A DNA stretch of 63,868 bases, counting the filler, from an uncultured Planctomycetales bacterium (GTDB lineage: Bacteria > Omnitrophota > Gorgyraeia > Gygaellales > Profunditerraquicolaceae), in the NCBI GenBank assembly GCA_964487475.1. It is 4 parts of 4 records of this genome, joined end to end, with 100 filler letters (N's around TTAATTAATTAA, not from the genome) between each part and the next. Parts side by side here need not be neighbours in the genome. Positions count along the whole stretch, not along the records: positions 1 to 22,089 come from CAZAPM010000019.1; 3 more parts are not named here. The stretch is one strand, 5' to 3'. A program made the position numbers and the translations under genes. The notes under the pieces were generated by a model. That model ran no database searches and had not been told where the DNA came from. It saw nothing but the letters and a program-made list of their open reading frames with translations. Position 1 is the stretch's first letter. The number at the start of each line of letters is the position of its first letter. This document shows positions 1 through 63,868 of this stretch, in pieces.

Positions 1-3
1 CCC

Positions 4-44
4 GGGGTGGCCCCCTTACGGGCGCCCCCTTTCGGGGCGTCCCT
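4..44 (-). repeat. Degenerate copy of the GGGAC triple-unit repeat (family A)
   Basis: ggggtggccccc..gggcgccccc..ggggcgtccct aligns with 47738-47780; contains the cobU stop codon. Confidence 0.65.
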
Positions 45-558
45 GAAGCTTGAGGGGAAGGCCGGCGAAGAGCAGGTAAACCTCATCCGCAGACGAAGCG
101 ACCAGCTGGTTCATCCTTCCGGCTATATCCCTGAACTCCCGGGCCATGGCGTTCTCCGGCACCACCGCCATCCCCACCTCATTGGTCACGATCACCACCT
201 CGGCCTTCGCGCGCGCGGCAGCCTTGACGATATCCCGCACCTGCTGCGCGATCCCCTTCTCCTTCATCCCCTGCAAAAACAGATTGGATATCAGCAGCGT
301 CAGGCAATCGATCAGGACCACATCGCACTCCGCACCATGCGCCCTCACCGCTTTTGCCGCATCGTCAAACGCCTCTACGGTCTTCCATCCCTTCGGCCGC
401 TGCCCCCGATGCGCCCGGATCCGCGCGCGCATCTCGTCATCCAAAGGCTCGCAGGTCGCCACATACGCCACTTTCTTCCCGCGTTTTTTCGCCCGGGCCG
501 CGGCAAAGGAACTCTTACCGCTTCGCGCGCCGCCTAGTACCAGTACCAGTCTTCCCAT
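16..558 (-). CDS. cobU: Adenosylcobinamide kinase/adenosylcobinamide-phosphate guanylyltransferase
   Basis: GGARSGKS P-loop, RIRAHR, DCLT, VTNEVG, FRDIAG motifs. Confidence 0.95.
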   Translation of the reverse strand: MGRLVLVLGGARSGKSSFAAARAKKRGKKVAYVATCEPLDDEMRARIRAHRGQRPKGWKTVEAFDDAAKAVRAHGAECDVVLIDCLTLLISNLFLQGMKEKGIAQQVRDIVKAAARAKAEVVIVTNEVGMAVVPENAMAREFRDIAGRMNQLVASSADEVYLLFAGLPLKLQGRPERGRP

Positions 559-1150
559 GCAGATGCTCCGTATCGTTCAACCGCACGATCATCGGCTTTC
601 CGTCGCGGTACGCCACCACCGTCAAACTGGCGGACCGGGGGATATGCTCCCAGAATTTTTTCGACTTGAGCAGATGCGTCACGAACACGCTGATCGTCCC
701 TCCGTGGCAGACCACCGCCACGGTCTTGCCGGGATGCCGGCGCACGATCCGCCGCATCCCCTGCATCACCCGTTTCCTGAAAATACTCAAACTCTCCCCT
801 TTGGGGATCGCCACGTCAAAGGGATCGTCAAGCCACTTCCGGTATATCCGGGGATGTTTCTTAAGTATCTCCTCATGGGTCAACCCTTCGAATACCCCGA
901 AATGCATCTCCCGCAACAACCCCTCCTGCACCACCTCGCGCCCCCGGAACGCAATGGCCGCGGTCTGGAGCGCCCTGAGCCGGTCGCTCGCATAGACCAC
1001 ATCCACCTTCTTGCGCGCCATGCGGCCGGCGAGTTTTTTTACCTGCGTCCTGCCTTTACGGCTCAACCCCACGTCCAGAAAACCGCAGTACCTGCGGGCG
1101 GCATTATGCTCGGTCTGTCCGTGGCGGATCAAAAGCACCCTGGTCGTCAT
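515..1150 (-). CDS. cobC: Histidine phosphatase, likely alpha-ribazole phosphatase
   Basis: LIRHGQT, LRE.HFG, HGG motifs; lies in corrinoid operon. Confidence 0.8.
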   Translation of the reverse strand: MTTRVLLIRHGQTEHNAARRYCGFLDVGLSRKGRTQVKKLAGRMARKKVDVVYASDRLRALQTAAIAFRGREVVQEGLLREMHFGVFEGLTHEEILKKHPRIYRKWLDDPFDVAIPKGESLSIFRKRVMQGMRRIVRRHPGKTVAVVCHGGTISVFVTHLLKSKKFWEHIPRSASLTVVAYRDGKPMIVRLNDTEHLHGKTGTGTRRRAKR

Positions 1151-1944
1151 CTGCGGTCATCCTCCGGCACCGGCACCACGTACGGCTTGCCGTTCATCGG
1201 GTTGTCATGCACCACCACCACCGTATTATACGCCTTCTCGATATTCTGATAGGTCAGCACTTCCACCGGGTCCCCCTCCGCGTACACCTTCCCCTCATGC
1301 AGCAGCACGACGCGCGTGCAATACTCCGCCGCCAGGTTCAGGTCATGCACGATCATCACCACGGTGAGTTTCCGGGAACGGTTCAATCCCCTGAGCATAT
1401 CCATGATCTTGATCTGATGGCCGATATCCAGATGCGAAGTCGGCTCGTCCAGCAGGAGCAATGACGGCTCCTGCGCCAATGCCCGGGCAATGATTACCCG
1501 CTGCCGCTCCCCCGCGCTCAGCGCATTGACATCCTTATCTTTGAGCGCCAGCGTATCCGTCAACGCCATCGCCTCCCGGATCAAGCTCCTGTCCCTGGGG
1601 CTCATCGATTGCAGCCTGGTCTGGTGCGGGATCCTGCCCATGGAAACCATCTCCCACACCGAAAAAGGGAACGCCACAGAAGTATCCTGGGGCACGAACG
1701 CCACCTTCCGGCAAAACTCTTTCGCCGGGATCCCCACGACCTCCCGCTCCCCCAGATACACCCCGCCGTGCCGGTACGGCAGGAGCCGGGCCATAAAACG
1801 CAGCAGCGTGGATTTCCCCGACCCGTTCGGACCGATCACCCCCAGGAACCCGCCCTCCTCCACTCCCACCGATACCCCGTGCAGCACATCCGCGCTCCCG
1901 TACCCTCCGAACAGCGAACGCACTTCCAGCGCAAAGGACGGCAT
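1147..1944 (-). CDS. Corrinoid ABC transporter ATP-binding subunit (BtuD-like)
   Basis: GPNGSGKST, LSAGERQR, LLLDEPT, HDLNLAA; start moved to the ATG overlapping the permease stop. Confidence 0.9.
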   Translation of the reverse strand: MPSFALEVRSLFGGYGSADVLHGVSVGVEEGGFLGVIGPNGSGKSTLLRFMARLLPYRHGGVYLGEREVVGIPAKEFCRKVAFVPQDTSVAFPFSVWEMVSMGRIPHQTRLQSMSPRDRSLIREAMALTDTLALKDKDVNALSAGERQRVIIARALAQEPSLLLLDEPTSHLDIGHQIKIMDMLRGLNRSRKLTVVMIVHDLNLAAEYCTRVVLLHEGKVYAEGDPVEVLTYQNIEKAYNTVVVVHDNPMNGKPYVVPVPEDDRR

Positions 1945-2909
1945 CAGCGTATCTCCTGGGACCGTTTCAGCAGCCAGATGAACACCGGCGCTCCGACGCA
2001 TGCGGTGATCACGCCGATAGGGATCTCCATGGGAGCGAACACCGTACGGGATACCAGATCGCACGCCACCATGAACGCCGCGGATGCCACTGCCGCGGCG
2101 GGAATAAGCGCCTTATGATTCGGGCCGACCACCATGCGCATGGCATGCGGCACCACCAGCCCCACGAACCCGATGATCCCGCACACCGCCACCAGCCCTG
2201 CGGTCATAAATGAGGTCACAAAAAAAAGCAGCCGCTTGGTCCTCTCGTAATCGATCCCCAGACTCTGCGCCGCCTCCTCGCCCAGACTGATGGCGTTAAG
2301 GTCCTGCGCCAGCACATAGATCCAAATGCAGCCGGCGACCACCGCCGCCGTCACCAGAGAAAGCAGCTCTACGTCATACACCTGGGTACTGCCCCACAGC
2401 CACCACATCGCGCCGTGCAGCGCTTCATTGCTGGAGATGGAGATCAAAAACACGATCACCCCCGAACAGGCGATGGAGACGATGACCCCGGAAAGCACCA
2501 GGGAATGCAAGGGCACCCTGCCCCCCTGACGGGCCAAAGAGTACACCAGAAAGACCACCGCTACCGCGCCCGCAAAAGAGAACAAGGGCAATCCGAAACG
2601 GTGCATCCCCAGCAGTATCGCCGCCACCGCGCCTAACCCCGCGCCGCTGGAGGTGCCCAGAAGATACGGCTCGGCCAGAGGATTGCGCAGCACCGCCTGC
2701 AGCGCGATCCCGCACACCGCCAGCCCCGCGCCGGCGATAGAGGCCAGCACGACCCGGGCGATCCTCAACTGCAGGATCTGCCGGTGCTCCGGAGCGAACA
2801 ACTCCCGCGAATCCAATCCGCTGGCGCCGGAAAGTATCCCGATCCAGGCCGCGCACACGTAGGCCGCCAGCAGCACGATCATCACCATCAGATGTTTGCG
2901 TTTATTCAT
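1944..2909 (-). CDS. Corrinoid ABC transporter permease (FecCD/BtuC family)
   Basis: LRNPLAEPYLLG, GIIGFVGLVVPH, multiple TM helices. Confidence 0.92.
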   Translation of the reverse strand: MNKRKHLMVMIVLLAAYVCAAWIGILSGASGLDSRELFAPEHRQILQLRIARVVLASIAGAGLAVCGIALQAVLRNPLAEPYLLGTSSGAGLGAVAAILLGMHRFGLPLFSFAGAVAVVFLVYSLARQGGRVPLHSLVLSGVIVSIACSGVIVFLISISSNEALHGAMWWLWGSTQVYDVELLSLVTAAVVAGCIWIYVLAQDLNAISLGEEAAQSLGIDYERTKRLLFFVTSFMTAGLVAVCGIIGFVGLVVPHAMRMVVGPNHKALIPAAAVASAAFMVACDLVSRTVFAPMEIPIGVITACVGAPVFIWLLKRSQEIR

Positions 2910-3741
2910 GGGAAGGATACAACCTCCGGTGAAGCTCCTTTACCGCCAGCGCGACCCTCGGCCCGGGCCGAAGCAGCACATCCGCGTCAAAGTCCTTGAA
3001 CACCCGGCGGTGCTTGACCGCATCGATCACGTCCCATCCCAGCCGGCCGTACACATCGTTGGATTGCTCGTCTCCCACCATATATGCCAGGATGATGAAC
3101 TGCGGGTTGCGGGCGATGACCAGCTCCGGGCTGAAATAGGTGAACGGCTTGGCAGTATCCTGCGCGATGTTCACCCCTCCGGCACGGGTCAGGATATCGT
3201 CAATGAAAGAGCCGGGGCCCGCGGTCATGAGCGGATTGTTCCAGTATTCCACGAACACCCGCGGCCGCTGCGCGGGAGGCACCGCAGCCACGGCATCTTC
3301 CACCAGGGCGATCTCCTGTTTCATGGAAGCGACCAGGGAGGAAGCCTGCTCCTGCCTGCCGGTCAATGCCCCGATCTCAAGGATGGAATCATAAAGCTGC
3401 CCGATATTCGCCGGGTCGCTCACGCACACCTTCACTCCCAGCTGCCGGAATTTCGCGATCACCGGAGACTGCTCCAGGCCGGTGCAGAAGATCACATCGG
3501 GCTTCAGGGAAAGGATGGTTTCGACGCTGGGATCGCTGAAAGTCCCCACTTTCGGCTTGGACTTCGCAGCTTCGGGATAATTGCAGAACGTGGTCACTCC
3601 CGCCACCTCATGGTCCAGCCCCAGGGCGAAGAGTATCTCGGTCGTGGCAGGCGCCAGGGAGACGTAACGGCCGGCCTGCGCTTCCGCGACGCCCGCCGCC
3701 AGGAATCCCACGGCCAATAATAACTTGCGCAAAGAGAACAT
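2902..3741 (-). CDS. Cobalamin-binding periplasmic protein (BtuF-like)
   Basis: Signal peptide, VSLAPATTEILFALG, CNYP, RPGPR; start at 3741 with GGAG SD, downstream of the riboswitch terminator. Confidence 0.88.
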   Translation of the reverse strand: MFSLRKLLLAVGFLAAGVAEAQAGRYVSLAPATTEILFALGLDHEVAGVTTFCNYPEAAKSKPKVGTFSDPSVETILSLKPDVIFCTGLEQSPVIAKFRQLGVKVCVSDPANIGQLYDSILEIGALTGRQEQASSLVASMKQEIALVEDAVAAVPPAQRPRVFVEYWNNPLMTAGPGSFIDDILTRAGGVNIAQDTAKPFTYFSPELVIARNPQFIILAYMVGDEQSNDVYGRLGWDVIDAVKHRRVFKDFDADVLLRPGPRVALAVKELHRRLYPSHE

Positions 3742-3749
3742 CGGGCTCC

Positions 3750-3794
3750 AAAATAAACAACCCCGGACGCAGCGTTTTCGCTGCATACGGGGCT
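3750..3794 (-). terminator. Intrinsic terminator in the riboswitch expression platform
   Basis: Minus strand CCCCG.ATGCAGCG-AAAA-CGCTGCGT.CGGGG followed by TTGTTTATTTT. Confidence 0.75.
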
Positions 3795-3854
3795 CACCCT
3801 TGCTCTTCTTGCCCTCATCCCGAGGCACACGGAATATATCCGCTTGCTTCATAT

Positions 3855-4008
3855 GCACGGGCAGGTCTTCTGGCTCTCCCCTCACGGCAAATGCCTTCCC
3901 GCCCCAAACCACAGGCAGTGGCGCTTCATCTTGCCGGGTGTCCGTTTCCGGACGGGATTACAGCGGCGGGACCGCGGCTGATTCGCACAGCCTTCCCTTC
4001 ACCCATGC
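3855..4008 (-). ncRNA. Cobalamin riboswitch
   Basis: Minus strand AGGGAA, CCCGCCGCTGTAA, GCCACTG, GGGAAGG and B12 box AGCCAGAAGACCTGCC; upstream of btuFCD-like genes. Confidence 0.93.
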
Positions 4009-4025
4009 TTCAACTTGTTATTGTC

Positions 4026-4054
4026 AGCGTAACCTAAAGCCGTCGCGCTGTCAA
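4026..4054 (-). promoter_or_regulatory. Sigma70-type promoter of the riboswitch leader
   Basis: TTGACA-N17-TACGCT. Confidence 0.7.
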
Positions 4055-4061
4055 GATAAAT

Positions 4062-4565
4062 CTAGAACTCGATCCCCCGGCGGGCCTTGACCCCCCGGTG
4101 ATAGTAGTGCCGGGCATCGGTAATGCGGCTGATCAGATCGGCGCGGGCACAGACGCTTCGGGGCGCATTTCTGCCGGTCAGGACGATCTCCACCTTTTGG
4201 GGAGCGGCCGCAAGCAGCCCGTTGACCTCCCTGGCGGAAACGAGCTTACAGGTGATCGCGGCGCAGATCTCATCCAGCACCACCAGATCGTACGCTCCTT
4301 CGGTAACGGCCTTCCTGGCGCGCTCCAGCCCCTTTCTGGCCGCGTCCTTATCCCCGGCCGTGGGCGTACGGCGCACAAAACACCCCGACCCGAACTGGCA
4401 GACGGTAATACCTTTGAGCCCGCGCAACGCCTTGATCTCGGAAAAACTCCCCCGTTTCAGGAACTGGCAGAAGAACACCCGCATCCCCGCGCCGCTCGCC
4501 CGCAGGGACAGGCCTAACGCCGCCGTGGTCTTCCCCTTGCCGCTTCCCGTGTAAAGATGGATCAT
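4062..4565 (-). CDS. cobO: Cob(I)alamin adenosyltransferase (CobO/BtuR)
   Basis: YTGSGKGKTTAALG, QFLK, LVVLDEI, LTGR, C-terminal RRGIEF. Confidence 0.93.
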   Translation of the reverse strand: MIHLYTGSGKGKTTAALGLSLRASGAGMRVFFCQFLKRGSFSEIKALRGLKGITVCQFGSGCFVRRTPTAGDKDAARKGLERARKAVTEGAYDLVVLDEICAAITCKLVSAREVNGLLAAAPQKVEIVLTGRNAPRSVCARADLISRITDARHYYHRGVKARRGIEF

Positions 4566-5239
4566 CGTGCTTTTCCCCTCGCGAATGTCTCCTTGAAAAC
4601 AAACCTGAAGAACCGCAGCGTATCCTGCCAGGGATCGATCCGGCTCTTCTCATCCCCGTAGACGCTCTTGATGGGCACAGACTCGATACGCACCCCGCAC
4701 CGGGCCGCCTTAAGGATCATCTCCGACTCGATCTCGAATTTCCGGGTATTGAGCTCGCACCGCTCCAGGAGCTTGCGGGTGATCAGGCGCATCCCGCACT
4801 GCGTATCCGGGATCCACTGACCAACCACCAAAGAAAGGAAGAAGGACATCCCCCGGTTCGTGAGCACCCTGATCCACGGCATACCGGTGGGATTTGCCAT
4901 GCGATTGCCGATCACCATCCCGCATTGCGTGGCCTCCTGCCTTAAGAGCAGCCCCTGGATGTCGGAGGGCTGATGCTGCCCGTCCCCGTCCATGGTGATG
5001 ACCGCGTCCACCCCCTGCCGCAGCGCATAGGCAAACCCCTCGGCGAGCGCCGCGCCCTTCCCGGAATTCACCTTGCGGGAGATCACTTCCGACCCCGCTT
5101 CCGCCGCAATAGAGGCCGTGCCATCCCCAGAACCGTCATCCACCACCAGCACGGCAAACCCCATCTGCTTCACTGAGCGGACCAGCGATCCGATAGAAAC
5201 GGCTTCATTATGCGCGGGAACAAGGATCAGGACGTTCAT
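4562..5239 (-). CDS. GT2 glycosyltransferase (DPM synthase-like)
   Basis: PAHNE, VVDDGS.D, MDGDGQH, DTQCG. Confidence 0.9.
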   Translation of the reverse strand: MNVLILVPAHNEAVSIGSLVRSVKQMGFAVLVVDDGSGDGTASIAAEAGSEVISRKVNSGKGAALAEGFAYALRQGVDAVITMDGDGQHQPSDIQGLLLRQEATQCGMVIGNRMANPTGMPWIRVLTNRGMSFFLSLVVGQWIPDTQCGMRLITRKLLERCELNTRKFEIESEMILKAARCGVRIESVPIKSVYGDEKSRIDPWQDTLRFFRFVFKETFARGKAR

Positions 5240-6096
5240 TCGATCCAGAATCTCCTGAACATGAACCACTGGTCGGGATAGGTACGGATAAAAGATTCGA
5301 TGGTATGCGTATATTCCCTGATCGTGGCGCGGACATCCTCCCGGAAATCGCCGGAATGGGACTCGAGGCGCACCGGAGGGCCCAGATGCATCACGAAGGT
5401 ATCGTCAGGCTGGCGGATCATCATCCCGGGGATCAAGGCAGAGCCTTCACGCAGCGCGAAGGCTGCCGGACCGGCGGGAAAAACGGCCTTTTTCCCGAAA
5501 AAAGGCAGGATCTCTCCTTTTCCGGTAAAATCCCTGTCTCCGACCAGTGCGACCAGCTTATTCGCCTGCAACGCCTGCATGCACTGCTTGACCGCTTTCC
5601 CCAGCGGAACCACCACCAGCCCCTTATCCAGCCGCCGACGGTCAAAAAAATCGTTGACCTTCGGGTTGGCGTGCTTCAACGCCACCGCGTACAGGGGCGG
5701 CCGCAGCTGCGCCATGACCAAACCTCCCAACTCCCAGTTGCCCAGATGCGCGGTCAGGAACACGACTCCCTTGCCCTTGGCCAGCGCGGCGTCGACATGC
5801 TCCAGCCCCTCGACGCGGACCTTGCGGCGGATAAACTCGGCGTCTATCCTGGGAAAAAGGAAAAATTCGACCAGGTATTTGGCGAAGTTCCGGAACATCC
5901 TGCGCCGGATCGCACGCAGTTCAGCCGTGCTCTTATCCGGAAAGATCGCCCGCAGGTTCCCCATCACCGCCTTGCGGTCGGACGAAGCGAAAAGGTAATT
6001 GACGTCAGAAAGGAATACCGCCACCGCGTAGGAAAGCCGCAGCGGCAACGCGAAAACAAGCCATTGTCCGAGAAGATAAAGCAGGTAATTACCCAT
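5236..6096 (-). CDS. Lysophospholipid/lipid A acyltransferase family protein (LpxL-like)
   Basis: TAHLGNWE, GDRD, PFFG, YPDQW. Confidence 0.88.
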   Translation of the reverse strand: MGNYLLYLLGQWLVFALPLRLSYAVAVFLSDVNYLFASSDRKAVMGNLRAIFPDKSTAELRAIRRRMFRNFAKYLVEFFLFPRIDAEFIRRKVRVEGLEHVDAALAKGKGVVFLTAHLGNWELGGLVMAQLRPPLYAVALKHANPKVNDFFDRRRLDKGLVVVPLGKAVKQCMQALQANKLVALVGDRDFTGKGEILPFFGKKAVFPAGPAAFALREGSALIPGMMIRQPDDTFVMHLGPPVRLESHSGDFREDVRATIREYTHTIESFIRTYPDQWFMFRRFWIE

Positions 6097-7213
6097 GCGC
6101 AAGATGAAGTAACAGCTTGGCGATATCCATACTGGCGTGCGGTTTGCTGATGTGCGCCGCCGCCTCTTTCATGCGCGACAACGTGTGAGGATATCCCAGG
6201 ATACCGTCGATGATCGCCCCGGTTTCCCGGGGAACATCCAGGTTCACCGCCGCGCCCTTCTGCATCAGGAACGCGGTGTTGTTCATCTCCTGCCCGGGGA
6301 TGGGCTTTAAGACCGCCATGGGCAGATGCTTGGACATCGCCTCGGCGGTAGTGATCCCTCCCGGCTTGGAGATGATCAGGTCTGCAGCGGTCATGAGCTC
6401 GTTGACGTTATGCGCGTATCCGTAGACCAGGGTTTTTTTCGCGTATTTGCGGGCCTTTTTCTTCAGGCTCTTGTACAGTTTCTTATTGGTCCCCGTCACC
6501 ACGATGATCTGCTGCGCGTAACGGGAGGACTCCAGTGATTTGACCACGGTCTTGATCGGGCCCAACCCCTGGCCTCCCCCCATCACCAGCACCGTGGGCT
6601 GCGACGGGTCAAGCCCCAGCTTCTCCATCGACTTCACGCGGTCGACAGGAACATTGAAGGAATGGTTGAACGGGATCCCGTAGGTCTTGATCTTGTGCGC
6701 CGGCACGCCGCGCTGCACCAGCCGCTCCGCCATCTCGTGGGAAGGCGCGATGTAGGCGTCCACGGTATCATAGATCCAATAGGCGTGCGGCACGAAATCC
6801 GTCAGCACCGCCACCAGGGGCAGTTTCGATCCGTAGGTAGCCTTGTAATCCGCCACCATGCCGCAGGGAAACGCCTGCGAACAGGCCACGACATCGGGCT
6901 TGAACTTGTCGAAGAGGCGCTTGAGCTTAGGGCTGTTGAACTGATGCACCCTCTTCTTGATGTGCTCCAGCTTTTTGACCACCACCGGGTTGTCGTAAAG
7001 ATAATCCCAGATCTTGGGCGTGCGCTTGATCACGCTCATGTACAGCCGGTTGACGATCTTTTCGGAAATGGGATTGGTGTAATTGAAGGCGTTGATATTG
7101 AGTATCTCCGTGGCGGGAGCCATCTCCTTGATCGCCTTTTCGATGGCGATAGTGGCGCTGTGATGGCCCGAGACCTCCGAGATGTACATCAGGATGACAC
7201 GCTTAGGGGTCAT
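6089..7213 (-). CDS. MGDG synthase/UgtP-like GT28 glycosyltransferase
   Basis: SGHH, VLTDF..H..W, MGGGQG, SKPGGIT..EA, PIPGQE..N. Confidence 0.88.
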   Translation of the reverse strand: MTPKRVILMYISEVSGHHSATIAIEKAIKEMAPATEILNINAFNYTNPISEKIVNRLYMSVIKRTPKIWDYLYDNPVVVKKLEHIKKRVHQFNSPKLKRLFDKFKPDVVACSQAFPCGMVADYKATYGSKLPLVAVLTDFVPHAYWIYDTVDAYIAPSHEMAERLVQRGVPAHKIKTYGIPFNHSFNVPVDRVKSMEKLGLDPSQPTVLVMGGGQGLGPIKTVVKSLESSRYAQQIIVVTGTNKKLYKSLKKKARKYAKKTLVYGYAHNVNELMTAADLIISKPGGITTAEAMSKHLPMAVLKPIPGQEMNNTAFLMQKGAAVNLDVPRETGAIIDGILGYPHTLSRMKEAAAHISKPHASMDIAKLLLHLAHG

Positions 7214-7215
7214 GC

Positions 7216-8379
7216 TCACACCTTTCCTTCCTTCCAAAGCTCCACCAGCACGTCGGCCACTTCGGGATGGAACTGCTCTCCCTTGAGCCGTCCTATCTCC
7301 TGCACCGCCTCCTCCTTGCTCAATCCCTTGCGGTACGGCCGGTTAGTGGTCATGGCATCGAAGGTATCCGCCACGGAGATGATCGCCGCGATGAACGGGA
7401 TCTGCTCTCCTTTAAGCCCCTCCGGATACCCCTTGCCGTCAAACCGCTCGTGATGGTATTTCACACCCAGGATCACCGTCTCCAGCTCCTTGATCGGCTG
7501 CAGGATGTTCGCTCCCACGCTGGGATGGTCCTGCATCTTCCTGCGCTCTTCCTCGTTCAGGGGGCCGTCCTTGTTCAGGATGGATTCCGGTATCCCGATC
7601 TTGCCGATATCATGCAATAACCCCGCGATCTCCAGCTGTTCCATGAAGGCCACGGGATATTCCCTGCGGTGGCGCTCCTGCAGCCGCTGCGCCAGCTGCC
7701 GGCTTAAGAGGTACACCCGGTTCGTATGCCCGCGGGTATACTGGTCCTTGGCCTCGATGGCCGCGGCCAGGGCGATAGTAGTATCGATAAAAAGCTGCTT
7801 GCGCTTCTTAAGCTCCAGCTGCACTTCCTTGAAGAGCTCGGCGTTCTTAAGCGCCATGGCCACGTCAAGGGAGAGCGCGACCAGGAAATCCAGCTCCTCA
7901 TTGCGGAAAGGGCGGCGGTTCTTCTTATCCCCCAGCATCAGCACTCCCAACAGGTCATTGCGGAAGTACACCGGGATCGCCACCTGCGCGGCGAAGATAT
8001 CCATCTGGTACATGACCTTCTCGTACTGGGGCAGGCACTGGCGGTATGACTTGCGGCACAGCAGGCGCTTTGCCTGGGCCACGGCAAAAGCCCCGCGCGT
8101 GAGGCATTCGCTCTGGGAGCGGTCGGAAAACAGGCGGATAAGCGGATTATCCTTATCCATGCGGGCAAACCCTTCCGGGACCTTGAGCCCTCCCGGACCG
8201 CGGGAGATCATCAGCACATAGGACGCCTGGGAAGGATCGCGCAGGAGCATGGCCGCGTGCGTGACCCTCACGCGGTACGCGGTGGTGCGCAGGATAAGCT
8301 TGATGAGCATGTCCGGGTCATGCACCAGGATCATGCGCTTGGCAGCGGTCTCAAGCTCTTTCTTGTAATCTATGCCCAT
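7216..8379 (-). CDS. GAF + HD-GYP cyclic dinucleotide phosphodiesterase
   Basis: YTRGHT.RV, LLHDIGK, HHERFDGKGYP, RPYR. Confidence 0.92.
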   Translation of the reverse strand: MGIDYKKELETAAKRMILVHDPDMLIKLILRTTAYRVRVTHAAMLLRDPSQASYVLMISRGPGGLKVPEGFARMDKDNPLIRLFSDRSQSECLTRGAFAVAQAKRLLCRKSYRQCLPQYEKVMYQMDIFAAQVAIPVYFRNDLLGVLMLGDKKNRRPFRNEELDFLVALSLDVAMALKNAELFKEVQLELKKRKQLFIDTTIALAAAIEAKDQYTRGHTNRVYLLSRQLAQRLQERHRREYPVAFMEQLEIAGLLHDIGKIGIPESILNKDGPLNEEERRKMQDHPSVGANILQPIKELETVILGVKYHHERFDGKGYPEGLKGEQIPFIAAIISVADTFDAMTTNRPYRKGLSKEEAVQEIGRLKGEQFHPEVADVLVELWKEGKV

Positions 8380-8394
8380 ATGCGGCGAGTGTTC

Positions 8395-8760
8395 CTACCC
8401 CTGCATCTGCTGCAGGACGATCTTTTCCAGCTCTTCCAACACCAGAGGTTTATGCACGTAATTGACCGCACCCAGCTCCAGGCACTGGGCGGAGGACTGC
8501 TCCTCATCGGGCTTGCGGCCGGTCACCATCACCACTTTGACCCCCGCGTTCATCAGCCGGATGCGGCGCAGCGTTTCCACGCCGTCGATTCCCTCCATCT
8601 TGATATCGAGAAGCACCAGCACCGGAGGCTCCTTGCCGATCTTCTCCAGGGCTTCCTCTCCGCTGGCGGCAGTATCCACCGAGATCTTGCGGCGCTTGAA
8701 AAAATTAGCCGCGAACTCCCTGACATCCGCTTCGTCATCCACGATCAGCAGGCCGGCCAC
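8395..8760 (-). CDS. Single-domain response regulator
   Basis: IVDDE, LLDIKM, VTG, KP; GTG start with GGAGGG SD. Confidence 0.92.
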   Translation of the reverse strand: MAGLLIVDDEADVREFAANFFKRRKISVDTAASGEEALEKIGKEPPVLVLLDIKMEGIDGVETLRRIRLMNAGVKVVMVTGRKPDEEQSSAQCLELGAVNYVHKPLVLEELEKIVLQQMQG

Positions 8761-8788
8761 GCATCCCTCCCTTGTTGTATAGAATTGT

Positions 8789-8817
8789 AGAATACCTCGT
8801 ATATTTTATGTTGTCAA
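8789..8817 (-). promoter_or_regulatory. Sigma70-type promoter of the RR/HD-GYP/glycolipid operon
   Basis: TTGACA-N17-TATTCT in an AT-rich gap. Confidence 0.75.
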
Positions 8818-8824
8818 CGGTTGC

Positions 8825-10711
8825 CTATTGGTACGCCAGCTTCATCCTGAAGGATTCCTGCTCCTTGGGTAAGGACGCGGGAAAGGGCGGGAACGGCCCG
8901 GCGTCGCGCACGCTCGCCACTGCCAGGTGCCCCAGGGAAACGTTACCCCCGGAGACCACCACCGGCTCCCCGGCCAGGGTGCCGTCAGAATTAAGCACGA
9001 AACTCACGATCGCGCTTCCGCGGACCTTGACCTGGCCTTTGCGGTACTCCGCCAGCTGGGCTTTGATCCGGGAAAGCACCAGCTGCTTATACTGCCCCAC
9101 GCTCATCCGGCGCAACGCCGTCGCCTGCTGCGCCTTGCGCTGCATTGCCAGGATGTTCTTATCCTGGGTCAGGCTCTCATACGCCACCGATTCCTCGCCG
9201 CTGACGATGCGCGGAGTGATAAAGATCACCAGCTCGGTCTGCGCGGTGTCGTTCTTGGAGCTGCGAAACGCCGCGCCGATCAAAGGAAGGTCCCCGGCCA
9301 CGGGCAGTTTCTTGAGCTCGCGCTCCGCCTTGTCGCGCTTCAAACCGGCGATGATGATGGTCGCGCCGTCCTTGACCATGATCGTGGTCTCCGTCTCCGA
9401 AGTAGTGACGATGGGCACCTGGGTCTTCTTGTCCTCCGCGGTGAGGGTCGTGGCCACCGAAGAGCTTATCTCCGGCCTGATCTTCATGGTCACGAACCCC
9501 TTGCGGTTGATGTTCGGGGTAACGTAGAGCTTGATCCCCACGTCCACGAAATTGACGGACTGCGAGGTGACCGTCCCGGTGCCGGTCTGCGAAGTGCTTG
9601 AGGTAATATACGCCTCCTTGGTGCCGACCAGGATCTTGGCCTCCTGGTTATTTAAGGCCATGATCCGAGGGCTGGACAGTATCTTCGTGTCTCCGATCAC
9701 GCGCAGCAGGTCGATCGCCGCTTTATACTCACCCACCTCATCCGCGGCCGCGGTCGCTCCCGAGGCAAGCACCCCGAAGGAAAGCTTGTTGGGGATCCCG
9801 CTGATACCCGTCAGGGCCGGGGCGGCCAGGGAACTGGCCAGCCGCACGTTCTTCTTAAGCCAATAATCCCAATCCACTCCCGCGGAGAACTGGTCCTTGG
9901 GGGAAACCTCCACGATCTGCGCGTCGATGACCACCTGAGGGGTCTTCTCGTCGAACGCCTTGATGATCGCGCCGATCTCCGTGATCTTCTGCGGATAATC
10001 CGTCACCACCATCTTGTTGGTGCGCTCATCCACCCTGACCGAACCCACCCCCTTGGTCACCAGCTCCTGCACTTTGGACGCCAGCTTCTCCGACTGGGCG
10101 TAATCCAGGGCGAAGACCCGGGTCTGCAAAGGCATATCCGCCTGGGCGGCGAACTCCGCCATCTCCGCCACCTTATCCGGGCTGTCGATCAACACCAGGG
10201 TATTGGAAGCCTCGTCCACCACCACCCGTCCGATATTGGTCTTGATCTGGGAAAGGGCGCGGGAAAGCTCCGCCGCCTTCGCGAACTTAAGCTGTATGAT
10301 CTTGGCCTGTTTTTTGTCCTGGTAACGCTGGCCGTAGATCAGCTCGTAATCCCGCTGGCTCATCACGTTGATAATGGTGCCCCTGCGGTCATACGCCAGG
10401 TCGTTGGAGGACAGGATGATCTCGAAGGCGTCCATCACGTCCACGTCCTTGAGGAAAAGGGTCACCCTTCCGGCCACGTTGCGGCCGACCACGATGTTCA
10501 TCCCCGAGCGCGAGGCCAGCATCTTAAGCACGTCGATCACATCCATGCCTTTGATATCCAGGGAGATGGTCTTCGCCACCGGCTGCTGCTCGCTGCGGCC
10601 GGATACCGGGGGTTGCGCCTCCGGCACCAAAGGAGGCTCCTCCTGCCCGGCACAAGGAACGGTCATACAAAGCGCCAGCGCGCACACGGCACCGATCAGA
10701 TAGGTTCGCAT
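8825..10711 (-). CDS. Secretin (GspD/PilQ family) with C-terminal TonB_C-like domain
   Basis: Signal peptide, N-domain repeats, LSSPRI...NNQEA.I.VG, LP..GDLPLIG.AF, ELVIFITPRI; extra ~90-aa tail. Confidence 0.9.
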   Translation of the reverse strand: MRTYLIGAVCALALCMTVPCAGQEEPPLVPEAQPPVSGRSEQQPVAKTISLDIKGMDVIDVLKMLASRSGMNIVVGRNVAGRVTLFLKDVDVMDAFEIILSSNDLAYDRRGTIINVMSQRDYELIYGQRYQDKKQAKIIQLKFAKAAELSRALSQIKTNIGRVVVDEASNTLVLIDSPDKVAEMAEFAAQADMPLQTRVFALDYAQSEKLASKVQELVTKGVGSVRVDERTNKMVVTDYPQKITEIGAIIKAFDEKTPQVVIDAQIVEVSPKDQFSAGVDWDYWLKKNVRLASSLAAPALTGISGIPNKLSFGVLASGATAAADEVGEYKAAIDLLRVIGDTKILSSPRIMALNNQEAKILVGTKEAYITSSTSQTGTGTVTSQSVNFVDVGIKLYVTPNINRKGFVTMKIRPEISSSVATTLTAEDKKTQVPIVTTSETETTIMVKDGATIIIAGLKRDKAERELKKLPVAGDLPLIGAAFRSSKNDTAQTELVIFITPRIVSGEESVAYESLTQDKNILAMQRKAQQATALRRMSVGQYKQLVLSRIKAQLAEYRKGQVKVRGSAIVSFVLNSDGTLAGEPVVVSGGNVSLGHLAVASVRDAGPFPPFPASLPKEQESFRMKLAYQ

Positions 10712-10721
10712 CTCAGCCCTC

Positions 10722-11345
10722 CTATAGGTAGAGCTCATACCGCTGCCCCTTATAATTCAGAATGATCTTACCTTCGAGTATCTCCGCCACCAGGAAGGCG
10801 CCCACGGACTGGCCTTTGGCGACATATAGTGTTTTCTGGGACCTCTTATCCTCGATCACCGCCTGGGGATTATCTCCGCTGATGATGCCGACAAGGGAGA
10901 TCTCCTTAAGGATATCCGCGGTCGCGACCCCCGCAAGACCGGAGGCCCCCGAAGATTCTTCCCCTGAAAAGAGCTGCCGGGCAAGGGGCGCCTGGGTGTA
11001 ATACTCCACCGGCTGACGGGCGCTCTGCGTCTGGTCAGCCCCGGGCTCGGGAGTAAGCGGCGCCGCAGGCACTGGCCCGAACGCGAAGAAAGGGTATACA
11101 AGCGCGAACGCCAGGTATATCCCCGATCCGATCAGCGCCGCCAGAAGCACGCGCAGGACGATATGCTGCCAGGCAACGGCCTTACGCGGCCCCTTCGCGG
11201 GAAGCGCCTCGGCAGGCCGGGCAACGGAGGCCTCAGCCGGTGCGGCCGCAGCCCTTACTGCCGTCTTATGCTCGGCAGCGTGCCGTCCCGCGCCCTTGAT
11301 CAAACGCAGCAGTTTTTCTTCAGGCGATAAGGTATCGCTCATCAT
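10722..11345 (-). CDS. GspC/PilP-like protein
   Basis: Single TM then LVGIISGDNPQAVIED...GQ.VG.F.V.EI; upstream of secretin. Confidence 0.7.
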   Translation of the reverse strand: MMSDTLSPEEKLLRLIKGAGRHAAEHKTAVRAAAAPAEASVARPAEALPAKGPRKAVAWQHIVLRVLLAALIGSGIYLAFALVYPFFAFGPVPAAPLTPEPGADQTQSARQPVEYYTQAPLARQLFSGEESSGASGLAGVATADILKEISLVGIISGDNPQAVIEDKRSQKTLYVAKGQSVGAFLVAEILEGKIILNYKGQRYELYL

Positions 11346-12159
11346 TATCCTCCCGGGAAGCGATCAGTCCCCGGATTATCCCCTCGTCCACTGCCAGGGC
11401 ATCGCGCATCACCACCGTCTCCAGCGCGTCGTGGCAGAGCATGGCGATCTTGCGGGGGTACCCCTGGGTATACTGATAGATCAGGCGGATCGCTCCGTCG
11501 GTAAATAGCTGCTGCTGCCAGTTCAGCCCCGCCTGATGCAGCCTGAACTCGATAAGCTCCTTGGTCTCGTGCTCGTCCAGGGGATTGATAGTGTACTTAA
11601 GCGCCACCCTGTCGATGAAATTACGGATGCGCTTGATGCGGGGAAGCAGCTCCACCTGCGCCATGATCACCAGCTGCAGGAGCTTGAACTCATTGGTCTC
11701 GAAATTAAGCAGCGTCCTTAAGACCTCCAGGTTCTCCTGGGAGATCTTCTGCGCTTCGTCGATAAGCAGCACGATGGTCTTGCCCTCCTCCACCCCTTTC
11801 TGGAAAAGGTAACGCTCCAGCGCTTCCTTGAAATCCAGGGTGGACTTGAACTCCGGAGTGATCCCGAACATCCTGACCAGGGTCTGAAGGAACTGGTACT
11901 CGGACTTGAATCCGGGATCGAGGATCATATGGAAGATGAAATTGTTCTCGTCTTTGAAGGCCTGCAGGAGGGTTCGGGAAAGAGTGGTCTTCCCGGTGCC
12001 GACGTCGCCCAGCACCAGACAAAGGCCCCGGCGCAGGCGAAGCGCGATCTCCAGCCTCTTGAGCGCGGTGTTATGGCTGGAGGAAAGATAGAAGAATTGC
12101 GGATCGGGACTGGTGGAGAACGGCTCTTTATCCAGGCCCAATGATTTATAATAGCTCAT
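11320..12159 (-). CDS. ExeA/GspA-family AAA ATPase
   Basis: PFSTSPDP.F, GDVGTGKTT, LIDEAQ, GYPR.I..LC. Confidence 0.9.
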   Translation of the reverse strand: MSYYKSLGLDKEPFSTSPDPQFFYLSSSHNTALKRLEIALRLRRGLCLVLGDVGTGKTTLSRTLLQAFKDENNFIFHMILDPGFKSEYQFLQTLVRMFGITPEFKSTLDFKEALERYLFQKGVEEGKTIVLLIDEAQKISQENLEVLRTLLNFETNEFKLLQLVIMAQVELLPRIKRIRNFIDRVALKYTINPLDEHETKELIEFRLHQAGLNWQQQLFTDGAIRLIYQYTQGYPRKIAMLCHDALETVVMRDALAVDEGIIRGLIASREDNDERYLIA

Positions 12160-12401
12160 CAGGCCGCCTCCGTACGCAATCCCGCAAGCATCGTGCTGAT
12201 CTCTTTGATCGATCTGCCCTCTTTGCGCAGCGCATGGATACGCTTGAGATGCTCCACCGAAGAGTCATCGAAGTAACGGAAACGCGTCTCCGGGCTCCTG
12301 CTCACCTCATTGATCAAGCCTATCTTAAGATAATATTTGATGGTGTATACAGAATACCCGGTGATGCGCGCTAAATCCTTTATTAGATAAACGTTATGGA
12401 T
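12159..12401 (-). CDS. MerR-type HTH regulator, 80 aa, probable non-canonical ATC start (not in ORF track)
   Basis: My translation: IHNVYLIKDLARITGYSVYTIKYYLKIGLINEVSRSPETRFRYFDDSSVEHLKRIHALRKEGRSIKEI...; AAGGAGG 5 nt upstream; TGA overlaps the ExeA ATG. Confidence 0.85.
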   Translation of the reverse strand: MHNVYLIKDLARITGYSVYTIKYYLKIGLINEVSRSPETRFRYFDDSSVEHLKRIHALRKEGRSIKEISTMLAGLRTEAA

Positions 12402-12411
12402 ATTAGCCTCC

Positions 12412-12456
12412 TTTACTCTCTACATAGAGAGTAAACCAAAATAACCCTTCTGTCAA
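12412..12456 (-). promoter_or_regulatory. Promoter with overlapping 24-bp dyad (candidate operator)
   Basis: TTGACA(12456-12451)-N17-TACTCT(12433-12428); perfect inverted repeat TTTACTCTCTA-CA-TAGAGAGTAAA at 12412-12435. Confidence 0.78.
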
Positions 12457-12474
12457 GATTTTTTTCTACTTGAC

Positions 12475-12503
12475 TTGAATATTATGCGCACAAATGGTAT
12501 ACT
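12475..12503 (+). promoter_or_regulatory. Divergent sigma70-type promoter for the riboswitch transcript
   Basis: TTGAAT-N17-TATACT with extended TGn. Confidence 0.7.
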
Positions 12504-12540
12504 CTTTAATGTTCCTTGTACTTTTGACAATCCGGTCAAT

Positions 12541-12629
12541 TACCTACTGAAACGGCTAACCTGCAGCAATGCAGGGGCGCAAAGCGACAGGCCCCGTTGA
12601 CCCGGGGTGGCTGCGCTGCCAAAGGGGTG
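12541..12629 (+). ncRNA. c-di-GMP-I (GEMM) riboswitch
   Basis: GGCTAA-CCTGCA-GCAA-TGCAGG-GGCGCAAAGC core with GNRA loop, P3 GGCCCCG..GGGGTGGC, 3' GCTGCC. Confidence 0.85.
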
Positions 12630-12633
12630 TGCC

Positions 12634-12738
12634 ATGAAAAAGATGATCCGCAAATTTACCCGCAAAGCAAGAAAACATCATAAGAAATTAGGATGGCTGG
12701 CGGCGTTCCGGGTATTCGGAATGACGGTCGGATTTTAG
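12634..12738 (+). CDS. 34-aa cationic/hydrophobic small protein (not in ORF track)
   Basis: MKKMIRKFTRKARKHHKKLGWLAAFRVFGMTVGF; AAAGGGG SD; only evident ORF between riboswitch and terminator. Confidence 0.65.
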   Translation: MKKMIRKFTRKARKHHKKLGWLAAFRVFGMTVGF

Positions 12739-12780
12739 AACTGCGGAATGTGTGCGTCTCCATCCTGAGAGGTGGAGCGT

Positions 12781-12815
12781 GGCCCCGAGTGTCTCACTCG
12801 GGGCCTGTTGTTTTT
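12781..12815 (+). terminator. Intrinsic terminator
   Basis: GGCCCCGAGTG-TCT-CACTCGGGGCC followed by TGTTGTTTTT. Confidence 0.85.
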
Positions 12816-13332
12816 ATGGGGATCCCTGCGCCACGGTAAAAAGCCCCTCCAGCACTCCGGCATTGCCCGGCCTGGCGGTAAGCTGCACCCTTCTCACACG
12901 TAGCAGCGCTAAGGAATTATCCAACGCGTAGAGGAAACGGAAATACCCCTCCATCGTGCCTTCAGCCTTGAAATCCACGGCCATGACCTTCTCCCCCTGC
13001 TGCCCTTGCGGCCTCACATCCACCACCTTGACCCCGGAAACCTGCGCGATCCTCTCGATCTCTGAAAGCATGGTCACCAGAGTCTGCGCCTGCAAAGACC
13101 CCAGGTCGAGTCCGGCGTACAGCGATTGATACTTTTTACTGATCTCGTCCTTGTTCGCCAGGAGCCCCTTCTGGCGCGCCAGCCGGGTACGTAACACTTT
13201 GATCTCCCCGGAAAGCGCGTCATTCCTCCGGGCCACGGGAACGATCAGGAAATTGAAAAGGATGCTGAAAAAGATCACCCCGACGGTTAACGCCAGAATG
13301 ACCTTTTCCCTGCGCTTGAGGATCGGCGCCAT
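12814..13332 (-). CDS. GspM/PilO-like protein
   Basis: L..REK.IL + TM + coiled coil + ferredoxin-like fold pattern; cluster position. Confidence 0.75.
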   Translation of the reverse strand: MAPILKRREKVILALTVGVIFFSILFNFLIVPVARRNDALSGEIKVLRTRLARQKGLLANKDEISKKYQSLYAGLDLGSLQAQTLVTMLSEIERIAQVSGVKVVDVRPQGQQGEKVMAVDFKAEGTMEGYFRFLYALDNSLALLRVRRVQLTARPGNAGVLEGLFTVAQGSP

Positions 13333-14774
13333 CAGAGATCCCCTTTCTGGCAGGCGATCTCGAAATCGATCACCTCATTGGAGAGCACCTGCTTCTTGGT
13401 GGCGTAACGGACCCGGGAGGTGAACCCGGCGAATGCGGGAGACTTCTGCAGCGCGTCGATTATGCCCAGCACCTCCTGCATCTGCTGAGCGCTGCCCCGC
13501 AGCACCACCCTGCCCTCGTCCTCATACACGAAACTCGACAGCAGCACCTGCTGGGGAAGCACCCGGTGGATCTCATAGAGCATATCCAGGGCATTAGCCC
13601 TGCCCCGCGACTGCCGGGAAAGCAGGCGGAAGCGCTTCTCCGCTTCATCCAGCGGCTTCGCCTCCCTGGAGACCCTGGCCAGCTCGCTCTTGAGATACCC
13701 CACGTACCTCTGCTTGTTGAACATATCGATCGCAGACGCCGCGGCGAACACCAGGAAGACCAGCGCGGCAAAGTAGAGCACCTGGAGACGGCGCTTCTGC
13801 TCGCCCGCTGCGCCGGCCAGTTCCTTCTGGGAGGCCGGAAGCAGGTTCAGGGCGTCATCCAGCGGCCCGATCCCCAGTCCGGCCAGAGACGCTACGGATA
13901 TTCCGGATGACGCAAGCAGTTCCTGCTGCCGCTCAGGGAACGAGACCGCCCGGGACAGATCGAACGACTCCGCGGGGATCCCCATCCCCTGCTGCAATGA
14001 TCCCGCAGCTTCCCGTCCTGCCGCAGATCCGGCGAACACCACTGCCCGGGAAACCGCCAGCGCCCCTCCCTCGTCGGCATACGCCTGCACCGTCTTGCGG
14101 ACTTCCGCCAGCACCGCCTGTTTCATCAGCACCGGGTCCTTATGCACCTTGAACGCCCGGCTGCTAAGGGCCTTGCCTTCGGATGCCACCACCGCTTCGG
14201 CCGCCATACCGTCGATCTCCACCAATACCACTGCGCCGGGAGGATACGGTTTCGAAAGGGTGCTGAAATACAGCGCGCAAAGCCCCTGGGTCGTCAGCGC
14301 ACAGGAGACCGAAGCAGGCTTAAGGATACCGGCGGTGCGCAGCGCCCTGTCCACGACATTACGGTGCACGATCGACACATTGATCCCGGCATACCCCTGC
14401 TGATCCCGGTCGATCACCTCGAAACCGGTGATCAGCTCATGGCCGGCAAAAGGGATCAGACGGGGAGCCTGCAAAGAGACCATGCGGCTTATTTCAGAGG
14501 GATCCTGGGTAGGGACTTTCAGATAACGGGTAGTGGCCTGGCTGCGGGAGATTGCCATCAGCAAAGGCTCTCGGGCATAGGAAAGGCCGCGCAAGACTTC
14601 CGCGAGCATCAATCCGGCTTTCTGCTCGTCAAGTTCTATGGAGACCGGCAGCCAGCCCGCTGCCACGGGCGAGAATCCCGAAGAGTTGTTCCGTACGCAC
14701 TTGACCGCCTTGATCGCATGATCCGTGACCTGGCAGACGAATACGCTCTCTTTGACCTTCGGGGCGAACATCAT
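13332..14774 (-). CDS. PilM-PilN fusion / GspL-like protein
   Basis: Actin-like N-terminal part, LNLLP motif, TM helix, PilN-like C-terminus. Confidence 0.75.
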   Translation of the reverse strand: MMFAPKVKESVFVCQVTDHAIKAVKCVRNNSSGFSPVAAGWLPVSIELDEQKAGLMLAEVLRGLSYAREPLLMAISRSQATTRYLKVPTQDPSEISRMVSLQAPRLIPFAGHELITGFEVIDRDQQGYAGINVSIVHRNVVDRALRTAGILKPASVSCALTTQGLCALYFSTLSKPYPPGAVVLVEIDGMAAEAVVASEGKALSSRAFKVHKDPVLMKQAVLAEVRKTVQAYADEGGALAVSRAVVFAGSAAGREAAGSLQQGMGIPAESFDLSRAVSFPERQQELLASSGISVASLAGLGIGPLDDALNLLPASQKELAGAAGEQKRRLQVLYFAALVFLVFAAASAIDMFNKQRYVGYLKSELARVSREAKPLDEAEKRFRLLSRQSRGRANALDMLYEIHRVLPQQVLLSSFVYEDEGRVVLRGSAQQMQEVLGIIDALQKSPAFAGFTSRVRYATKKQVLSNEVIDFEIACQKGDL

Positions 14775-14813
14775 ACGCAAATGATACACCACCATCCGGT
14801 TGCGGCGCAAGGC

Positions 14814-15797
14814 CTATTTTTCGCTGCGGCGGCGCATCCGATGCGCTGCCGCGTCATACACCGCGGATACCGTGATCCTGCTTCCGGCGCTGATACCGGT
14901 CGATTCGATCAGGTACCAGGTACGATCGGTCGTCAAAAGGTTGTTCTGGGAGAGCGCATTCAGGATATTCGTCTCCCCCGTTTCCATCGTGCCTCCGTAA
15001 TTTTTCAGCACCTCCGCGGTCTTGGCCGGGTCCGCGCTTTCGAACACCGCGCCGGCCTGGCGTGCCGTCAAAACCTTGCGTACCAGGGTGCGCACCTGCT
15101 CATCCGCGGCATCCGGAAGCGACCACACGGTGATCGCCGCGGAAAAATATATCTCCATCGGCAGCTCGCCGGCGGTATTCAAGTTGAGCTGCCCCTTCCC
15201 GAACACGGTCATCTCCGGCTCGACGGCAGAGAACGCCGAAGCCGCGCGCGAAGCGAAATCCGGGTACCCTTTACGCCGGAAATACTCCTCTATTGCGGCG
15301 AGCACCTCATACGGGGAGGAGAAACGCTCCCGGCGCGCGGTCTCCTCCGGATTATCCGGAGACTGCCACTGCACCAGGAATGCCGCCAGCGCATCGGCCT
15401 CATCCACCTGCCGTGACTTAAGGAACAGCTCGAGCTTCTTTCCGTCGAAATCGGTGGTGCCGTTCACGTTGATCCGCGCACCTTCATCCTTTATCCCGTA
15501 CACAAAACCATAGGGATCGCGCACATACCCCACCCTGAACTCCTGGCGAGTATCTTCCCACACCCGGCGGTAAAACTTCTCCGCATCCCTAAGCGGGACC
15601 GGTACCCCGGCATCGATCAGTGAAGCGGCGTGAATGATCCCCGCCTCGGCCGCCTGCCTGGCGCGCAGGGTATCCCGCTGGTTACGCGCCGCTTTCAGGG
15701 AAAGCGAAGCCCGGTACCCCAGGCCGACGGCACAAAGGGAAAGGATGGCTGCCGCCCACAACGCCACGATGAGCACCGAACCGCGGGCCCTATTCAT
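14814..15797 (-). CDS. gspK: GspK-like minor pseudopilin
   Basis: RG|SVLIVALW, DEGARINVN, LNLNTA. Confidence 0.82.
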   Translation of the reverse strand: MNRARGSVLIVALWAAAILSLCAVGLGYRASLSLKAARNQRDTLRARQAAEAGIIHAASLIDAGVPVPLRDAEKFYRRVWEDTRQEFRVGYVRDPYGFVYGIKDEGARINVNGTTDFDGKKLELFLKSRQVDEADALAAFLVQWQSPDNPEETARRERFSSPYEVLAAIEEYFRRKGYPDFASRAASAFSAVEPEMTVFGKGQLNLNTAGELPMEIYFSAAITVWSLPDAADEQVRTLVRKVLTARQAGAVFESADPAKTAEVLKNYGGTMETGETNILNALSQNNLLTTDRTWYLIESTGISAGSRITVSAVYDAAAHRMRRRSEK

Positions 15798-16443
15798 CGA
15801 CGGTATCCCTGGCCAGCGGCAGCGAGAACACCTTCTCGAAATGTGCCGGCGCGGTTTTCCTGCGCTTGACGTCATACTGCGAAACCTTTAATGAGACCTT
15901 GACCGCAAGAGGAAGCAACTGCATTTGCTTCTGGCGCAACCCCTCCTCTGGGGACGGCCATTGCATGCCCCAGGCATACGGAGCGTCCGCATTGCCCGTC
16001 GCATACTGATAACTCACTGACATCCCCTCGATCCCCTTCACCGCCACGCCAGCCTCCCACTGCGGGTCCTTACCCAGCGCCGCGGCATTGCATGCGCTGC
16101 GCTTGATCAAAGACTCCCCCTCCCACGCATATTCGACCAGGCAGTAACGGCTCTGCACGCCCGCTTCCTGGTATGAATCGGAGACCGTAAAGAAGGAAAA
16201 GGAACGTTCATCCCCCTGAAACCCGCTTACCTTGGCTTTTTGAGGAACGCAGCGGTTGAAGTCCCGCTCCAGGCGGTTGAATATGATCCCGGCCTTGCGC
16301 ACGGGAGACTGGGCCGAATCGATGCGCGCATACCCGCTGATACCGCTTTGCAGCGCGGCATACACCGCCGCCGCCACCACCGTAAAGATGGATAACGCGA
16401 TAAGCACTTCGACCAGAGTAAACGCGCGGAGGCCTCTGCGCAT
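15790..16443 (-). CDS. GspJ-like pseudopilin
   Basis: RA|FTLVEVLIAL N-methylation motif. Confidence 0.82.
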   Translation of the reverse strand: MRRGLRAFTLVEVLIALSIFTVVAAAVYAALQSGISGYARIDSAQSPVRKAGIIFNRLERDFNRCVPQKAKVSGFQGDERSFSFFTVSDSYQEAGVQSRYCLVEYAWEGESLIKRSACNAAALGKDPQWEAGVAVKGIEGMSVSYQYATGNADAPYAWGMQWPSPEEGLRQKQMQLLPLAVKVSLKVSQYDVKRRKTAPAHFEKVFSLPLARDTVDE

Positions 16444-16829
16444 CACCGTGCCGCCGGAAGCAGTGCGTGCAGGGAAACCTCGTAAGGCTCCTCCCGTCGC
16501 GCCTCCTGCCACCGCACCCTCACCAGCGCGTCCACCACTCCCAGGTCCTGGTCAAACACCGGCCGGAATTCCCAGGCATACTCGTACTGCTGCACACGCA
16601 CCTGCCCGCTCCTGGCGGTAAGCGGATCACGGGTAAGCTTCTGGAGGAAGGCAAGCTCCTGCGTTTTATCCTGCGCAAACAGCATGGCCTGCTGCATGCG
16701 CATGCCGGCGCGCACCCCGCGCAGGGAAGCGGCATACGCCCTGAATATGAACACCAGGGAAACCGCAAGCACCCCTACCGCCACTACGACCTCAATCAGC
16801 GTGAATCCGGCCCTGCACCTGCACTTCAC
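16443..16829 (-). CDS. GspI-like pseudopilin
   Basis: AG|FTLIEVVVA motif. Confidence 0.82.
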   Translation of the reverse strand: MKCRCRAGFTLIEVVVAVGVLAVSLVFIFRAYAASLRGVRAGMRMQQAMLFAQDKTQELAFLQKLTRDPLTARSGQVRVQQYEYAWEFRPVFDQDLGVVDALVRVRWQEARREEPYEVSLHALLPAAR

Positions 16830-17277
16830 CTGAACCCCCTTGTACCTTCACCGTTTCCTGCCGGCCCCTGCCGCGCACGCGGAACACGATATCGGAGTCA
16901 AAACTTCCGTCGGGATAGCAATAAAGGACGCGTGTACCCTGCGGTTCCGCCCGAAGCACGACCTCCTTCGGCAGTTTCCTGGAAGATGCCCTGGCATCGT
17001 CAATGCGTGCGAACGCGCCGGTTTCCGCGGACTGCGCTTCGATCCACACCACCCCCCGGGATTCATCCCAGGAAAGCCGGTGCACCGCGCCCCGGGAAAC
17101 CGCCCGCTCCTGCGCATACTGCACCGCATAGAATACCTGCCTGGCGGCAGACGAGACCAGAAAACCGTCGAAGGCGTTCTTGATGCGCGGCGTGGCGAGT
17201 GCCGCGGCAGCGGAGATGATCACCACCACCACGATCAGCTCAACGAACGTGAACCCGCGCTGCCGGCGCGTCCTCAT
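16792..17277 (-). CDS. GspH/FimT-like pseudopilin
   Basis: RG|FTFVELIVV, YPDG motif. Confidence 0.82.
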   Translation of the reverse strand: MRTRRQRGFTFVELIVVVVIISAAAALATPRIKNAFDGFLVSSAARQVFYAVQYAQERAVSRGAVHRLSWDESRGVVWIEAQSAETGAFARIDDARASSRKLPKEVVLRAEPQGTRVLYCYPDGSFDSDIVFRVRGRGRQETVKVQGGSGEVQVQGRIHAD

Positions 17278-17666
17278 TCCAGCGGTTCGCTGCAGATATC
17301 GTCCTCGGTGCTTTCCTCGTCCGGCCCCTTGGAACATAAGGTAAATTCCCCCTGCGCCCCGCCCTTGCGGTAGGAATACTCCCTTCCCCACGGATCGAGG
17401 GGTTTCTTCTTAAGGTACGGGCCTTTCCAGGTGTCAGGCTGGCTGGCCTTGCGCAGCAGGTCCTCCAGGGAATCCGGATACTTCCCGTTATCCAGCTCGT
17501 AAAGGTCGAGCGCCAGGGCGATGCTGGAATTGACGTCCGCCTTGGCTGCCGCCACTTTCGCCTGCTCTGAACGGCCGAAGAGCCTCGGCGCAACCATCGA
17601 GGCCAGCACGCCGATGATAATGACCACCAGCATCAGTTCGATAAGCGTGAACCCTTTTCTATGCAT
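17274..17666 (-). CDS. gspG: Major pseudopilin GspG
   Basis: KG|FTLIELM, ALDLYELDNG.YP, W.GPYL...P.DPWG..Y.Y, S.GPD. Confidence 0.93.
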   Translation of the reverse strand: MHRKGFTLIELMLVVIIIGVLASMVAPRLFGRSEQAKVAAAKADVNSSIALALDLYELDNGKYPDSLEDLLRKASQPDTWKGPYLKKKPLDPWGREYSYRKGGAQGEFTLCSKGPDEESTEDDICSEPLE

Positions 17667-17688
17667 CTGTCTTCCTCCTTGAAGCGCG

Positions 17689-18897
17689 CTATCTGACGAT
17701 CAAATTGATCTGGAATATCGGCAGCAGCATCGCGATCACGATGAACCCCACCACCAGCCCCATCACCAGTATCACCGAAGGCTCCAGGAGCCTGACCGCG
17801 GCTTTCATGGTCCGGTCGCACTCCTTCTCGTACTCCGAAGCGATACGGGAAAGCGATTTGTCCAGGGATCCCGCTTCCTCGCCGATCGAGATGACGTTGA
17901 CCGCCATCCTGGGCATGTACCGGGAGCCAGCCACGGCCTGGGAAAGGCTGGTGCCGGCGATGACCTGGTCCTTGAACCCCCGGATCTCCCTTTTCAGGAT
18001 TGAATTCTCCAGCACCGACGAGGATATCTCGAGGGAAAGCGTGATCGCCTGGCCGCTGGAAAGCAGCAAGGAAAGCGTGCGCATGAACCTGGCCACTTCG
18101 CTTTTCAAGGCCACCTCCCCCCAGAACGGCAGACGCAGGATGTATTCATCCACCAGAAGCCGTCCCCGGTCAGAAAGGTAAAAACGGATGGCGGCGATCA
18201 CCGCGGCCGCGCCTGCGGCCAGCAAAAGCCACCACCACGCGCTGATGAACCCGGAGAATCCCACCAGCACCCTCGTCGGCAGCGGCAAGGCCTGGCCCAT
18301 ATCGCTGAGCAGGTCGGCCAGCCGGGGCACGACAAACCCCACCAGCACCGCCACGGTCGCGGCGCTGACCGCAGAGACGAACAACGGGTAGGTCAAACTG
18401 GCCTTCAGGGAGTTGCGCAGCTCCTCATCCTCTTCCATGTAATCCGCCAGCCGCCGCAGGGCCACCGACAATCCTCCGCTGGCCTCTCCCGCATGCACCA
18501 GGGCGCAGTAAAGCCTGGAAAAGAGCGCGGGAAACGCCGCCAGGCTCTCGGAAAGGGGCTTGCCGTCGCGGATGCGGTCGGAAACGTCGCGCACCACCGC
18601 AGACAACGCCTTGTTCGTGCCCTGCTCCGAGACGATGCGCAGCGCCTGGAGGAGATTGACCCCGGAATCGATCAACGTGGAGAGCTGGCGGGTGAACGCC
18701 GCCACCTCCCTGCGGGAAACCTTGCGGAAGACTCCCCCGCCGGACGCGCCGAGCAGCGGGGTCTCATAACGCACGGTCAACGGGAAAAGCCCCATCGCGG
18801 CGAGCTTATTGACCGCATCGGCCTCCGACTCGGCCTCGACGAAACCGGCGGAATCCTTTCCCGGAGTCACTTTCGCGGTATAGGTATAACGGGGCAT
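17689..18897 (-). CDS. gspF: GspF/PilC inner membrane platform protein
   Basis: FTRQL.TL..SG, AGEASG, LTYP, GEE.G.L, LLEP, AMLLPI. Confidence 0.92.
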   Translation of the reverse strand: MPRYTYTAKVTPGKDSAGFVEAESEADAVNKLAAMGLFPLTVRYETPLLGASGGGVFRKVSRREVAAFTRQLSTLIDSGVNLLQALRIVSEQGTNKALSAVVRDVSDRIRDGKPLSESLAAFPALFSRLYCALVHAGEASGGLSVALRRLADYMEEDEELRNSLKASLTYPLFVSAVSAATVAVLVGFVVPRLADLLSDMGQALPLPTRVLVGFSGFISAWWWLLLAAGAAAVIAAIRFYLSDRGRLLVDEYILRLPFWGEVALKSEVARFMRTLSLLLSSGQAITLSLEISSSVLENSILKREIRGFKDQVIAGTSLSQAVAGSRYMPRMAVNVISIGEEAGSLDKSLSRIASEYEKECDRTMKAAVRLLEPSVILVMGLVVGFIVIAMLLPIFQINLIVR

Positions 18898-18904
18898 GTA
18901 TCGG

Positions 18905-20611
18905 CTAATCCTCGGGCAATTCTTCCTGCTGGGTTACGCGGATCACTTCCGTCAGGGTGGTCAGGCCCTCCCGCACCTTGCGCAGCCCGTCCTGGCGCAG
19001 GGTACGCATACCCTGGGCGATCGCGTGCTGCTTGATCTGCTGGCTGCTGGCCCGCTCCAGGACCATGGCGCGGACCGGCTCGGTGAGGCGCAGTATCTCG
19101 TAGATCGCGGTCCGGCCGCGGTAGCCGGTGAAACGGCATTTTTCGCACCCCCGCCCCTCGTACATATCAAAGACCTCCCCGTCCTTCTCGATCAAATTGA
19201 CCTGGGCGAGCATCTCGGGGGAAGGCTTGCGTTTTTCCTTGCAGTAAGGGCAGATCAGGCGCACCAGCCTCTGGGCGATCAGGCACTCCAGGGACGAGGA
19301 GACCAGGAACGGTTCGATCCCCATGTCCAGCAGCCGGGTCACGGCTCCCGGCGCGTCATTGGTGTGCAAAGTCGAGAACACCAGGTGCCCGGTCAGGGCG
19401 GAGCGGATGGCGATCTCCGCGGTCTCATAATCGCGCACCTCCCCGACCATCATCACGTCCGGGTCATGGCGCAGCATATGCCGCAAGGCGGTGGCGAAGG
19501 TGAAGCCGATCTGGGGGATGACCTGTACCTGGTTGACCCCGCGCAGCTGGTATTCCACCGGGTCTTCGATCGTGATGATCTTGACCGCGCTGGAGTTGAT
19601 CTTGGCCAGCGCCGCGTAAAGAGTGGTGGATTTCCCCGATCCCGTCGGCCCGGTGACGAAAATGATCCCATGCGGCTGCTTGATGGCGGACTCGATGATC
19701 TGCAGGTCTTCCTTCGCCAGCCCCAGCTTCTCCAGCTCGAGGAAGAAACGGGTGCTTAGGATCCTGATGTGCACCGCTTCGCCGAAGGCGGTCGGCATGA
19801 TGGAAACGCGCAGGTCGAGCTCCTGGGTATCGACCTTGATCTTGATCCTTCCGTCCTGGGGCAGCCTCCGCTCCGCGATGTTAAGCTGCGCCATGATCTT
19901 GATGCGGGAGACGATCGCCGGATGGAAGAGCTTGATGGTATCGGGGATATTGATATCGTAGAGCACTCCGTCGATGCGGAAACGCGTGCGCAATTCGTCC
20001 TGGAACGGTTCCAGATGGATGTCGCTGGCCCGGTCCTTGACCGCTTCCGAGAGTATCTGGTTGACGAAGGTGATGATCGAAGCGTCCTCCGCCAGGGTGG
20101 AGACATCCTGCGCGGCTCCGGCAGACACCGGCACGGGCGAGGAATGATGCTGCTGGGCGACCATACGCTCGAGGGTCTCCGCGCCCACCCCGTAATATGC
20201 GCGCATGGCCTCCAGGATATCCTGTTCCGAGGCGAACACGGGCTTGATCTCCTGGTTTAAGACCAGCCGGATATCGTCGAGCTGGCGCACGTCCGTGGGA
20301 TCGATGACCGCCAGGACCAGGTAGCCGTCGGAGAACTCCAGGGGGATGATCTTATAATGGCTGGCGAACTTGGCCGGGACCTGCGCGATGACCGCAGGGT
20401 CGATCTGCCGGGACTTGATCTTTTCGAACGGCACGCCGAGCCGCTTGGAGAGCGCGCCGTAGAGCGCGTCAGGCTGGGCCAGGCCGAGTTTGATGATGGT
20501 GGTGCCGAGGAATTCCCCGGACTTTTTCTGCTCGCGGGAAGCGGCCTCCAGGTGGGCCGCCGTGAGGATACCTTCTTCCGTAAGTATTTTAGCGATAAGG
20601 GTATAGTCCAT
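18905..20611 (-). CDS. gspE: GspE/PilB assembly ATPase
   Basis: ASDIH.EP, ERRLPQDG, GPTGSGKSTT, EDPVE, GEVRD, tetracysteine motif. Confidence 0.93.
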   Translation of the reverse strand: MDYTLIAKILTEEGILTAAHLEAASREQKKSGEFLGTTIIKLGLAQPDALYGALSKRLGVPFEKIKSRQIDPAVIAQVPAKFASHYKIIPLEFSDGYLVLAVIDPTDVRQLDDIRLVLNQEIKPVFASEQDILEAMRAYYGVGAETLERMVAQQHHSSPVPVSAGAAQDVSTLAEDASIITFVNQILSEAVKDRASDIHLEPFQDELRTRFRIDGVLYDINIPDTIKLFHPAIVSRIKIMAQLNIAERRLPQDGRIKIKVDTQELDLRVSIMPTAFGEAVHIRILSTRFFLELEKLGLAKEDLQIIESAIKQPHGIIFVTGPTGSGKSTTLYAALAKINSSAVKIITIEDPVEYQLRGVNQVQVIPQIGFTFATALRHMLRHDPDVMMVGEVRDYETAEIAIRSALTGHLVFSTLHTNDAPGAVTRLLDMGIEPFLVSSSLECLIAQRLVRLICPYCKEKRKPSPEMLAQVNLIEKDGEVFDMYEGRGCEKCRFTGYRGRTAIYEILRLTEPVRAMVLERASSQQIKQHAIAQGMRTLRQDGLRKVREGLTTLTEVIRVTQQEELPED

Positions 20612-20637
20612 GTACGCAAGGTTCCTTTACCTTGCGA

Positions 20638-22089
20638 TTATACCCCTGGTTGGAGGGATTGTAAAGGGGGCGTTTCCCCTGCCTTCGGCAGCTCGATCAG
20701 GAAGGTCGTCCCCTCCTTATAGCGGGAGGCGAAATTGATCTTGCCCTTATGGGTGTCGGTGATGATCTTATTGATGACGTAAAGGCCGAGGCCCGTGCCT
20801 TTACGGTTGGAGGTTTTGGTGGTGAAAAAGGGCGTAAAGATCTTCTGGGAGTGGGTATCCTTAACCCCGATGCCGTTATCCGTCACGCGGATCTCGATGG
20901 CCCCGCCCTCGTTCTCCCTGGCGCTGATCACGAGCTTGCCGCGGTACCCCGGCTCCTGAAGCGTCGTCTTGCGCTCCATCATCGCATCATAGGCGTTGTC
21001 GATGAGGTTGAAGAAAACCTCCTGCAGCTGGACGAGATTTCCCTGGATGGCGGGCAGTTCCTTGGTGTAATCGCGCACGATATCGAACTCGCTTAATTTG
21101 ATCTTATACCGGACCATATCCAGGGTGCCGTCGATGACCTGGTCGAGGGTGACCGGCGCGATCCCTTCGTCGCCCTTGCGGGTGTATTTGAGGATGCCCT
21201 TGACCACCTCCCCTCCCTGCATGACATTGGACTGGATGCGCTCGAGCGCGTGGTTGATGCTCTCGAGCATCTCCCTGATCTCCGGAGAGCAGGCGGTGGT
21301 ATCCGTCATCTTGATCGTATCGATGCTGTCCCCCGCGATCAGGGAGAGCGCGTAGAAACGATTGTTGATCTGATGCGACAGGCCGTCCGCCATGGTGCCG
21401 ATGGTGGCCATCTTCTCCGCCTGTGCGATCTGGCCCTGGAGCTCTTTGGTCTCTTCGTAAAACTGGGCGTTCTCGATCGCCAGCGCAGCCTGGGTGGCCA
21501 GGACCTGGAACACGTTGAGGTCCTCCGGAGTGTAGATGTGGCCGGAGAGCTTCTCCCCCAGGACGAAGAAGCCCATGAACTTATCCTCAAGGAAACTGGG
21601 GATGATGACCGCAGCCGGTATCTCCCTCATCCTCTCTTCGAGCGCAATGAAGGTGACGTTGCGGGTCTCTTCTCGCTTGCGCTTGATCTCATCATAGATG
21701 ATCGGCTCGCGTTTGGTCTGCAGCCAGTTGACCAGGTGACTGTCCGCGGGGATCCTGTGCTGGAAGGTGCGCCCCTTGTCGCGCTTGACCTGCAACACGT
21801 ACTCCCCCGCCTGTTTGTCGTGGAGGTAGATCGCGGCGTAGGAAAGGCGGACGGTCTTGGTGACGATGTGGACGATGAGGCTTAAGAGCCGGTGCAGGTT
21901 ACGGATGCGGGTCATGCCTAAGGAGGCTTGCTTTAAGGTCTGCTGATATTTGCGCTGTTCCTTAAGCAGCGCCTCTTCCGCGCGCCGCTCGACGAAGATG
22001 TAGAGGAACGGGCCGACGGTCGCCAGGACGGCCATGACGCCGAGGGGAACGATCCACCAATGCCCCCCGAAAAGATCGATCAGGTGCTG
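20638..22089 (-). CDS. Membrane GAF-containing sensor histidine kinase (5' truncated at contig end)
   Basis: LSHQINN H-box, NLIDNA, DNGIG, FFTTK, GTGLGL. Confidence 0.9.
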   Translation of the reverse strand, partial: QHLIDLFGGHWWIVPLGVMAVLATVGPFLYIFVERRAEEALLKEQRKYQQTLKQASLGMTRIRNLHRLLSLIVHIVTKTVRLSYAAIYLHDKQAGEYVLQVKRDKGRTFQHRIPADSHLVNWLQTKREPIIYDEIKRKREETRNVTFIALEERMREIPAAVIIPSFLEDKFMGFFVLGEKLSGHIYTPEDLNVFQVLATQAALAIENAQFYEETKELQGQIAQAEKMATIGTMADGLSHQINNRFYALSLIAGDSIDTIKMTDTTACSPEIREMLESINHALERIQSNVMQGGEVVKGILKYTRKGDEGIAPVTLDQVIDGTLDMVRYKIKLSEFDIVRDYTKELPAIQGNLVQLQEVFFNLIDNAYDAMMERKTTLQEPGYRGKLVISARENEGGAIEIRVTDNGIGVKDTHSQKIFTPFFTTKTSNRKGTGLGLYVINKIITDTHKGKINFASRYKEGTTFLIELPKAGETPPLQSLQPGV

Positions 22090-22189
22090 NNNNNNNNNNN
22101 NNNNNNNNNNNNNNNNNNNNNNNNNNNNNNNNNTTAATTAATTAANNNNNNNNNNNNNNNNNNNNNNNNNNNNNNNNNNNNNNNNNNNN
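22090..22189. other. Artificial contig linker
   Basis: N-run containing TTAATTAATTAA (stops in all frames). Confidence 0.97.
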
Positions 22190-22716
22190 CACTCCTTGCA
22201 CTGGGACTGGCCTTCTTTCTGCTGCGCCGACTTATAGAATTCGCTGACCGAATGGAACAGCGGGAACAATCCGTTCAATGTGGTGAAAATGAACTTGCCT
22301 TTGCCTTTCAGCGCTTTTGCGGCGCTCTTGAGGATATCAAAGTTCATCTCATCCGTTTCCATAAGGGAGAATCCGCCTTCACACAACATAATCGCCAGGT
22401 CAAATTCACCGTCAAAAGGCAGCTTGCGCGCATCCTGTATCTGGAAGTCGATGCTCAACCCTGCCTCGTGCGCCTTTTCCTTTGCCCTTTTGATCTGATT
22501 CCCGGAAAGGTCCACCCCGGTCACCGTATATCCCCTCTTGGTCAGTTCGAGCGCATGACGGCCGGTGCCGCAACCGATATCCAGTATCTTAAGGGACCTG
22601 TCCTGCGCAATTTCCCGTTCGATAAAATCACACTCCCCCGCAGTGCCCTGCACAAAGCACTCCGTATCGTATTTACGCGCGTAATTTTCGAATAATGACT
22701 CGTACCACTGTTTCAT
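22190..22716 (-). CDS. Class I SAM-dependent methyltransferase (3' truncated)
   Basis: ILDIGCGTGRH, GVDLS, DAR.L. Confidence 0.88.
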
Positions 22717-23351
22717 AGCGAGCGGACAAAGTCCGTGAATATGCGTTCTTCTCTCTTAGGGGGCACGACTCCGGCGTTAATGCCCGATTCCTTACATCTC
22801 AAAAACCATGCCATATTCCTTCCCAGAACGCGCATGGTCTGCATACCCTCCAGGTCTTTTCTTACATCATCGGGAGTGCGTCCGTGCACCATGTTCCAAT
22901 ACTGCGATGATATGACCGGCATTTCCGAGATGGTGAAATATTTGATGAGCTGCTCGAATGCCGCGGTAGTGCCTGCTCTGCGGGCAGAGACGACCGCTGC
23001 CGCCGGTTTCAGATAAAAGGACCGCCTGCCGGAAAGCGCATCGGAATAAAAAACACGGTCCATGAACGAAGTGATCGCCCCGCCTGCGGCTGCGTAATGC
23101 ACGGGAGACCCGAACACGAACCCGTCAGCATCCTTGGCCAGGTCCAGGAAATCATTCACCCTGTCAGGGAACACGCAACGTTTGAGCTCGACACACTTGC
23201 GGCAGGCGATGCAGCCGGATAAAGGCTTCTTCCCGAGCTGGAAAATTTCCGCCCCTATTCCCTCTGCCTGCAGGGTGCGCGACACTTCCTCCAACGCCGT
23301 ATAGGTACACCCGTTTTCATTGGGGCTTCCGTTCACTAATACCACTTTCAT
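22713..23351 (-). CDS. Iron-sulfur flavoprotein/NADPH-dependent FMN reductase family
   Basis: NGSP..GCT, CIAC.KC....RC, GSPVHY. Confidence 0.88.
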   Translation of the reverse strand: MKVVLVNGSPNENGCTYTALEEVSRTLQAEGIGAEIFQLGKKPLSGCIACRKCVELKRCVFPDRVNDFLDLAKDADGFVFGSPVHYAAAGGAITSFMDRVFYSDALSGRRSFYLKPAAAVVSARRAGTTAAFEQLIKYFTISEMPVISSQYWNMVHGRTPDDVRKDLEGMQTMRVLGRNMAWFLRCKESGINAGVVPPKREERIFTDFVRSL

Positions 23352-23370
23352 ATAGTTGCTCCTTTTCGGC

Positions 23371-24000
23371 TCAACAGTGATACCTTGGCACTCTCCCCAG
23401 CTCCGCTAAAAGGGAATTCACTTCTTTTTTCATCTCGATTATCCTTACCTCGCGGTCCATGCAAAGTTTGTTGAATTCCTCGATCCTTGCGATATGTTCC
23501 GCCTGCATCGCGACCAGCTCCGCCCGTTCCTCGATATGCTTAATTAAACGCAGGTCCATCTCGACAAGCTCTTTCAGCTTGGAAAAATATTTGATCTTTT
23601 TATCTTCATGCGTGCGCTCTTTCCGGTCGAGCACGCAGATGGTGCCGAAATGCCGATTATCCGGCCAATTAACGGGAAAACCCAGATACGATATCATGTT
23701 CAGCTTGATATCGGGGTTACTGCTCCAATGCGCGTCCTTTAACGCATTGGGGATTTCAAGCATGCGTTGATTCCTGATCACCGTTTCGCAATACAACCCG
23801 CTCCCCTCCAAATGCTCCGAATCACCCGGATGATAGGGATTGTCCGGTGACTTATTGGCCAAAAACACCTTGATGACCTCGGATTCCACTTTCATGATCA
23901 ATGCTGCCGGCACATCCATGATATCCGCCAGTATATCGACGACGCCCTGCCATTTTTCGATTATATCTTTCGGGACTGTCACAACGGGCTCATTCTGCAT
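23371..24000 (-). CDS. Stand-alone GAF domain protein with C-terminal coiled coil
   Basis: GLYCETV, YLGFPV.WPD...FGTICVLD; RE.RIIEMK.EVN.L tail. Confidence 0.8.
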   Translation of the reverse strand: MQNEPVVTVPKDIIEKWQGVVDILADIMDVPAALIMKVESEVIKVFLANKSPDNPYHPGDSEHLEGSGLYCETVIRNQRMLEIPNALKDAHWSSNPDIKLNMISYLGFPVNWPDNRHFGTICVLDRKERTHEDKKIKYFSKLKELVEMDLRLIKHIEERAELVAMQAEHIARIEEFNKLCMDREVRIIEMKKEVNSLLAELGRVPRYHC

Positions 24001-24044
24001 ACAAACCTCCACTTCCATTTCTGTGTGGACCCCTAAAACCTGAT

Positions 24045-24920
24045 TTACTTCGCATGTTCCGCCTTCAGTATCTCCTTTATTATATCATCCAGCTGCCGGT
24101 TGAACTCATCGGGGGATTCCAGCATCAGGAAATGCCCGACCCCCGGCATGATACGCAGGTTGAACTCCGGGACATATTTACGGTTGACCTCCGGCTTGGT
24201 CGGCCAAAGATCGGAGTTAAGGCACCAGACAGGGGCCTTGATCTTCGGCGGATCGGCAACGTAGGACATCCTGAACATCTCCTCCATCGCGCTGATCCCG
24301 ACCCTGGGCGTCGCATTTGACATCATCCCGGTGATCTCACCGATGAACTTGGGGTCGGTCCCCTTCACGAACATGCTTTGGACGAAAGAAACGGTGGTTT
24401 TCTTGAAATCCTCCTTAAAAGGTTTGACGATCTCCTCCACTTGTTCGGGAGTGTACGCTTCCTCAAAATCCTGCATGGTATCGATCCCGACGAGCGCGAT
24501 GACCTTATCCGGGATGATCTCTCCCGCGGCAATGATGACCGGGCCGCCCATGGAGTGTCCGATGAGGATCACCTTAGGCGCATTGACCGCCTGAACCACT
24601 GCCGCCACATCTTCGCCGAACGACCGCATGGAGTATACGGTCCGCTCCTTCCCGGATTCCCCATGGCCGGCAAGGTCCAAGGTGACCACGCGGTATTTCT
24701 TCTCGAAATAGGGGACCTGGAGGCGCCAGAACGTACGATTGCAGCTCCATCCGTGCACGAACACCAGGGCAGGCTCACCTTCTCCCTGGACCGAGTAAGA
24801 GATCGCAGTACCGTCCTTTGAAAGAACGGTCTTGCTCTCCGCCCTTACCTCAACCAGGCAGAGCAACGAGATCAGTACGCCGCACCCCGCACAAAGAAGC
24901 GTTTTAATATTTTTTCGCAT
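24045..24920 (-). CDS. Secreted alpha/beta hydrolase
   Basis: Signal peptide, HGW, DLAGHG.S, GHSMGG, GHF. Confidence 0.9.
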   Translation of the reverse strand: MRKNIKTLLCAGCGVLISLLCLVEVRAESKTVLSKDGTAISYSVQGEGEPALVFVHGWSCNRTFWRLQVPYFEKKYRVVTLDLAGHGESGKERTVYSMRSFGEDVAAVVQAVNAPKVILIGHSMGGPVIIAAGEIIPDKVIALVGIDTMQDFEEAYTPEQVEEIVKPFKEDFKKTTVSFVQSMFVKGTDPKFIGEITGMMSNATPRVGISAMEEMFRMSYVADPPKIKAPVWCLNSDLWPTKPEVNRKYVPEFNLRIMPGVGHFLMLESPDEFNRQLDDIIKEILKAEHAK

Positions 24921-24935
24921 AGGTATCGCAGCTCC

Positions 24936-25763
24936 TTATTTCCAGATCACTTTTGCCGGATTCCGCGCCGGTATGCGCTGGTAGCGGTACTTCGCATACC
25001 CGACCATCATCACCGCGCCCGCGGTGGCGCGCGCAGGAAGCCCGGTGAATTTCCTGGTATCCTCATCCATATTGATCGCCATATTCACATATCCCGCCCA
25101 GCACGCACCCAGCCCAAAACCGAACGCCGCGAGCTCAAGGTACGTACCCGCGATCAGGCACGAAGAAGGGACCATGGGATCTTCCTTTGTTCCGTACGCG
25201 ATCACCATTGACGGCGCGCTGCGGCAGATCAGATCCTCCCCCTTCTTCCACATCTCGACCAGGCGGTCAAAACGCAAGGATTCCGCCAACGGGAACTTGG
25301 CCTCCAAAAGCCCTTCCATCCATTTGGTTACCAGCCCCCCTAAGCCATGCACCTTATCCTTTCCCATGACCACCGCCCAATTCACCGGCTGGCGGTTGGT
25401 CCCGGAGGGAGCATAGCGGGCGATATCCAAAAGCTTCTCTATCGACTCCCTGGAAACGGGCTGATCCTTATAGTTCCGGATCGATCTGCGGGCTTTAAGG
25501 AAAAGCTCGACCTGTCCGGCCTCGGGCAGTTTGGAATGGTCGATGCGCACGGCGTCCTTCACCGCCATCGAAGATAAGGTGATCGACCCGTACGGGCAGA
25601 CCGAGAAACAATGGCCGCAGCTGATGCACTTCTCATCCCCTCCCGGCACGAACTCCGGCACGCGTTCATCCGGGTTCATTTTCAGGATATGCACGGGGCA
25701 GACCTCGGTACATTCCCCGTCGCCTAAGCAGGTTTTCTTATCGACACGCATGGTAGCAGCCAT
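24936..25763 (-). CDS. Nitroreductase with N-terminal 4Fe-4S dicluster
   Basis: Two ferredoxin Cys motifs, RRSIR.Y, APSG.N.QP, GLGACW.G. Confidence 0.9.
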   Translation of the reverse strand: MAATMRVDKKTCLGDGECTEVCPVHILKMNPDERVPEFVPGGDEKCISCGHCFSVCPYGSITLSSMAVKDAVRIDHSKLPEAGQVELFLKARRSIRNYKDQPVSRESIEKLLDIARYAPSGTNRQPVNWAVVMGKDKVHGLGGLVTKWMEGLLEAKFPLAESLRFDRLVEMWKKGEDLICRSAPSMVIAYGTKEDPMVPSSCLIAGTYLELAAFGFGLGACWAGYVNMAINMDEDTRKFTGLPARATAGAVMMVGYAKYRYQRIPARNPAKVIWK

Positions 25764-25790
25764 CACGCCCTCCTCAGGTTATCGCCCTGA

Positions 25791-26390
25791 TCAATCCCCG
25801 TGATGATCCGAGGCTTCCCCCGCGATCACCTTGTGCACTCCCGCCACATAGTGCAGATACTCGACATACGCCGCGACATATTCACGGCCGGCCTCGACAC
25901 TCTCGTTCATGTGCGCTTTTTTCTCAAGGACGCGGTCGAACCGCGCCTTCACCGCTTCCGTCAGGTGTTTCGCCATCTCGCCGGCAAGAGCGTCTACCGA
26001 ACCGGCCTCGATCGCCATGTCGGCGTGCGCTTCCGCAGGCTCCACCGCATCCCCGGCTTTCAAACCCGTAAAAGGCGCTCCCTCCCCCTCGCGGTGGATA
26101 CGGACCAGCTCCTCGAAGAATTTCGTGTCCGCTTTTTGCGCTGCCTCGGGGCCTTTCGCCCTTTCCGCGACCGCGCTTTCGAACGCGTCACGCACGCCCG
26201 CTTCCTTCTCCTTGCTCACCCACTTCAGCACCGGGGTAACGTCTTTGCTCTCCAGCGCCGTCCTGGCATCCATGATCACAGGACCGTTCATGGTATCGCA
26301 GTGGGCATATGCCTGGGGCACACTTACGCCTGCCGCGCCAACCAGGAACAGCACAGACAATACAAGACCGAATCTCATCGCACTTTTCAT
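25791..26390 (-). CDS. Exported protein, DUF6448-like
   Basis: Signal peptide ending AYA|HCDT..GPV, R.HR.GEGAPFTGLK, YV.YLHY. Confidence 0.7.
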   Translation of the reverse strand: MKSAMRFGLVLSVLFLVGAAGVSVPQAYAHCDTMNGPVIMDARTALESKDVTPVLKWVSKEKEAGVRDAFESAVAERAKGPEAAQKADTKFFEELVRIHREGEGAPFTGLKAGDAVEPAEAHADMAIEAGSVDALAGEMAKHLTEAVKARFDRVLEKKAHMNESVEAGREYVAAYVEYLHYVAGVHKVIAGEASDHHGD

Positions 26391-26427
26391 ACCCTCTCCT
26401 TCACATGATTAAAGCAAACACTCCTTA

Positions 26428-27126
26428 TTAGCCAACAAGGTATGCCAGCACCTCGTCCATCATGCGGTTGATCTCGGCATACGTCGAAGCGCCTGCGCTG
26501 CGCAGCGTAGCCTCATCCTGTATAGAGGGGCCCGCCACCAGCTCTTCCCGGCAATGCTTCACCAGCGCGTCAACGGTATCGGGTGTCGATTCAAGATGGA
26601 ACTGCAAGCCGATCGCCTTTTCCCCTGCCTGGAACGCCTGATTCTCGCACACCCCGCTTCGCGCCAATCGTACCGCGCCTTTAGGTAGATCGAAAGTCTC
26701 CCCGTGCCAGTGGAATGCCGTAAAAGTATCGGGAAAAGCAAAAGAACCTTTGCCGGCGCGGACCGGTTCAACCGTAAACCAGCCGATCTCTTTCTGCGGA
26801 TTCTTGTACACCGGCGCGCCGAGGGCACTGGCAATAAGCTGTGCGCCGAGACAAACTCCCAGCACGGGCATGCCTGAACGCACGACATTCCCGATGAATT
26901 CCTTCTCGGGACGCAGCCAGGGGTACTCCGCCTCATCATTGACGCTCATCGGGCCTCCCATGATAATGAGGAGATCGATCGCGGAGAGTTCGGGGAACAC
27001 TGCTTCCTCAAAAAAGCGGGTCGAGGTCACGCGGGCGCCTTGTCGTGTGAGCCAAGCGGAGATGCTTCCGAAGCCTTCAAAAGGGACATGCTGCAGCAGA
27101 TGAACTCTCTTGATTCCATCCTTCAA
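26428..27126 (-). CDS. Class I glutamine amidotransferase-like protein
   Basis: QHVPFE, MGGP, GVCLGAQ, QFHLE; TTG start with GGAGG SD. Confidence 0.9.
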   Translation of the reverse strand: MKDGIKRVHLLQHVPFEGFGSISAWLTRQGARVTSTRFFEEAVFPELSAIDLLIIMGGPMSVNDEAEYPWLRPEKEFIGNVVRSGMPVLGVCLGAQLIASALGAPVYKNPQKEIGWFTVEPVRAGKGSFAFPDTFTAFHWHGETFDLPKGAVRLARSGVCENQAFQAGEKAIGLQFHLESTPDTVDALVKHCREELVAGPSIQDEATLRSAGASTYAEINRMMDEVLAYLVG

Positions 27127-27219
27127 GCGGACCTCCCTGATCGGTAACCTATGATGCCGTACACTCGGGTTCTGACGGAGGCGATGCGTCGGGGATCAAT
27201 GCGGGGTTGTCTTTATAAC

Positions 27220-27263
27220 TCCCGCGGGTAGCGCCCTGCTGCTCGCAGGGCACTACCGCGGGA
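27220..27263. terminator. Long GC-rich hairpin downstream of the MFS gene
   Basis: TCCCGCGGGTAGCGCCCTGC-TGCTC-GCAGGGCACTACCGCGGGA; no clear U-tract. Confidence 0.5.
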
Positions 27264-27287
27264 TACACTACAAGGAATGCAGCGGAC

Positions 27288-28799
27288 CTATTTATCCGTC
27301 CTGCGCTCTCCCTTACGTCTCTCTTCGGCGCGTCTTTCTTCGTCCCGTCTTTCCTCTTTACGTCTTTCTTCCCGGCGCCTTTCGACCTGGCTGCGGATGT
27401 CGCAGGCCTTGGCTTCGGAAATATCGAAGGTCATCATGATGAAGATGGCGATCAAAGAGGTCACGATGGGAATGCCGATGTCGCACACCCTCATGTAAAA
27501 GAGCGCCTGCGCGGTCTGATTGGCCCCTAACGCCACATCGAAACCGGTCACATTGAGCAGAATGCCCGCCAGAAGAGAGGCGAGCGCCATGCCCAGTTTC
27601 ACTATCCACCAATACACTGCCCCGTACATCCCCTCCCTGCGGGTGTTGGTCTGAAGCTCGTCAAGGTCGCAAACGTCCGCGATCATGGAGTTGACCAGCG
27701 TAAAGAGCGACCCCAGGCCGAAGGCGATAAAAGGCGCCGAGATCAGGAGGAAATAGGGATTATCCGGGTTATACCCGATCCATTTGAGGGCATACCCGAT
27801 GATCGAGATGGAGATGGTGATGAAAAAAGTGGTCCTCTTCCCGATCCGGGAGGAGAGCCATGTGGTCAGGAAGATCACGCAGAAGGTGCAGATGGAGGTG
27901 ATCGATCCGAACCATCCTAAGAGCGTCCCGCCCTTGGAGTAATCCCCGTGGTAGACATAGAAGAAAATGACGTACGCGGAGAATGCCGAGGCGAGCATGA
28001 ACCCGTTGAATATCAGGAAGGTGATCGCGCAGAGCTTGACGAAAGGCTTACACTTGAGCGTCACCCCGAAACCGCTGAAGAAATCCTTCATCACGTTCCC
28101 GAAGCCTTTCAACTCTTTGGGCTTCGGCAGGCTGCCGAAATGCTCCTTATTGAAGATCGCGGGAAGGATGCCGCCGACCAGGATGAACCCGCCGATGATA
28201 AGGGCGAGGCTTCTGGCTCCGTGGACAATATCCGTGAACATGTTCTTATTGTCCATGATCTTGAAGAACCAGGGCGCCAGCACCCAGGCGAACTGGGCGA
28301 TGAAGTTGCTGGTCCCCTGCAGGCGGGTGCGCTCGTGGTAATCCGGGGTCATTTCATACCCCAGCGCGATCCAGGGGATGGAGTAGAAGGTGAAGGCGAT
28401 CAGAAAAAGCACCTGCACCCCTAAAAATGTCCAGAAATAGAAGGATTCACTGTGCCCGTGGTAAAGCTGGAACATGATCGCGTACAAAAGGCCGGCCGCG
28501 ATAGCTCCGCAGAAGATATAAGGCCTGCGCCTTCCCCATCTGGAGCGGGTATTGTCCGAGGTGTACCCTACGAAGGGATCGATGATGGCGTCAATAATAC
28601 GCGGAATGGTTCCGATAAGGCCGACTAAGGCGGGATTCATCCCTAATCCGAGGTTCAACACGATGACCATCGATCCGAGCGCGGCTGACTGGATGTTGTT
28701 GACCAGGCCTCCGATACTGTATACTGCTTTTTGGACAATAGAAATGCGGTCTTTGCTGGCGGTCTTATGGTGGGTCGTCGGTTCTTTTCCTTGCTGCAT
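27288..28799 (-). CDS. GPH-family (MelB-like) MFS sugar:cation symporter with repeated ERR tail
   Basis: DAIIDP.VG..SD.TRSRWGRRRP, ERT.L, MIADVCD.DE, RREG. Confidence 0.9.
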   Translation of the reverse strand: MQQGKEPTTHHKTASKDRISIVQKAVYSIGGLVNNIQSAALGSMVIVLNLGLGMNPALVGLIGTIPRIIDAIIDPFVGYTSDNTRSRWGRRRPYIFCGAIAAGLLYAIMFQLYHGHSESFYFWTFLGVQVLFLIAFTFYSIPWIALGYEMTPDYHERTRLQGTSNFIAQFAWVLAPWFFKIMDNKNMFTDIVHGARSLALIIGGFILVGGILPAIFNKEHFGSLPKPKELKGFGNVMKDFFSGFGVTLKCKPFVKLCAITFLIFNGFMLASAFSAYVIFFYVYHGDYSKGGTLLGWFGSITSICTFCVIFLTTWLSSRIGKRTTFFITISISIIGYALKWIGYNPDNPYFLLISAPFIAFGLGSLFTLVNSMIADVCDLDELQTNTRREGMYGAVYWWIVKLGMALASLLAGILLNVTGFDVALGANQTAQALFYMRVCDIGIPIVTSLIAIFIMMTFDISEAKACDIRSQVERRREERRKEERRDEERRAEERRKGERRTDK

Positions 28800-28903
28800 T
28801 AACTGCCTCCTCCCCGGTCGAAAATGAGATTTGCCTTAACGATTATACAGGATTTGCATTATAACAAATAATAGCCGCGCACGCAATGCAAAATATTCCG
28901 ATA

Positions 28904-31024
28904 TCAGGGGTTATTTTTCTCGGTGAATATCCCTAAACCGAGCCTCGCCCCCTCACTTACCGCGTCCCGGGATTCCACGGGAACCCCCTCCAGCAACGCC
29001 TCCCGTTGATCCGGAGGCAGATACCGGATCCCGTGGCCAAACCCTGAATAAACCGCCTTTTCAGCGCCCCGGCTGATCTTACGTAAAAGAAATAGGGCAC
29101 GCGACGGGTTGATCCTCCTGGCGCACACTTCCAAACCCAGATTCACCCCCATGCCGAACAATACATACGAACGGTATTCTGCGGGCAAGTCACGGTCTAT
29201 GTACGCCTTCACCGATCCGAGATCGAACTCCGGAAGGAAATAATCATCCTGAAAGTTCGAGACGCTGAATATATCCCTGTGAGCCACATATCCGGCCATG
29301 ATCAACCCGGTATCGCTCGCGTCCAATCCCCTCTGCGTACCGAGAAAATCGAACAGGCGGGAGAAGATACCGCGCATGTTCTCCGAGGTGCGCGGCACCT
29401 CGCTGTGCACGGTATCGATGCCGTATCCCGCCCCGAACAGGAAATCCTTCCTCAACGCTAATCCGGCCTCATCAGACAATGCGCGCAGCGACCCGGGTTC
29501 TCCGCGATATCCGGCCACGACCCCCAGGCACTCAAAAAGAACCCCCTTGTCGACCAAAGGCACCTTTGAGAGCGCATTACTGACCTTCTCCATGATCAGA
29601 TCCCCGTCCTTCTCCCCGTATTTCAGGGAATCTTTGACCTCCGCCTTGAAACGCTGTCTCAAAAGCGCACCCTGATCCTGGCTCAGGATCCCGGCGTAAG
29701 CCGAATACGCGGCAATTACACCCCGGTCCTCGTTCACGAACTGGCCAAGAAGCCGGTCAAAATCACCGGGTGTAGGGCAGTTTCCCGCGCAATCACTGGA
29801 GACGGAACAACAAGAATACCCGAAAACCCTCCCCGGCCCGTAATATTCCGCACGGAACAGGAGATCCGCCGTCGCCCCCGCCGTCACGATCGCCATGACC
29901 GGGCCCAACACGAACCATCCCCGGTTTTTTAACTGGCCGGCAGAGATCGAGATGACCGCAAAGATAAAAGGATAGAGCGATGAGACGTGCCGGATCCTCA
30001 GGTGATGCTTTGTAAAAATGAACCCCAGCAGGAATACGGCAAGAAACACAATCAGCAATCCCGCCGGCCGGACCAGGCGCGGCGCTCCGCCTCTGACGCG
30101 GGAAAACACGATCCCCAAAGAAAGGAGAAAAAACGCAAAATACGCATACTGCACGGTCTTTCCGGCGCCGGTAAAATAGAACAATGACGGGATGAGCTCT
30201 GTGAAAAGCCTTACGCACTTGTGCCAGGCCTCATTCAGCATGGCAATATCATAAAACCTGATCAAAGATCCCTCGTCCTGGATATAGAACCCCTGGAATC
30301 CGTTGCTCAGATTGCTCCAGACCCAGGGCAAAGCACCGATAAGACCGGACAAAAGGAACAATATGAACTTTTTCCTGAAACAAAAAAACCTGTCTTTAAG
30401 GAAAAGGACCAGGAACACCGCGGGAAGCGCCGAAATGAAGATATAATCGATCCAAAAGCTCAGGCCGCACAGCAGTCCCAGCAAGGAAACCGTCCACCCT
30501 GCGAGCCCCTCCCGGTAGTAGATGCGAAAGACAAGCAGCAACGCAAGGATCACGGGCAGCGCAACCGGATGATAATGCGTTCCCCATGCGAACACATTGG
30601 CGCTCGTGAGCAGTGAGGGTGAAGCAATATAAAGCACCGCAAACACCACCGCCTCCCTGTCCCCGAAATACCGCCGCATAAAATAGATCCAGGCGTAATA
30701 GAGGATAAAACCGAGCAGGCATATGAACGCTTTGACCGCAAAAAGGGAACTCCCGAACAATACCATGAAAGGGAACGCAAAAAGGGCGTACATCGCCATC
30801 CCGATCTCATAACTTTCGGCGACATACGTGAACAGCGGTTTCTGGAGGCCTTGGGCGATCTCCCGGGAGATCGCACCGAGAGAGAAATCGAAGGGGTTTA
30901 TCACGCTGTCCGCTGCGAAACATACGAGCAGCAGATTCTTCAGGATGAACACACCGGTCAAAAAGAGCAAGGCGCGCGCCGCCCAGGGGTAGCTTCCGGC
31001 CGGCCGATCGAAAAAGGGTTTCAT
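28904..31024 (-). CDS. Polytopic membrane protein, GT-C (ArnT/PMT-like) with large soluble C-terminal domain
   Basis: About 11-12 hydrophobic segments; context of glycosylation genes. Confidence 0.6.
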   Translation of the reverse strand: MKPFFDRPAGSYPWAARALLFLTGVFILKNLLLVCFAADSVINPFDFSLGAISREIAQGLQKPLFTYVAESYEIGMAMYALFAFPFMVLFGSSLFAVKAFICLLGFILYYAWIYFMRRYFGDREAVVFAVLYIASPSLLTSANVFAWGTHYHPVALPVILALLLVFRIYYREGLAGWTVSLLGLLCGLSFWIDYIFISALPAVFLVLFLKDRFFCFRKKFILFLLSGLIGALPWVWSNLSNGFQGFYIQDEGSLIRFYDIAMLNEAWHKCVRLFTELIPSLFYFTGAGKTVQYAYFAFFLLSLGIVFSRVRGGAPRLVRPAGLLIVFLAVFLLGFIFTKHHLRIRHVSSLYPFIFAVISISAGQLKNRGWFVLGPVMAIVTAGATADLLFRAEYYGPGRVFGYSCCSVSSDCAGNCPTPGDFDRLLGQFVNEDRGVIAAYSAYAGILSQDQGALLRQRFKAEVKDSLKYGEKDGDLIMEKVSNALSKVPLVDKGVLFECLGVVAGYRGEPGSLRALSDEAGLALRKDFLFGAGYGIDTVHSEVPRTSENMRGIFSRLFDFLGTQRGLDASDTGLIMAGYVAHRDIFSVSNFQDDYFLPEFDLGSVKAYIDRDLPAEYRSYVLFGMGVNLGLEVCARRINPSRALFLLRKISRGAEKAVYSGFGHGIRYLPPDQREALLEGVPVESRDAVSEGARLGLGIFTEKNNP

Positions 31025-31037
31025 CCGCTCCTTCACG

Positions 31038-32048
31038 TCATGCACCGGTAATGAACCTTTGCGCAGCCTCAAGGATCGTGGATGGATGATACTGCGCCAG
31101 CAGATTCATCTCAACCAGCACCCCGCTCCGGCAATCCCGGCACGAACGCGAAGCGACGCTGCGGATGCATTCATCCACCCCCTGCCTGAGGATATTCGGG
31201 GTCAGTGTCTCGGGCTCCGACCTGAGGCACGCATGCATATCACCGTTCGGCTCGATCCGGAAAAAAGACCTTCCCGCGACACAACGCAGCCTAACGTCAG
31301 CCGGGGCCATCAAATACTCCAGCGCCGCTTTGGAATTACCGATAGCGCGGCGCGACCTCTTCAAAGCGCGGAGCCTTTCAAACACCCGGAACACCTCGTG
31401 CGGTTCCAAAGAGACAGGGTTCGCCGCACTGCCGAAAAGGACTAACGGAGTCGCAGGCTGGAAGAATACCTTCGCGTTGAACCTCTCCCCGAGGTCCAGC
31501 ACATGTTCGATCCCGCCGGCATTCAAGGAAGTGATCACGGTGCCTATGGTAAGCGGAATGCCCGCCTCGGAGAGCGCACGGCACGCCTCCCGCGCCTGCC
31601 GGTAGGTACCCTGCCCCCTCAACGCATCATGTACCTCCTCCGGGCCGTCAATGGAAACAATGACGCTGTCAGCCTTGCGCAGCACCTCGAGCCTTGACGG
31701 TACGAGCAGGCCGTTTGTCGCGATCGAAGTCCATATCCCCAGATGTTTGCTCAATGCGATGAGCTCTCCCGCATCCTCCCTTAACAGAGGCTCACCGCCC
31801 GTGAACCTGATGATCCTGGTCCCGGCTTCATATAAAGAGATCATGCTCTGCGAGATCTGCTCCGTGGTCAATTCCGGGGCCGGAGCGCGTCTCGAATGAC
31901 AATAGACGCATTCCAGATTACAACGGTGCGTGATACACCATCCGACGCAAAAAGGCACTTTCCGCGGCAAACCCGTAGCCTTCAGGAATCCTGCCGCCAA
32001 CGAAACCTTGCGCCTCAAAGACCTCAGTCCAACAAACCTATCGTTCAT
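31038..32048 (-). CDS. Radical SAM protein with Cys-containing C-terminal extension
   Basis: CNLECVYC, TGGEPL, TNG, SIDG..E.HD..RG. Confidence 0.9.
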   Translation of the reverse strand: MNDRFVGLRSLRRKVSLAAGFLKATGLPRKVPFCVGWCITHRCNLECVYCHSRRAPAPELTTEQISQSMISLYEAGTRIIRFTGGEPLLREDAGELIALSKHLGIWTSIATNGLLVPSRLEVLRKADSVIVSIDGPEEVHDALRGQGTYRQAREACRALSEAGIPLTIGTVITSLNAGGIEHVLDLGERFNAKVFFQPATPLVLFGSAANPVSLEPHEVFRVFERLRALKRSRRAIGNSKAALEYLMAPADVRLRCVAGRSFFRIEPNGDMHACLRSEPETLTPNILRQGVDECIRSVASRSCRDCRSGVLVEMNLLAQYHPSTILEAAQRFITGA

Positions 32049-33478
32049 GTGCGCCTGCCCGCCTTACCGCGGCTCTCGCCATTCGCCGAGAACCATTTCA
32101 CACCCGCCCTGCAGTAACGCAGCAATTCGCCGGCCGAGCGTATGCGTGAAAGCCGGCGCAGCAGGTACGCGGGACGGAAATAGAATTCCCTGTAAAAACG
32201 CTTGACTAAGCCCGTTACCTCTTCGGAGGAAAGCTCCGTCCAGGGGGTGGACGAGAACACCGATTCATCCCGGGTAAGGATATACCGCTGCCAGGGATCG
32301 ATCCCCGTCACACGCTTCACAAGATCATGCAGTCCGGTATTCGGCTTGGCGATGGTACGGCACACCTGAATGTAATCCAGCGGCAGGCTCCTGGCGAAAC
32401 GTATGGCATCCTTGATGCTCTCCCTGGTGTCCCCGGGATTACCCACCATGAAGAACCCCAGGCTCATGATGCCCGCTTCGCGGGTCAACCGCAGCGCCTC
32501 CCTGACCTGCGCTGAAGTGATCCCCTTGGAAACGGCATCCAGCACCTGCTCCGAAGAAGACTCGATACCGTAATAGATCTTGCGGCATCCGGCCGAACGG
32601 ACCGCCGCGAGGAGCTCCCGGTCCACCTGGTCGACCCGGCTCCGGCAGGACCACTCGATATCAAGCCCCCTGCGCACGATCTCCCGGCAAAGGCCGAGCA
32701 CGAATTCCCTGTCAGGAAAGAAAGTCGGGGAGAAAAAATCTATTTCCCTCACCCCGAACTCGCGGTAACACTGTTCGATCTCGCCGATCACGCTTTGCAC
32801 CGACCTAGTGCGGAACGGCAGCCGGGTGATCGCGCAGAATGAACACCCGTACGGACACCCCGTATTCGTCAGCATGACGGTAAAATTCTTCCTCTGGGAG
32901 GTAAAAGAACTGTAGAGATGGTTGGGCAGCAAATGCCTTGCGGGATACGGGTACTCCTCAAAGGGGATGGGAGCGCTCGCGGGAGGATTGACCCTGACCT
33001 CGTCCCCGATGCGGTACACGATCCCGGGGATGCGGTCCACGGCATCGCCCGCCTCGAGCGCCGCAAGGAGCCGGGGAAAAGCGGTGTTCGCCTCCCCGCA
33101 GATCCCGAAATCAAAACAACGGTAGGAAAGGGATTCCTGCGGGTACAGGGTGACGTTGATCCCGCCGACCACGATCACCGCCTTGGTACGGGATCGGAAA
33201 TACTCCGCCCATTCGGCGGCACGATGGAACCAATAGCTGTCTGCCCGGAACCCGATCACGTCGGGCGAGAACTCCTGTATGCGCGCAAGGGCCTGCGCCA
33301 GGGTAAGTTTTAACGCGTTCGCTTCGACGATGAGGACCTGATGGCCGGCTTGCTCGAGGATCGCGGCGACGTACGCCAGGATAATGGGGGGAGCGAGACA
33401 GAACTCCTCGTCGACCACCTTCACGTTCTCGGAAAACCCGCGGTGTCCGAGAGGACAATGCACCAGCGCGATCCTCAT
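32045..33478 (-). CDS. B12-binding radical SAM protein
   Basis: PP..LAY.AA, VGG, GEA, GCPYGCSFC, GIES, FMVG.P; start at ATGA overlap. Confidence 0.92.
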   Translation of the reverse strand: MRIALVHCPLGHRGFSENVKVVDEEFCLAPPIILAYVAAILEQAGHQVLIVEANALKLTLAQALARIQEFSPDVIGFRADSYWFHRAAEWAEYFRSRTKAVIVVGGINVTLYPQESLSYRCFDFGICGEANTAFPRLLAALEAGDAVDRIPGIVYRIGDEVRVNPPASAPIPFEEYPYPARHLLPNHLYSSFTSQRKNFTVMLTNTGCPYGCSFCAITRLPFRTRSVQSVIGEIEQCYREFGVREIDFFSPTFFPDREFVLGLCREIVRRGLDIEWSCRSRVDQVDRELLAAVRSAGCRKIYYGIESSSEQVLDAVSKGITSAQVREALRLTREAGIMSLGFFMVGNPGDTRESIKDAIRFARSLPLDYIQVCRTIAKPNTGLHDLVKRVTGIDPWQRYILTRDESVFSSTPWTELSSEEVTGLVKRFYREFYFRPAYLLRRLSRIRSAGELLRYCRAGVKWFSANGESRGKAGRRT

Positions 33479-34815
33479 TCTGCCATCTCCTGACCGTCCC
33501 CCTCCGCGGCAATCGGCACGGACGGAAGAAGCGCATCGGCGATCCTCTCGGCTAAAAGCAGGTTCCCCTTGCGCGTACAATGTCCGAAGTCGCCCGCAAA
33601 GGCATCTTCAAAATACGCATCATACCCTTCTTTCTCCACTGCCTCCCGGAACGCGCGTTCGTTATCCACAAAGATGATACCGTGGGGATCGTCAAAAAGC
33701 GCGCGCAGTGAAGAGACCTCCCGCATGGGATATTGCACGCATACCATGCGTATTCCCCGCGCGTCTAGCGCGCGCTTCAGCCTGCGGAAATTCTCAGCGG
33801 TATAGGCGGCATATCCGTCGCTGAGCTCCCCGGCCTTCCGGAACCACTGCGTTGCTTCATCATGCCTCCCCTGACGCTGCGCCAAGGCTCCCAACGCACC
33901 GTACACCCTCGCCTTGCCGGGATCGAGTACGGCCGCGTGCTTATATGCCGCTTCGCTTTCGGAAAACCGGCCCATCAGCTCGTACACCCTTGCCAGAAGC
34001 AGCCACGCGTCAAAATATGCCGGATCGGACTTAAGTGCCCGCACAAGAGCCTGCTCGGCCTGGGGATAATCCCCCTCCTCCTGAAAAGTCTTGCCCAGAT
34101 GACGGTACCATTCGGCATGGGTCGGGTTAAGCCTGATCGCCTCGCGCAGCGCTTCCTCAGAACGCCGGAACTCGCCCATTTTGCGGTAACACCTCCCCAG
34201 CAGGCTATAGGCGACGTCGTTTTGAGGATGCTTCGCGATTTCGCTCGCAAGCACTCGCGCCTCCTCATCCAGATTTCCTGCCCTGCGATAAGAGTCCGCG
34301 CGCGCAAGATACCCTCCTGCCCATCCCCCGGCTTCAAGATGGCGGCCAAGAAGGCAGAGAAGCTTGTACACCCTCGAATGCTTCAGCACCGGATTCCTCC
34401 GGGAACGCTGCATATCGCTTCCCCAAGGCATATGCTCACCCCGGTCATTGATCCCCATCATGACAATGACCGCCTGAGGCCGGTACCGCGCCAGATCAGC
34501 CCCGAGCCGGGCCAGGATATCGTCCGATGTTATCCCGCTCACCCCACGGTTCACTACGCTGAATACGATATCATTTCTCCTGCGAGCCAGAACCTCTGCG
34601 AGCATCTGCGGATATCCCCGCTGCGTCGTGGATTCCCCGAGGCAGAGCACGCGGTATGCGCCTTCTTTCCCCAGAGACTCGAGGTTGCGCCTCTCCTGCA
34701 GTGCCAGGATCACCGCACCGCCCATACGCAATCCGGCTTCGAGGAGGAAGATACCGGCACAGAGGCCTGCAAGTATAAGGCCCAGTTTCACCCTAAGGCG
34801 GGTCGCCGGCTTCAT
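33475..34815 (-). CDS. Membrane-anchored SGNH-like protein with inserted TPR repeats
   Basis: TM, CLGESTT, G.SG, MMGIND, TPR repeats, C-terminal FGHCT..GN. Confidence 0.75.
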   Translation of the reverse strand: MKPATRLRVKLGLILAGLCAGIFLLEAGLRMGGAVILALQERRNLESLGKEGAYRVLCLGESTTQRGYPQMLAEVLARRRNDIVFSVVNRGVSGITSDDILARLGADLARYRPQAVIVMMGINDRGEHMPWGSDMQRSRRNPVLKHSRVYKLLCLLGRHLEAGGWAGGYLARADSYRRAGNLDEEARVLASEIAKHPQNDVAYSLLGRCYRKMGEFRRSEEALREAIRLNPTHAEWYRHLGKTFQEEGDYPQAEQALVRALKSDPAYFDAWLLLARVYELMGRFSESEAAYKHAAVLDPGKARVYGALGALAQRQGRHDEATQWFRKAGELSDGYAAYTAENFRRLKRALDARGIRMVCVQYPMREVSSLRALFDDPHGIIFVDNERAFREAVEKEGYDAYFEDAFAGDFGHCTRKGNLLLAERIADALLPSVPIAAEGDGQEMAE

Positions 34816-35738
34816 GCCCCCTCCTTTGCGGGAAGCACCATATGGCCCAGGAACCCGCGCGCGAAGAAAAGCCCGAACAGCGCAGGCAACAGATATTCGG
34901 AGAAAGAGAACAGTATCCCCAGCGCCAGTAATTCCTCCTTTGAACCGTAGGCCTGGTAAAAATAGATGACCGAGCTTTCCCTGACCCCGAGCCCCGCCAC
35001 GGTCACAGGCACCGCCGAGATGAGTGTGACGAGGGGAACGAAAAGGAATGCGGAATATAGCGGTATGGGAACATTGATGCTGCGCGCCAGGAGCACAAAC
35101 ACGAGAATAGGCAGCCCCTGAAAAAGCAAAGAATAACCGGCCAGCGCCAGGTAAGCCTTGAGACCCGCTTTCGGAAACACCAGATACTTCTGCGCCCATG
35201 AAAAACGGCGCAACGGCACCATAAAGAAAGGGACCAGGCAAAGCACGAGGAAACCGGCCAGGGCGAAGGCGTGCCGCAAAGGAAGCGCCGCTGCCTCCTC
35301 GCGCGCCAGGAAGAGCCCGGCGACGACGATCAGGGACAACGCGCAATAATTCATCCACAACCCGAAAAGCATGTACTGCGCACCGGAGAACAACGGCACA
35401 TCGCGGCACCGCTTGAGGTAACACACTTGTGCCAGGAGGTTCACTTTCCCGTAAGGGAGCAGGCTCAACGGCTGGCTGCCCATCTTGATAAGGAACGCCT
35501 CCCGCAGTGAAAGGTGCGTCCCCATCACGGCGATCGATTCCCTGAACCTAAGGGAACCTATCCCCGCGCTCCCGATAAGGGAAAGGGCGCATGCGGCGCT
35601 GAAACCAAAGGGTGCGGCGGAGCGTATCGCGCGCATGATCACCTCGAGCCTGGCTTCCCTCAACAGAAGCCAGAACACGAACAAAGTGCACGCCGTCACC
35701 GCGCTATTGAACAACCATCTCTTTACTCGACTGTCCAT
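34812..35738 (-). CDS. Lysylphosphatidylglycerol synthase TM/flippase-like protein
   Basis: Multiple TM, PVT.AGLGVRE motif. Confidence 0.8.
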   Translation of the reverse strand: MDSRVKRWLFNSAVTACTLFVFWLLLREARLEVIMRAIRSAAPFGFSAACALSLIGSAGIGSLRFRESIAVMGTHLSLREAFLIKMGSQPLSLLPYGKVNLLAQVCYLKRCRDVPLFSGAQYMLFGLWMNYCALSLIVVAGLFLAREEAAALPLRHAFALAGFLVLCLVPFFMVPLRRFSWAQKYLVFPKAGLKAYLALAGYSLLFQGLPILVFVLLARSINVPIPLYSAFLFVPLVTLISAVPVTVAGLGVRESSVIYFYQAYGSKEELLALGILFSFSEYLLPALFGLFFARGFLGHMVLPAKEGA

Positions 35739-35750
35739 ATCATTTCCCGC

Positions 35751-36710
35751 TCAATATTTGAACCCGAACACCCCGAGCAGGCGGCGCACGGTCAGGTCAT
35801 CCACCACGAACGCCGCCACCTGCTTCGCAAAATTCGTCCGCAGGAATTCACACTCCCCGCACACCGGAAGGCCCTCGAACTCCCCCGCCCCGTGCCGGGC
35901 ACGCAGCCGGCGCATCGGTGCCCCGTTCCACACCTCTGCCACGGTCTGTTCGCGCACATCACCCAGCATCGCACGGCAGTGAAAATCGTTGCAGCAGGGC
36001 ACCACCTTTCCGTCGGCGCATATATACATGCTCTTCCAGATGCGCGAACAGCGCACCGCGTTGCCCCGGCGGGGAATGACCCCTCCCGTCACCGCTCCCC
36101 CACGGCTGGAAAAAGGCTTGCACTTGGCAAACGCACCTTCCTTACGCCAGAACGCCTTGAACTCCCCCTCTTCGCCGAGGTTATCCTCCAGCGCGATCAT
36201 CTGCGCGATCACGGTCATACCGCCGCCCTTTTCCCGGTTGATCCGCACCATCCGGCGCGTATTCTCCACCACCGCGCGAAAATCCCCGCCCTTGCGGACC
36301 TTCCCGTACGTCGCCTCGTTCGCCGCGTCGATGCTGACGGTGAGGATGTCCAGCCCTGCCTCAACCAGCCCCCGGCACCTCTCCTCGTCGAGCAGCATCC
36401 CGTTCGTCTGCAGGCTCGTATGGATCCCCGCCTTCTTCGCATACGCGATCATCGGAAAGAGGTCCCCGTGAAGCAGGGATTCCCCCCGGAAAGAAAGGTC
36501 GATGAACTCCGCGGCCCCCTTCACCTGGTCGACGATACTGCGGAAAAGCGCCAACCCCATATCGCAGGGTGCGGCATCCAGCATCTGACGGGGGCACACC
36601 GTACAGCGCAGGTTACAGCGGGTCGTCGCCTCGACCACCAGCGCCGGAGGGATCGCCGGCACATACGCCGATCTTTTCAGGTAACCAGAAAGATGTCCGA
36701 TCCTGTTCAT
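35751..36710 (-). CDS. Radical SAM/SPASM protein, copy 1
   Basis: CNLRCTVC, GE.LL, TNG, C...W, DG.V.PCC.D, IW/VWNG, C..C. Confidence 0.9.
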   Translation of the reverse strand: MNRIGHLSGYLKRSAYVPAIPPALVVEATTRCNLRCTVCPRQMLDAAPCDMGLALFRSIVDQVKGAAEFIDLSFRGESLLHGDLFPMIAYAKKAGIHTSLQTNGMLLDEERCRGLVEAGLDILTVSIDAANEATYGKVRKGGDFRAVVENTRRMVRINREKGGGMTVIAQMIALEDNLGEEGEFKAFWRKEGAFAKCKPFSSRGGAVTGGVIPRRGNAVRCSRIWKSMYICADGKVVPCCNDFHCRAMLGDVREQTVAEVWNGAPMRRLRARHGAGEFEGLPVCGECEFLRTNFAKQVAAFVVDDLTVRRLLGVFGFKY

Positions 36711-37622
36711 ACGTTTCCTTTAATACGCCGGGCCGAACACCCCGAGCAGGCGGCGCACGGTCAGGTCATCCACCACGAACGCCGCCACCTGCTTCGCAAA
36801 ATTCGTCCGCAGGAATTCACACTCCCCGCACACCGGAAGGCCCTCGAACTCCCCCGCCCCGTGCCGGGCACGCAGCCGGCGCATCGGTGCCCCGTTCCAC
36901 ACCTCTGCCACGGTCTGTTCGCGCACATCACCCAGCATCGCACGGCAGTGAAAATCGTTGCAGCAGGGCACCACCTTTCCGTCGGCGCATATATACATGC
37001 TCTTCCAGATGCGCGAACAGCGCACCGCGTTGCCCCGGCGGGGAATGACCCCTCCCGTCACCGCTCCCCCACGGCTGGAAAAAGGCTTGCACTTGGCAAA
37101 CGCACCTTCCTTACGCCAGAACGCCTTGAACTCCCCCTCTTCGCCGAGGTTATCCTCCAGCGCGATCATCTGCGCGATCACGGTCATACCGCCGCCCTTT
37201 TCCCGGTTGATCCGCACCATCCGGCGCGTATTCTCCACCACCGCGCGAAAATCCCCGCCCTTGCGGACCTTCCCGTACGTCGCCTCGTTCGCCGCGTCGA
37301 TGCTGACGGTGAGGATGTCCAGCCCTGCCTCAACCAGCCCCCGGCACCTCTCCTCGTCGAGCAGCATCCCGTTCGTCTGCAGGCTCGTATGGATCCCCGC
37401 CTTCTTCGCATACGCGATCATCGGAAAGAGGTCCCCGTGAAGCAGGGATTCCCCCCGGAAAGAAAGGTCGATGAACTCCGCGGCCCCCTTCACCTGGTCG
37501 ACGATACTGCGGAAAAGCGCCAACCCCATATCGCAGGGTGCGGCATCCAGCATCTGACGGGGGCACACCGTACAGCGCAGGTTACAGCGGGTCGTCGCCT
37601 CGACCACCAGCGCCGGAGGGAT
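35764..37622. repeat. Direct repeat, 2 x 890 bp, period 969
   Basis: 35764-36653 matches 36733-37622; shadow ORFs are identical at offset 969. Confidence 0.92.
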
Positions 37623-37679
37623 GCCGGGCATCGCGGTTGCTCTCGTGAGATAGCGGGAACAATGCCCCCAACGGTTCAT
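36720..37679 (-). CDS. Radical SAM/SPASM protein, copy 2
   Basis: Same core as copy 1 with different termini; 319 aa from MNRWG. Confidence 0.88.
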   Translation of the reverse strand: MNRWGHCSRYLTRATAMPGIPPALVVEATTRCNLRCTVCPRQMLDAAPCDMGLALFRSIVDQVKGAAEFIDLSFRGESLLHGDLFPMIAYAKKAGIHTSLQTNGMLLDEERCRGLVEAGLDILTVSIDAANEATYGKVRKGGDFRAVVENTRRMVRINREKGGGMTVIAQMIALEDNLGEEGEFKAFWRKEGAFAKCKPFSSRGGAVTGGVIPRRGNAVRCSRIWKSMYICADGKVVPCCNDFHCRAMLGDVREQTVAEVWNGAPMRRLRARHGAGEFEGLPVCGECEFLRTNFAKQVAAFVVDDLTVRRLLGVFGPAY

Positions 37680-37711
37680 GATCTTAACGGACACCGCGTA
37701 TCCCCCCTTGT

Positions 37712-38695
37712 TTATCGCAGTACATGCATGATACTCTTCAAAGTCCCCAGCCTGAAGGAAAGCAGGAAATTGAGCTCCAGGGGGCCGCAAAACCCGCATC
37801 CCCCGCAACGGATACCCGGCAGCGCACGGAATGCGTTCTGGAATCCCGATTCTTTGCAGTTGGGCAACGGGCCGGGAAATGCGATCCTATCGCAAGGCAT
37901 AAGCATACCGTTCGTGTTAAGGATACAGAATATCCTTCCTGCCAGGCACCTGAGGCGCGGATACCTGGGCCATTGAAGTATATGGCGCAAACCGATCAGG
38001 GAATTGCGCAAGTGCGGATTGCCTTTGCGGGTCTCTTCGATCAGAAAGTTCACCGCCGCCCGGTATTCCTGCACTCCCGGTTCCAGGTCCTGCACGTCCT
38101 TGACCCCGCGATACAGGCTTTTCAAAGGCTGGAACGCAACAAGGGTACGGTACCGCTTTGCTATCTCAAGCAGGTACGCGGTCTCCGTGATATTGAATCG
38201 GGTAAGCGTGGAACAGAATATGAACTTTTTCCCCTTTGTCAGGCACGCGTCAGCTGCCGCCATGGCGATCCGGAAGGCGTTCTTGCCCCTGACCGCGTCA
38301 TGGATATCTTCCGGGCCATCCAGGCTGATCTTGAGAAAATCGAGGTGCTCCAATTCCGACATCCGCTCGGGCACTAACGCCCCGGTGGAATTCATCTCGG
38401 TCGAGATCCCGCGCGCTGCGGTCTCCTCGAGAATAGTGCCGATATCCTTGCGCAGCATTGGCTCCCCGCCGCTATAGGAAATGGTCTGCGTACCCATCGC
38501 TGCCATCTCGTCAAGCAGGGAGGTGATCTGCCCAAGGGACATCTCCTCTTCCGGGGTCTGCCATACATTGCAGTATTTACACTTCAAAATACACCTGTTG
38601 GTAAGCTGCCAGCGCACGGCGAGAGGGATACGCCGGCCGAGGAATTTGATCTTCAGGCACGAAAGAACCGCCTGTTTCTTATTCTTTATCCGCAT
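37712..38695 (-). CDS. Radical SAM protein, paralog of 31038-32048
   Basis: CILKCKYC, SGGEP, SLDG....HD.VRG, C.AGR; start at MRIKN. Confidence 0.88.
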   Translation of the reverse strand: MRIKNKKQAVLSCLKIKFLGRRIPLAVRWQLTNRCILKCKYCNVWQTPEEEMSLGQITSLLDEMAAMGTQTISYSGGEPMLRKDIGTILEETAARGISTEMNSTGALVPERMSELEHLDFLKISLDGPEDIHDAVRGKNAFRIAMAAADACLTKGKKFIFCSTLTRFNITETAYLLEIAKRYRTLVAFQPLKSLYRGVKDVQDLEPGVQEYRAAVNFLIEETRKGNPHLRNSLIGLRHILQWPRYPRLRCLAGRIFCILNTNGMLMPCDRIAFPGPLPNCKESGFQNAFRALPGIRCGGCGFCGPLELNFLLSFRLGTLKSIMHVLR

Positions 38696-40211
38696 GCCCC
38701 ATCCTTTCGAATTTGTACAAATGGATACCTGCGATACGTTCCTCCCGTACCGGCGAATACTCCGTGAGGAACAGGCCCGCAAGAGGAGCTTCGCGATGCG
38801 CTCCGGTCCATCGGGCCATAAGCAGCCATATCCTTTCGGGCTTACGGGCCAACACCTGCGCAACGATGCCTGTGACCGCACCGCGTATCGCCTCCTGCCC
38901 CTCTCCCCGGTCATGGGGGATCCCTCCGATAAGAGACCCGTGTTCAAGGAAAAGCGGGGAGCATTCTCCTCCGGGACCCTTGCAGTAGCGCGTCTTATCA
39001 TATCCGATAAGCGCACTGCCCGCAGGATCACCGTAATAGTAGAGAAAAGGCAGCAGGTCAGAAGCAGTGGAGATCAGCACCGCATCACCCGGTACGGCGT
39101 GTTGCTTGAGGAATACTGCCGCATCCCTCCAATGGATATGCTTGTCTTCGGTATACACGAGTGAAAGAGGATACACGGTAAGCAGCGATATCGCCAAAAG
39201 CCCCCCCCGCAACAGGGATATCCGCCTGAATGAAGCTATCCCTATCGCCATAAGCACACAAAAAGGCGGCAGACAGAACAATACATGCTTGACGAGGAAC
39301 ACCGGTTTAACGATGGAGATCAGCAGCGCGATAGCCATAGGGAACACGGTCCAAAGGATCAACGCGGTCCTCTCCCTGAAGTTTTCTCGCGCCCCTTTCA
39401 GGAAAAAGACCGCGGAGAGCGCTCCCAGTGCATACACTGCCCAGGGATGGTCGAACCGGAGGAAATAATCATAGAGCCCGTACCTTTGCCCGCCGTACGC
39501 GAACGTCTGGAACGTCTCGAAAATGAGGGACAGCTCCGGTTTGACGATCCATCCGGTATTTCCCAAAAGCTCGGCCCGGTCCGTAAGGAGCAGCCACACC
39601 AGCACGGACATCCCGGTGACCGCATGAAAGAAGCCCCAGTGGCGCCTCCCCCCGGCATCCTTTGCGGCGAACCGGGCATACAGATATTGCAGCAGAAGCG
39701 CGGAGAGCACGAACGGATGGACAAACGCCATCGTTATATTTGCAGCCGTATTCCAAATGCGGCAGGACAAAGCACTCTGCGGCCTGAGCGCGCGGAAATA
39801 GTACAGGAAGGAGATGCTCGAAAGAAGCGCCAAAAGCGTGAAATGCCTGGCTTGCTGGCTGTGATAGATATGGAAACAGGAGACCGCCAGCAGGAATGCC
39901 GAGATCAACCCTACCCTCCTGCCCCGGATATCCCTTCCCAGGAGATACACCGTATATACGGTAGCCGCACCAAAGACCACGGAAGGCAGCCTGACCCAAA
40001 ACGCCCCTGTGCCCGTAAAGAATATCCAGGATTTCAGGAACAAAAAATATACGGGCTTATATGAGATCGCGCCAAAATGAGCGAACGCGTTCAACGCCAA
40101 CGCAAGACTGCTGGCTTCGTCATACCAAAGCTCCTTGGTGCCGAGACGGAAGAGGCGTAACGCGGCCGCCAGCAGTACGATCAACGTTATCCCCCAGCCT
40201 CCCGCGCGCAT
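38679..40211 (-). CDS. GT39/PMT-like membrane glycosyltransferase
   Basis: LRL..LG..ELWYDE, P.YF..L..W, RLPSV.FG, SQQAR. Confidence 0.85.
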   Translation of the reverse strand: MRAGGWGITLIVLLAAALRLFRLGTKELWYDEASSLALALNAFAHFGAISYKPVYFLFLKSWIFFTGTGAFWVRLPSVVFGAATVYTVYLLGRDIRGRRVGLISAFLLAVSCFHIYHSQQARHFTLLALLSSISFLYYFRALRPQSALSCRIWNTAANITMAFVHPFVLSALLLQYLYARFAAKDAGGRRHWGFFHAVTGMSVLVWLLLTDRAELLGNTGWIVKPELSLIFETFQTFAYGGQRYGLYDYFLRFDHPWAVYALGALSAVFFLKGARENFRERTALILWTVFPMAIALLISIVKPVFLVKHVLFCLPPFCVLMAIGIASFRRISLLRGGLLAISLLTVYPLSLVYTEDKHIHWRDAAVFLKQHAVPGDAVLISTASDLLPFLYYYGDPAGSALIGYDKTRYCKGPGGECSPLFLEHGSLIGGIPHDRGEGQEAIRGAVTGIVAQVLARKPERIWLLMARWTGAHREAPLAGLFLTEYSPVREERIAGIHLYKFERMGHADKE

Positions 40212-41136
40212 CAGCTGCCGCTCCTTTTCCTCAACAGGATGAAATCCCCTTCCCTGTCCGCATACTCAAAAACCCCGCTGCGCACAAACTCCTGCGCGAC
40301 CTCCTCGGAACGGGAATTGCTGAAATCGGTGGTCGATGACCCGTTCTCGATCGAAGTGGTGCGCAACAAGACGCACTCCGCGGAAAAACACATGCTTCCG
40401 TCTTTGCGCGCGCGCTGATCCTTCACCAGTCTGCCCCCGTCGTTTTTGATCACCTCGAAAAGATGCTCCCGGTGAGAAAGCTGCGGCAGCAGGTCGCCGC
40501 TGGCACAGACCGACGCCTTCTCGGGGATAGCGGAGATCAGCTTCCAGGCGATCCGGTCCTGGTCGTCCTGCCGGTAAAAAACCGGATGGAACACGTTGCG
40601 CACGCCGACGAACCGGTGATCGAAGATCTTTCCGGCCTCTTCAACCGTACCGTAACGGGTATACCCGAAATTCGAAATGACCACCAGCAGGAACACCGCG
40701 GTCAACAAGACACCCTTCCACTTCCCTGCGCGATGTGCCTCCAGGAAAACGATACCGCGACGGACCCCGAATACCGCGGCGATGATGATCCCGGGAAGCA
40801 GCGGCGCAAGCTGATGCGCGTTGCCGATCCCCATGCTGGTCTTCTGCAGTACGATGAGCAGGAACGCGGGCAGGCTCAAAAGAAGCGCCAAAGGGCCGCA
40901 CAATGGCAGGAAAAAATACGGCAGGCCCAACACTCTAAACAACAGTTCCTTCCCCTCCCAGAGCTGAATGAGCGTTTCCTGCAAATACCCGGCAATAAAT
41001 AACGGGATGCCTGGGGCGGACGAAAAAGAAGCCAACCCATAATGCTCGTCGTCCAGATATCTGAAGATAAGACCTTCCTTATACCCCATCGCCGGCAGGA
41101 TCACCTGGTAGGAGAGCACGAACCACGCCCCTCCCA
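40211..41136 (-). CDS. DUF2079-like membrane protein (5' truncated)
   Basis: TM helices, IP..ASV.A...LLP.LSHR motif. Confidence 0.6.
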
Positions 41137-41236
41137 NNNNNNNNNNNNNNNNNNNNNNNNNNNNNNNNNNNNNNNNNNNNTTAATTAATTAANNNNNNNN
41201 NNNNNNNNNNNNNNNNNNNNNNNNNNNNNNNNNNNN
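41137..41236. other. Artificial contig linker
   Basis: N-run containing TTAATTAATTAA. Confidence 0.97.
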
Positions 41237-41512
41237 GCTCCCCCTCTAGGACTCGAACCTAGGACCTGGTGGTTACAAGTAACCCGGAATTACGTCCGGA
41301 CTTGGACTATATCTTTGTCTTGAGCCTTTCGGCTTTTAGACAGCGGGTGCATAGTCTCTGAACCTTCCCCAAACAGTTCTTGGGGCTCGGCTGCTGATTA
41401 CCCTCGCTTGCGCGTTCGGGCTTCCAGCAATTCTCCCACAGTTTCAACTATGGTTTCCCATAGAAGCTGCCGATTTGACAGCCACTCGCTCTACCGACTG
41501 AGCTAAGGGGGA
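41237..41512 (-). tRNA. tRNA-Asn(GTT), intron-split; exons 41512-41478 and 41275-41237; CCA cut by contig end
   Basis: Acceptor TCCCCCT/AGGGGGA, D arm GCTC..GAGC, anticodon loop CT GT^T AA, T arm CTAGG-TTCGAGT-CCTAG, discriminator G. Confidence 0.93.
41276..41477 (-). ncRNA. Group I self-splicing intron, 202 nt, no ORF
   Basis: P AATTGCTGGAAG, Q AATCAGCAG, R GTTCAGAGACTA, S AAGATATAGTCC; P1 with U.G at the 5' splice site; terminal G. Confidence 0.93.
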
Positions 41513-41559
41513 ATAGCCTATATATGCAAAGAACAACCGCTAAAGTTCAGCGGGAGTTA

Positions 41560-41588
41560 ATTCTACCCTAAAGACGCCACTATTTCAA
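41560..41588 (-). promoter_or_regulatory. Sigma70-type promoter of the tRNA gene
   Basis: TTGAAA-N17-TAGAAT. Confidence 0.75.
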
Positions 41589-41596
41589 GCAATAAA

Positions 41597-43378
41597 TTAG
41601 GCGATTATCTGGGCTTCCAGGCTCTTGATATCGTCTTCTATCTCCGCCAACCGCATCTCGATCTCCTTAAGCCTGCGGCCATACTCTGCCGCCGTAGGCT
41701 CCTCGCGGTAAAAATGAGGGTTGGAAAGCGCCCGCACCTTGGCGTAGCTCTCGATTTGCAGGTTTTCACGCTCCTTTTCAAGCTTGGTGATCCTCTCGCG
41801 CACCAGCGTATTGTGTTTCTTGCGGTTCTTCTCCTCTTCCTTGCGCGAATGCTGCTCCTGGCGCTGGCGCTCCTTCTCGTCATCCGCCTTTTTGGCCTGC
41901 GGCTGATGGTGCGGCTGCCGGCGGGCCGGCAGGGACGGGTCTTTTCCGAAGGAATCCTTCTTCTCCAGGTAATAATCGAAATTTCCGGGGAACTTGCGGA
42001 CACTCCCCTGCTTTACCTCATACACGCAGTTGGCAACGGAACGGACGAAGTAAATATCGTGGCTGATGCAGACGATCGTGCCTTCGTACTCCTTAAGGGC
42101 GCGGACCAACGCCTCCACCGCATCCACGTCCAGATGGGTCGTCGGCTCATCCAGCAGCAGGAAGTTCGGGGGGTCGATCAGGAGCTTGGCCAGGATCAGA
42201 CGGCTTTTCTCGCCTCCGGAAAGGACCCTGACCTTCTTGTCGGCATCATCCCCGGAAAAAAGGAACGCGCCGAGGATGGTACGCACCGCCTCCGACGCCA
42301 TATACCCGGGTGCTGCGGTATACGCCTCCTGCAGCACGGTGTTCTCGGGATTGAGAACATCCAGGCGGGTCTGGGAAAAATATCCCGGTTCCACATTATA
42401 GCCGATCTTACGCATCCCGGAATCGATAGGGATTACCCCGGCCAGGATCTTAAGGAGCGTCGACTTGCCCGCCCCGTTCTCCCCGGCCAGCACCGCCTTC
42501 TCCCCCACTTCGATCTCGAAATCGAAATCCTTGTATACCTGGATATCTCCGTAGGCTTTAGAGATCTTCTCTAAGGTAACCACCCGCTGGCCGCTCCTCT
42601 TCGCCGCCGGGAAACGGAAGTTCTGGATGCTCTCCCTTGTATCCGGAGGAAGCACGATGGATTCCTTTTCCAGACGCTCCAGCTGGGTGCGCTTGGCGCG
42701 TACTGCCGCAGCCTTATTGGGCTGGGCGTGGAAACGGGAGACGAAGGTCTCCAGCTGCTCCTTCTTCTTCTCCTGTTCCTTGTACTGCTTCTCGAGCATC
42801 ACCCGGCGCTCGGCTTTGAGGGATTCGTAGTGCTCGTAATTGCCGCGCACTTTGGCGATCGAGCCGTGCTCGAGGATCAACGTATAATTGGTGACGTCGG
42901 TCAAGAACGCCTTGTCATGCGAGATCATGATGAAGGTGCCGTCAAAACCCGCCAGGTAATCCTTAAGCCACAANNNNNNNNNNNNNNNNNNNNNNNNNNN
43001 NNNNNNNNNNNNNNNNNNNNNNNNNNNNNNNNNNNNNNNNNNNNNNNNNNNNNNNNNNNNNNNNNNNNNNNNNAGGGATTCCTTCTCCTTGACCAGCTTC
43101 GTCACCCGCTCGTCCCCCTCGGTCAGTTCCTGCAGGACGGTGCGCTCGGAGTGGAAACTCGACTCCTGCGCCAGGTAGCCGATGGTCAGGTTCTTCAAAA
43201 GCTGAACCTCTCCGGAGGAAGGCTCTACTTCCCCGCGGATCAGGCCGAAAAGTGTCGACTTGCCCGCGCCGTTGGGGCCGATCAAACCTACCCGCTCCCC
43301 GCGGTTGATGGTGATGGAGATGTTCTCGAAAAGTACTTTCGGGCCGTAATTTTTTGAAAGATTGCTTATGGTTATCAT
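41597..43378 (-). CDS. ABC-F family ATPase (spans scaffold gap 42974-43073)
   Basis: Two Walker A motifs (GPNGAGKST, GENGAGKST), SHD, GNY, LSGGEK, DEPT; no TM. Confidence 0.9.
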   Translation of the reverse strand: MITISNLSKNYGPKVLFENISITINRGERVGLIGPNGAGKSTLFGLIRGEVEPSSGEVQLLKNLTIGYLAQESSFHSERTVLQELTEGDERVTKLVKEKESXXXXXXXXXXXXXXXXXXXXXXXXXXXXXXXXXXLWLKDYLAGFDGTFIMISHDKAFLTDVTNYTLILEHGSIAKVRGNYEHYESLKAERRVMLEKQYKEQEKKKEQLETFVSRFHAQPNKAAAVRAKRTQLERLEKESIVLPPDTRESIQNFRFPAAKRSGQRVVTLEKISKAYGDIQVYKDFDFEIEVGEKAVLAGENGAGKSTLLKILAGVIPIDSGMRKIGYNVEPGYFSQTRLDVLNPENTVLQEAYTAAPGYMASEAVRTILGAFLFSGDDADKKVRVLSGGEKSRLILAKLLIDPPNFLLLDEPTTHLDVDAVEALVRALKEYEGTIVCISHDIYFVRSVANCVYEVKQGSVRKFPGNFDYYLEKKDSFGKDPSLPARRQPHHQPQAKKADDEKERQRQEQHSRKEEEKNRKKHNTLVRERITKLEKERENLQIESYAKVRALSNPHFYREEPTAAEYGRRLKEIEMRLAEIEDDIKSLEAQIIA

Positions 43379-43387
43379 GGGAAGAGG

Positions 43388-43987
43388 CTAGAGCGCGCGG
43401 CGGGCTTCCATTGACTTGGTAAGAGTGACGGAATCCGCGTATTCGAGGTTGGAGCCGACGGGAAGTCCTAAGCCGATGCGGGTAATATGCACGTTAAGCG
43501 GCTTGATCACCTTGGCCAGGTAAAGGGCGGTGGTCTCGCCTTCGGTATCGGCGTCGGTAGCGATGATGACTTCCTTGATCTGGTCGCGCTTGATGCGCTC
43601 CAGAAGGGTTTCGATCTTAAGGTCCGCGGGGCCTTTGCCCTCCAGCGGAGAGATGGAGCCCATCAGCACGTGATACGAACCGTCGTATGCCCCGGATTTT
43701 TCCATGGCCGTGACATCGCTGGGTTTTTCCACCACGCAGATGACCTCCCTGCGGCGGCGGGGATTCTTGCAGATGACGCACAGGTCCTCTTCGCTCAAGT
43801 TATGGCAGAGCTGGCAGAGCTTGACGTTGTCCTTGACGCGGATGATGGCGTCGGAAAGCTCCTTGGCCTCGTCGCGGGAGACGTTGAGGATATAGCTGAC
43901 GATGCGCTCGGCGCTCCTGCGGCCGACGCCCGGGAATTTAGTCAGCTGTTCGATCAGCTTTTCTATCGAGTCCGTATAGGTCGCCAC
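43388..43987 (-). CDS. recR: Recombination mediator RecR
   Basis: PGVGRRSAER, C4 zinc finger, ICVVE, EGETTA Toprim. Confidence 0.96.
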   Translation of the reverse strand: MATYTDSIEKLIEQLTKFPGVGRRSAERIVSYILNVSRDEAKELSDAIIRVKDNVKLCQLCHNLSEEDLCVICKNPRRRREVICVVEKPSDVTAMEKSGAYDGSYHVLMGSISPLEGKGPADLKIETLLERIKRDQIKEVIIATDADTEGETTALYLAKVIKPLNVHITRIGLGLPVGSNLEYADSVTLTKSMEARRAL

Positions 43988-45707
43988 TTAATTCTTCCTT
44001 TACCACTTTCGCGCCGAAGGTTTCGATCGCGGTCTTCAGCACGGGATTGTCATGTTTGTCCTGCCGGGTGTGAGAAAGCAGGAAATTGAAACGCACTTTC
44101 GCGCCGCAACAGTCTGACGCCATCTTCTCCACCAGGTCGCGGTTATCTTTACGGTCCAGGGAATCCCGGTGGAAAGCACAGCTCTTGGGGAACTCCACGG
44201 TCACGATATTGCCATGCGCCTCGGTCAATTCCCCCTCGGCGAGGTAGGTCGCCAGGCTCATCTTGACCTTGCTCAAAGAGGCGATGATCTGCTGCCAGCA
44301 CTCGCGGAGCTTCTCCAGTTTTGGGCCGGGTGCGACGGGCAACGGAGCACTGGCCCCACCTTTAAGGCCAGGTGCGGCGGGAATTGGCGAAGCAAATGAC
44401 GCCTCGGAGGGCGGTGCGACCTTCGGGGCTTCGGGAATGATTTTCGCCGCAGGCTTTGCAGAAGGCAAAGCACCGGCCACTCCTTTTGGGCCAGGTGCGA
44501 CTAACGAAGGAGCACTGGCCCCACCTTTTGGGCCAGGTGCGACTAACGAAGGAGCACCGGCCACTCCTTTTGGGCCGGGTGCATGCGCAGACACGGGCTT
44601 AGGCGCCGCGGCCTCCACCGTCCCTCGCTGCGCCAGCTGCACCAGCGTCACCTCAAAGGGTATCCTACCCGAATCGAACCTGCGCGCCATCTCCTGTGCG
44701 GAAGCCAGCGCGGTAAAAAAGGTGAAAAGCTCCTGGGCGGTGAACTGCTGCGATTGCTTGACCAGCCGCTCGCACACTTCCTGCGGCAAATCCAGAAGTA
44801 CCGGATCCCCGGCGGAAACCCGGGCCACCATCAGGTTGCGGAAATGCTCGATCAGGGTCGCGGCGAAGGCGGAAAGGTCCTTGCCCTCGTCCAGGATACC
44901 GTTGAAGTGCGACAGGGCCTCCTTGGCGTCCTTACGCGCCAGAGAATCCGTAATGGCAAAAAGCGTTTCCTGTTCCACCATCCCCAGCACGGAGACCACA
45001 TCCTTGAGGGATACCTTCCCCTGCGAGAAAGATACGATCTGGTCGAGGATCGATTCGGCGTCGCGCAGGGAACCGTCCCCGGCTTTGGCGATCGCGTACA
45101 GCACCTCTTCGTCGATCGCGAGCTTTTCCTGGCCGGCGATAGCCTTAAGCTGCGCCATGATCTCCTTGACCGTGATCCGGCGGAAATCCAGCCGGTGGCA
45201 GCGGGAAAGGATCGTCGGGAGGATCTTGTGCGGATGGGTAGTAGCAAAGATGAATTTTACGTACTCCGGCGGCTCCTCCAGGGTCTTCAAGAGGGCGTTG
45301 AATCCGTCGGGCGTGATCTGATGGACTTCGTCGATGATGTAGACCTTGAAGCGGCCCTGGACGGGCGCGAACTTGACGTTCTCGCGCAGCTGGCGGATCT
45401 CGTCGATGCCGCGGTTGGAGGCGCCGTCGATCTCGATGACGTCAAGGGAAGATCCCTTGGTGATCTCGGTACAGCTGGAGCAGACCCCGCACGGCGAGGC
45501 GGTCGGGCCCTCCTTGCAGTTCAAGGCCTTGGCCAGGATGCGCGCAGTAGAGGTCTTGCCCACGCCTCGGGGGCCCGCAAAAAGATAGGCGTGAGCAAGC
45601 CTTTGTTTTTCTATGGCGCTGGTAAGCGTCGAAACGATATGGGGCTGACCGACTATCTCGGTGAAGACCTTCGGCCGCCACTTGAGGGCAAAGACGACGT
45701 ACGACAT
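43938..45707 (-). CDS. dnaX: DNA polymerase III gamma/tau
   Basis: KWRP..F.EIVGQ, GPRGVGKTS, IDEVH, LLKTLEEPP, SRC. Confidence 0.96.
   Translation of the reverse strand: MSYVVFALKWRPKVFTEIVGQPHIVSTLTSAIEKQRLAHAYLFAGPRGVGKTSTARILAKALNCKEGPTASPCGVCSSCTEITKGSSLDVIEIDGASNRGIDEIRQLRENVKFAPVQGRFKVYIIDEVHQITPDGFNALLKTLEEPPEYVKFIFATTHPHKILPTILSRCHRLDFRRITVKEIMAQLKAIAGQEKLAIDEEVLYAIAKAGDGSLRDAESILDQIVSFSQGKVSLKDVVSVLGMVEQETLFAITDSLARKDAKEALSHFNGILDEGKDLSAFAATLIEHFRNLMVARVSAGDPVLLDLPQEVCERLVKQSQQFTAQELFTFFTALASAQEMARRFDSGRIPFEVTLVQLAQRGTVEAAAPKPVSAHAPGPKGVAGAPSLVAPGPKGGASAPSLVAPGPKGVAGALPSAKPAAKIIPEAPKVAPPSEASFASPIPAAPGLKGGASAPLPVAPGPKLEKLRECWQQIIASLSKVKMSLATYLAEGELTEAHGNIVTVEFPKSCAFHRDSLDRKDNRDLVEKMASDCCGAKVRFNFLLSHTRQDKHDNPVLKTAIETFGAKVVKEELSGDLYGLDRKADRTAD
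44319..44582. repeat. In-frame palindromic repeat copies (family B) within the dnaX linker
   Basis: GCACYGGCC-N10-GGCCRGGTGC at 44347, 44470, 44512, 44554 (last three 42 bp apart) plus a half copy near 44319; encodes APGPKG.A.A. Confidence 0.88.
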
Positions 45708-45746
45708 GATACTATTATAGCACAACGCACGGCTGCGCGCGGCAAA

Positions 45747-46889
45747 TTACTGCTGCGGCGCGGCGGGAGCGGGAGCTTCCTCTTCTTTCTGTTTCTTGAA
45801 CATGTCCTTGAAGGTGTTGCCTATCTCCTTGAAGGTCTCCTTGTTCTCCTTGATCCTTTCGATGGTCTGGGGAAGGTTCTGGAGCGCCTCTTCAGGCGTG
45901 CTACCCAGGAGATTGACGGTTACGGCTTCGAAAATCGCCTTGCGGATCTCTTTTTTGGTGAACTTCGGATCGCTGAGCCTGGTCTTCAGATTGAAGGCGA
46001 AATTGATCTCGCCGTTCTTATCGGCAAAGGTATCGAGGGATTTGGCGACGGCAGCGAAAGAGAAAAGCCCCTCTTCAGAGGCGGCCGCTTCATCCTGCTT
46101 GTAGACGATGTGCGAGAATTTGACCTTGTTGGCCAGGGTCAGGGCATCCTTCACTGCGGAGAACTTGGTATTGATGCTGCCCTTGGCGGAGACGAGCTTG
46201 CGCTGCGAAAGGAGCGTGCCCAGGTACGGGGCCAGGGTCGTCACTTCCAGATCGGCGATGTCGAGGGTGGCGTCCATATCCTTGGAACCGAAATCGACCC
46301 AGCCCTTCGCGGAGATCGCGCCGCCCTCTTTGCCTGCGGGGTCGAGCATCACGCAGGAGAGATCGAGGTCGGTCTTAAGGGAAGTGATCGGGAAGGCCAC
46401 CTTGGCCACTTCGACATTGAGCTTATCGACGGTGATCTTATAGCCGTTGGGATCGATCTTCTTATCCACATAGACGACCTTGCCGTTCTTAAGGGAAAGC
46501 GAAAGCAGATAGACCGGAGGAGGCGGCGGGCCGTTCTGGTCGAAAACCGGGAGGTTCAAGGTATCCCCGGAGGATTTCTCGACGGTGATAACGGGATTCT
46601 CCAGGGTGACCTTGTCCAGGATCACCTTACCCGCCAGGAAGCCGGTGACGTTAGGCGCGATGGTAAGCTTGCCGATATCGGCGAAAGTTCCGAGTTTGAG
46701 CTGCTCGAGAGTGACCTGCAGGGGGAAATTGACCTTGTAGGAGCCCAGGGTAACGGTGGTCTTGAGGTTCTTCTCCAGCTGTCCGACGATGATCTGCTTG
46801 CCGAAAAAGGTAAGGACCAACCAGGTGCCGACGAAAAGTACGACCGCGATGACCAGGATCGAAATGGCGAGTATTTTAAGCAGTTTCAT
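45747..46889 (-). CDS. AsmA-like/DUF748 family protein
   Basis: N-terminal anchor, L..P.I.VEK...G.LN, beta-rich amphipathic pattern. Confidence 0.72.
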   Translation of the reverse strand: MKLLKILAISILVIAVVLFVGTWLVLTFFGKQIIVGQLEKNLKTTVTLGSYKVNFPLQVTLEQLKLGTFADIGKLTIAPNVTGFLAGKVILDKVTLENPVITVEKSSGDTLNLPVFDQNGPPPPPVYLLSLSLKNGKVVYVDKKIDPNGYKITVDKLNVEVAKVAFPITSLKTDLDLSCVMLDPAGKEGGAISAKGWVDFGSKDMDATLDIADLEVTTLAPYLGTLLSQRKLVSAKGSINTKFSAVKDALTLANKVKFSHIVYKQDEAAASEEGLFSFAAVAKSLDTFADKNGEINFAFNLKTRLSDPKFTKKEIRKAIFEAVTVNLLGSTPEEALQNLPQTIERIKENKETFKEIGNTFKDMFKKQKEEEAPAPAAPQQ

Positions 46890-46961
46890 CTATGTCCTCC
46901 GGGATTAGGGTACGTTTCACTGACCAAGGGATTAGTCTACCACACTCCCCCCATTAGTCAA

Positions 46962-47048
46962 TAGGGACGCCCCTAAAGGGGACGCTCCTAAAGGGGACAC
47001 CCCTCTGCAGAAAGCAGAGCACCGGCCACATCCTCTTAGGCCGGGTGC
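46962..47048 (+). repeat. Composite repeat: family A triple unit + family B double hairpin
   Basis: TAGGGACGCCCCTAA-AGGGGACGCTCCTAA-AGGGGACACCCC, CTCTGC-AGAAA-GCAGAG, GCACCGGCC..GGCCGGGTGC. Confidence 0.85.
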
Positions 47049-47548
47049 GCAGAAAGCAATTTCAGGTACACCGAATGATCACGGTCGGAGAAGGTCACGA
47101 AGACGATCTTATCGAAAGCCCCGGAGTAATGCTCCATATCATCCCGCACTGTCCGTACGGCGATCCCGGCAGCGAGTTCCAAAGGGAAACGATATGCCCC
47201 TGTTGAGATCGATGGGAACGCTATGGAGCGGAGCCCATGCGCGCGTGCCAGGGCAAGCGACGTGCGGTAGCAGGATTCCAGAAGCTCCGGCTCCCTGCTC
47301 TTACCACCCGACCATACCGGACCGACCGTATGGATGACAAAGCGGGCGGGAAGGTTATACCCGTTGGTGATCTTGGCCTGGCCGGTTTTACATCCGCCCA
47401 AGGTCTTGCACTCTGCCAGAAGCTGCGGCCCCGCGGCCCGGTGGATAGCGCCGTCCACCCCGCCGCCTCCGAGCAAAGTCGTATTGGCGGCGTTGACGAT
47501 CGCCTCCACCTGCACCTTCGTAATGTCACCTCTCACCACTTCTATCAT
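47036..47548 (-). CDS. Macro domain O-acetyl-ADP-ribose deacetylase (YmdB-like)
   Basis: [31 protein letters not shown]. Confidence 0.93.
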
Positions 47549-47780
47549 AGGGACGCTCCGCAGAAAGCGGAACACCGGCCACTACCTTGTAGGCCGGGTG
47601 CTCCTAGGGACGCCCCCAGGAGGGACGCTCCTAAGGGGGACACCCCTCTATTCATTTTGATCCATTATTTGAAGAAATCAATCATAATTATCTGTCCCCT
47701 TCAAGAATAGAATCCTCTATTAATTCAATTTCGCATAAGGGGTGTCCCCATCAGGAGCGTCCCCTTTAGGGGCGTCCCTA
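47548..47780. repeat. Family B double hairpin plus an inverted pair of family A units around an AT-rich spacer
   Basis: B at 47556-47601; A at 47605-47647 (+) and 47738-47780 (-). Confidence 0.85.
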
Positions 47781-47824
47781 AAAGTAGTGACCGGGGTGGG
47801 GATTTGTGGTATAAATAGAGAACT

Positions 47825-50389
47825 ATGGAAACCGCCACCCCGATGCTCAAACAGTACCAGGAGATCAAATCCCAACACCCGGGATGCATCCTCTTTTTCC
47901 GCCTGGGCGACTTCTATGAGATGTTCGGGGAAGACGCCCGCATCGCCAGCGGCATCCTGGACCTGGTCCTTACCTCCCGCGACGCAGGAAAATCCGGCCG
48001 CGTGCCTATGTGCGGCCTCCCTTACCACGCCGCCGAAGGCTACATCGCCAAACTCATCAAAGCCGGCCGCAAAGTCGCCATCTGCGAGCAGCTCGAGGAC
48101 CCGGCGTTAGCCAAAGGCATCGTCAAACGCGACGTCATCCGCATCATCACCTCCGGGACCTACATCGACGACGCCACCTTCGAGTCGCGCACCATCATCA
48201 GCCTCTTCCGCGCCGACGCCTCCTGGGGACTGGCCTTTACCGACACTTCCAGCGGCATCATCCAGGCCAACGAATACCCCTCCCCCGAAGCACTGACGGA
48301 AGCGCTCTCCCGCATCCAGCCCTTCGAGATCGTCTTCCCCCAGTCGCAGGAACAGGAGATCAAAGAACTCTTTGCCAGACCGCTTCTACGCACGAAACAC
48401 GCCGCGTTAAGCAGCTTCGACGACTGGTGCTTCAACACCGACATGGCCCAGAAATCCCTCTGCGAGCACTTCCACACCCATAACCTCAAAGGGTTCGGGC
48501 TGGAGGACAAACCTGCGGCGGTCGCCGCCAGCGGCGCGCTCCTGGAATACCTCACCCGCATGCACAAGCAGCCCCTGCGCCATTTACACAAAATCTCCCT
48601 GTTTTCCGACGATCAATTCGTCTACGTCTCCCCGGCAGCGGTCTTCGGCCTGGACCTTCCCGGATTGCTTTCATCCATCGACCACACCCTGACCTCGCTG
48701 GGAAAACGCCTGCTTAAAGACTGGATCTGGCGTCCGCTGCAAGCCCTCGCCCCGATCAAAGCACGACAGGAAGCGATCGAGGCGCTTCGCGCGCACACCC
48801 CGGTCCGGGAGCAGCTGCAGGAACTCCTGCGAAACATCCCCGACATCGAAAAATGCATCTCGCGCATCTCCTGCGGCATTGGCAGCCCCCGGGACCTTCT
48901 GGCCCTGCGCAACACCCTGCTCAAGCAACCGGACATATCACGCGCCCTGGCCGCGCTCTCATCCGCGCATCCGCTGCTTACTTTAACCGACGTTTTGGAG
49001 ATCCGCACCCTGCTGGAAAGATCCGTCAGCCCCTCCATCCCCCTCGCGCACCCCGAAGGCCATGTCATCAACCAGGGCTTCCACGCCGAGCTGGATTCAT
49101 TACGGGACATCCGGGAGAACGGCAGGCAGTGGCTGAAAAAATTCCAGGAGCGGGAGATCTCCCGCAGCGGCATCAGCTCCCTCAAGGTAGGCTTCAACCA
49201 GGTCTTCGGCTACTACATCGAGATCAGCAAAGCCAATCTGGAAAAAACGCCGGCAGACTATATCCGCCGCCAGACCCTGGCCAACGGGGAGCGCTACATC
49301 ACCGCGGAGCTAAAGGAATACGAAGATAAGATACTCAACGCCGAAGGCGAGATCCTGCGCATCGAAAAGGAGCTCATCGCCGGGCTTTTCCAAAAGATAC
49401 TCGACGCCTCGGAAGCGCTGCACGCCTTTTGCGCGGAATTGGCCCGGCTCGACGTCCTGCAATCCCTCGCCCAGCTTTCCCTGCGGCCCGGCTACATCCT
49501 TCCGGCGTTGACCGAGACCACCGAACTTTGCATCAAGGACGGCCGGCACCCGGTCGTGGAAAAACTGCTCGCCGAGCCTTTCATCCCCAACGATACGCTC
49601 CTTGACAGCACGGAAAACCATCTGGTGATCTTGACCGGCCCCAACATGGCGGGAAAATCCACCTACATCCGGCAGACCGCGCTGCTGACACTCCTGGCGC
49701 AAACCGGCAGCTTTATCCCGGCAGCCTCCGCCTCGATCGGCCTGGTGGATAAGGTCTTCACCCGCATCGGCGCGCACGACGAGATCACCAAAGGCCAGAG
49801 CACCTTTATGGTGGAGATGAGCGAGACCGCGGGGATCCTCAACAACGCCACCTCCCGCAGCCTGGTGGTGCTCGATGAGATCGGCCGGGGCACCTCCACC
49901 TTCGACGGACTTTCCCTGGCCTGGGCTATCTCGGAGTTCCTCGCGGGAAAGAGGATCCGCACCCTTTTTGCCACCCATTTCCACGAGCTGACCGCGCTGG
50001 CCGAAGAGCATCCCGGCGTGAAGAATTACAACGTCTCGGTCAAGGAGTGGAACGACCAGGTCATCTTCCTGCATAAGATCATCCCCGGGGGCACGGACGA
50101 CAGCTACGGCATTTACGTGGCCAAACTGGCGGGGATCCCCCAGGAAGTGGTGCGGCATGCGGAGAAGATACTCACGCGCCTGGAGCTTAACAACAACCTC
50201 CAGGAACGCATCCGAAGCCGCGTCACCACCCAGGAACAGCTCTCGCTTTTTAACTCCGGCGCGGACCCGGCCGCCGAAGCGCTCAAGAAAGAGATCCAGG
50301 AGCTCGACGTCGACGGCCTCTCCCCCCGGGAAGCGCTCACTAAGCTTCAGGAACTGAAAGAAAAGCTCAACTCCCATGAACGAAATTAA
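47825..50389 (+). CDS. mutS: DNA mismatch repair protein MutS
   Basis: TPM..QY, GDFYEMF, GPNMAGKST, STFMVEM, DEIGRGTST, ATHFHEL. Confidence 0.98.
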   Translation: METATPMLKQYQEIKSQHPGCILFFRLGDFYEMFGEDARIASGILDLVLTSRDAGKSGRVPMCGLPYHAAEGYIAKLIKAGRKVAICEQLEDPALAKGIVKRDVIRIITSGTYIDDATFESRTIISLFRADASWGLAFTDTSSGIIQANEYPSPEALTEALSRIQPFEIVFPQSQEQEIKELFARPLLRTKHAALSSFDDWCFNTDMAQKSLCEHFHTHNLKGFGLEDKPAAVAASGALLEYLTRMHKQPLRHLHKISLFSDDQFVYVSPAAVFGLDLPGLLSSIDHTLTSLGKRLLKDWIWRPLQALAPIKARQEAIEALRAHTPVREQLQELLRNIPDIEKCISRISCGIGSPRDLLALRNTLLKQPDISRALAALSSAHPLLTLTDVLEIRTLLERSVSPSIPLAHPEGHVINQGFHAELDSLRDIRENGRQWLKKFQEREISRSGISSLKVGFNQVFGYYIEISKANLEKTPADYIRRQTLANGERYITAELKEYEDKILNAEGEILRIEKELIAGLFQKILDASEALHAFCAELARLDVLQSLAQLSLRPGYILPALTETTELCIKDGRHPVVEKLLAEPFIPNDTLLDSTENHLVILTGPNMAGKSTYIRQTALLTLLAQTGSFIPAASASIGLVDKVFTRIGAHDEITKGQSTFMVEMSETAGILNNATSRSLVVLDEIGRGTSTFDGLSLAWAISEFLAGKRIRTLFATHFHELTALAEEHPGVKNYNVSVKEWNDQVIFLHKIIPGGTDDSYGIYVAKLAGIPQEVVRHAEKILTRLELNNNLQERIRSRVTTQEQLSLFNSGADPAAEALKKEIQELDVDGLSPREALTKLQELKEKLNSHERN

Positions 50390-52094
50390 GGTCCTGCCTC
50401 CCGAGCTCGTATCCAAGATCGCCGCCGGGGAAGTGATCGAACGGCCGGCCTCGGTGATCAAGGAACTGGTGGAAAACTCCCTCGATGCCGGCGCGCTTTC
50501 CGTCGAGGCGGAGATCAGGGACTCCGGAAAGACCTACCTCAGGGTCAAAGATGACGGCTGCGGGATCCCGGAACAAGGACTGGCCGCGTTAGGCCGCCGC
50601 CATGCCACCAGCAAGATCAGCACCTCCGAGGACCTTTCCCACATCAGCTCCTTGGGATTCCGCGGCGAGGCCCTTTACAGCATCACCGCGGTTTCCGACG
50701 TGATCATCCGCAGCAATACCGCCTCCCAGGAGTGCGGATGGGAACTGCACATGCGCGAGGGAAAACACCTCTCCCGCAAACCATTCCCCATGGGAATCGG
50801 CACGGAGATCGAGGTCCGGGAACTTTTCTTCAACACCCCGGCCCGCAGGAAATTCCTGAAAGCTCACGCCGCGGAAACATCCGCCTGCCTGGACACGTTC
50901 CTTCCCTATGCCCTGCTGCATGCGGACAAGCGTTTCACGTTCATCAATGACGGACGCGTCATGCTCTCGGCGGATACCGGCCAGACCCAGAAAGCCCGTA
51001 TCGCCCGCGCCCTCGCCCTCGAAGAACAACACCTGATCGAAGAGCAGTGGGAATCCCGGGAGCACAGGCTGGGACTGCACTTCGTGCTGGGGGATATCAA
51101 CATCACGCGCACCAGAAAGGACCTGCAGTTCATCTTCGTCAACGGACGGCCCGTCTTCAGCAAGACCATCAGTTTTCACTTGAATGACATCTACCGACTG
51201 CTCCTCGAGCCCGGGGTGTTCCCTTTCTTCTTCATCAACGTGCAGATGGACCCGGACGAGATCGACGTCAACGTGCACCCGGCCAAACGGGAGATAAAGA
51301 TCCGGGATGAATCCGCCCTGGTCACTTTTTTGCGCCGCATCGCAGAGCGGCTCCTGATGACCCGAAGCCAGGCCAAACAAGCCTCGCAGGCGATATTCAC
51401 GGCTCCGGCCCAGGAGGAGCACTCCGCAGCAGCCACACCCTCCCTGCAGCCGGCGCATCCCGCACCAGGCTTTACCGCAGAGAAAGAGACTTCCTTCTCC
51501 TTTCCCTACGCCCAGCCCGCGGAAAAAGGGGACCTGCGCGCCAAACTCAACCAGGCGCGGTTCATCGGCGCACTGCTGCGTTCCTTTCTCCTCTTCGAAA
51601 CACCCGGGTCCATGCTGCTGATCGATCAGCATGCGGCCCAGGAAAGGATCAATTTCGAGAAGCTCTCCCGGCAGTTCGCGCGCTCCAAGGTAGAGGTCCA
51701 GCCGCTGCTTACCCCCTATCTGGTGCGCCTCAACCCGCAGGAACTCCTCGCCTGGGAATCCCAGAAGGAGCGCATCGAAACACTGGGATTCTCCTGCTCC
51801 CTCTTCGATCAAACCACGCTGGCCATCCACAGCCACCCGCACCTGATCACCAAGCCGGAACAGAGCATGCGCAACCTCCTCGCCGGAGAACCTCTGCAGA
51901 AACTCGATCCCGAGACATTGGCGCGCATGGCATGCCGCTCTTCGGTCATGGCCGGAGACTTCATGGGAAGCGAACAGGCGGAGAATCAAAGGAAGGAATT
52001 ACTGGCGTGCGAAGCGCCCTTTACCTGCCCTCACGGCAGGCCTACCGTCATCGAGATCCCGGAAACGGCGATCCGGTCGCAGTTCCTGCGTTGA
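50376..52094 (+). CDS. mutL: DNA mismatch repair endonuclease MutL
   Basis: IAAGEVIERP, ENSLDA, GFRGEAL, DVNVHP.K, DQHAAQERINFE, CPHGRP. Confidence 0.97.
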   Translation: MNEIKVLPPELVSKIAAGEVIERPASVIKELVENSLDAGALSVEAEIRDSGKTYLRVKDDGCGIPEQGLAALGRRHATSKISTSEDLSHISSLGFRGEALYSITAVSDVIIRSNTASQECGWELHMREGKHLSRKPFPMGIGTEIEVRELFFNTPARRKFLKAHAAETSACLDTFLPYALLHADKRFTFINDGRVMLSADTGQTQKARIARALALEEQHLIEEQWESREHRLGLHFVLGDINITRTRKDLQFIFVNGRPVFSKTISFHLNDIYRLLLEPGVFPFFFINVQMDPDEIDVNVHPAKREIKIRDESALVTFLRRIAERLLMTRSQAKQASQAIFTAPAQEEHSAAATPSLQPAHPAPGFTAEKETSFSFPYAQPAEKGDLRAKLNQARFIGALLRSFLLFETPGSMLLIDQHAAQERINFEKLSRQFARSKVEVQPLLTPYLVRLNPQELLAWESQKERIETLGFSCSLFDQTTLAIHSHPHLITKPEQSMRNLLAGEPLQKLDPETLARMACRSSVMAGDFMGSEQAENQRKELLACEAPFTCPHGRPTVIEIPETAIRSQFLR

Positions 52095-53079
52095 ACCGCC
52101 GCAGGAATTTCGATTCTTCCGCAGAAGGTCCCCTGCGACGGTTATCCCGGGCAAACTCATTACGCTTGAAATAAAAGAAATCCGCAAGATCGTTATCCAA
52201 CACCTGCAGGATCACGATATCCGGCTCGGTAAATCTTGCCCTTTCCGAAAAAAGCTCGGCCTCATCGGAAATGGTATACCCGCTCTTACCGGCGTTGATC
52301 CACTCCCACTGCGGCTCAAGCCGCGTCAGCACTTCCGGGAACGTCTCCTCGACCGGCACATACGGACCAAAAGTGAACGAATCTCCCAGCACCAGTATCC
52401 GCTGCTTGCGCTTGGGGAACGTTACTTCAAAAGTATTGCGAAAACCCTGTCCGTTGGTGTTAATGATGAACGGAAGCTCGTCTCGGCGATAATCGAAATA
52501 CCCCTCATCGTTCGGAAGATGGTCGCCCATCACGCGCGGCCGAGGCGGGGATAAGGACACGGCGCTTCTGTAGATCTCATCCCGCAGCGATTCCGCCAAA
52601 AACCGAGCCACCACCCGGTGCCCGAACGGAGACAGATGTCCATCCTTGGGCAGCAATGTCACTTGTCGAGGATCATACTTGAGGAACTCATCGGTGATAT
52701 CAAGGAAAGCGATATGGTACTTATGGCAGAGGGAGCGAATAAAATCCCGGGTCGGTTCCCAGCGCCACTGCGTTCGCATATAGTCCTCGGAGGGGATGAA
52801 TAAGACCTTCAGCCTGGCCCCGGAATCCGCACAAGCTCTTACCAGCGCGGCGAAATACCGCTCATACTGCTCCTGGAAGTCCGAGAGAAGAGGGGCGCCC
52901 TCTGGAGAATACAATGCCGGAAAGATATCCTCAAACCAGTACTGCTGCTTTATCCGCGCCACTTCCCGGTCGAGCCTGGCTTTGAGGAAAACTCCATACA
53001 GTGGCTGCCAGCACGCCACCGCAAGGACAAGGGTCGCGAATGCCACCCCCAGAGGAAACAACCATTGCCGTGCGCGCAC
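52048..53079 (-). CDS. Membrane-anchored SGNH/GDSL-like protein with unusual motif order
   Basis: TM, DGHLS..GH then GDSFTFG, NAG.SG, DND; start uncertain. Confidence 0.7.
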   Translation of the reverse strand: MRARQWLFPLGVAFATLVLAVACWQPLYGVFLKARLDREVARIKQQYWFEDIFPALYSPEGAPLLSDFQEQYERYFAALVRACADSGARLKVLFIPSEDYMRTQWRWEPTRDFIRSLCHKYHIAFLDITDEFLKYDPRQVTLLPKDGHLSPFGHRVVARFLAESLRDEIYRSAVSLSPPRPRVMGDHLPNDEGYFDYRRDELPFIINTNGQGFRNTFEVTFPKRKQRILVLGDSFTFGPYVPVEETFPEVLTRLEPQWEWINAGKSGYTISDEAELFSERARFTEPDIVILQVLDNDLADFFYFKRNEFARDNRRRGPSAEESKFLRRFNAGTATGSPFPGSR

Positions 53080-53092
53080 CCGCCTACGGGAA

Positions 53093-55051
53093 TCACCAGC
53101 CTCCGCCGCCACCGCCCCCTCCTCCGCCGCCTGACGATCCGCCGCCCCCGCTGCCTGAGCTCGATCCGGGTGCATGCGCAGAGGATGAGATCGCGCTGGA
53201 AAAAGAGTTCCCGATGGATGAAAAACCGCCGGCTAAGCCTGCGGTGGTCAGATGGCCGGAGTACCAATCCGGACGGTATTCCTTGCCCTGCGCCTGCGCC
53301 GCTGCCAGCACCTGCGTGAAACGGTCGCACCACTGCTGCTCCACGTCGAGCGCAAAGGCATACGGCAGATACCGCTCGAAAAGCTCCGGGGTCTCCTCAG
53401 GGGGATTGAGCAGATTGAGCCGGTCCTTCTCCGCCGCTGCCAGATACATGCGGAAACCCTCCAGCGCATCCATCTGCATCCTGCCCAGATGGGTCGGCGC
53501 CTTAAGCAGATGATAGAACAGGAAATTGATCCCCACGATCAACGCCAGGAAGGGAATGAACGCCGCGCCGATCATCTTTGATACGATCACCACCACCACG
53601 ATCTCGGCGGCAAAGAAAGGCAGGCTGAAGAATACCAGGAACACCGCCAATCCCCGTTCCGCGATGGAGACCGACGCGCCACCCCGCAGCACCCGCTGCC
53701 ACTGGGAAAAAAGATTGGAAGCCAATGCCCCGACCCCGAAACTCCAGATGGTCAGCCACACGCACAGGAACACCACTACCGCCGACATAGCCCCCGCCAT
53801 GCTGACAATGGTCGCCAACAGACCGGCCAGGGAGATCGCCGCTCCGGAGACAAAATACCCGGTATTGGCAAAGAAATAGTTCTTCTCGTACGCCGCCTCC
53901 AGGGTCTTGCGCACCTTGGTCAGCGCCCAGCCGATGACCTGATGGTTGTGGTTCTTTAACTCCAGGCTCTGTCCGTGCCGGAAGAGCTCCGCCATGGCCT
54001 CCTGTTCCTCCGCGGAAAGCGCAGTACCTCCTGCCGGACGTTTCTCCAGGGTGTACACGCGATTCTCCTCGACGATCCGCACCTGTTTCTTGACCGCCAG
54101 ATTGATCACGGCCGAAGAAAACACCTTCTTGTCGAATCCCATCTGCATCAGGAAACGGGCAGCCGCAGGGGATACGTCCTTCGGAGGGGAAAAAAGCGGG
54201 ATGATGGTGCCTTTCTGCGGATCGCGGCCGAAAAACGACCAGACTGCCAGATAATATACCAGCACTACCAGGACGGTCGCGCCGCCGGCGATCGGGCCCC
54301 GGAAGTCCTGCAGCATATACCGCATCCGTTGCGCCGGGGTCGGCTCCTGCACATATCCCTTGGGCCAGGAAACCGCCACAGTCAGGCCCTCCTGAGGATT
54401 CAGCGGCCTGGTCGACTCAAACCGTATGCGGCCCAGAGAATCCTCGGTCACGGTATAATCCCCGCCGCGCTCCCCCTGTCGGCCGGTGTATCCAACGCGA
54501 GAGATCACCATCCCCGGACGGGGTAAAGGCAGCACGATCTCTACCGAGGCCCTGCGGATGGGGAACGCCCAGCCGTTGCCGGTCACGTTCCAGTACAATT
54601 CATCGAAATCCTTAAAAAACCCGACCTGCCGGGTGGTCTCGTACTCGATCATATACTCGTGATCGCCCGGAGGCAGTTCCGCGTCCTTATCGCCTATGTA
54701 CACGCGCCTGCCGTTCACCTGGGACGCCAGATGGAAAGGCTCCTGCCGGCCGTTCCTGAACACGCGTTTCACGGAGAAACCGACGTCATAGGTCCGGCCG
54801 TAGCGGTCGCGGTACTGCGTGGGAAAATCACGGTATATGCCGTGGCGGATCTGATCGCCGGAGCTTTGCACCCGGATGGTCTCGGTCACCTCCAGCACTC
54901 CGTCCTCGCGTACTTCCACGGTACTGTCGAATGAGGAGATATATTCCCTGGGCTCCGACCAAAAAGGGGCGGGCTCATACTGCGCCCAAAGCGCGCTGCA
55001 GGCGCACAACACCAAACCTGCCACGGTCAGGAATATCCGCGCCGTCTTCAT
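53093..55051 (-). CDS. DUF2207 membrane protein
   Basis: DG.L.VTE.I, HGIYRD, ELYWN..G.GW, LPYA.AL, C-terminal GGG...GGGW. Confidence 0.9.
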   Translation of the reverse strand: MKTARIFLTVAGLVLCACSALWAQYEPAPFWSEPREYISSFDSTVEVREDGVLEVTETIRVQSSGDQIRHGIYRDFPTQYRDRYGRTYDVGFSVKRVFRNGRQEPFHLASQVNGRRVYIGDKDAELPPGDHEYMIEYETTRQVGFFKDFDELYWNVTGNGWAFPIRRASVEIVLPLPRPGMVISRVGYTGRQGERGGDYTVTEDSLGRIRFESTRPLNPQEGLTVAVSWPKGYVQEPTPAQRMRYMLQDFRGPIAGGATVLVVLVYYLAVWSFFGRDPQKGTIIPLFSPPKDVSPAAARFLMQMGFDKKVFSSAVINLAVKKQVRIVEENRVYTLEKRPAGGTALSAEEQEAMAELFRHGQSLELKNHNHQVIGWALTKVRKTLEAAYEKNYFFANTGYFVSGAAISLAGLLATIVSMAGAMSAVVVFLCVWLTIWSFGVGALASNLFSQWQRVLRGGASVSIAERGLAVFLVFFSLPFFAAEIVVVVIVSKMIGAAFIPFLALIVGINFLFYHLLKAPTHLGRMQMDALEGFRMYLAAAEKDRLNLLNPPEETPELFERYLPYAFALDVEQQWCDRFTQVLAAAQAQGKEYRPDWYSGHLTTAGLAGGFSSIGNSFSSAISSSAHAPGSSSGSGGGGSSGGGGGGGGGGGW

Positions 55052-55056
55052 CGGCC

Positions 55057-55602
55057 TTAGAATTTCACATCCGGAGCTTTGCGCTCCGTGGCGTACTCGA
55101 TCTCGAAGAAAGATGCCGGACGGAACCCCCATATCCCGGCCAGCAGATTGGCGGGAAAGGATTCGACGGCAGTATTATAATTGCGCACGGTGCCGTTATA
55201 ATAACGGCGGGCAAGCTGCAGCTGATCTTCGATCTCGACTAAGGTCTGCTGCACGTGCAGGAACTGCTGATTGGCCTTAAGGTCGGGGTAATTCTCCGCC
55301 AGGGCGAAAAGGCTGCGCAGCCCCAACGAAAGGCTGTTCTCGAGTTTCTGGGTATCCTGCAGCCGGCCTCCCACGTCAAGTTCGGCGCGGATGGTTGCGA
55401 TGCTCTCGAAGACCTCCTGCTCGTATTTCATGTACCCCTTGGTCACCTCCACGATGTTGGGGATGAGGTCATGCCGGCGTTTAAGCTGTACCTCAACCCC
55501 GCTGGAGGCCTCACGGATCAAATAACGCAATTTGATGAACCGGTTATACGCGGTGACAGTTACGACCGCCACAACCGCAACAGCGACAATAAATGCCCAC
55601 AT
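55057..55602 (-). CDS. lemA: LemA family protein
   Basis: QLKRR.DLIPN, ENYPDLKAN, ARRYYN, FP. Confidence 0.94.
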   Translation of the reverse strand: MWAFIVAVAVVAVVTVTAYNRFIKLRYLIREASSGVEVQLKRRHDLIPNIVEVTKGYMKYEQEVFESIATIRAELDVGGRLQDTQKLENSLSLGLRSLFALAENYPDLKANQQFLHVQQTLVEIEDQLQLARRYYNGTVRNYNTAVESFPANLLAGIWGFRPASFFEIEYATERKAPDVKF

Positions 55603-55676
55603 GCCCTGCTCCTTTCGCACGAAAGAATGGTAACACCTCAAGAAAGCCTATCGCTACCTATTCTACCATGTTATAA

Positions 55677-55720
55677 GAAAAAAAACAGGGGCGCTTCCTG
55701 TTACGGAAACGCCCCTGTTG
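55677..55720 (-). terminator. Intrinsic terminator of the cold-shock gene
   Basis: Minus strand CAGGGGCGTTTCC..GGAAGCGCCCCTG followed by T8. Confidence 0.85.
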
Positions 55721-55734
55721 TATCAGCCGAACTA

Positions 55735-55935
55735 TTAAAGCTTCACCACGTTGACGGCCTGTTCTCCTTTGGGACCCTTGGTGATCTCAAACTCGACCTC
55801 CTGGCCCTCCTCGAGAGATTTGTAGCCCTCACCCTGGATTCCGGTGTGATGTACAAATACATCGCTTCCAGACTCAGGAGTGATGAAACCATAACCCTTC
55901 TGATTGCTGAACCACTTCACTTTACCTCTTGCCAT
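55735..55935 (-). CDS. Cold-shock protein (CspA family)
   Basis: GKVKWF, KGYGFI (RNP1), DVFVH (RNP2); AGGAGG SD. Confidence 0.96.
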
Positions 55936-56051
55936 TATTTACTACCTCCTTTCCTTCAACATTATAGTAAATAACGGCAGACCTACAAAAAAACCGGAAG
56001 GAGAATACATCCTTCCGGCCTGTACTTCTCACCTTATTTACTACGGAAATG

Positions 56052-56080
56052 AGTATACACATTGTTGCAAAGCTTGTCAA
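56052..56080 (-). promoter_or_regulatory. Sigma70-type promoter giving a ~110-nt csp 5' leader
   Basis: TTGACA-N17-TATACT. Confidence 0.8.
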
Positions 56081-56083
56081 CAA

Positions 56084-57445
56084 TTATTTTAGGGACCCTG
56101 TCCCTAACGACCGGATGCTCTTAACCCGCTGCAGCAGCGAACCTTTAGGGGTCCCCTCCCCGAGGGAAAGATCGGAAACCACCACCCGGTGCAGCGCCCG
56201 GAAGCGAGTGCCCCCGGCGGTCTTTTCCCGGTACCCCGAAGTAGCATGGATGCAGTAATGCCTGCCGTCGACCTCACCCAGGTAAAGCATGATGTGTCCG
56301 TTCAGATGCACTATCGTATCTCCAGGCAGCGCACCACTTAGCTGCGCCAATGCCTCTCCCGCCTTCCCCTGCTCGGAAGAATTACGCGGCAGCCGCACCC
56401 CCACGCTGCCATACACCTGCTGCAGAAAACTCGAACAATCCTGCGCTCCGTGCATCCCTCCCCACCCATACGGCGCATCCAGCAGCTTGAACGCCTGCTG
56501 CAGCACTACCCGGGGAGTGAAGGGCAGAAACCCCTCGCTCCCCTCCTCTGACGCCGCATACACCCGCAGCGGCTCGAAATCGCCTTCCGGAGTCCGGTAA
56601 GGGATGAGCACCTCCCGCGCCCCCGCCACCGCCTTCCTGCCCAGGGGAAGCACCGTCCCCATGCGCACCACGCCGGCAAGCCTGGTCAACTTCGCATCCA
56701 GATACAACGCCACCCGCGGCGAGACCGCCACCCAGAAGAAAGGATCGGTGCAATAGCTGGCATACTCCTGCGCCGAGCAAAACGCCACCGCGTCCTTCCT
56801 CACCCACCCCGAACTGTCCTGCGCCTGCGCCCACACCCACTTCTTATCCCGGCTCTCATGCAGGACGACCAGCGGAGTGCCGATATCCAGGGAACTGTTC
56901 TGCACTTCGTCGAACTCGAGGTCGAAGGGTTTTTCCGTCAGCACATCCTCCGTCGGGATGATACGCTGGTCAGCCATGCGGCTTACCAGGGCATACCGGG
57001 TTTCCACGGTATCCTTGACCGCGCCCGGGTCCGCTACAAGAAGCAGCGCATCGTAATACGCCTGCCGGACCACCCTGGCCTTCGCATCGTACAAGGTACG
57101 GGAGGACAATCCCCTGAACCCCTCCCGGATCGATCCTCTGACCTCGCCTCCGGGAACTGCCGCGGGAAAATGCTTCACCTGGCGGGTCAGCTTGCGCTCG
57201 AACATGATCCTGGCATTCAGCGTCTCTATCCCTGCGGCATCGAGCACGAGCGTATCAGGTGCGTCCAGCCGGCTGATCCAGAACGCCGCCGAGCGCATCT
57301 GCTCCGTTGTATGCGGAAGCATTGCCGGAGCGGAATATTTGATCAGTTCCTGCCGTCCGCGCTCTCCGGAACATCCCGCAACCCACACCGCCAGGAGCAT
57401 CCCCGCCGCAACCCGCACCGCACGCGTACCCCTGCGCATCGTCAT
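56084..57445 (-). CDS. SH3 + NlpC/P60 lipoprotein, YkfC-like gamma-D-Glu peptidase
   Basis: Lipobox VAGC, GWV SH3 motif, PYGWGG....DCS, LPRNS..Q, GHIMLY. Confidence 0.88.
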   Translation of the reverse strand: MTMRRGTRAVRVAAGMLLAVWVAGCSGERGRQELIKYSAPAMLPHTTEQMRSAAFWISRLDAPDTLVLDAAGIETLNARIMFERKLTRQVKHFPAAVPGGEVRGSIREGFRGLSSRTLYDAKARVVRQAYYDALLLVADPGAVKDTVETRYALVSRMADQRIIPTEDVLTEKPFDLEFDEVQNSSLDIGTPLVVLHESRDKKWVWAQAQDSSGWVRKDAVAFCSAQEYASYCTDPFFWVAVSPRVALYLDAKLTRLAGVVRMGTVLPLGRKAVAGAREVLIPYRTPEGDFEPLRVYAASEEGSEGFLPFTPRVVLQQAFKLLDAPYGWGGMHGAQDCSSFLQQVYGSVGVRLPRNSSEQGKAGEALAQLSGALPGDTIVHLNGHIMLYLGEVDGRHYCIHATSGYREKTAGGTRFRALHRVVVSDLSLGEGTPKGSLLQRVKSIRSLGTGSLK

Positions 57446-58647
57446 CCTCCCCATCCCGCGATCAGCCTGCACATGTGCGCGGTAAATATACCGGTATACG
57501 TCCCGCAGATATTCCCCAGTATCGCCATCAGCAGCCCGACGGTGGCCAGCCCCGGCTGATAGATCGCCGCGACCACCGGCGCGGAAGCCACCCCTCCGAT
57601 ATTCGCCTGGCTGGCAGCCGCTGCCAGGAACATGGGCGCCCGCAGGACGCGCGCCGCGATCAGAAGCACCAGCGCATGGATCACCACCGCCACCGCACCT
57701 GCCGCGATAAGCACGGCCGCCGCCCCCACATTCGCCACGCTGGCCCTGGCGCCGATCGAAGTCAGCACCAGGTACAAAAGCCAGTATCCGATACGGGAAG
57801 CGCCGTGCGCTTCCAGCGCGCGCCCCGGAGTGAAAGAGAGCGCGATCCCCAGCGCAGAGACGATGATGATGGTCCAGGTGTACGTCGAAATCACGTCTTT
57901 TACCGTCGGAAACGCCTTTGCGCATAGATGAGAGAAGGTCGCTCCGGCTGCCGCGATCCCGAGGATCAGGAGCAATGCGGCGGCTGCCCGGCCCGCCGGA
58001 AGTTTTTTAACCGCGCATCCTTTCCTCCCGGTATCCCCGCATCCCTGCATTCTCAGCGCCAGCTGATCCAGCACCTTCCGGTCGGCCCTGAACCTGCGGT
58101 CAAAAAGCGGCTGCAGCCCCGCGCCTGCCACCAGAAGCCCCATCCAGGCGTACGGCACCACCGTGTCCACGATCACCATCGGAGCGAACACCGCGTCGGG
58201 CACGCCGATCGCTTCCTTGGCCGCGACCATATTGGCGCTTCCTCCCACCCACGAGGCGGAAAGCGCGCCAAAGCCGCTCCACATCTGCGCTCCCGCCGCT
58301 CCCTTGAACAACGCGAACGCGACAGGGATACCGATCATGATCCCCAGCGACCCTGCCGCCATCATCAGCAGCGCTTTACCCTTGAGCGCGGAGATCGCCC
58401 TGACATCAGAGGACATCAGCAGCAGCACCAGGCTGGCCGGAAGCAGATACGTCGAAAGCCACTGGTACACCGGGGAACTTGCCGCAATGACCCCGGTTGC
58501 GGACGCGATCAAAGGGATACAATAGATCCAGAACACCGGAGGAATAAAGGAAAAATACCGCTGGAATCTTTTCCTCGATGAAACATACAACACTGCCGCC
58601 TCGATAAGGACAAGCGCACACACCAGCGCTGCCGGATGGGTGATCAT
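57442..58647 (-). CDS. DUF819 family membrane protein
   Basis: SWVGGSANM, ASQANIGG..SA; polytopic. Confidence 0.85.
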   Translation of the reverse strand: MITHPAALVCALVLIEAAVLYVSSRKRFQRYFSFIPPVFWIYCIPLIASATGVIAASSPVYQWLSTYLLPASLVLLLMSSDVRAISALKGKALLMMAAGSLGIMIGIPVAFALFKGAAGAQMWSGFGALSASWVGGSANMVAAKEAIGVPDAVFAPMVIVDTVVPYAWMGLLVAGAGLQPLFDRRFRADRKVLDQLALRMQGCGDTGRKGCAVKKLPAGRAAAALLLILGIAAAGATFSHLCAKAFPTVKDVISTYTWTIIIVSALGIALSFTPGRALEAHGASRIGYWLLYLVLTSIGARASVANVGAAAVLIAAGAVAVVIHALVLLIAARVLRAPMFLAAAASQANIGGVASAPVVAAIYQPGLATVGLLMAILGNICGTYTGIFTAHMCRLIAGWGG

Positions 58648-59735
58648 TTTAACCCCTCCTTCGCGCCTAACCCGGGTATAGTACCGGATAACCGGTACAC
58701 CCCGTCCTGGGAAAGGTAAGGGATGCATCCCGGCCCTTCCTGCTGCCCGCGGATGAAAAACGGCGTATCCAGATCGACGTACCGGAAATATCCCAGCCCC
58801 GCCGCCAGATGCGCCGCTGCCAGCGTCGCCACCGACCCCTCCATCATCTGGCCGATCATCAGATCCACACCCTGCCCGTGCGCCAGGTCCGCCGCGATCC
58901 TCGCCTGCACCACGCCGAATTTCATCAGCTTGATGTTAACCGCCGGCACGAGCTTATCCTTAAGCAGCCGCTGCACGCCCGCCAGATCGGAGGCGCTCTC
59001 GTCGGCGCACACCGCGATCCCGGTCTTCTTCCACACCTCGTGCAGCCCTTCGATATCCTCTTTCACCACCGGCTGCTCGATAAGCACCGGCCGCACTGCC
59101 TTAGCCTGCAGCGTACGCACCAGCTCCACCATCTCCCGCACGGTGAAGGCCTGATTCGCATCCAGATAAAGGGTTGCCCCGGGAGCGGCGCGCGCCACCC
59201 GCACCACGCGCTCAACATCCAGAGACTTATCCCGGCCGATCTTGATCTTCAGGGTCTTGAACCCCTGCCGCGCATACTCCGCTGCCCTCTCCTGCGCTTC
59301 CTGCGGCGAGCCCACCACCACCGTAATATCCGTCACGATCCGGGCGCACGCATCACCGAACATCCTCCACAAAGGGACTCCCCGGCGTTTGGCCTGCGCA
59401 TCGAAAAGCGCCGTCTCTACCGCCGCCACGGCCGCCATATTCCCGGGAAGCGCCGCATGCAAAAGGGTGGAAAGCTCCAGGATCGAAGACGCATCCTTCC
59501 CGTGCAGCATCTCCGCCGCCCGGCACAACCCCTGCCGGGTGCCCTCGATGGTCTCTCCGGTGATATGCGTGGCGATCGCCGCCTCTCCCATACCTTGCAT
59601 GCCGTTCGAAAGGGCCACCCGGACCAGAAGATTATCCAATTCGGTGTGCGCGCCGCGGGATATCCCGAAAGGCATGACCAAAGGAGCCTGCAGCGGCTCG
59701 ATCGTGATCTCCTGAATGCATACCGTTTCCGGCAT
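58644..59735 (-). CDS. L-Ala-D/L-Glu dipeptide epimerase (enolase superfamily)
   Basis: KIK, DANQ, IEQP, ADES, NIKLMK, DLD. Confidence 0.9.
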   Translation of the reverse strand: MPETVCIQEITIEPLQAPLVMPFGISRGAHTELDNLLVRVALSNGMQGMGEAAIATHITGETIEGTRQGLCRAAEMLHGKDASSILELSTLLHAALPGNMAAVAAVETALFDAQAKRRGVPLWRMFGDACARIVTDITVVVGSPQEAQERAAEYARQGFKTLKIKIGRDKSLDVERVVRVARAAPGATLYLDANQAFTVREMVELVRTLQAKAVRPVLIEQPVVKEDIEGLHEVWKKTGIAVCADESASDLAGVQRLLKDKLVPAVNIKLMKFGVVQARIAADLAHGQGVDLMIGQMMEGSVATLAAAHLAAGLGYFRYVDLDTPFFIRGQQEGPGCIPYLSQDGVYRLSGTIPGLGAKEGLK

Positions 59736-60116
59736 CTACGCTCCCTGCGGTTTACGCCCTGTAAAAAAATGGGCGATCTGAAAGGTCATCGTCTCGTGGC
59801 ACACGTCCGTAAATCCCGCCTGCGACAACAATCCCCGGACTTCCTGCGGTCCGGCAAACTGCCTGATGGAAGATGACAGGTAGGCGTATGCGTTCCTGTC
59901 CGCGCCAAAGACGCGCGCCGCCCCGGGGAGGACGCGGCGCAAGTACAGATGATACATCTTTCCCCGGAAGGTACTCGCGGGCGGACAGAACTCGAGGATC
60001 CCCGCCACTCCCCCCGGCGCAAGCACCCGGTACAGCTCCCGCAAAGAGTCCTGACGAGCGCCTATATTCCTCAAACCGAACGCCATGACCGCGGTATCGA
60101 AGTACCCGTCGCGAAA
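59736..60116 (-). CDS. UbiE/MenG methyltransferase (5' truncated)
   Basis: FD.V.MAFGLRN, E.YRVL.PGG, Y.YL..SI..F. Confidence 0.85.
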   Translation of the reverse strand, partial: FRDGYFDTAVMAFGLRNIGARQDSLRELYRVLAPGGVAGILEFCPPASTFRGKMYHLYLRRVLPGAARVFGADRNAYAYLSSSIRQFAGPQEVRGLLSQAGFTDVCHETMTFQIAHFFTGRKPQGA

Positions 60117-60216
60117 NNNNNNNNNNNNNNNNNNNNNNNNNNNNNNNNNNNNNNNNNNNNTTAATTAATTAANNNNNNNNNNNNNNNNNNNNNNNNNNNN
60201 NNNNNNNNNNNNNNNN
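60117..60216. other. Artificial contig linker
   Basis: N-run containing TTAATTAATTAA. Confidence 0.97.
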
Positions 60217-63200
60217 GGATACGCGGGATTCTGCTTACGGATCAGGAACTTGCCCGTATCCTGCTGCCAGATGTAATCCGCATACTGTTCCACCACGAAC
60301 CTCATGGCGTGGTGCGTCTCATGCATCTGCTTCTGGGCGAACTCGTTGATCACGTACTCCACGGAAAGGCAACGGTCCCCGCCCTCTTCCCTGGTCAGGG
60401 TATCGCGGTCGATACGGCGCTCAAGCCTGATCTTTACATCATTGAACACCACTGCTACCAGCAGATCGAGCTCCTTGCGGATCTCGCCGTTCAAGCCCAT
60501 ATAGGGGGAATCGGTAAGGAGCACGTCGTATGGCGGATCGAACTCCTGCTTCTTGTCACCGGAAACATGAGGCTCAAAAGGCAGCTTTCCGCCCTTCTTG
60601 CCGTACTTGATGCTCTGCAGCGCGCGGTGATAGGTCCCTTCGTCGTAGATCGCAGGACCCTGCAGGATCACGTCGCGCATGCCGCCCGACTGCTCATAGC
60701 GGAAGTGGTTGCCCAGATGCAGGAAGATATCGGAGCCGGCGACATACACCTTTAAGCCCTGCTTCTCCAGGTCCTTCTGCAGGTGCCTGATAAAGCTGGA
60801 GGTACCGGCCGAAGAAGCCCCCATCACGCCGACCGTGATGCACTGGCCGGCCTTACCCTTGCGCACCTCCATAATGCGATTCGCGAGCTCCTCTCTTACC
60901 CGGGTTCCCGCAGCATGGATAAGCGTTTTGCTGGTCTCCTTGATCTGATTGGTGATGCGCTTGGTCTGTTTCTTGCGCATTCCGGCGGTAAGGGTGGTAT
61001 CGGCGCGTGCCCTTTCCCGCTGCCGGCGGAATCCTGATATCTTGCGCTGCGCCTTCTTCCATGTTTCGCGATAATCGAATTCCACGACGCGGTATGCGCC
61101 GCTTTCCTCCAATGTCCGCAGGCTCATGTCTTCGGGCAGATACAGCGTCTCGCCGTTGGCATAGCTCGGATGCTGCACCGCGATGAGGAGGTTATTCGCC
61201 GCGGTCCCGCGCAGATGGGGAGCGACCGCAAGAGCAGCTCCTGCCGCGGCTTCCTGTACGGCATATTCGCGCAGCGCAGCGCTCAAGCGCTGCACATCCA
61301 TCCTCTTGCCTTCCAGATAATATGCATACAGCGCCAAAATATCACCCTCGCCGACCTTAAGGTAACCGAACATCTTGTTCTCGAGCACAGCCAGACGCTT
61401 GTAGATCTCCGCCTTGAACGCTCCGGTCGGGTCTTTACGGGTATCGTAGTTATTCAGCAGCGCGAAGAAATAAGGCAGGTCCTTCTTCTCGGTGGCGTAA
61501 TCGAGATAGAACAAGTCGAGCTCGCTGACCCCTGCACCGCGGGCATGGGACGGGGAGAAGTGCAACTCCTGCATGCTCGCAAAGGAATGGCTGAAGTCGC
61601 ATTCCGTGATCATGACGAAGTATTCCATGAAGAGGTGTGCCACCACCTGAGTGATGAACTTCTTGTGCTGGCCCTGGCCGTAGAGGTCGAAGATGCCGCG
61701 GGTGATGTGCACGTAGTAAATATTCTCCGCCGGATCCTTATTGATGAAGCTCAGGATCCCCATGTACCCGAACTCGATTCCTTCCGGACGGGGATAGAAC
61801 ACCTCTCCCGGACCAAGGTCGTCAACGATGATACGCACGGTCCCGTCATGGAGGTACTGCACCAGGCGGTCATAGATCAGGGACGGCTTGCGTTCGTTGA
61901 TCCAGGAAGCCACCCTTCCGGCGAGGGCGGCGGTATCGGTGATCACCTTGCCCTCTGACGCCAGCCGTGCGGAAAGCGCCACCAGCGCATCCTGCTCCTG
62001 GGGAGAGACTTTTGCGGTACCGGGCGCCTTCTTCACTTCCACCCCGTCGCGATGTACGGTGACCGAAGGAGCGACCTGCTTAAGCGGCATCTTCAACCGG
62101 CGGTAAAGCGCCGCCTGGAAGCTGCCCGTAGGATCGAGGTTCGGGTTGTAGTTCTCCACCAGGGAATCAAGGTAATTGGCGTTACCGATCTCGAGGTAGA
62201 ACAGGTCAAGATCGCTCACCCCCAGCTTCCGCGCCTCATCGCTCGCAAAGTAGATCTCCTGGATACAGGCATGGTGATGGCGGGTCAGGCCGCTGGGCGC
62301 AAGCACCAGATGATCGAAATACTCGTGCACCACCAGCTGGGCCATGAACTCCAGGTTGGGGCTGAAATGCTCGTACGCCGCCTTGGTGACATGCACGAAG
62401 TAAACCGGCATAAAGGTCTCTTTGAGCTTACGGGTATGCGGGGTCTCCTCAGCGGTGCGCTGCTCGAAGGTATCCTTATCGATGATCTGGCCGGTAATGT
62501 CATTGACGTACCACTGATCGATGTANNNNNNNNNNNNNNNNNNNNNNNNNNNNNNNNNNNNNNNNNNNNNNNNNNNNNNNNNNNNNNNNNNNNNNNNNNN
62601 NNNNNNNNNNNNNNNNNNNNNNNNNTGGTGCGCGAACTGCTTCAGGTTGGCGATACGCTGCTCGAAATCCCCGGCCTTGTCATTGCCCTTGCGGCGGGCG
62701 ATACCCTGCACGCGCTTGAAGTTACCCGCGGCGCCGGCCTGCACGCCGGGTGCCGCATCCTCGACCATCATGGCATGCGCCGGATCGGTGCCCAGGCGGC
62801 GGGCGCATTCGATGAAAAGCCACGGCGAAGGCTTGGACTGGGCAGCGGTATTGGTCACGTCCAGACCGCAGACAATGGCATCGAAGAGCTCGAAAAGCCC
62901 GACACCCTTCAGGACCTTCGGGGTATTCTTGGACGCGGAGGCGATACCGACCTTGATCCCGGCAGCTTTCAGCTGCTTGACGAGAACGACCGCATCCTCG
63001 AACACATCCGCCTTGGCGGCACCGGTATCCAGAAGCTCGTTAAACCTTATATTCTTGGCGTTGGCGATACCGGAAATATCGAAATATGCATCGGCGCCAT
63101 CCCACACGTAGACGGTATCCTTAGCCTTGTCATCACCGTAGGACAGCTGCTCTGCGGTAAAGCCGCGGCTTCTGAAGAACGCTTCGGTCCCGCGGTAGCG

Positions 63201-63868
63201 GCTCTTGCCGTCCACATGCAGCTCATATTCATGCTGGGTGAACTCCGCGAAAGGCACCCCGAACTTGGTTTCCAGCTTGCGCAGCGCCGCTTCGTAGGTC
63301 TCCTTCCACGCCCGCATATGCACGGTCGCGGTATCCGTAATGACGCCGTCCAAGTCGAAAATAGCCGCCTGGAATCCGTTCGAATCAAGCACCGCGGGAT
63401 CAAGCAGCCTGGCGGTGTGCACCATATTAAGCAGAAGCGCTGCCTGCGCCTTGGTCCTGGCATTGACGGCCATGATATTCTCCATGGCGCGCAGCTCTTC
63501 AAAGCTGTACTTGTTGCCCTGCATGGGCTTCTTATCCCAGGCCTTGGCATCGGTGCCAAAAGGCACCACCGCTTCGATATGTTCCTTGCGGAAGATATCC
63601 GCATAGCAAGTCTGGGGCTTGGCCGCAACCTTCTGGCGTACGGAGTTATATATGATCGCCCATCCGCCTGCGATCGCATTCACTACGCTGTCCTGCGCAT
63701 AAAGGAACTCTATATCCGCCTTGCCGATGGTGCTGGCGCTTACCGCGCTGCTGACCACTACGCTCGATCTTCCGATCGCCGCATTCTGGATCAGGGACTT
63801 GCGGACGTACACCCCGCCGACCTCGATCCCCTGCTGCATCATCTCCCAGGTGATCTCTTTTTTAGTAT
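60217..63868 (-). CDS. Fragment of a very large multidomain protein (beta-PGM-type HAD, duplicated unknown domain, uridine kinase-like); open at both ends
   Basis: No stop from the window end to the contig end; FDLDGVITDT/SASKN/KP.P/ED motifs; spans scaffold gap 62526-62625, so continuity is unproven. Confidence 0.72.

Follow-up and report, generated by a model that had tools for sequence, protein, structure and literature searches.

Organization of the locus

The window, by which we mean the whole analysed stretch of 63,868 nt, carries in its first contig (C19, positions 1-22089, followed by a run of N) a minus-strand cluster of type II secretion/type IV pilus (T2SS/T4P)-like genes, in which a small unit lies on the opposite strand. 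A reading of the DNA made from the sequence alone (hereafter, the sequence-only reading) had described this unit as consisting of a promoter, a c-di-GMP-I aptamer, a 34-codon ORF and a terminator, and all four parts were found in their places on the + strand. The unit begins with a sigma-70-type promoter with an extended -10 element (12475..12503, +; TTGAAT-17-TATACT with TG), detected by a promoter scan. It continues with the leader box TTGACAAT (12522..12531, +), a c-di-GMP-I aptamer (Rfam RF01051) with a weak P1 and a GCAA tetraloop (12543..12626, +), a Shine-Dalgarno (SD) sequence overlapping the 3' strand of P1 (12623..12629, +) and the gene of a 34-aa basic microprotein (12634..12738, +). 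Downstream, a second short hairpin can be read from the sequence (12758..12777, +), followed by an intrinsic terminator found by scanning (12781..12815, +), with an 11-bp hairpin at 12781-12805 and an imperfect U tail. The terminator segment folds at -23.6 kcal/mol and adjoins the gspM stop codon; with this terminator in place, the unit is monocistronic.

The promoter and terminator scans alone perform at the chance level (1 promoter against 1.3 expected and 3 terminators against 2.4 expected). The extended -10 promoter proposed earlier gains weight from its recurrence, the same layout being repeated in 59 of 65 leaders examined, window copy included, with TG in 50. The TTGACAAT box lies 18-20 nt past the -10 element in 46 of the 65 leaders, some of which carry similar units ahead of it with 9-nt spacing. 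Two of its 5 copies in the genome are those of the window leader and of a sister leader on contig C10, and the box is a possible operator of an 88-aa ribbon-helix-helix (RHH)-like protein encoded behind the latter.

To the left of the unit lie genes for a MerR-type HTH protein, an ExeA-like ATPase, a secretin, a receiver protein and an HD-GYP protein. The divergent MerR-type gene (12159..12401, -; 80 aa; Pfam MerR_1, E 3.4e-17) is outside the unit and heads the exeA-like, gspC-like and secretin genes; the convergent GspM/PilO-like gene on the other side (12814..13332, -), likewise outside the unit, matches Pfam T2SSM below the cut-off (E 0.001). An antisense or transcription-interference effect of the unit on gspM-merR read-through was considered and rejected: merR has its own conserved promoter region, and the unit is reversed in relatives. 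No minus-strand terminator was found in the gspM-merR gap.

Several observations concern the surroundings only. The MerR-type gene has no ATG, GTG or TTG start; an ATC lies 5 nt behind GGAGG, and ATC, ATT or ATA occupies this place in 14 of 20 homologous loci, the other 6 having ATG at or beside it, which looks like a conserved non-canonical start. A palindrome, CTCTCTA-NN-TAGAGAG (12416-12431), overlaps the -10 element of the merR promoter, occurs once in the genome and is present in 16 of 20 syntenic loci; it is probably an autoregulatory operator of the effector-less MerR-type protein. The GspE/PilB ATPase (18905-20611, -) has a Pfam MshEN match, and its N-terminal c-di-GMP motifs look degenerate beside the consensus. 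A cobalamin riboswitch (3843-4021, -) precedes a B12 transport and salvage operon, and a group I intron match (41283-41489, -; 72.2 bits) lies beyond contig C19.

Aptamer class and ligand pocket

The class assigned from sequence alone was borne out by the Rfam covariance model RF01051, which matches 12544-12623 (+) over model positions 1-87 with 63.7 bits against a cut-off of 35 (E 3.9e-10). The G at the equivalent of Vc2 G20, taken earlier to favour c-di-GMP over cGAMP, was also confirmed: the pocket nucleotides are G20 = G12554, A47 = 12581 and C92 = C12619, c-di-GMP being read by G20 and C92, and A20 being the mark of cGAMP switches (PMC6140456). G20 is G and C92 is C in all 56 aptamers that could be placed by script, so that a cGAMP riboswitch (GEMM-Ib), which needs A at position 20, was rejected.

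All P2/P3 pairs are standard in the window copy. Across 13 aptamers, 11 of 24 pairs show two-sided changes and 93% of cells are paired, the lower helix of P1 reaching only 74%; P2 with its GNRA loop and P3 with its receptor bulge are supported by covariation. The window aptamer thus resembles Vc2 of Vibrio cholerae (RF01051) in its full-length model match, G20, C92 and P2/P3 compensatory changes, and differs from c-di-GMP-I riboswitches in having one nucleotide fewer in the junction before G20 and a C at the position that precedes it. By its sequence, it is an ordinary RF01051 member, of the c-di-GMP type according to G20. In nine other loci (L058, L063, L064, L066, L076, L101, L108, L110 and L121), the aptamer is split by inserted hairpins and gives two partial model matches.

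The 1.9-Mb genome contains seven c-di-GMP-I aptamers. Besides an RHH-like operon and a 7,700-aa ORF, the other targets are Flp-type pilins and two ORFs whose starts resemble signal peptides; the weakest aptamer match precedes a 402-aa ORF, and on contig C5 (57811-95974) three aptamers stand ahead of Flp-type pilins, a 718-aa ORF and the 7,700-aa ORF. GGDEF matches number 7 in this genome, of which five contain GGEEF or GGDDF, and an intact HD-GYP motif is present as well. Six of the 7 GGDEF matches have Asp at the site that separates c-di-GMP from cGAMP synthases.

The microprotein family

An important question is whether the short ORF is a gene. As described in the sequence-only reading, the 34-aa product is basic and devoid of acidic residues (7 K, 4 R, 2 H, no D/E). 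Such basic composition is common, being found in 58 of the 941 SD-led 28-45-codon ATG ORFs of the genome, and is not sufficient in itself; the ORF is counted as a gene because it is conserved. When 234 genomes of the order were searched at the protein level, complete ORFs of the same type turned up at 26 of the 29 best loci besides the window, the false ones among these 29 weak matches being L043, L051 and L053. A peptide profile reached 77 of the 234 genomes at E<=0.01, and the family is present in 72 of them with best E <= 1.1e-6, a count that leaves out five genomes with best E > 1e-3. Its distribution is patchy: 39 of 114 genomes that are at least 90% complete are positive, one of the 39 weakly. 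Positive genomes numbered 26 of 401 in a phylum sample (22 others in the same taxonomic family, 3 outside it) and 12 of 401 in a class sample, including four genomes in two other families; in all these counts, related genomes are non-independent samples.

Among 1.84 billion representative proteins, 47 matches were found, most of them 34-45 aa long, and in all 47 the peptide either makes up a short ORF completely or stands at its C-terminal end. The longer matches with a C-terminal peptide look like upstream start calls. Nine library matches were looked up, of which one was titled 'hypothetical protein' and one bore an unrelated label. The family is conserved and mostly missed by gene callers.

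Over 34 disjoint pairs drawn from 68 distinct peptides, dN/dS is 0.18, with pN<pS in 34 of 34 pairs, and it is 0.20 over the 16 least saturated pairs; an SD is present in 66 of the 68 distinct peptide genes. The window copy is the sole copy of the peptide in its genome and differs from its closest relative with pN 0.23 and pS 0.62. Nine loci have a second, tandem paralogue (L059, at 780-884, L060, L069, L072, L077, L092, L101, L112 and L125).

Conservation was not found where it had been expected, in syntenic loci: all nine gspM-merR gaps of the first batch of relatives are without the unit, and no riboswitch was found in the 19 loci of this first synteny test. The reading that followed from that test, a one-off insertion, was overturned by the peptide search, in which homologues were found elsewhere.

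The window copy has no family match in Pfam or NCBIfam, and 49 family members gave only scattered weak matches in Pfam, NCBIfam and PHROGs. The ESM Atlas yielded no usable match, the phage collection one chance match (E=3), and the PDB, searched by sequence, a composition-driven best match to a eukaryotic ribosomal protein (E 0.036). Mimicry of a motif of a larger protein of the same genome was not found. No description of the family was found in the literature searched, which lies largely outside subscription journals; supplementary genome-wide tables of riboswitch targets may list the loci. Comparative sequence analysis thus points to an unnamed family of 34-41 aa under purifying selection. 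The microprotein was said at the outset to be undescribed and tied to a second messenger, and it appears so: conserved in 72 of 234 genomes, with a dN/dS of about 0.2, and preceded by an aptamer in 71 of 77 loci.

Linkage to the riboswitch and direction of the switch

The latter set comprises 76 loci from 73 genomes, with 5-kb flanks, and the window. Aptamers were located with a sequence model built from 13 aptamers of the set, which match it by construction. In the 71 loci the aptamer precedes the peptide gene on the same strand; of the six misses, two have only 21 nt of upstream sequence. The distance between aptamer and peptide is <=881 nt in 67 of the 69 that were placed. Rfam, as an independent check, recognized an aptamer at 21 of the 26 true loci and at none of the 3 false ones.

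In 54 of 56 placed leaders, a terminator follows right behind the aptamer. When the aptamer was fixed in folding, 14 of 54 leaders shifted towards the terminator and 0 away from it, and in 29 of 54 the complementarity between the 5' junction and the terminator exceeds that of shuffled sequences (p<=0.05), as for an antiterminator. The terminator is favoured at equilibrium even without ligand in 36 of 54 homologues, so OFF logic requires co-transcriptional kinetics; kinetic control is described for the OFF switch Cd1 (PMC9262584). The data support a terminator-based, OFF-type logic in the homologues.

The window copy departs from this arrangement. With 13 nt between C93 and the ATG, its leader is the shortest of the 69 placed, the next shortest having 56 nt; a second peptide locus, L081, also has a leader lacking a terminator, with 56 nt to the ATG. 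Since there is no terminator between the aptamer and the ATG of the window copy, the SD lies in the P1 strand. The overlap of the SD with the 3' strand of P1, noted earlier, is therefore real, but only about 3 bp cover the SD. In the folding models, opening the SD costs 3.2-5.9 kcal/mol in the free and 5.4-6.6 kcal/mol in the bound state, a rise of 0.7-2.6 on ligand, and opening the SD-AUG region costs 5.1-7.6 and 5.5-8.2 kcal/mol, respectively, a rise of only 0.3-1.1. An alternative helix hides the ribosome-binding site in the free state too, and the site is predicted to stay largely closed whether or not ligand is bound. Of the translational OFF switch suggested by the sequence-only reading, the direction agrees with the weak OFF bias in folding and with the OFF leaning of the homologues, whereas a site largely closed in both states counts against it; modelling leaves a translational OFF switch plausible, though weakly supported.

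The relatives suggest a history for this copy. The window leader aligns best to the C10 sister leader, with 107 of 138 positions identical, and lacks 8 nt of the linker as well as the entire terminator. In the tree, the window peptide groups with that of L066 as its sister (98% bootstrap, 36 codons), and the L066 operon occupies the same gspM-merR gap in the opposite orientation. The simplest history would be an in-place inversion with loss of the terminator and of the 88-aa gene. The window copy is a terminator-less, monocistronic variant and, together with the evidence for the peptide family, constitutes the new part of the finding.

This shortened leader, with the small predicted switch and the F->W and P->T substitutions at strongly conserved sites of the peptide, would also suit a copy that has lost its switch and is constitutive, poorly translated or decaying, or whose RNA acts as a c-di-GMP sponge, for which merRNA of Bdellovibrio offers a precedent (PMC3627812). 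Such a loss is unlikely: the SD, its spacing, the promoter and all pocket nucleotides are intact, the genome carries the peptide just once, and its pN and pS against the closest relative, given above, speak against decay. As for a sponge, merRNA was proposed to be one because it has no conserved ORF, as described in PMC3627812, and the window unit has one.

Genomic context of the homologues

The neighbourhood of the peptide gene varies among loci, and the ORF may be first, last or alone in its operon, which argues for action in trans and not as a leader peptide. A TIGR04073-like gene is part of the peptide operon in 27 of 77 loci and the 88-aa gene in 42 (27 downstream, 15 upstream). In the window genome, the 88-aa gene (L001; C10:28511-28774) has a sister c-di-GMP-I riboswitch upstream and encodes an invariant LDKLGKDALF core. 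The 88-aa protein has no Pfam match; nearly every top structural match of its model is an RHH protein, the best at Z 4.7 with an rmsd of 1.9 over 44 residues and none at Z>=5.

The peptide might be a cofactor or anti-repressor of this usually co-transcribed protein, whose modelled fold is RHH-like. Besides the common operon in 42 of 77 loci, the RHH-like gene is present in 29 of 38 peptide-bearing near-complete genomes, and in the window genome both genes remain under sister riboswitches after the split of the operon. Nevertheless, 9 of these 38 genomes, including all 5 of genus g115, show no match to the RHH-like gene. Conversely, of the 58 of 114 near-complete genomes of the order that have it, 29 show no peptide, and of the 80 RHH-gene loci only 27 include the peptide within 2.5 kb, in one case that of the paralogue type, against 53 that do not. 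The link between the two genes is not obligate, and a cofactor or anti-repressor role is quite unlikely. An aptamer precedes nearly all of the 80 fetched loci of the 88-aa gene, which makes the RHH-like gene a broader partner of the switch than the peptide.

The link to secretion genes fares worse. The sequence-only reading had seen in the peptide either a membrane-active product or a secretion regulator, with a layout that speculatively mimics a prepilin cleavage site, and had proposed a new system that includes the MerR-type gene and HD-GYP. The window copy does lie between gspM and merR, gspM is beside the peptide in 4 other loci, one of which holds the closest relative (98% bootstrap), and an HD-GYP-like gene is found within 5 kb in 7 of 77 loci. 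Overall, however, gspM is a neighbour of the peptide in 5 of 77 loci and merR in 4; 72 are not beside gspM, and the first-batch syntenic gaps are empty, so neither the system nor a dedicated regulator was supported. In type IV prepilins (class III signal peptides), Gly at -1 and Glu at +5 are conserved, and about 20 hydrophobic residues extend past the cleavage site. The window copy resembles them in that Gly and an aromatic residue come after a basic leader, with only 15 residues left beyond that point. Across the family the likeness dissolves: Gly precedes Phe in 19 of 83 peptides, Glu is at +5 in 0 of 83, Arg stands at +6, 13-23 residues separate Phe from the end, and a transmembrane segment is missing from 85 of 85. 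Moreover, the peptide has no Pfam N_methyl match, and four true pilins nearby do. A role as prepilin mimic or as dedicated T2SS/T4P regulator is very unlikely.

Peptide anatomy and proposed mechanism

The peptide family is defined by a C-terminal motif, FLxAxRLYxGMP, in which Arg is invariant (68 of 68) and Phe (64), Pro (63), Gly (61) and Met (60 of 68) are largely kept; two strongly conserved sites, Phe and Pro, are those substituted in the window copy. Over the first 20 residues, K and R replace each other freely while the net charge stays between +8 and +12. Conservation of charge alone in this part suggests a grip on a polyanion, and conservation of individual residues in the C-terminal part suggests a specific protein partner. 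AlphaFold predicts one helix (pLDDT 74). The N-terminal 11-mer is amphipathic at p<=0.05 in 37 of 75 peptides, the C-terminal helix, hydrophobic all round, in 0 of 75, so that an amphipathic membrane-targeting helix of the MinD type finds no support for the main type. In the tandem paralogue type, the C-terminal helix is more amphipathic (median moment 0.50 vs 0.36 in the main type).

The C-terminal half was correctly described as hydrophobic in the sequence-only reading, but it is not transmembrane: the best 19-residue Kyte-Doolittle mean is 0.61, and no transmembrane segment was found in 85 peptides, none of which reaches a 19-residue mean of 1.6. Tat signal peptides are marked by RRxFL spacing and a long h-region, features that none of the 85 peptides shows, and this candidate was dropped as well.

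By analogy, we tentatively favour, at somewhat less than even confidence, a c-di-GMP-repressed, trans-acting modulator with a cationic helix at the inner face of the membrane and a docking motif. High c-di-GMP would switch the peptide off, so that it would be made at low c-di-GMP. In the relatives, we infer, the ligand would lock the 5' junction and P1, the terminator would form and transcription would stop; in the window copy, the rearrangement would have removed the terminator and turned a P1 strand into the SD, so that ligand may partly hide the SD. The cationic N-terminal helix would grip an anionic surface, which is most probably the inner membrane face, and the conserved FLxAxRLYxGMP end would dock on a partner protein. 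The peptide could thereby adjust the work of an envelope or signalling complex, in concert with the remaining targets of the riboswitches (Flp-type pilins, the 7,700-aa protein, secreted proteins and the RHH-like regulator). The inner-membrane tether was chosen because of the analogy to a C. difficile family (see below) and because the other targets of the switch are largely envelope proteins. Two points speak against a membrane reading: a +10 helix would suit nucleic acid just as well, and the amphipathicity of the C-terminal helix does not exceed chance.

The peptide could instead be a nucleic-acid binder, nucleoid-condensing or associated with the ribosome or RNA, that serves the low-c-di-GMP state of very small cells, and we regard this as possible but doubtful. 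The constant positive charge with free exchange of K and R and the single predicted helix would suit such a role. On the other hand, none of the 49 aligned sequences matches a Pfam or NCBIfam family of ribosomal or nucleoid proteins, the best PDB match, as noted, is driven by composition, and such a role would not in itself explain the conserved hydrophobic C-terminal motif. Moreover, bL34-, bL36- and bS22-like ORFs are present separately in the genome. The cell type also fits a nucleic-acid binder, Omnitrophota being described as ultra-small, with free and attached states (PMC10066038).

A further alternative is that the Arg-rich peptide binds c-di-GMP itself and deepens the low-signal state by positive feedback. 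Arg-rich peptides are able to bind c-di-GMP (PMC7382256), and RxxxR occurs in 58 of 85 peptides, a frequency that composition predicts. The Cle-derived c-di-GMP-sequestering peptide is described as having the motif DRR-x11-(R/K)RxxD (PMC7382256), which is absent here (DRR in 0 of 85, (R/K)RxxD in 4 of 85); moreover, Lys replaces Arg freely, and the window copy has no Asp. Sequestration is therefore the least probable of the readings and would be highly surprising.

The idea of a c-di-GMP-repressed modulator can be carried further, to a picture that is speculative and that we would not expect to hold in full. In it, the 34-41-aa family would be a lineage-wide Omnitrophota c-di-GMP effector, made only at low signal and docking by its invariant motif on a core machine (the attachment apparatus, a signalling enzyme or the nucleoid/ribosome), and would set the free versus the host-attached state; the window copy would represent a natural conversion of a transcriptional to a translational riboswitch through terminator loss. 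In Omnitrophota, host attachment has been linked to Tad and type 4a pili and to giant ORFs (PMC10066038). Seven aptamers stand ahead of pilins, the 7,700-aa protein and small regulators, and in the large Omnitrophota genome papers that were searched, no mention of a riboswitch or of c-di-GMP was found. The microprotein offers a testable handle on how uncultured host-dependent cells may switch lifestyle.

Comparison with known systems

In layout, the homologues share with the C. difficile OFF switch Cd1 a terminator following the aptamer (PMC6140456, PMC9262584). The window copy is unlike the Vc2/Cd1 type in having no terminator platform, its SD being a P1 strand and only 13 nt separating C93 from the ATG.

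Bdellovibrio merRNA, as described, is likewise a stand-alone c-di-GMP riboswitch transcript in a host-dependent bacterium, but it has no conserved ORF (PMC3627812), whereas the ORF of the window unit is under purifying selection.

The closest parallel is provided by the CD1980.2 family of C. difficile, riboswitch-repressed, membrane-associated 58-aa proteins that act on sporulation and for which no homologues outside C. difficile are described (PMC13724677). Like CD1980.2 and CD2309 (PMC13724677), the Omnitrophota peptides are encoded by unannotated small ORFs behind c-di-GMP-I riboswitches and appear to be repressed by the signal; both families are basic with a hydrophobic C-terminus and have paralogues in some genomes. 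The arrangement typical of CD1980.2, in which a class I c-di-GMP riboswitch immediately precedes a small ORF, is found in 71 of 77 loci. The CD1980.2 proteins, however, have 58 aa and four predicted helices, against 34-41 aa and one predicted helix here, and the Omnitrophota family is mostly single copy and belongs to another phylum, which sets it apart from CD1980.2 as the latter is described. As far as that description reaches, the Omnitrophota peptide works like the CD1980.2 family but is not a member of it. If borne out, this would be a second case of a riboswitch with a small protein as its output, in a phylum other than that of C. difficile. Thus, the unit combines a known sensor with an unnamed effector family and, in the window copy, an unusual expression platform.

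Follow-up and report, generated by a model that had tools for sequence, protein, structure and literature searches.

A compact group I intron within the anticodon of an Omnitrophota tRNA-Asn gene, probably derived from HNH-carrying introns

Introduction

Does a minus-strand locus in an Omnitrophota genome hold a tRNA-Asn gene whose anticodon is interrupted by a group I intron and, if so, how did the intron come to be there? Nakagawa and colleagues reportedly described, in 2025, introns between positions 35 and 36 of tRNA-Asn and tRNA-Asp that splice in vitro. Nearly all introns of Patescibacteria are said to belong to subgroup IA, and the site is said to be rare in other phyla.

A tFind survey of 5,292 introns, mapped by U-1 and omega-G, added 17 new tRNA settings to the 4 known before, for a total of 21; the word ‘Asn’ is absent from its running text, tables and figures apart (Williams 2020, bioRxiv 10.1101/2020.01.27.920355). 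A novel tRNA insertion site in Patescibacteria is named in the available part of a 2025 preprint (Nakagawa, Amikura, Omae, Suzuki; bioRxiv 10.1101/2025.07.03.662931). tRNAscan-SE is stated, in source text available in part, not to detect group I tRNA introns. A literature search, covering the two closest sources in part, returned no account of tRNA-Asn 35/36 introns in Omnitrophota or of their HNH proteins.

Results

The interrupted gene

The window, that is, the whole 63,868-nt stretch of DNA analysed here, consists of contigs C19, C20, C21 and C28 joined end to end. Within C21, on the minus strand of the window, a 5' exon, an intron and a 3' exon follow one another (Table 1). When the exons are joined, ARAGORN recognizes a canonical tRNA-Asn(gtt) with G73 and an A27.C43 mismatch, the latter being common to the intact tRNA-Asn alleles of the family. 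Three registers with a U before the intron and a G at its end were tried; insertion between U35 and U36 alone gave a normal 7-nt loop and a sense anticodon, the other two leading to abnormal loops. The original prediction of a tRNA-Asn(GUU) with a 35-nt 5' exon, split at 35/36 within the anticodon, is confirmed to the base. This insertion point places the intron in the tRNA-Asn 35/36 class. Also as predicted, standard tools pass over the gene: ARAGORN reported no tRNA in the window with introns disallowed, and miscalled the gene as tRNA-Asp(gtc) with introns allowed.

The 3' end of the tRNA coincides with the end of C21, the last 55 nt of which overlap the start of contig C13. CCA is absent from the gene DNA; beyond the overlap, C13 has a run of T and a terminator-like hairpin. 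A putative sigma70-like promoter upstream likely drives the split gene, judging from its sequence. Between this promoter match and the tRNA, a second terminator-like hairpin with a T-rich tail (41553-41537, minus strand) is within chance level; it may serve as the terminator of the ABC-ATPase gene upstream (41597-43378) or act on the tRNA as an attenuator.

Table 1. Features of the split tRNA-Asn locus, numbered along the window.
Feature	Position	Strand	Description
Putative sigma70-like promoter	41560..41588	-	TTGAAA, 17 nt, TAGAAT; 10/12 matches; 1 found vs 0.3 in shuffles
tRNA-Asn 5' exon, positions 1-35	41478..41512	-	35 nt; ends C32 U33 G34 U35
Group I intron	41276..41477	-	202 nt; without ORF; compact core without P7.1/P7.2 or P5abc
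P1 helix	41467..41481	-	Exon CUGU and intron +1 pair with internal guide; U35.G wobble marks 5' splice site
P2 hairpin	41448..41463	-	GAAA loop; two-sided changes in 6/6 pairs
P3	41439-41435 with 41347-41343	-	Encloses P4-P5-P6 domain (41429-41362)
P7	41358-41352 with 41309-41304	-	Bulged A; predicted G-binding pair G41356-C41305
P8	41342-41316	-	Sits between the two P7 strands
P9.0 (AAGU/ACUU) and P9 with GUAA loop	41277..41303	-	Paired in fold and alignment
Terminal omega G, 3' splice site	41276	-	From sequence and joined-exon register
tRNA-Asn 3' exon, positions 36-74	41237..41275	-	39 nt; starts U36 A37 A38

Anatomy of the ribozyme

The assignment to group I was borne out by a search with Rfam model RF00028, which matched positions 41489-41283 over model positions 1-253 (72.2 bits, cut-off 50; E 2.2e-16). 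This match at the split tRNA-Asn is the only one in the genome. The minimum free energy fold recovers P1-P6, P8, P9.0 and P9 (z -2.94; 2 of 200 shuffles as good); P7, a pseudoknot absent from that fold, was placed by hand. All helices from P1 to P9.0 can be drawn with standard pairs, and the core pairs are all intact. The intron thus has the hallmarks of group I: a P3-P7 core with P, Q, R and S elements, a G-C binding pair with a bulged A in P7, and the U.G at the splice site, P9.0 and terminal G described originally. The role of the P7 G-C pair as the guanosine-binding site is part of established group I structure.

The P1 loop has 5 nt in the present copy, where relatives have hairpins or an HNH gene, and the P8 receptor is non-canonical. 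P9 was predicted to be GNRA-capped; the GUAA loop is present, but it is flanked by C.U, unlike the A-U closure of most relatives. P7.1 and P7.2 are absent, with few nucleotides between P7 and the 3' strand of P3, which sets the intron apart from subgroup IA. Its anatomy fits the features of subgroup IC3 (a compact core, P2, a short P5 extension, no P5abc or P7.1, and GNRA loops on P2 and P9), and on this anatomical basis it is a candidate IC3 intron. Protein-spliced tRNA introns are short, usually at 37/38, and without a ribozyme core; an archaeal or eukaryotic intron of this kind is ruled out by the 35/36 site and the full ribozyme core.

Covariation among introns at the same site

The covariation in 15 aligned Omnitrophota introns counts as support, not as a probability, because the result is favoured by a structure drawn on the present copy and by the relatedness of the rows: 97.5% of cells pair, two-sided changes occur in 22 of 49 pairs, and this level of pairing was reached by 0 of 500 shuffles, slid controls pairing at 30-46%. 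The U35.G wobble is found in all 15 introns, as is an invariant P7, and the identical five P7 pairs recur in 116 of 118 same-site introns. Counts that involve the guide use 96 of these 118, the 22 without a guide anchor being left out; L001 (a duplicate of L002) and L007 and L014 (both cut by contig ends) were dropped before the counts. In 80 of the 96, intron position +1 is the complement of the base that precedes the guide GCAG (27.5 on average in shuffles, 44 at most); this sets the splice site after U35. The 2-bp P9.0 pairs in 93.

The original prediction drew P1 with six pairs (GCUGUC/GGCAGC). The sixth, G31-C, can form but is not a conserved feature, as no covariation is seen at exon base 31: in 28 of 29 introns with exon A or C there, the guide still has its C. 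Conserved P1 therefore has five pairs, namely C32-G, U33-A, G34-C, U35.G and the +1 pair. A short J7/3 without P7.1/P7.2 occurs in 40 of the 118 introns, and peripheral loops vary freely (180-618 nt). No consistent P10 pairing was seen by eye in the aligned introns. Five loci (L009, L010, L011, L012 and L019) have extra hairpins in the P4 5' strand and other loops, to about 170 nt in total, with the core paired.

Host genome

The host genome (1.87 Mb, 36 contigs, 94.6% complete, 0.4% contaminated) belongs to Omnitrophota rather than Patescibacteria according to RecR on the intron's contig. The organism-named RecR matches among the best 120 are all from Omnitrophota, in line with the earlier remark that the gene content is not CPR-like. 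The accompanying worry about misbinning appears unfounded: it is unlikely because of these matches, a contig GC of 59% like that of the rest, and the presence of the intron in 37 of 120 other family genomes.

The original prediction also raised whether the genome has another tRNA-Asn. BLAST and anticodon-arm motif searches found no intact tRNA-Asn elsewhere in the 94.6% complete assembly, and two further ARAGORN Asn calls were not tRNA-like on inspection. Splicing of the split gene is therefore likely essential for the host; at this completeness, in 36 contigs, a second tRNA-Asn could be unassembled.

Several other features of the window were recorded. The N linkers (22090-22189, 41137-41236, 60117-60216) carry a six-frame stop spacer, and the features flanking them are not neighbours; 100-N scaffold gaps lie at 42974-43073 and 62526-62625. 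A tandem 896-nt duplication (35764-36659/36733-37627, 99.9% identical), with a radical-SAM-like gene bearing a CxxxCxxC motif, is a recent event or an assembly artefact. Rfam models matched a cobalamin riboswitch at 3843-4021 on the minus strand (84 bits) and a c-di-GMP-I riboswitch at 12544-12623 on the plus strand (64 bits).

Distribution of the intron and its empty site

In the family, 121 genomes with a completeness of 85% or more were compared: 38 have the intron and 51 an intact gene, one (G036) having both; 33 have neither. Both intron and intact states are found within five genera. At the level of the phylum, 33 of 301 genomes match, all of them in the host's class, and control matches are zero. 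Empty alleles join exactly at the intron position and read CUGUUAA.

DNA contigs in three of four sequencing runs (X1-X3) skip exactly 202 nt. Splicing was rejected as the cause, as these are DNA and have two other letters in the 3' exon; these letters indicate empty alleles of other strains or species. In run X2, cover extends over the upstream flank with no mismatch and is missing from the intron, a gap that alone proves nothing.

About 2,800 GTDB stretches are estimated to match the junction pattern, extrapolating from 3 of 64 parts. We sampled 120 such loci, which comprised 100 Asn 35/36 introns, one intact tRNA-Thr and 19 loci without a 5' exon in the available DNA, 15 of which had only 300-nt flanks that hide long introns. 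By record title, some of which may be wrong for MAGs (L101 has a Planctomycetales title and the family's exons), the 100 introns divide into 54 from Patescibacteria, 39 from other phyla and 7 unlabelled; titles outside Patescibacteria include Acidobacteriota (6), Pseudomonadota (6), Nitrospirota (4), Omnitrophota (4) and Cyanobacteriota (3). With 39 of 100 from other phyla, the rarity outside Patescibacteria that was originally implied is not supported.

An HNH-like gene in relatives

As first noted, the present intron encodes no homing endonuclease: it has neither an ORF, such as a homing intron would carry, nor an HNH remnant. No homologue of the relatives' HNH was found in the host genome by profile, and the best protein search match had an E value of 0.07 and contained stops. 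In relatives, an intact ORF of about 100 aa lies in the P1 loop and runs on into the guide and P2. The gene for I-Ssp6803I, the endonuclease of the Synechocystis tRNA-fMet intron, presumably lies in the P1 loop too. As 300-nt flanks hide long introns, the share of HNH carriers was taken from 76 resolved GTDB loci with flanks to 1,000 nt; intact ORFs were present in 18 of these well-covered copies and 5 of 19 intron-bearing relatives, and total 23 among the 118 same-site introns. Decayed ORFs are found in four more copies, L043 with a stop, L094 with a frameshift, and L102 and L093 as remnants. The relatives of the intron thus display four states: an empty site, an intron with an intact HNH, one with a decayed HNH and one with none.

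The CxxC, HH and CxNCH motifs of the ORF, which include the H, N and H positions of the HNH motif, are invariant in 23 of 23 copies. Pfam HNH scored the relatives' ORFs at 15-18 bits, below the cut-off of 21.4. The best PDB sequence match was the C-terminal part of a group II maturase (residues 473-548, E 1.5e-4), with McrA also matched. A structural model had a pLDDT of 88.5, and its top fold matches were HNH-type, though not significant, with E values of at least 0.09 where 0.001 was the threshold. The ORF may code for an HNH-like protein that binds zinc. At 72-86% identity, complete ORFs still retain their start signals and the invariant motif, implying that activity is under selection.

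Intron phylogeny and signals of gain and loss

The nearest intron is L004, an HNH carrier of the same family (84% identity over 191 columns), and the next enclosing supported set adds L101, another HNH carrier. On the tree of 118 ribozyme cores, built on 250 columns with bootstrap not settled, HNH state changes 24 times, compared to 24.6 for shuffled labels. The HNH proteins of Omnitrophota form one group (98/98) that spans two core types, which resemble each other at about 65-71%. That core types A and B invaded Omnitrophota separately is not established, since a single clade of both has a p-AU of 0.06 with five rows left out. Introns and HNH proteins of Acidobacteriota and of Nitrospirota each form one group, as do the introns of Cyanobacteriota. 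Such grouping by host phylum is explained equally well by recent homing and by a long vertical history in which the intron was lost repeatedly.

The exon pair G31-C39 is present in 39 of 39 family intron matches, whereas the intact matches divide into 24 of 53 with G31-C39 and 29 of 53 with A31-U39. In G255 (L155, G255:C12), compared with L156 and L157, the exons combine donor-like bases at the junction with the variable loop of the genus' intact alleles; this chimera, a single case, looks like a short co-conversion tract. Together, the bias and the chimera are hints of target specificity and co-conversion among kin that are not independent.

Within one order, the two core types occupy the same site (L013, L015-L018, L020, L021 and L109 versus L002-L012 and L019). 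Their P2 and P9 are near-identical, their P3-P6 sequences differ with compensatory changes in P4, and one HNH group is common to both. Core exchange is a possible explanation.

Discussion

We consider it highly probable that the locus holds a compact 35/36 tRNA-Asn intron that likely self-splices and likely descends from a mobile intron with an HNH gene, since lost. Direct observation covers the anatomy, the junction, the single tRNA-Asn copy of the assembly and the four states in relatives. On the basis of the anatomy, we would expect with strong confidence that the intron splices itself in two guanosine-initiated steps. The guide would pair with exon CUGU and free guanosine bound in P7 would attack after U35; U35 would then attack after the terminal G, rejoining G-U-U. 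The anticodon stem likely retains the exon G31-C39 pair, which would keep the two splice sites together. The host genome has a TGT gene, and queuosine would be addable at G34 only after splicing.

Descent from an HNH-bearing intron through loss of the P1-loop insert is probable, and the present copy best fits the stage of a homing cycle at which the endonuclease has been lost. Empty tRNA-Asn alleles would have been cleaved by an HNH nuclease whose gene lay in the P1 loop, and the intron would have been copied into them. After fixation, the ORF would have been deleted, and the intron would persist because only its exact loss is viable.

Other histories can be envisaged. An old intron, HNH-bearing in the ancestor of the class, may have been inherited vertically and since then only lost, with no recent homing. 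The confinement of all phylum matches to the host's class, the single group of Omnitrophota HNH proteins and the failure to reject a joint clade of the two core types all agree with this history, which we nevertheless regard as rather unlikely: it needs many exact losses inside five mixed genera, and it is at odds with the ORFs that remain intact, with start signals and invariant motif, at their present divergence. The uniform G31-C39 exons of intron carriers and the tract-like exons of G255, one case, likewise argue against it. It is very improbable that the intron is a dead relic in a pseudogene, with the functional tRNA-Asn missing from the assembly. The core pairs are all intact, the promoter match is good, and only 1 of 38 intron-bearing family genomes has an intact copy too; these points weigh against a relic even though the genome is a draft, CCA is not encoded, and the C.U at the P9 loop, the P8 receptor and A27.C43 are irregular, the last of these being found in intact family alleles as well.

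A different register or identity can be practically discounted. Many relatives' introns end in GUG, which makes a 33/34 U/G register, and thus an intron in tRNA-Thr(UGU), formally possible there, and ARAGORN favours tRNA-Asp. For the present copy both are refuted: the 33/34 register lacks a terminal G, P1 pairs U33 with A and U35 with G, the empty alleles have the Asn sequence, and intact Thr(UGU) and Asp(GUC) genes are present elsewhere in the genome. It has reportedly been proposed, from Patescibacteria, that tRNA introns act as regulatory switches. Retention of the intron to gate tRNA-Asn supply would suit a small-genomed host lineage in which Asn decoding would require splicing, but patchy presence inside genera and freely varying loops fit a tolerated selfish element, and we judge such a switch improbable.

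The self-splicing, formerly mobile intron favoured here resembles known systems to differing degrees. It is of the same element class as the 35/36 introns of Patescibacteria but resides in Omnitrophota, and, in contrast to most same-site introns, its core is without P7.1/P7.2. Excerpts on the Azoarcus BH72 pre-tRNA-Ile intron describe a 205-nt group I intron with P2-P9 and P9.0 (PMC13168695), which the accessible part of the tFind survey assigns to subgroup IC3 (Williams 2020, bioRxiv 10.1101/2020.01.27.920355). As far as those excerpts go, the two are alike in size, anticodon-loop location, element set and lack of large peripheral domains, and differ in tRNA and site (PMC13168695). The Synechocystis PCC 6803 tRNA-fMet intron is described, in the available part of its report, as 655 nt long and encoding active I-Ssp6803I, a PD-(D/E)XK enzyme of 150 aa directed at the anticodon region (PMC1995217). 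From the same partial source, it shares with the present intron its nature as a tRNA group I intron of patchy presence, whereas the relatives' ORF is HNH-like and about 100 aa long and the present copy encodes none (PMC1995217).

The intron is of a kind already reported and common, one of an estimated few thousand at tRNA-Asn 35/36, and a single ORF-less copy alone is unsurprising. Its contribution lies in the prevalence in Omnitrophota, the compact core type and its place at the ORF-less end of a visible series of gain and loss. It also carries the range of an insertion site named only recently far outside Patescibacteria. There are also practical consequences for annotation. In 38 of 88 family genomes with a detectable tRNA-Asn, the gene is hidden from standard finders or miscalled as Asp, and tRNA counts and MAG quality calls are affected in an estimated 2,300-2,800 GTDB stretches.

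A broader reading is offered tentatively, with somewhat less than even confidence. The 35/36 position of tRNA-Asn may be a multi-phylum homing site served by one HNH family that has received little study, with a 5' cassette (P1-loop HNH, guide and P2) that moves between cores with and without P7.1/P7.2. One Omnitrophota class would then show the whole cycle of empty, invaded, decaying and ORF-less sites, with A31-U39 alleles escaping cutting and short co-conversion tracts. If true, this would overturn the view that 35/36 introns are confined to CPR bacteria, for the most part lack an endonuclease and seldom move between hosts. The 202-nt ribozyme, its matched empty alleles and its HNH-bearing kin provide a test set for splicing, target recognition and the gain, decay and loss of homing endonucleases. 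Among Cyanobacteria, three loci (L069, L091, L038) carry an Asn 35/36 intron, including those of the cultured Floridaenema evergladense BLCC-F167 and a complete Phormidium chromosome; these organisms are accessible hosts for in vivo tests.
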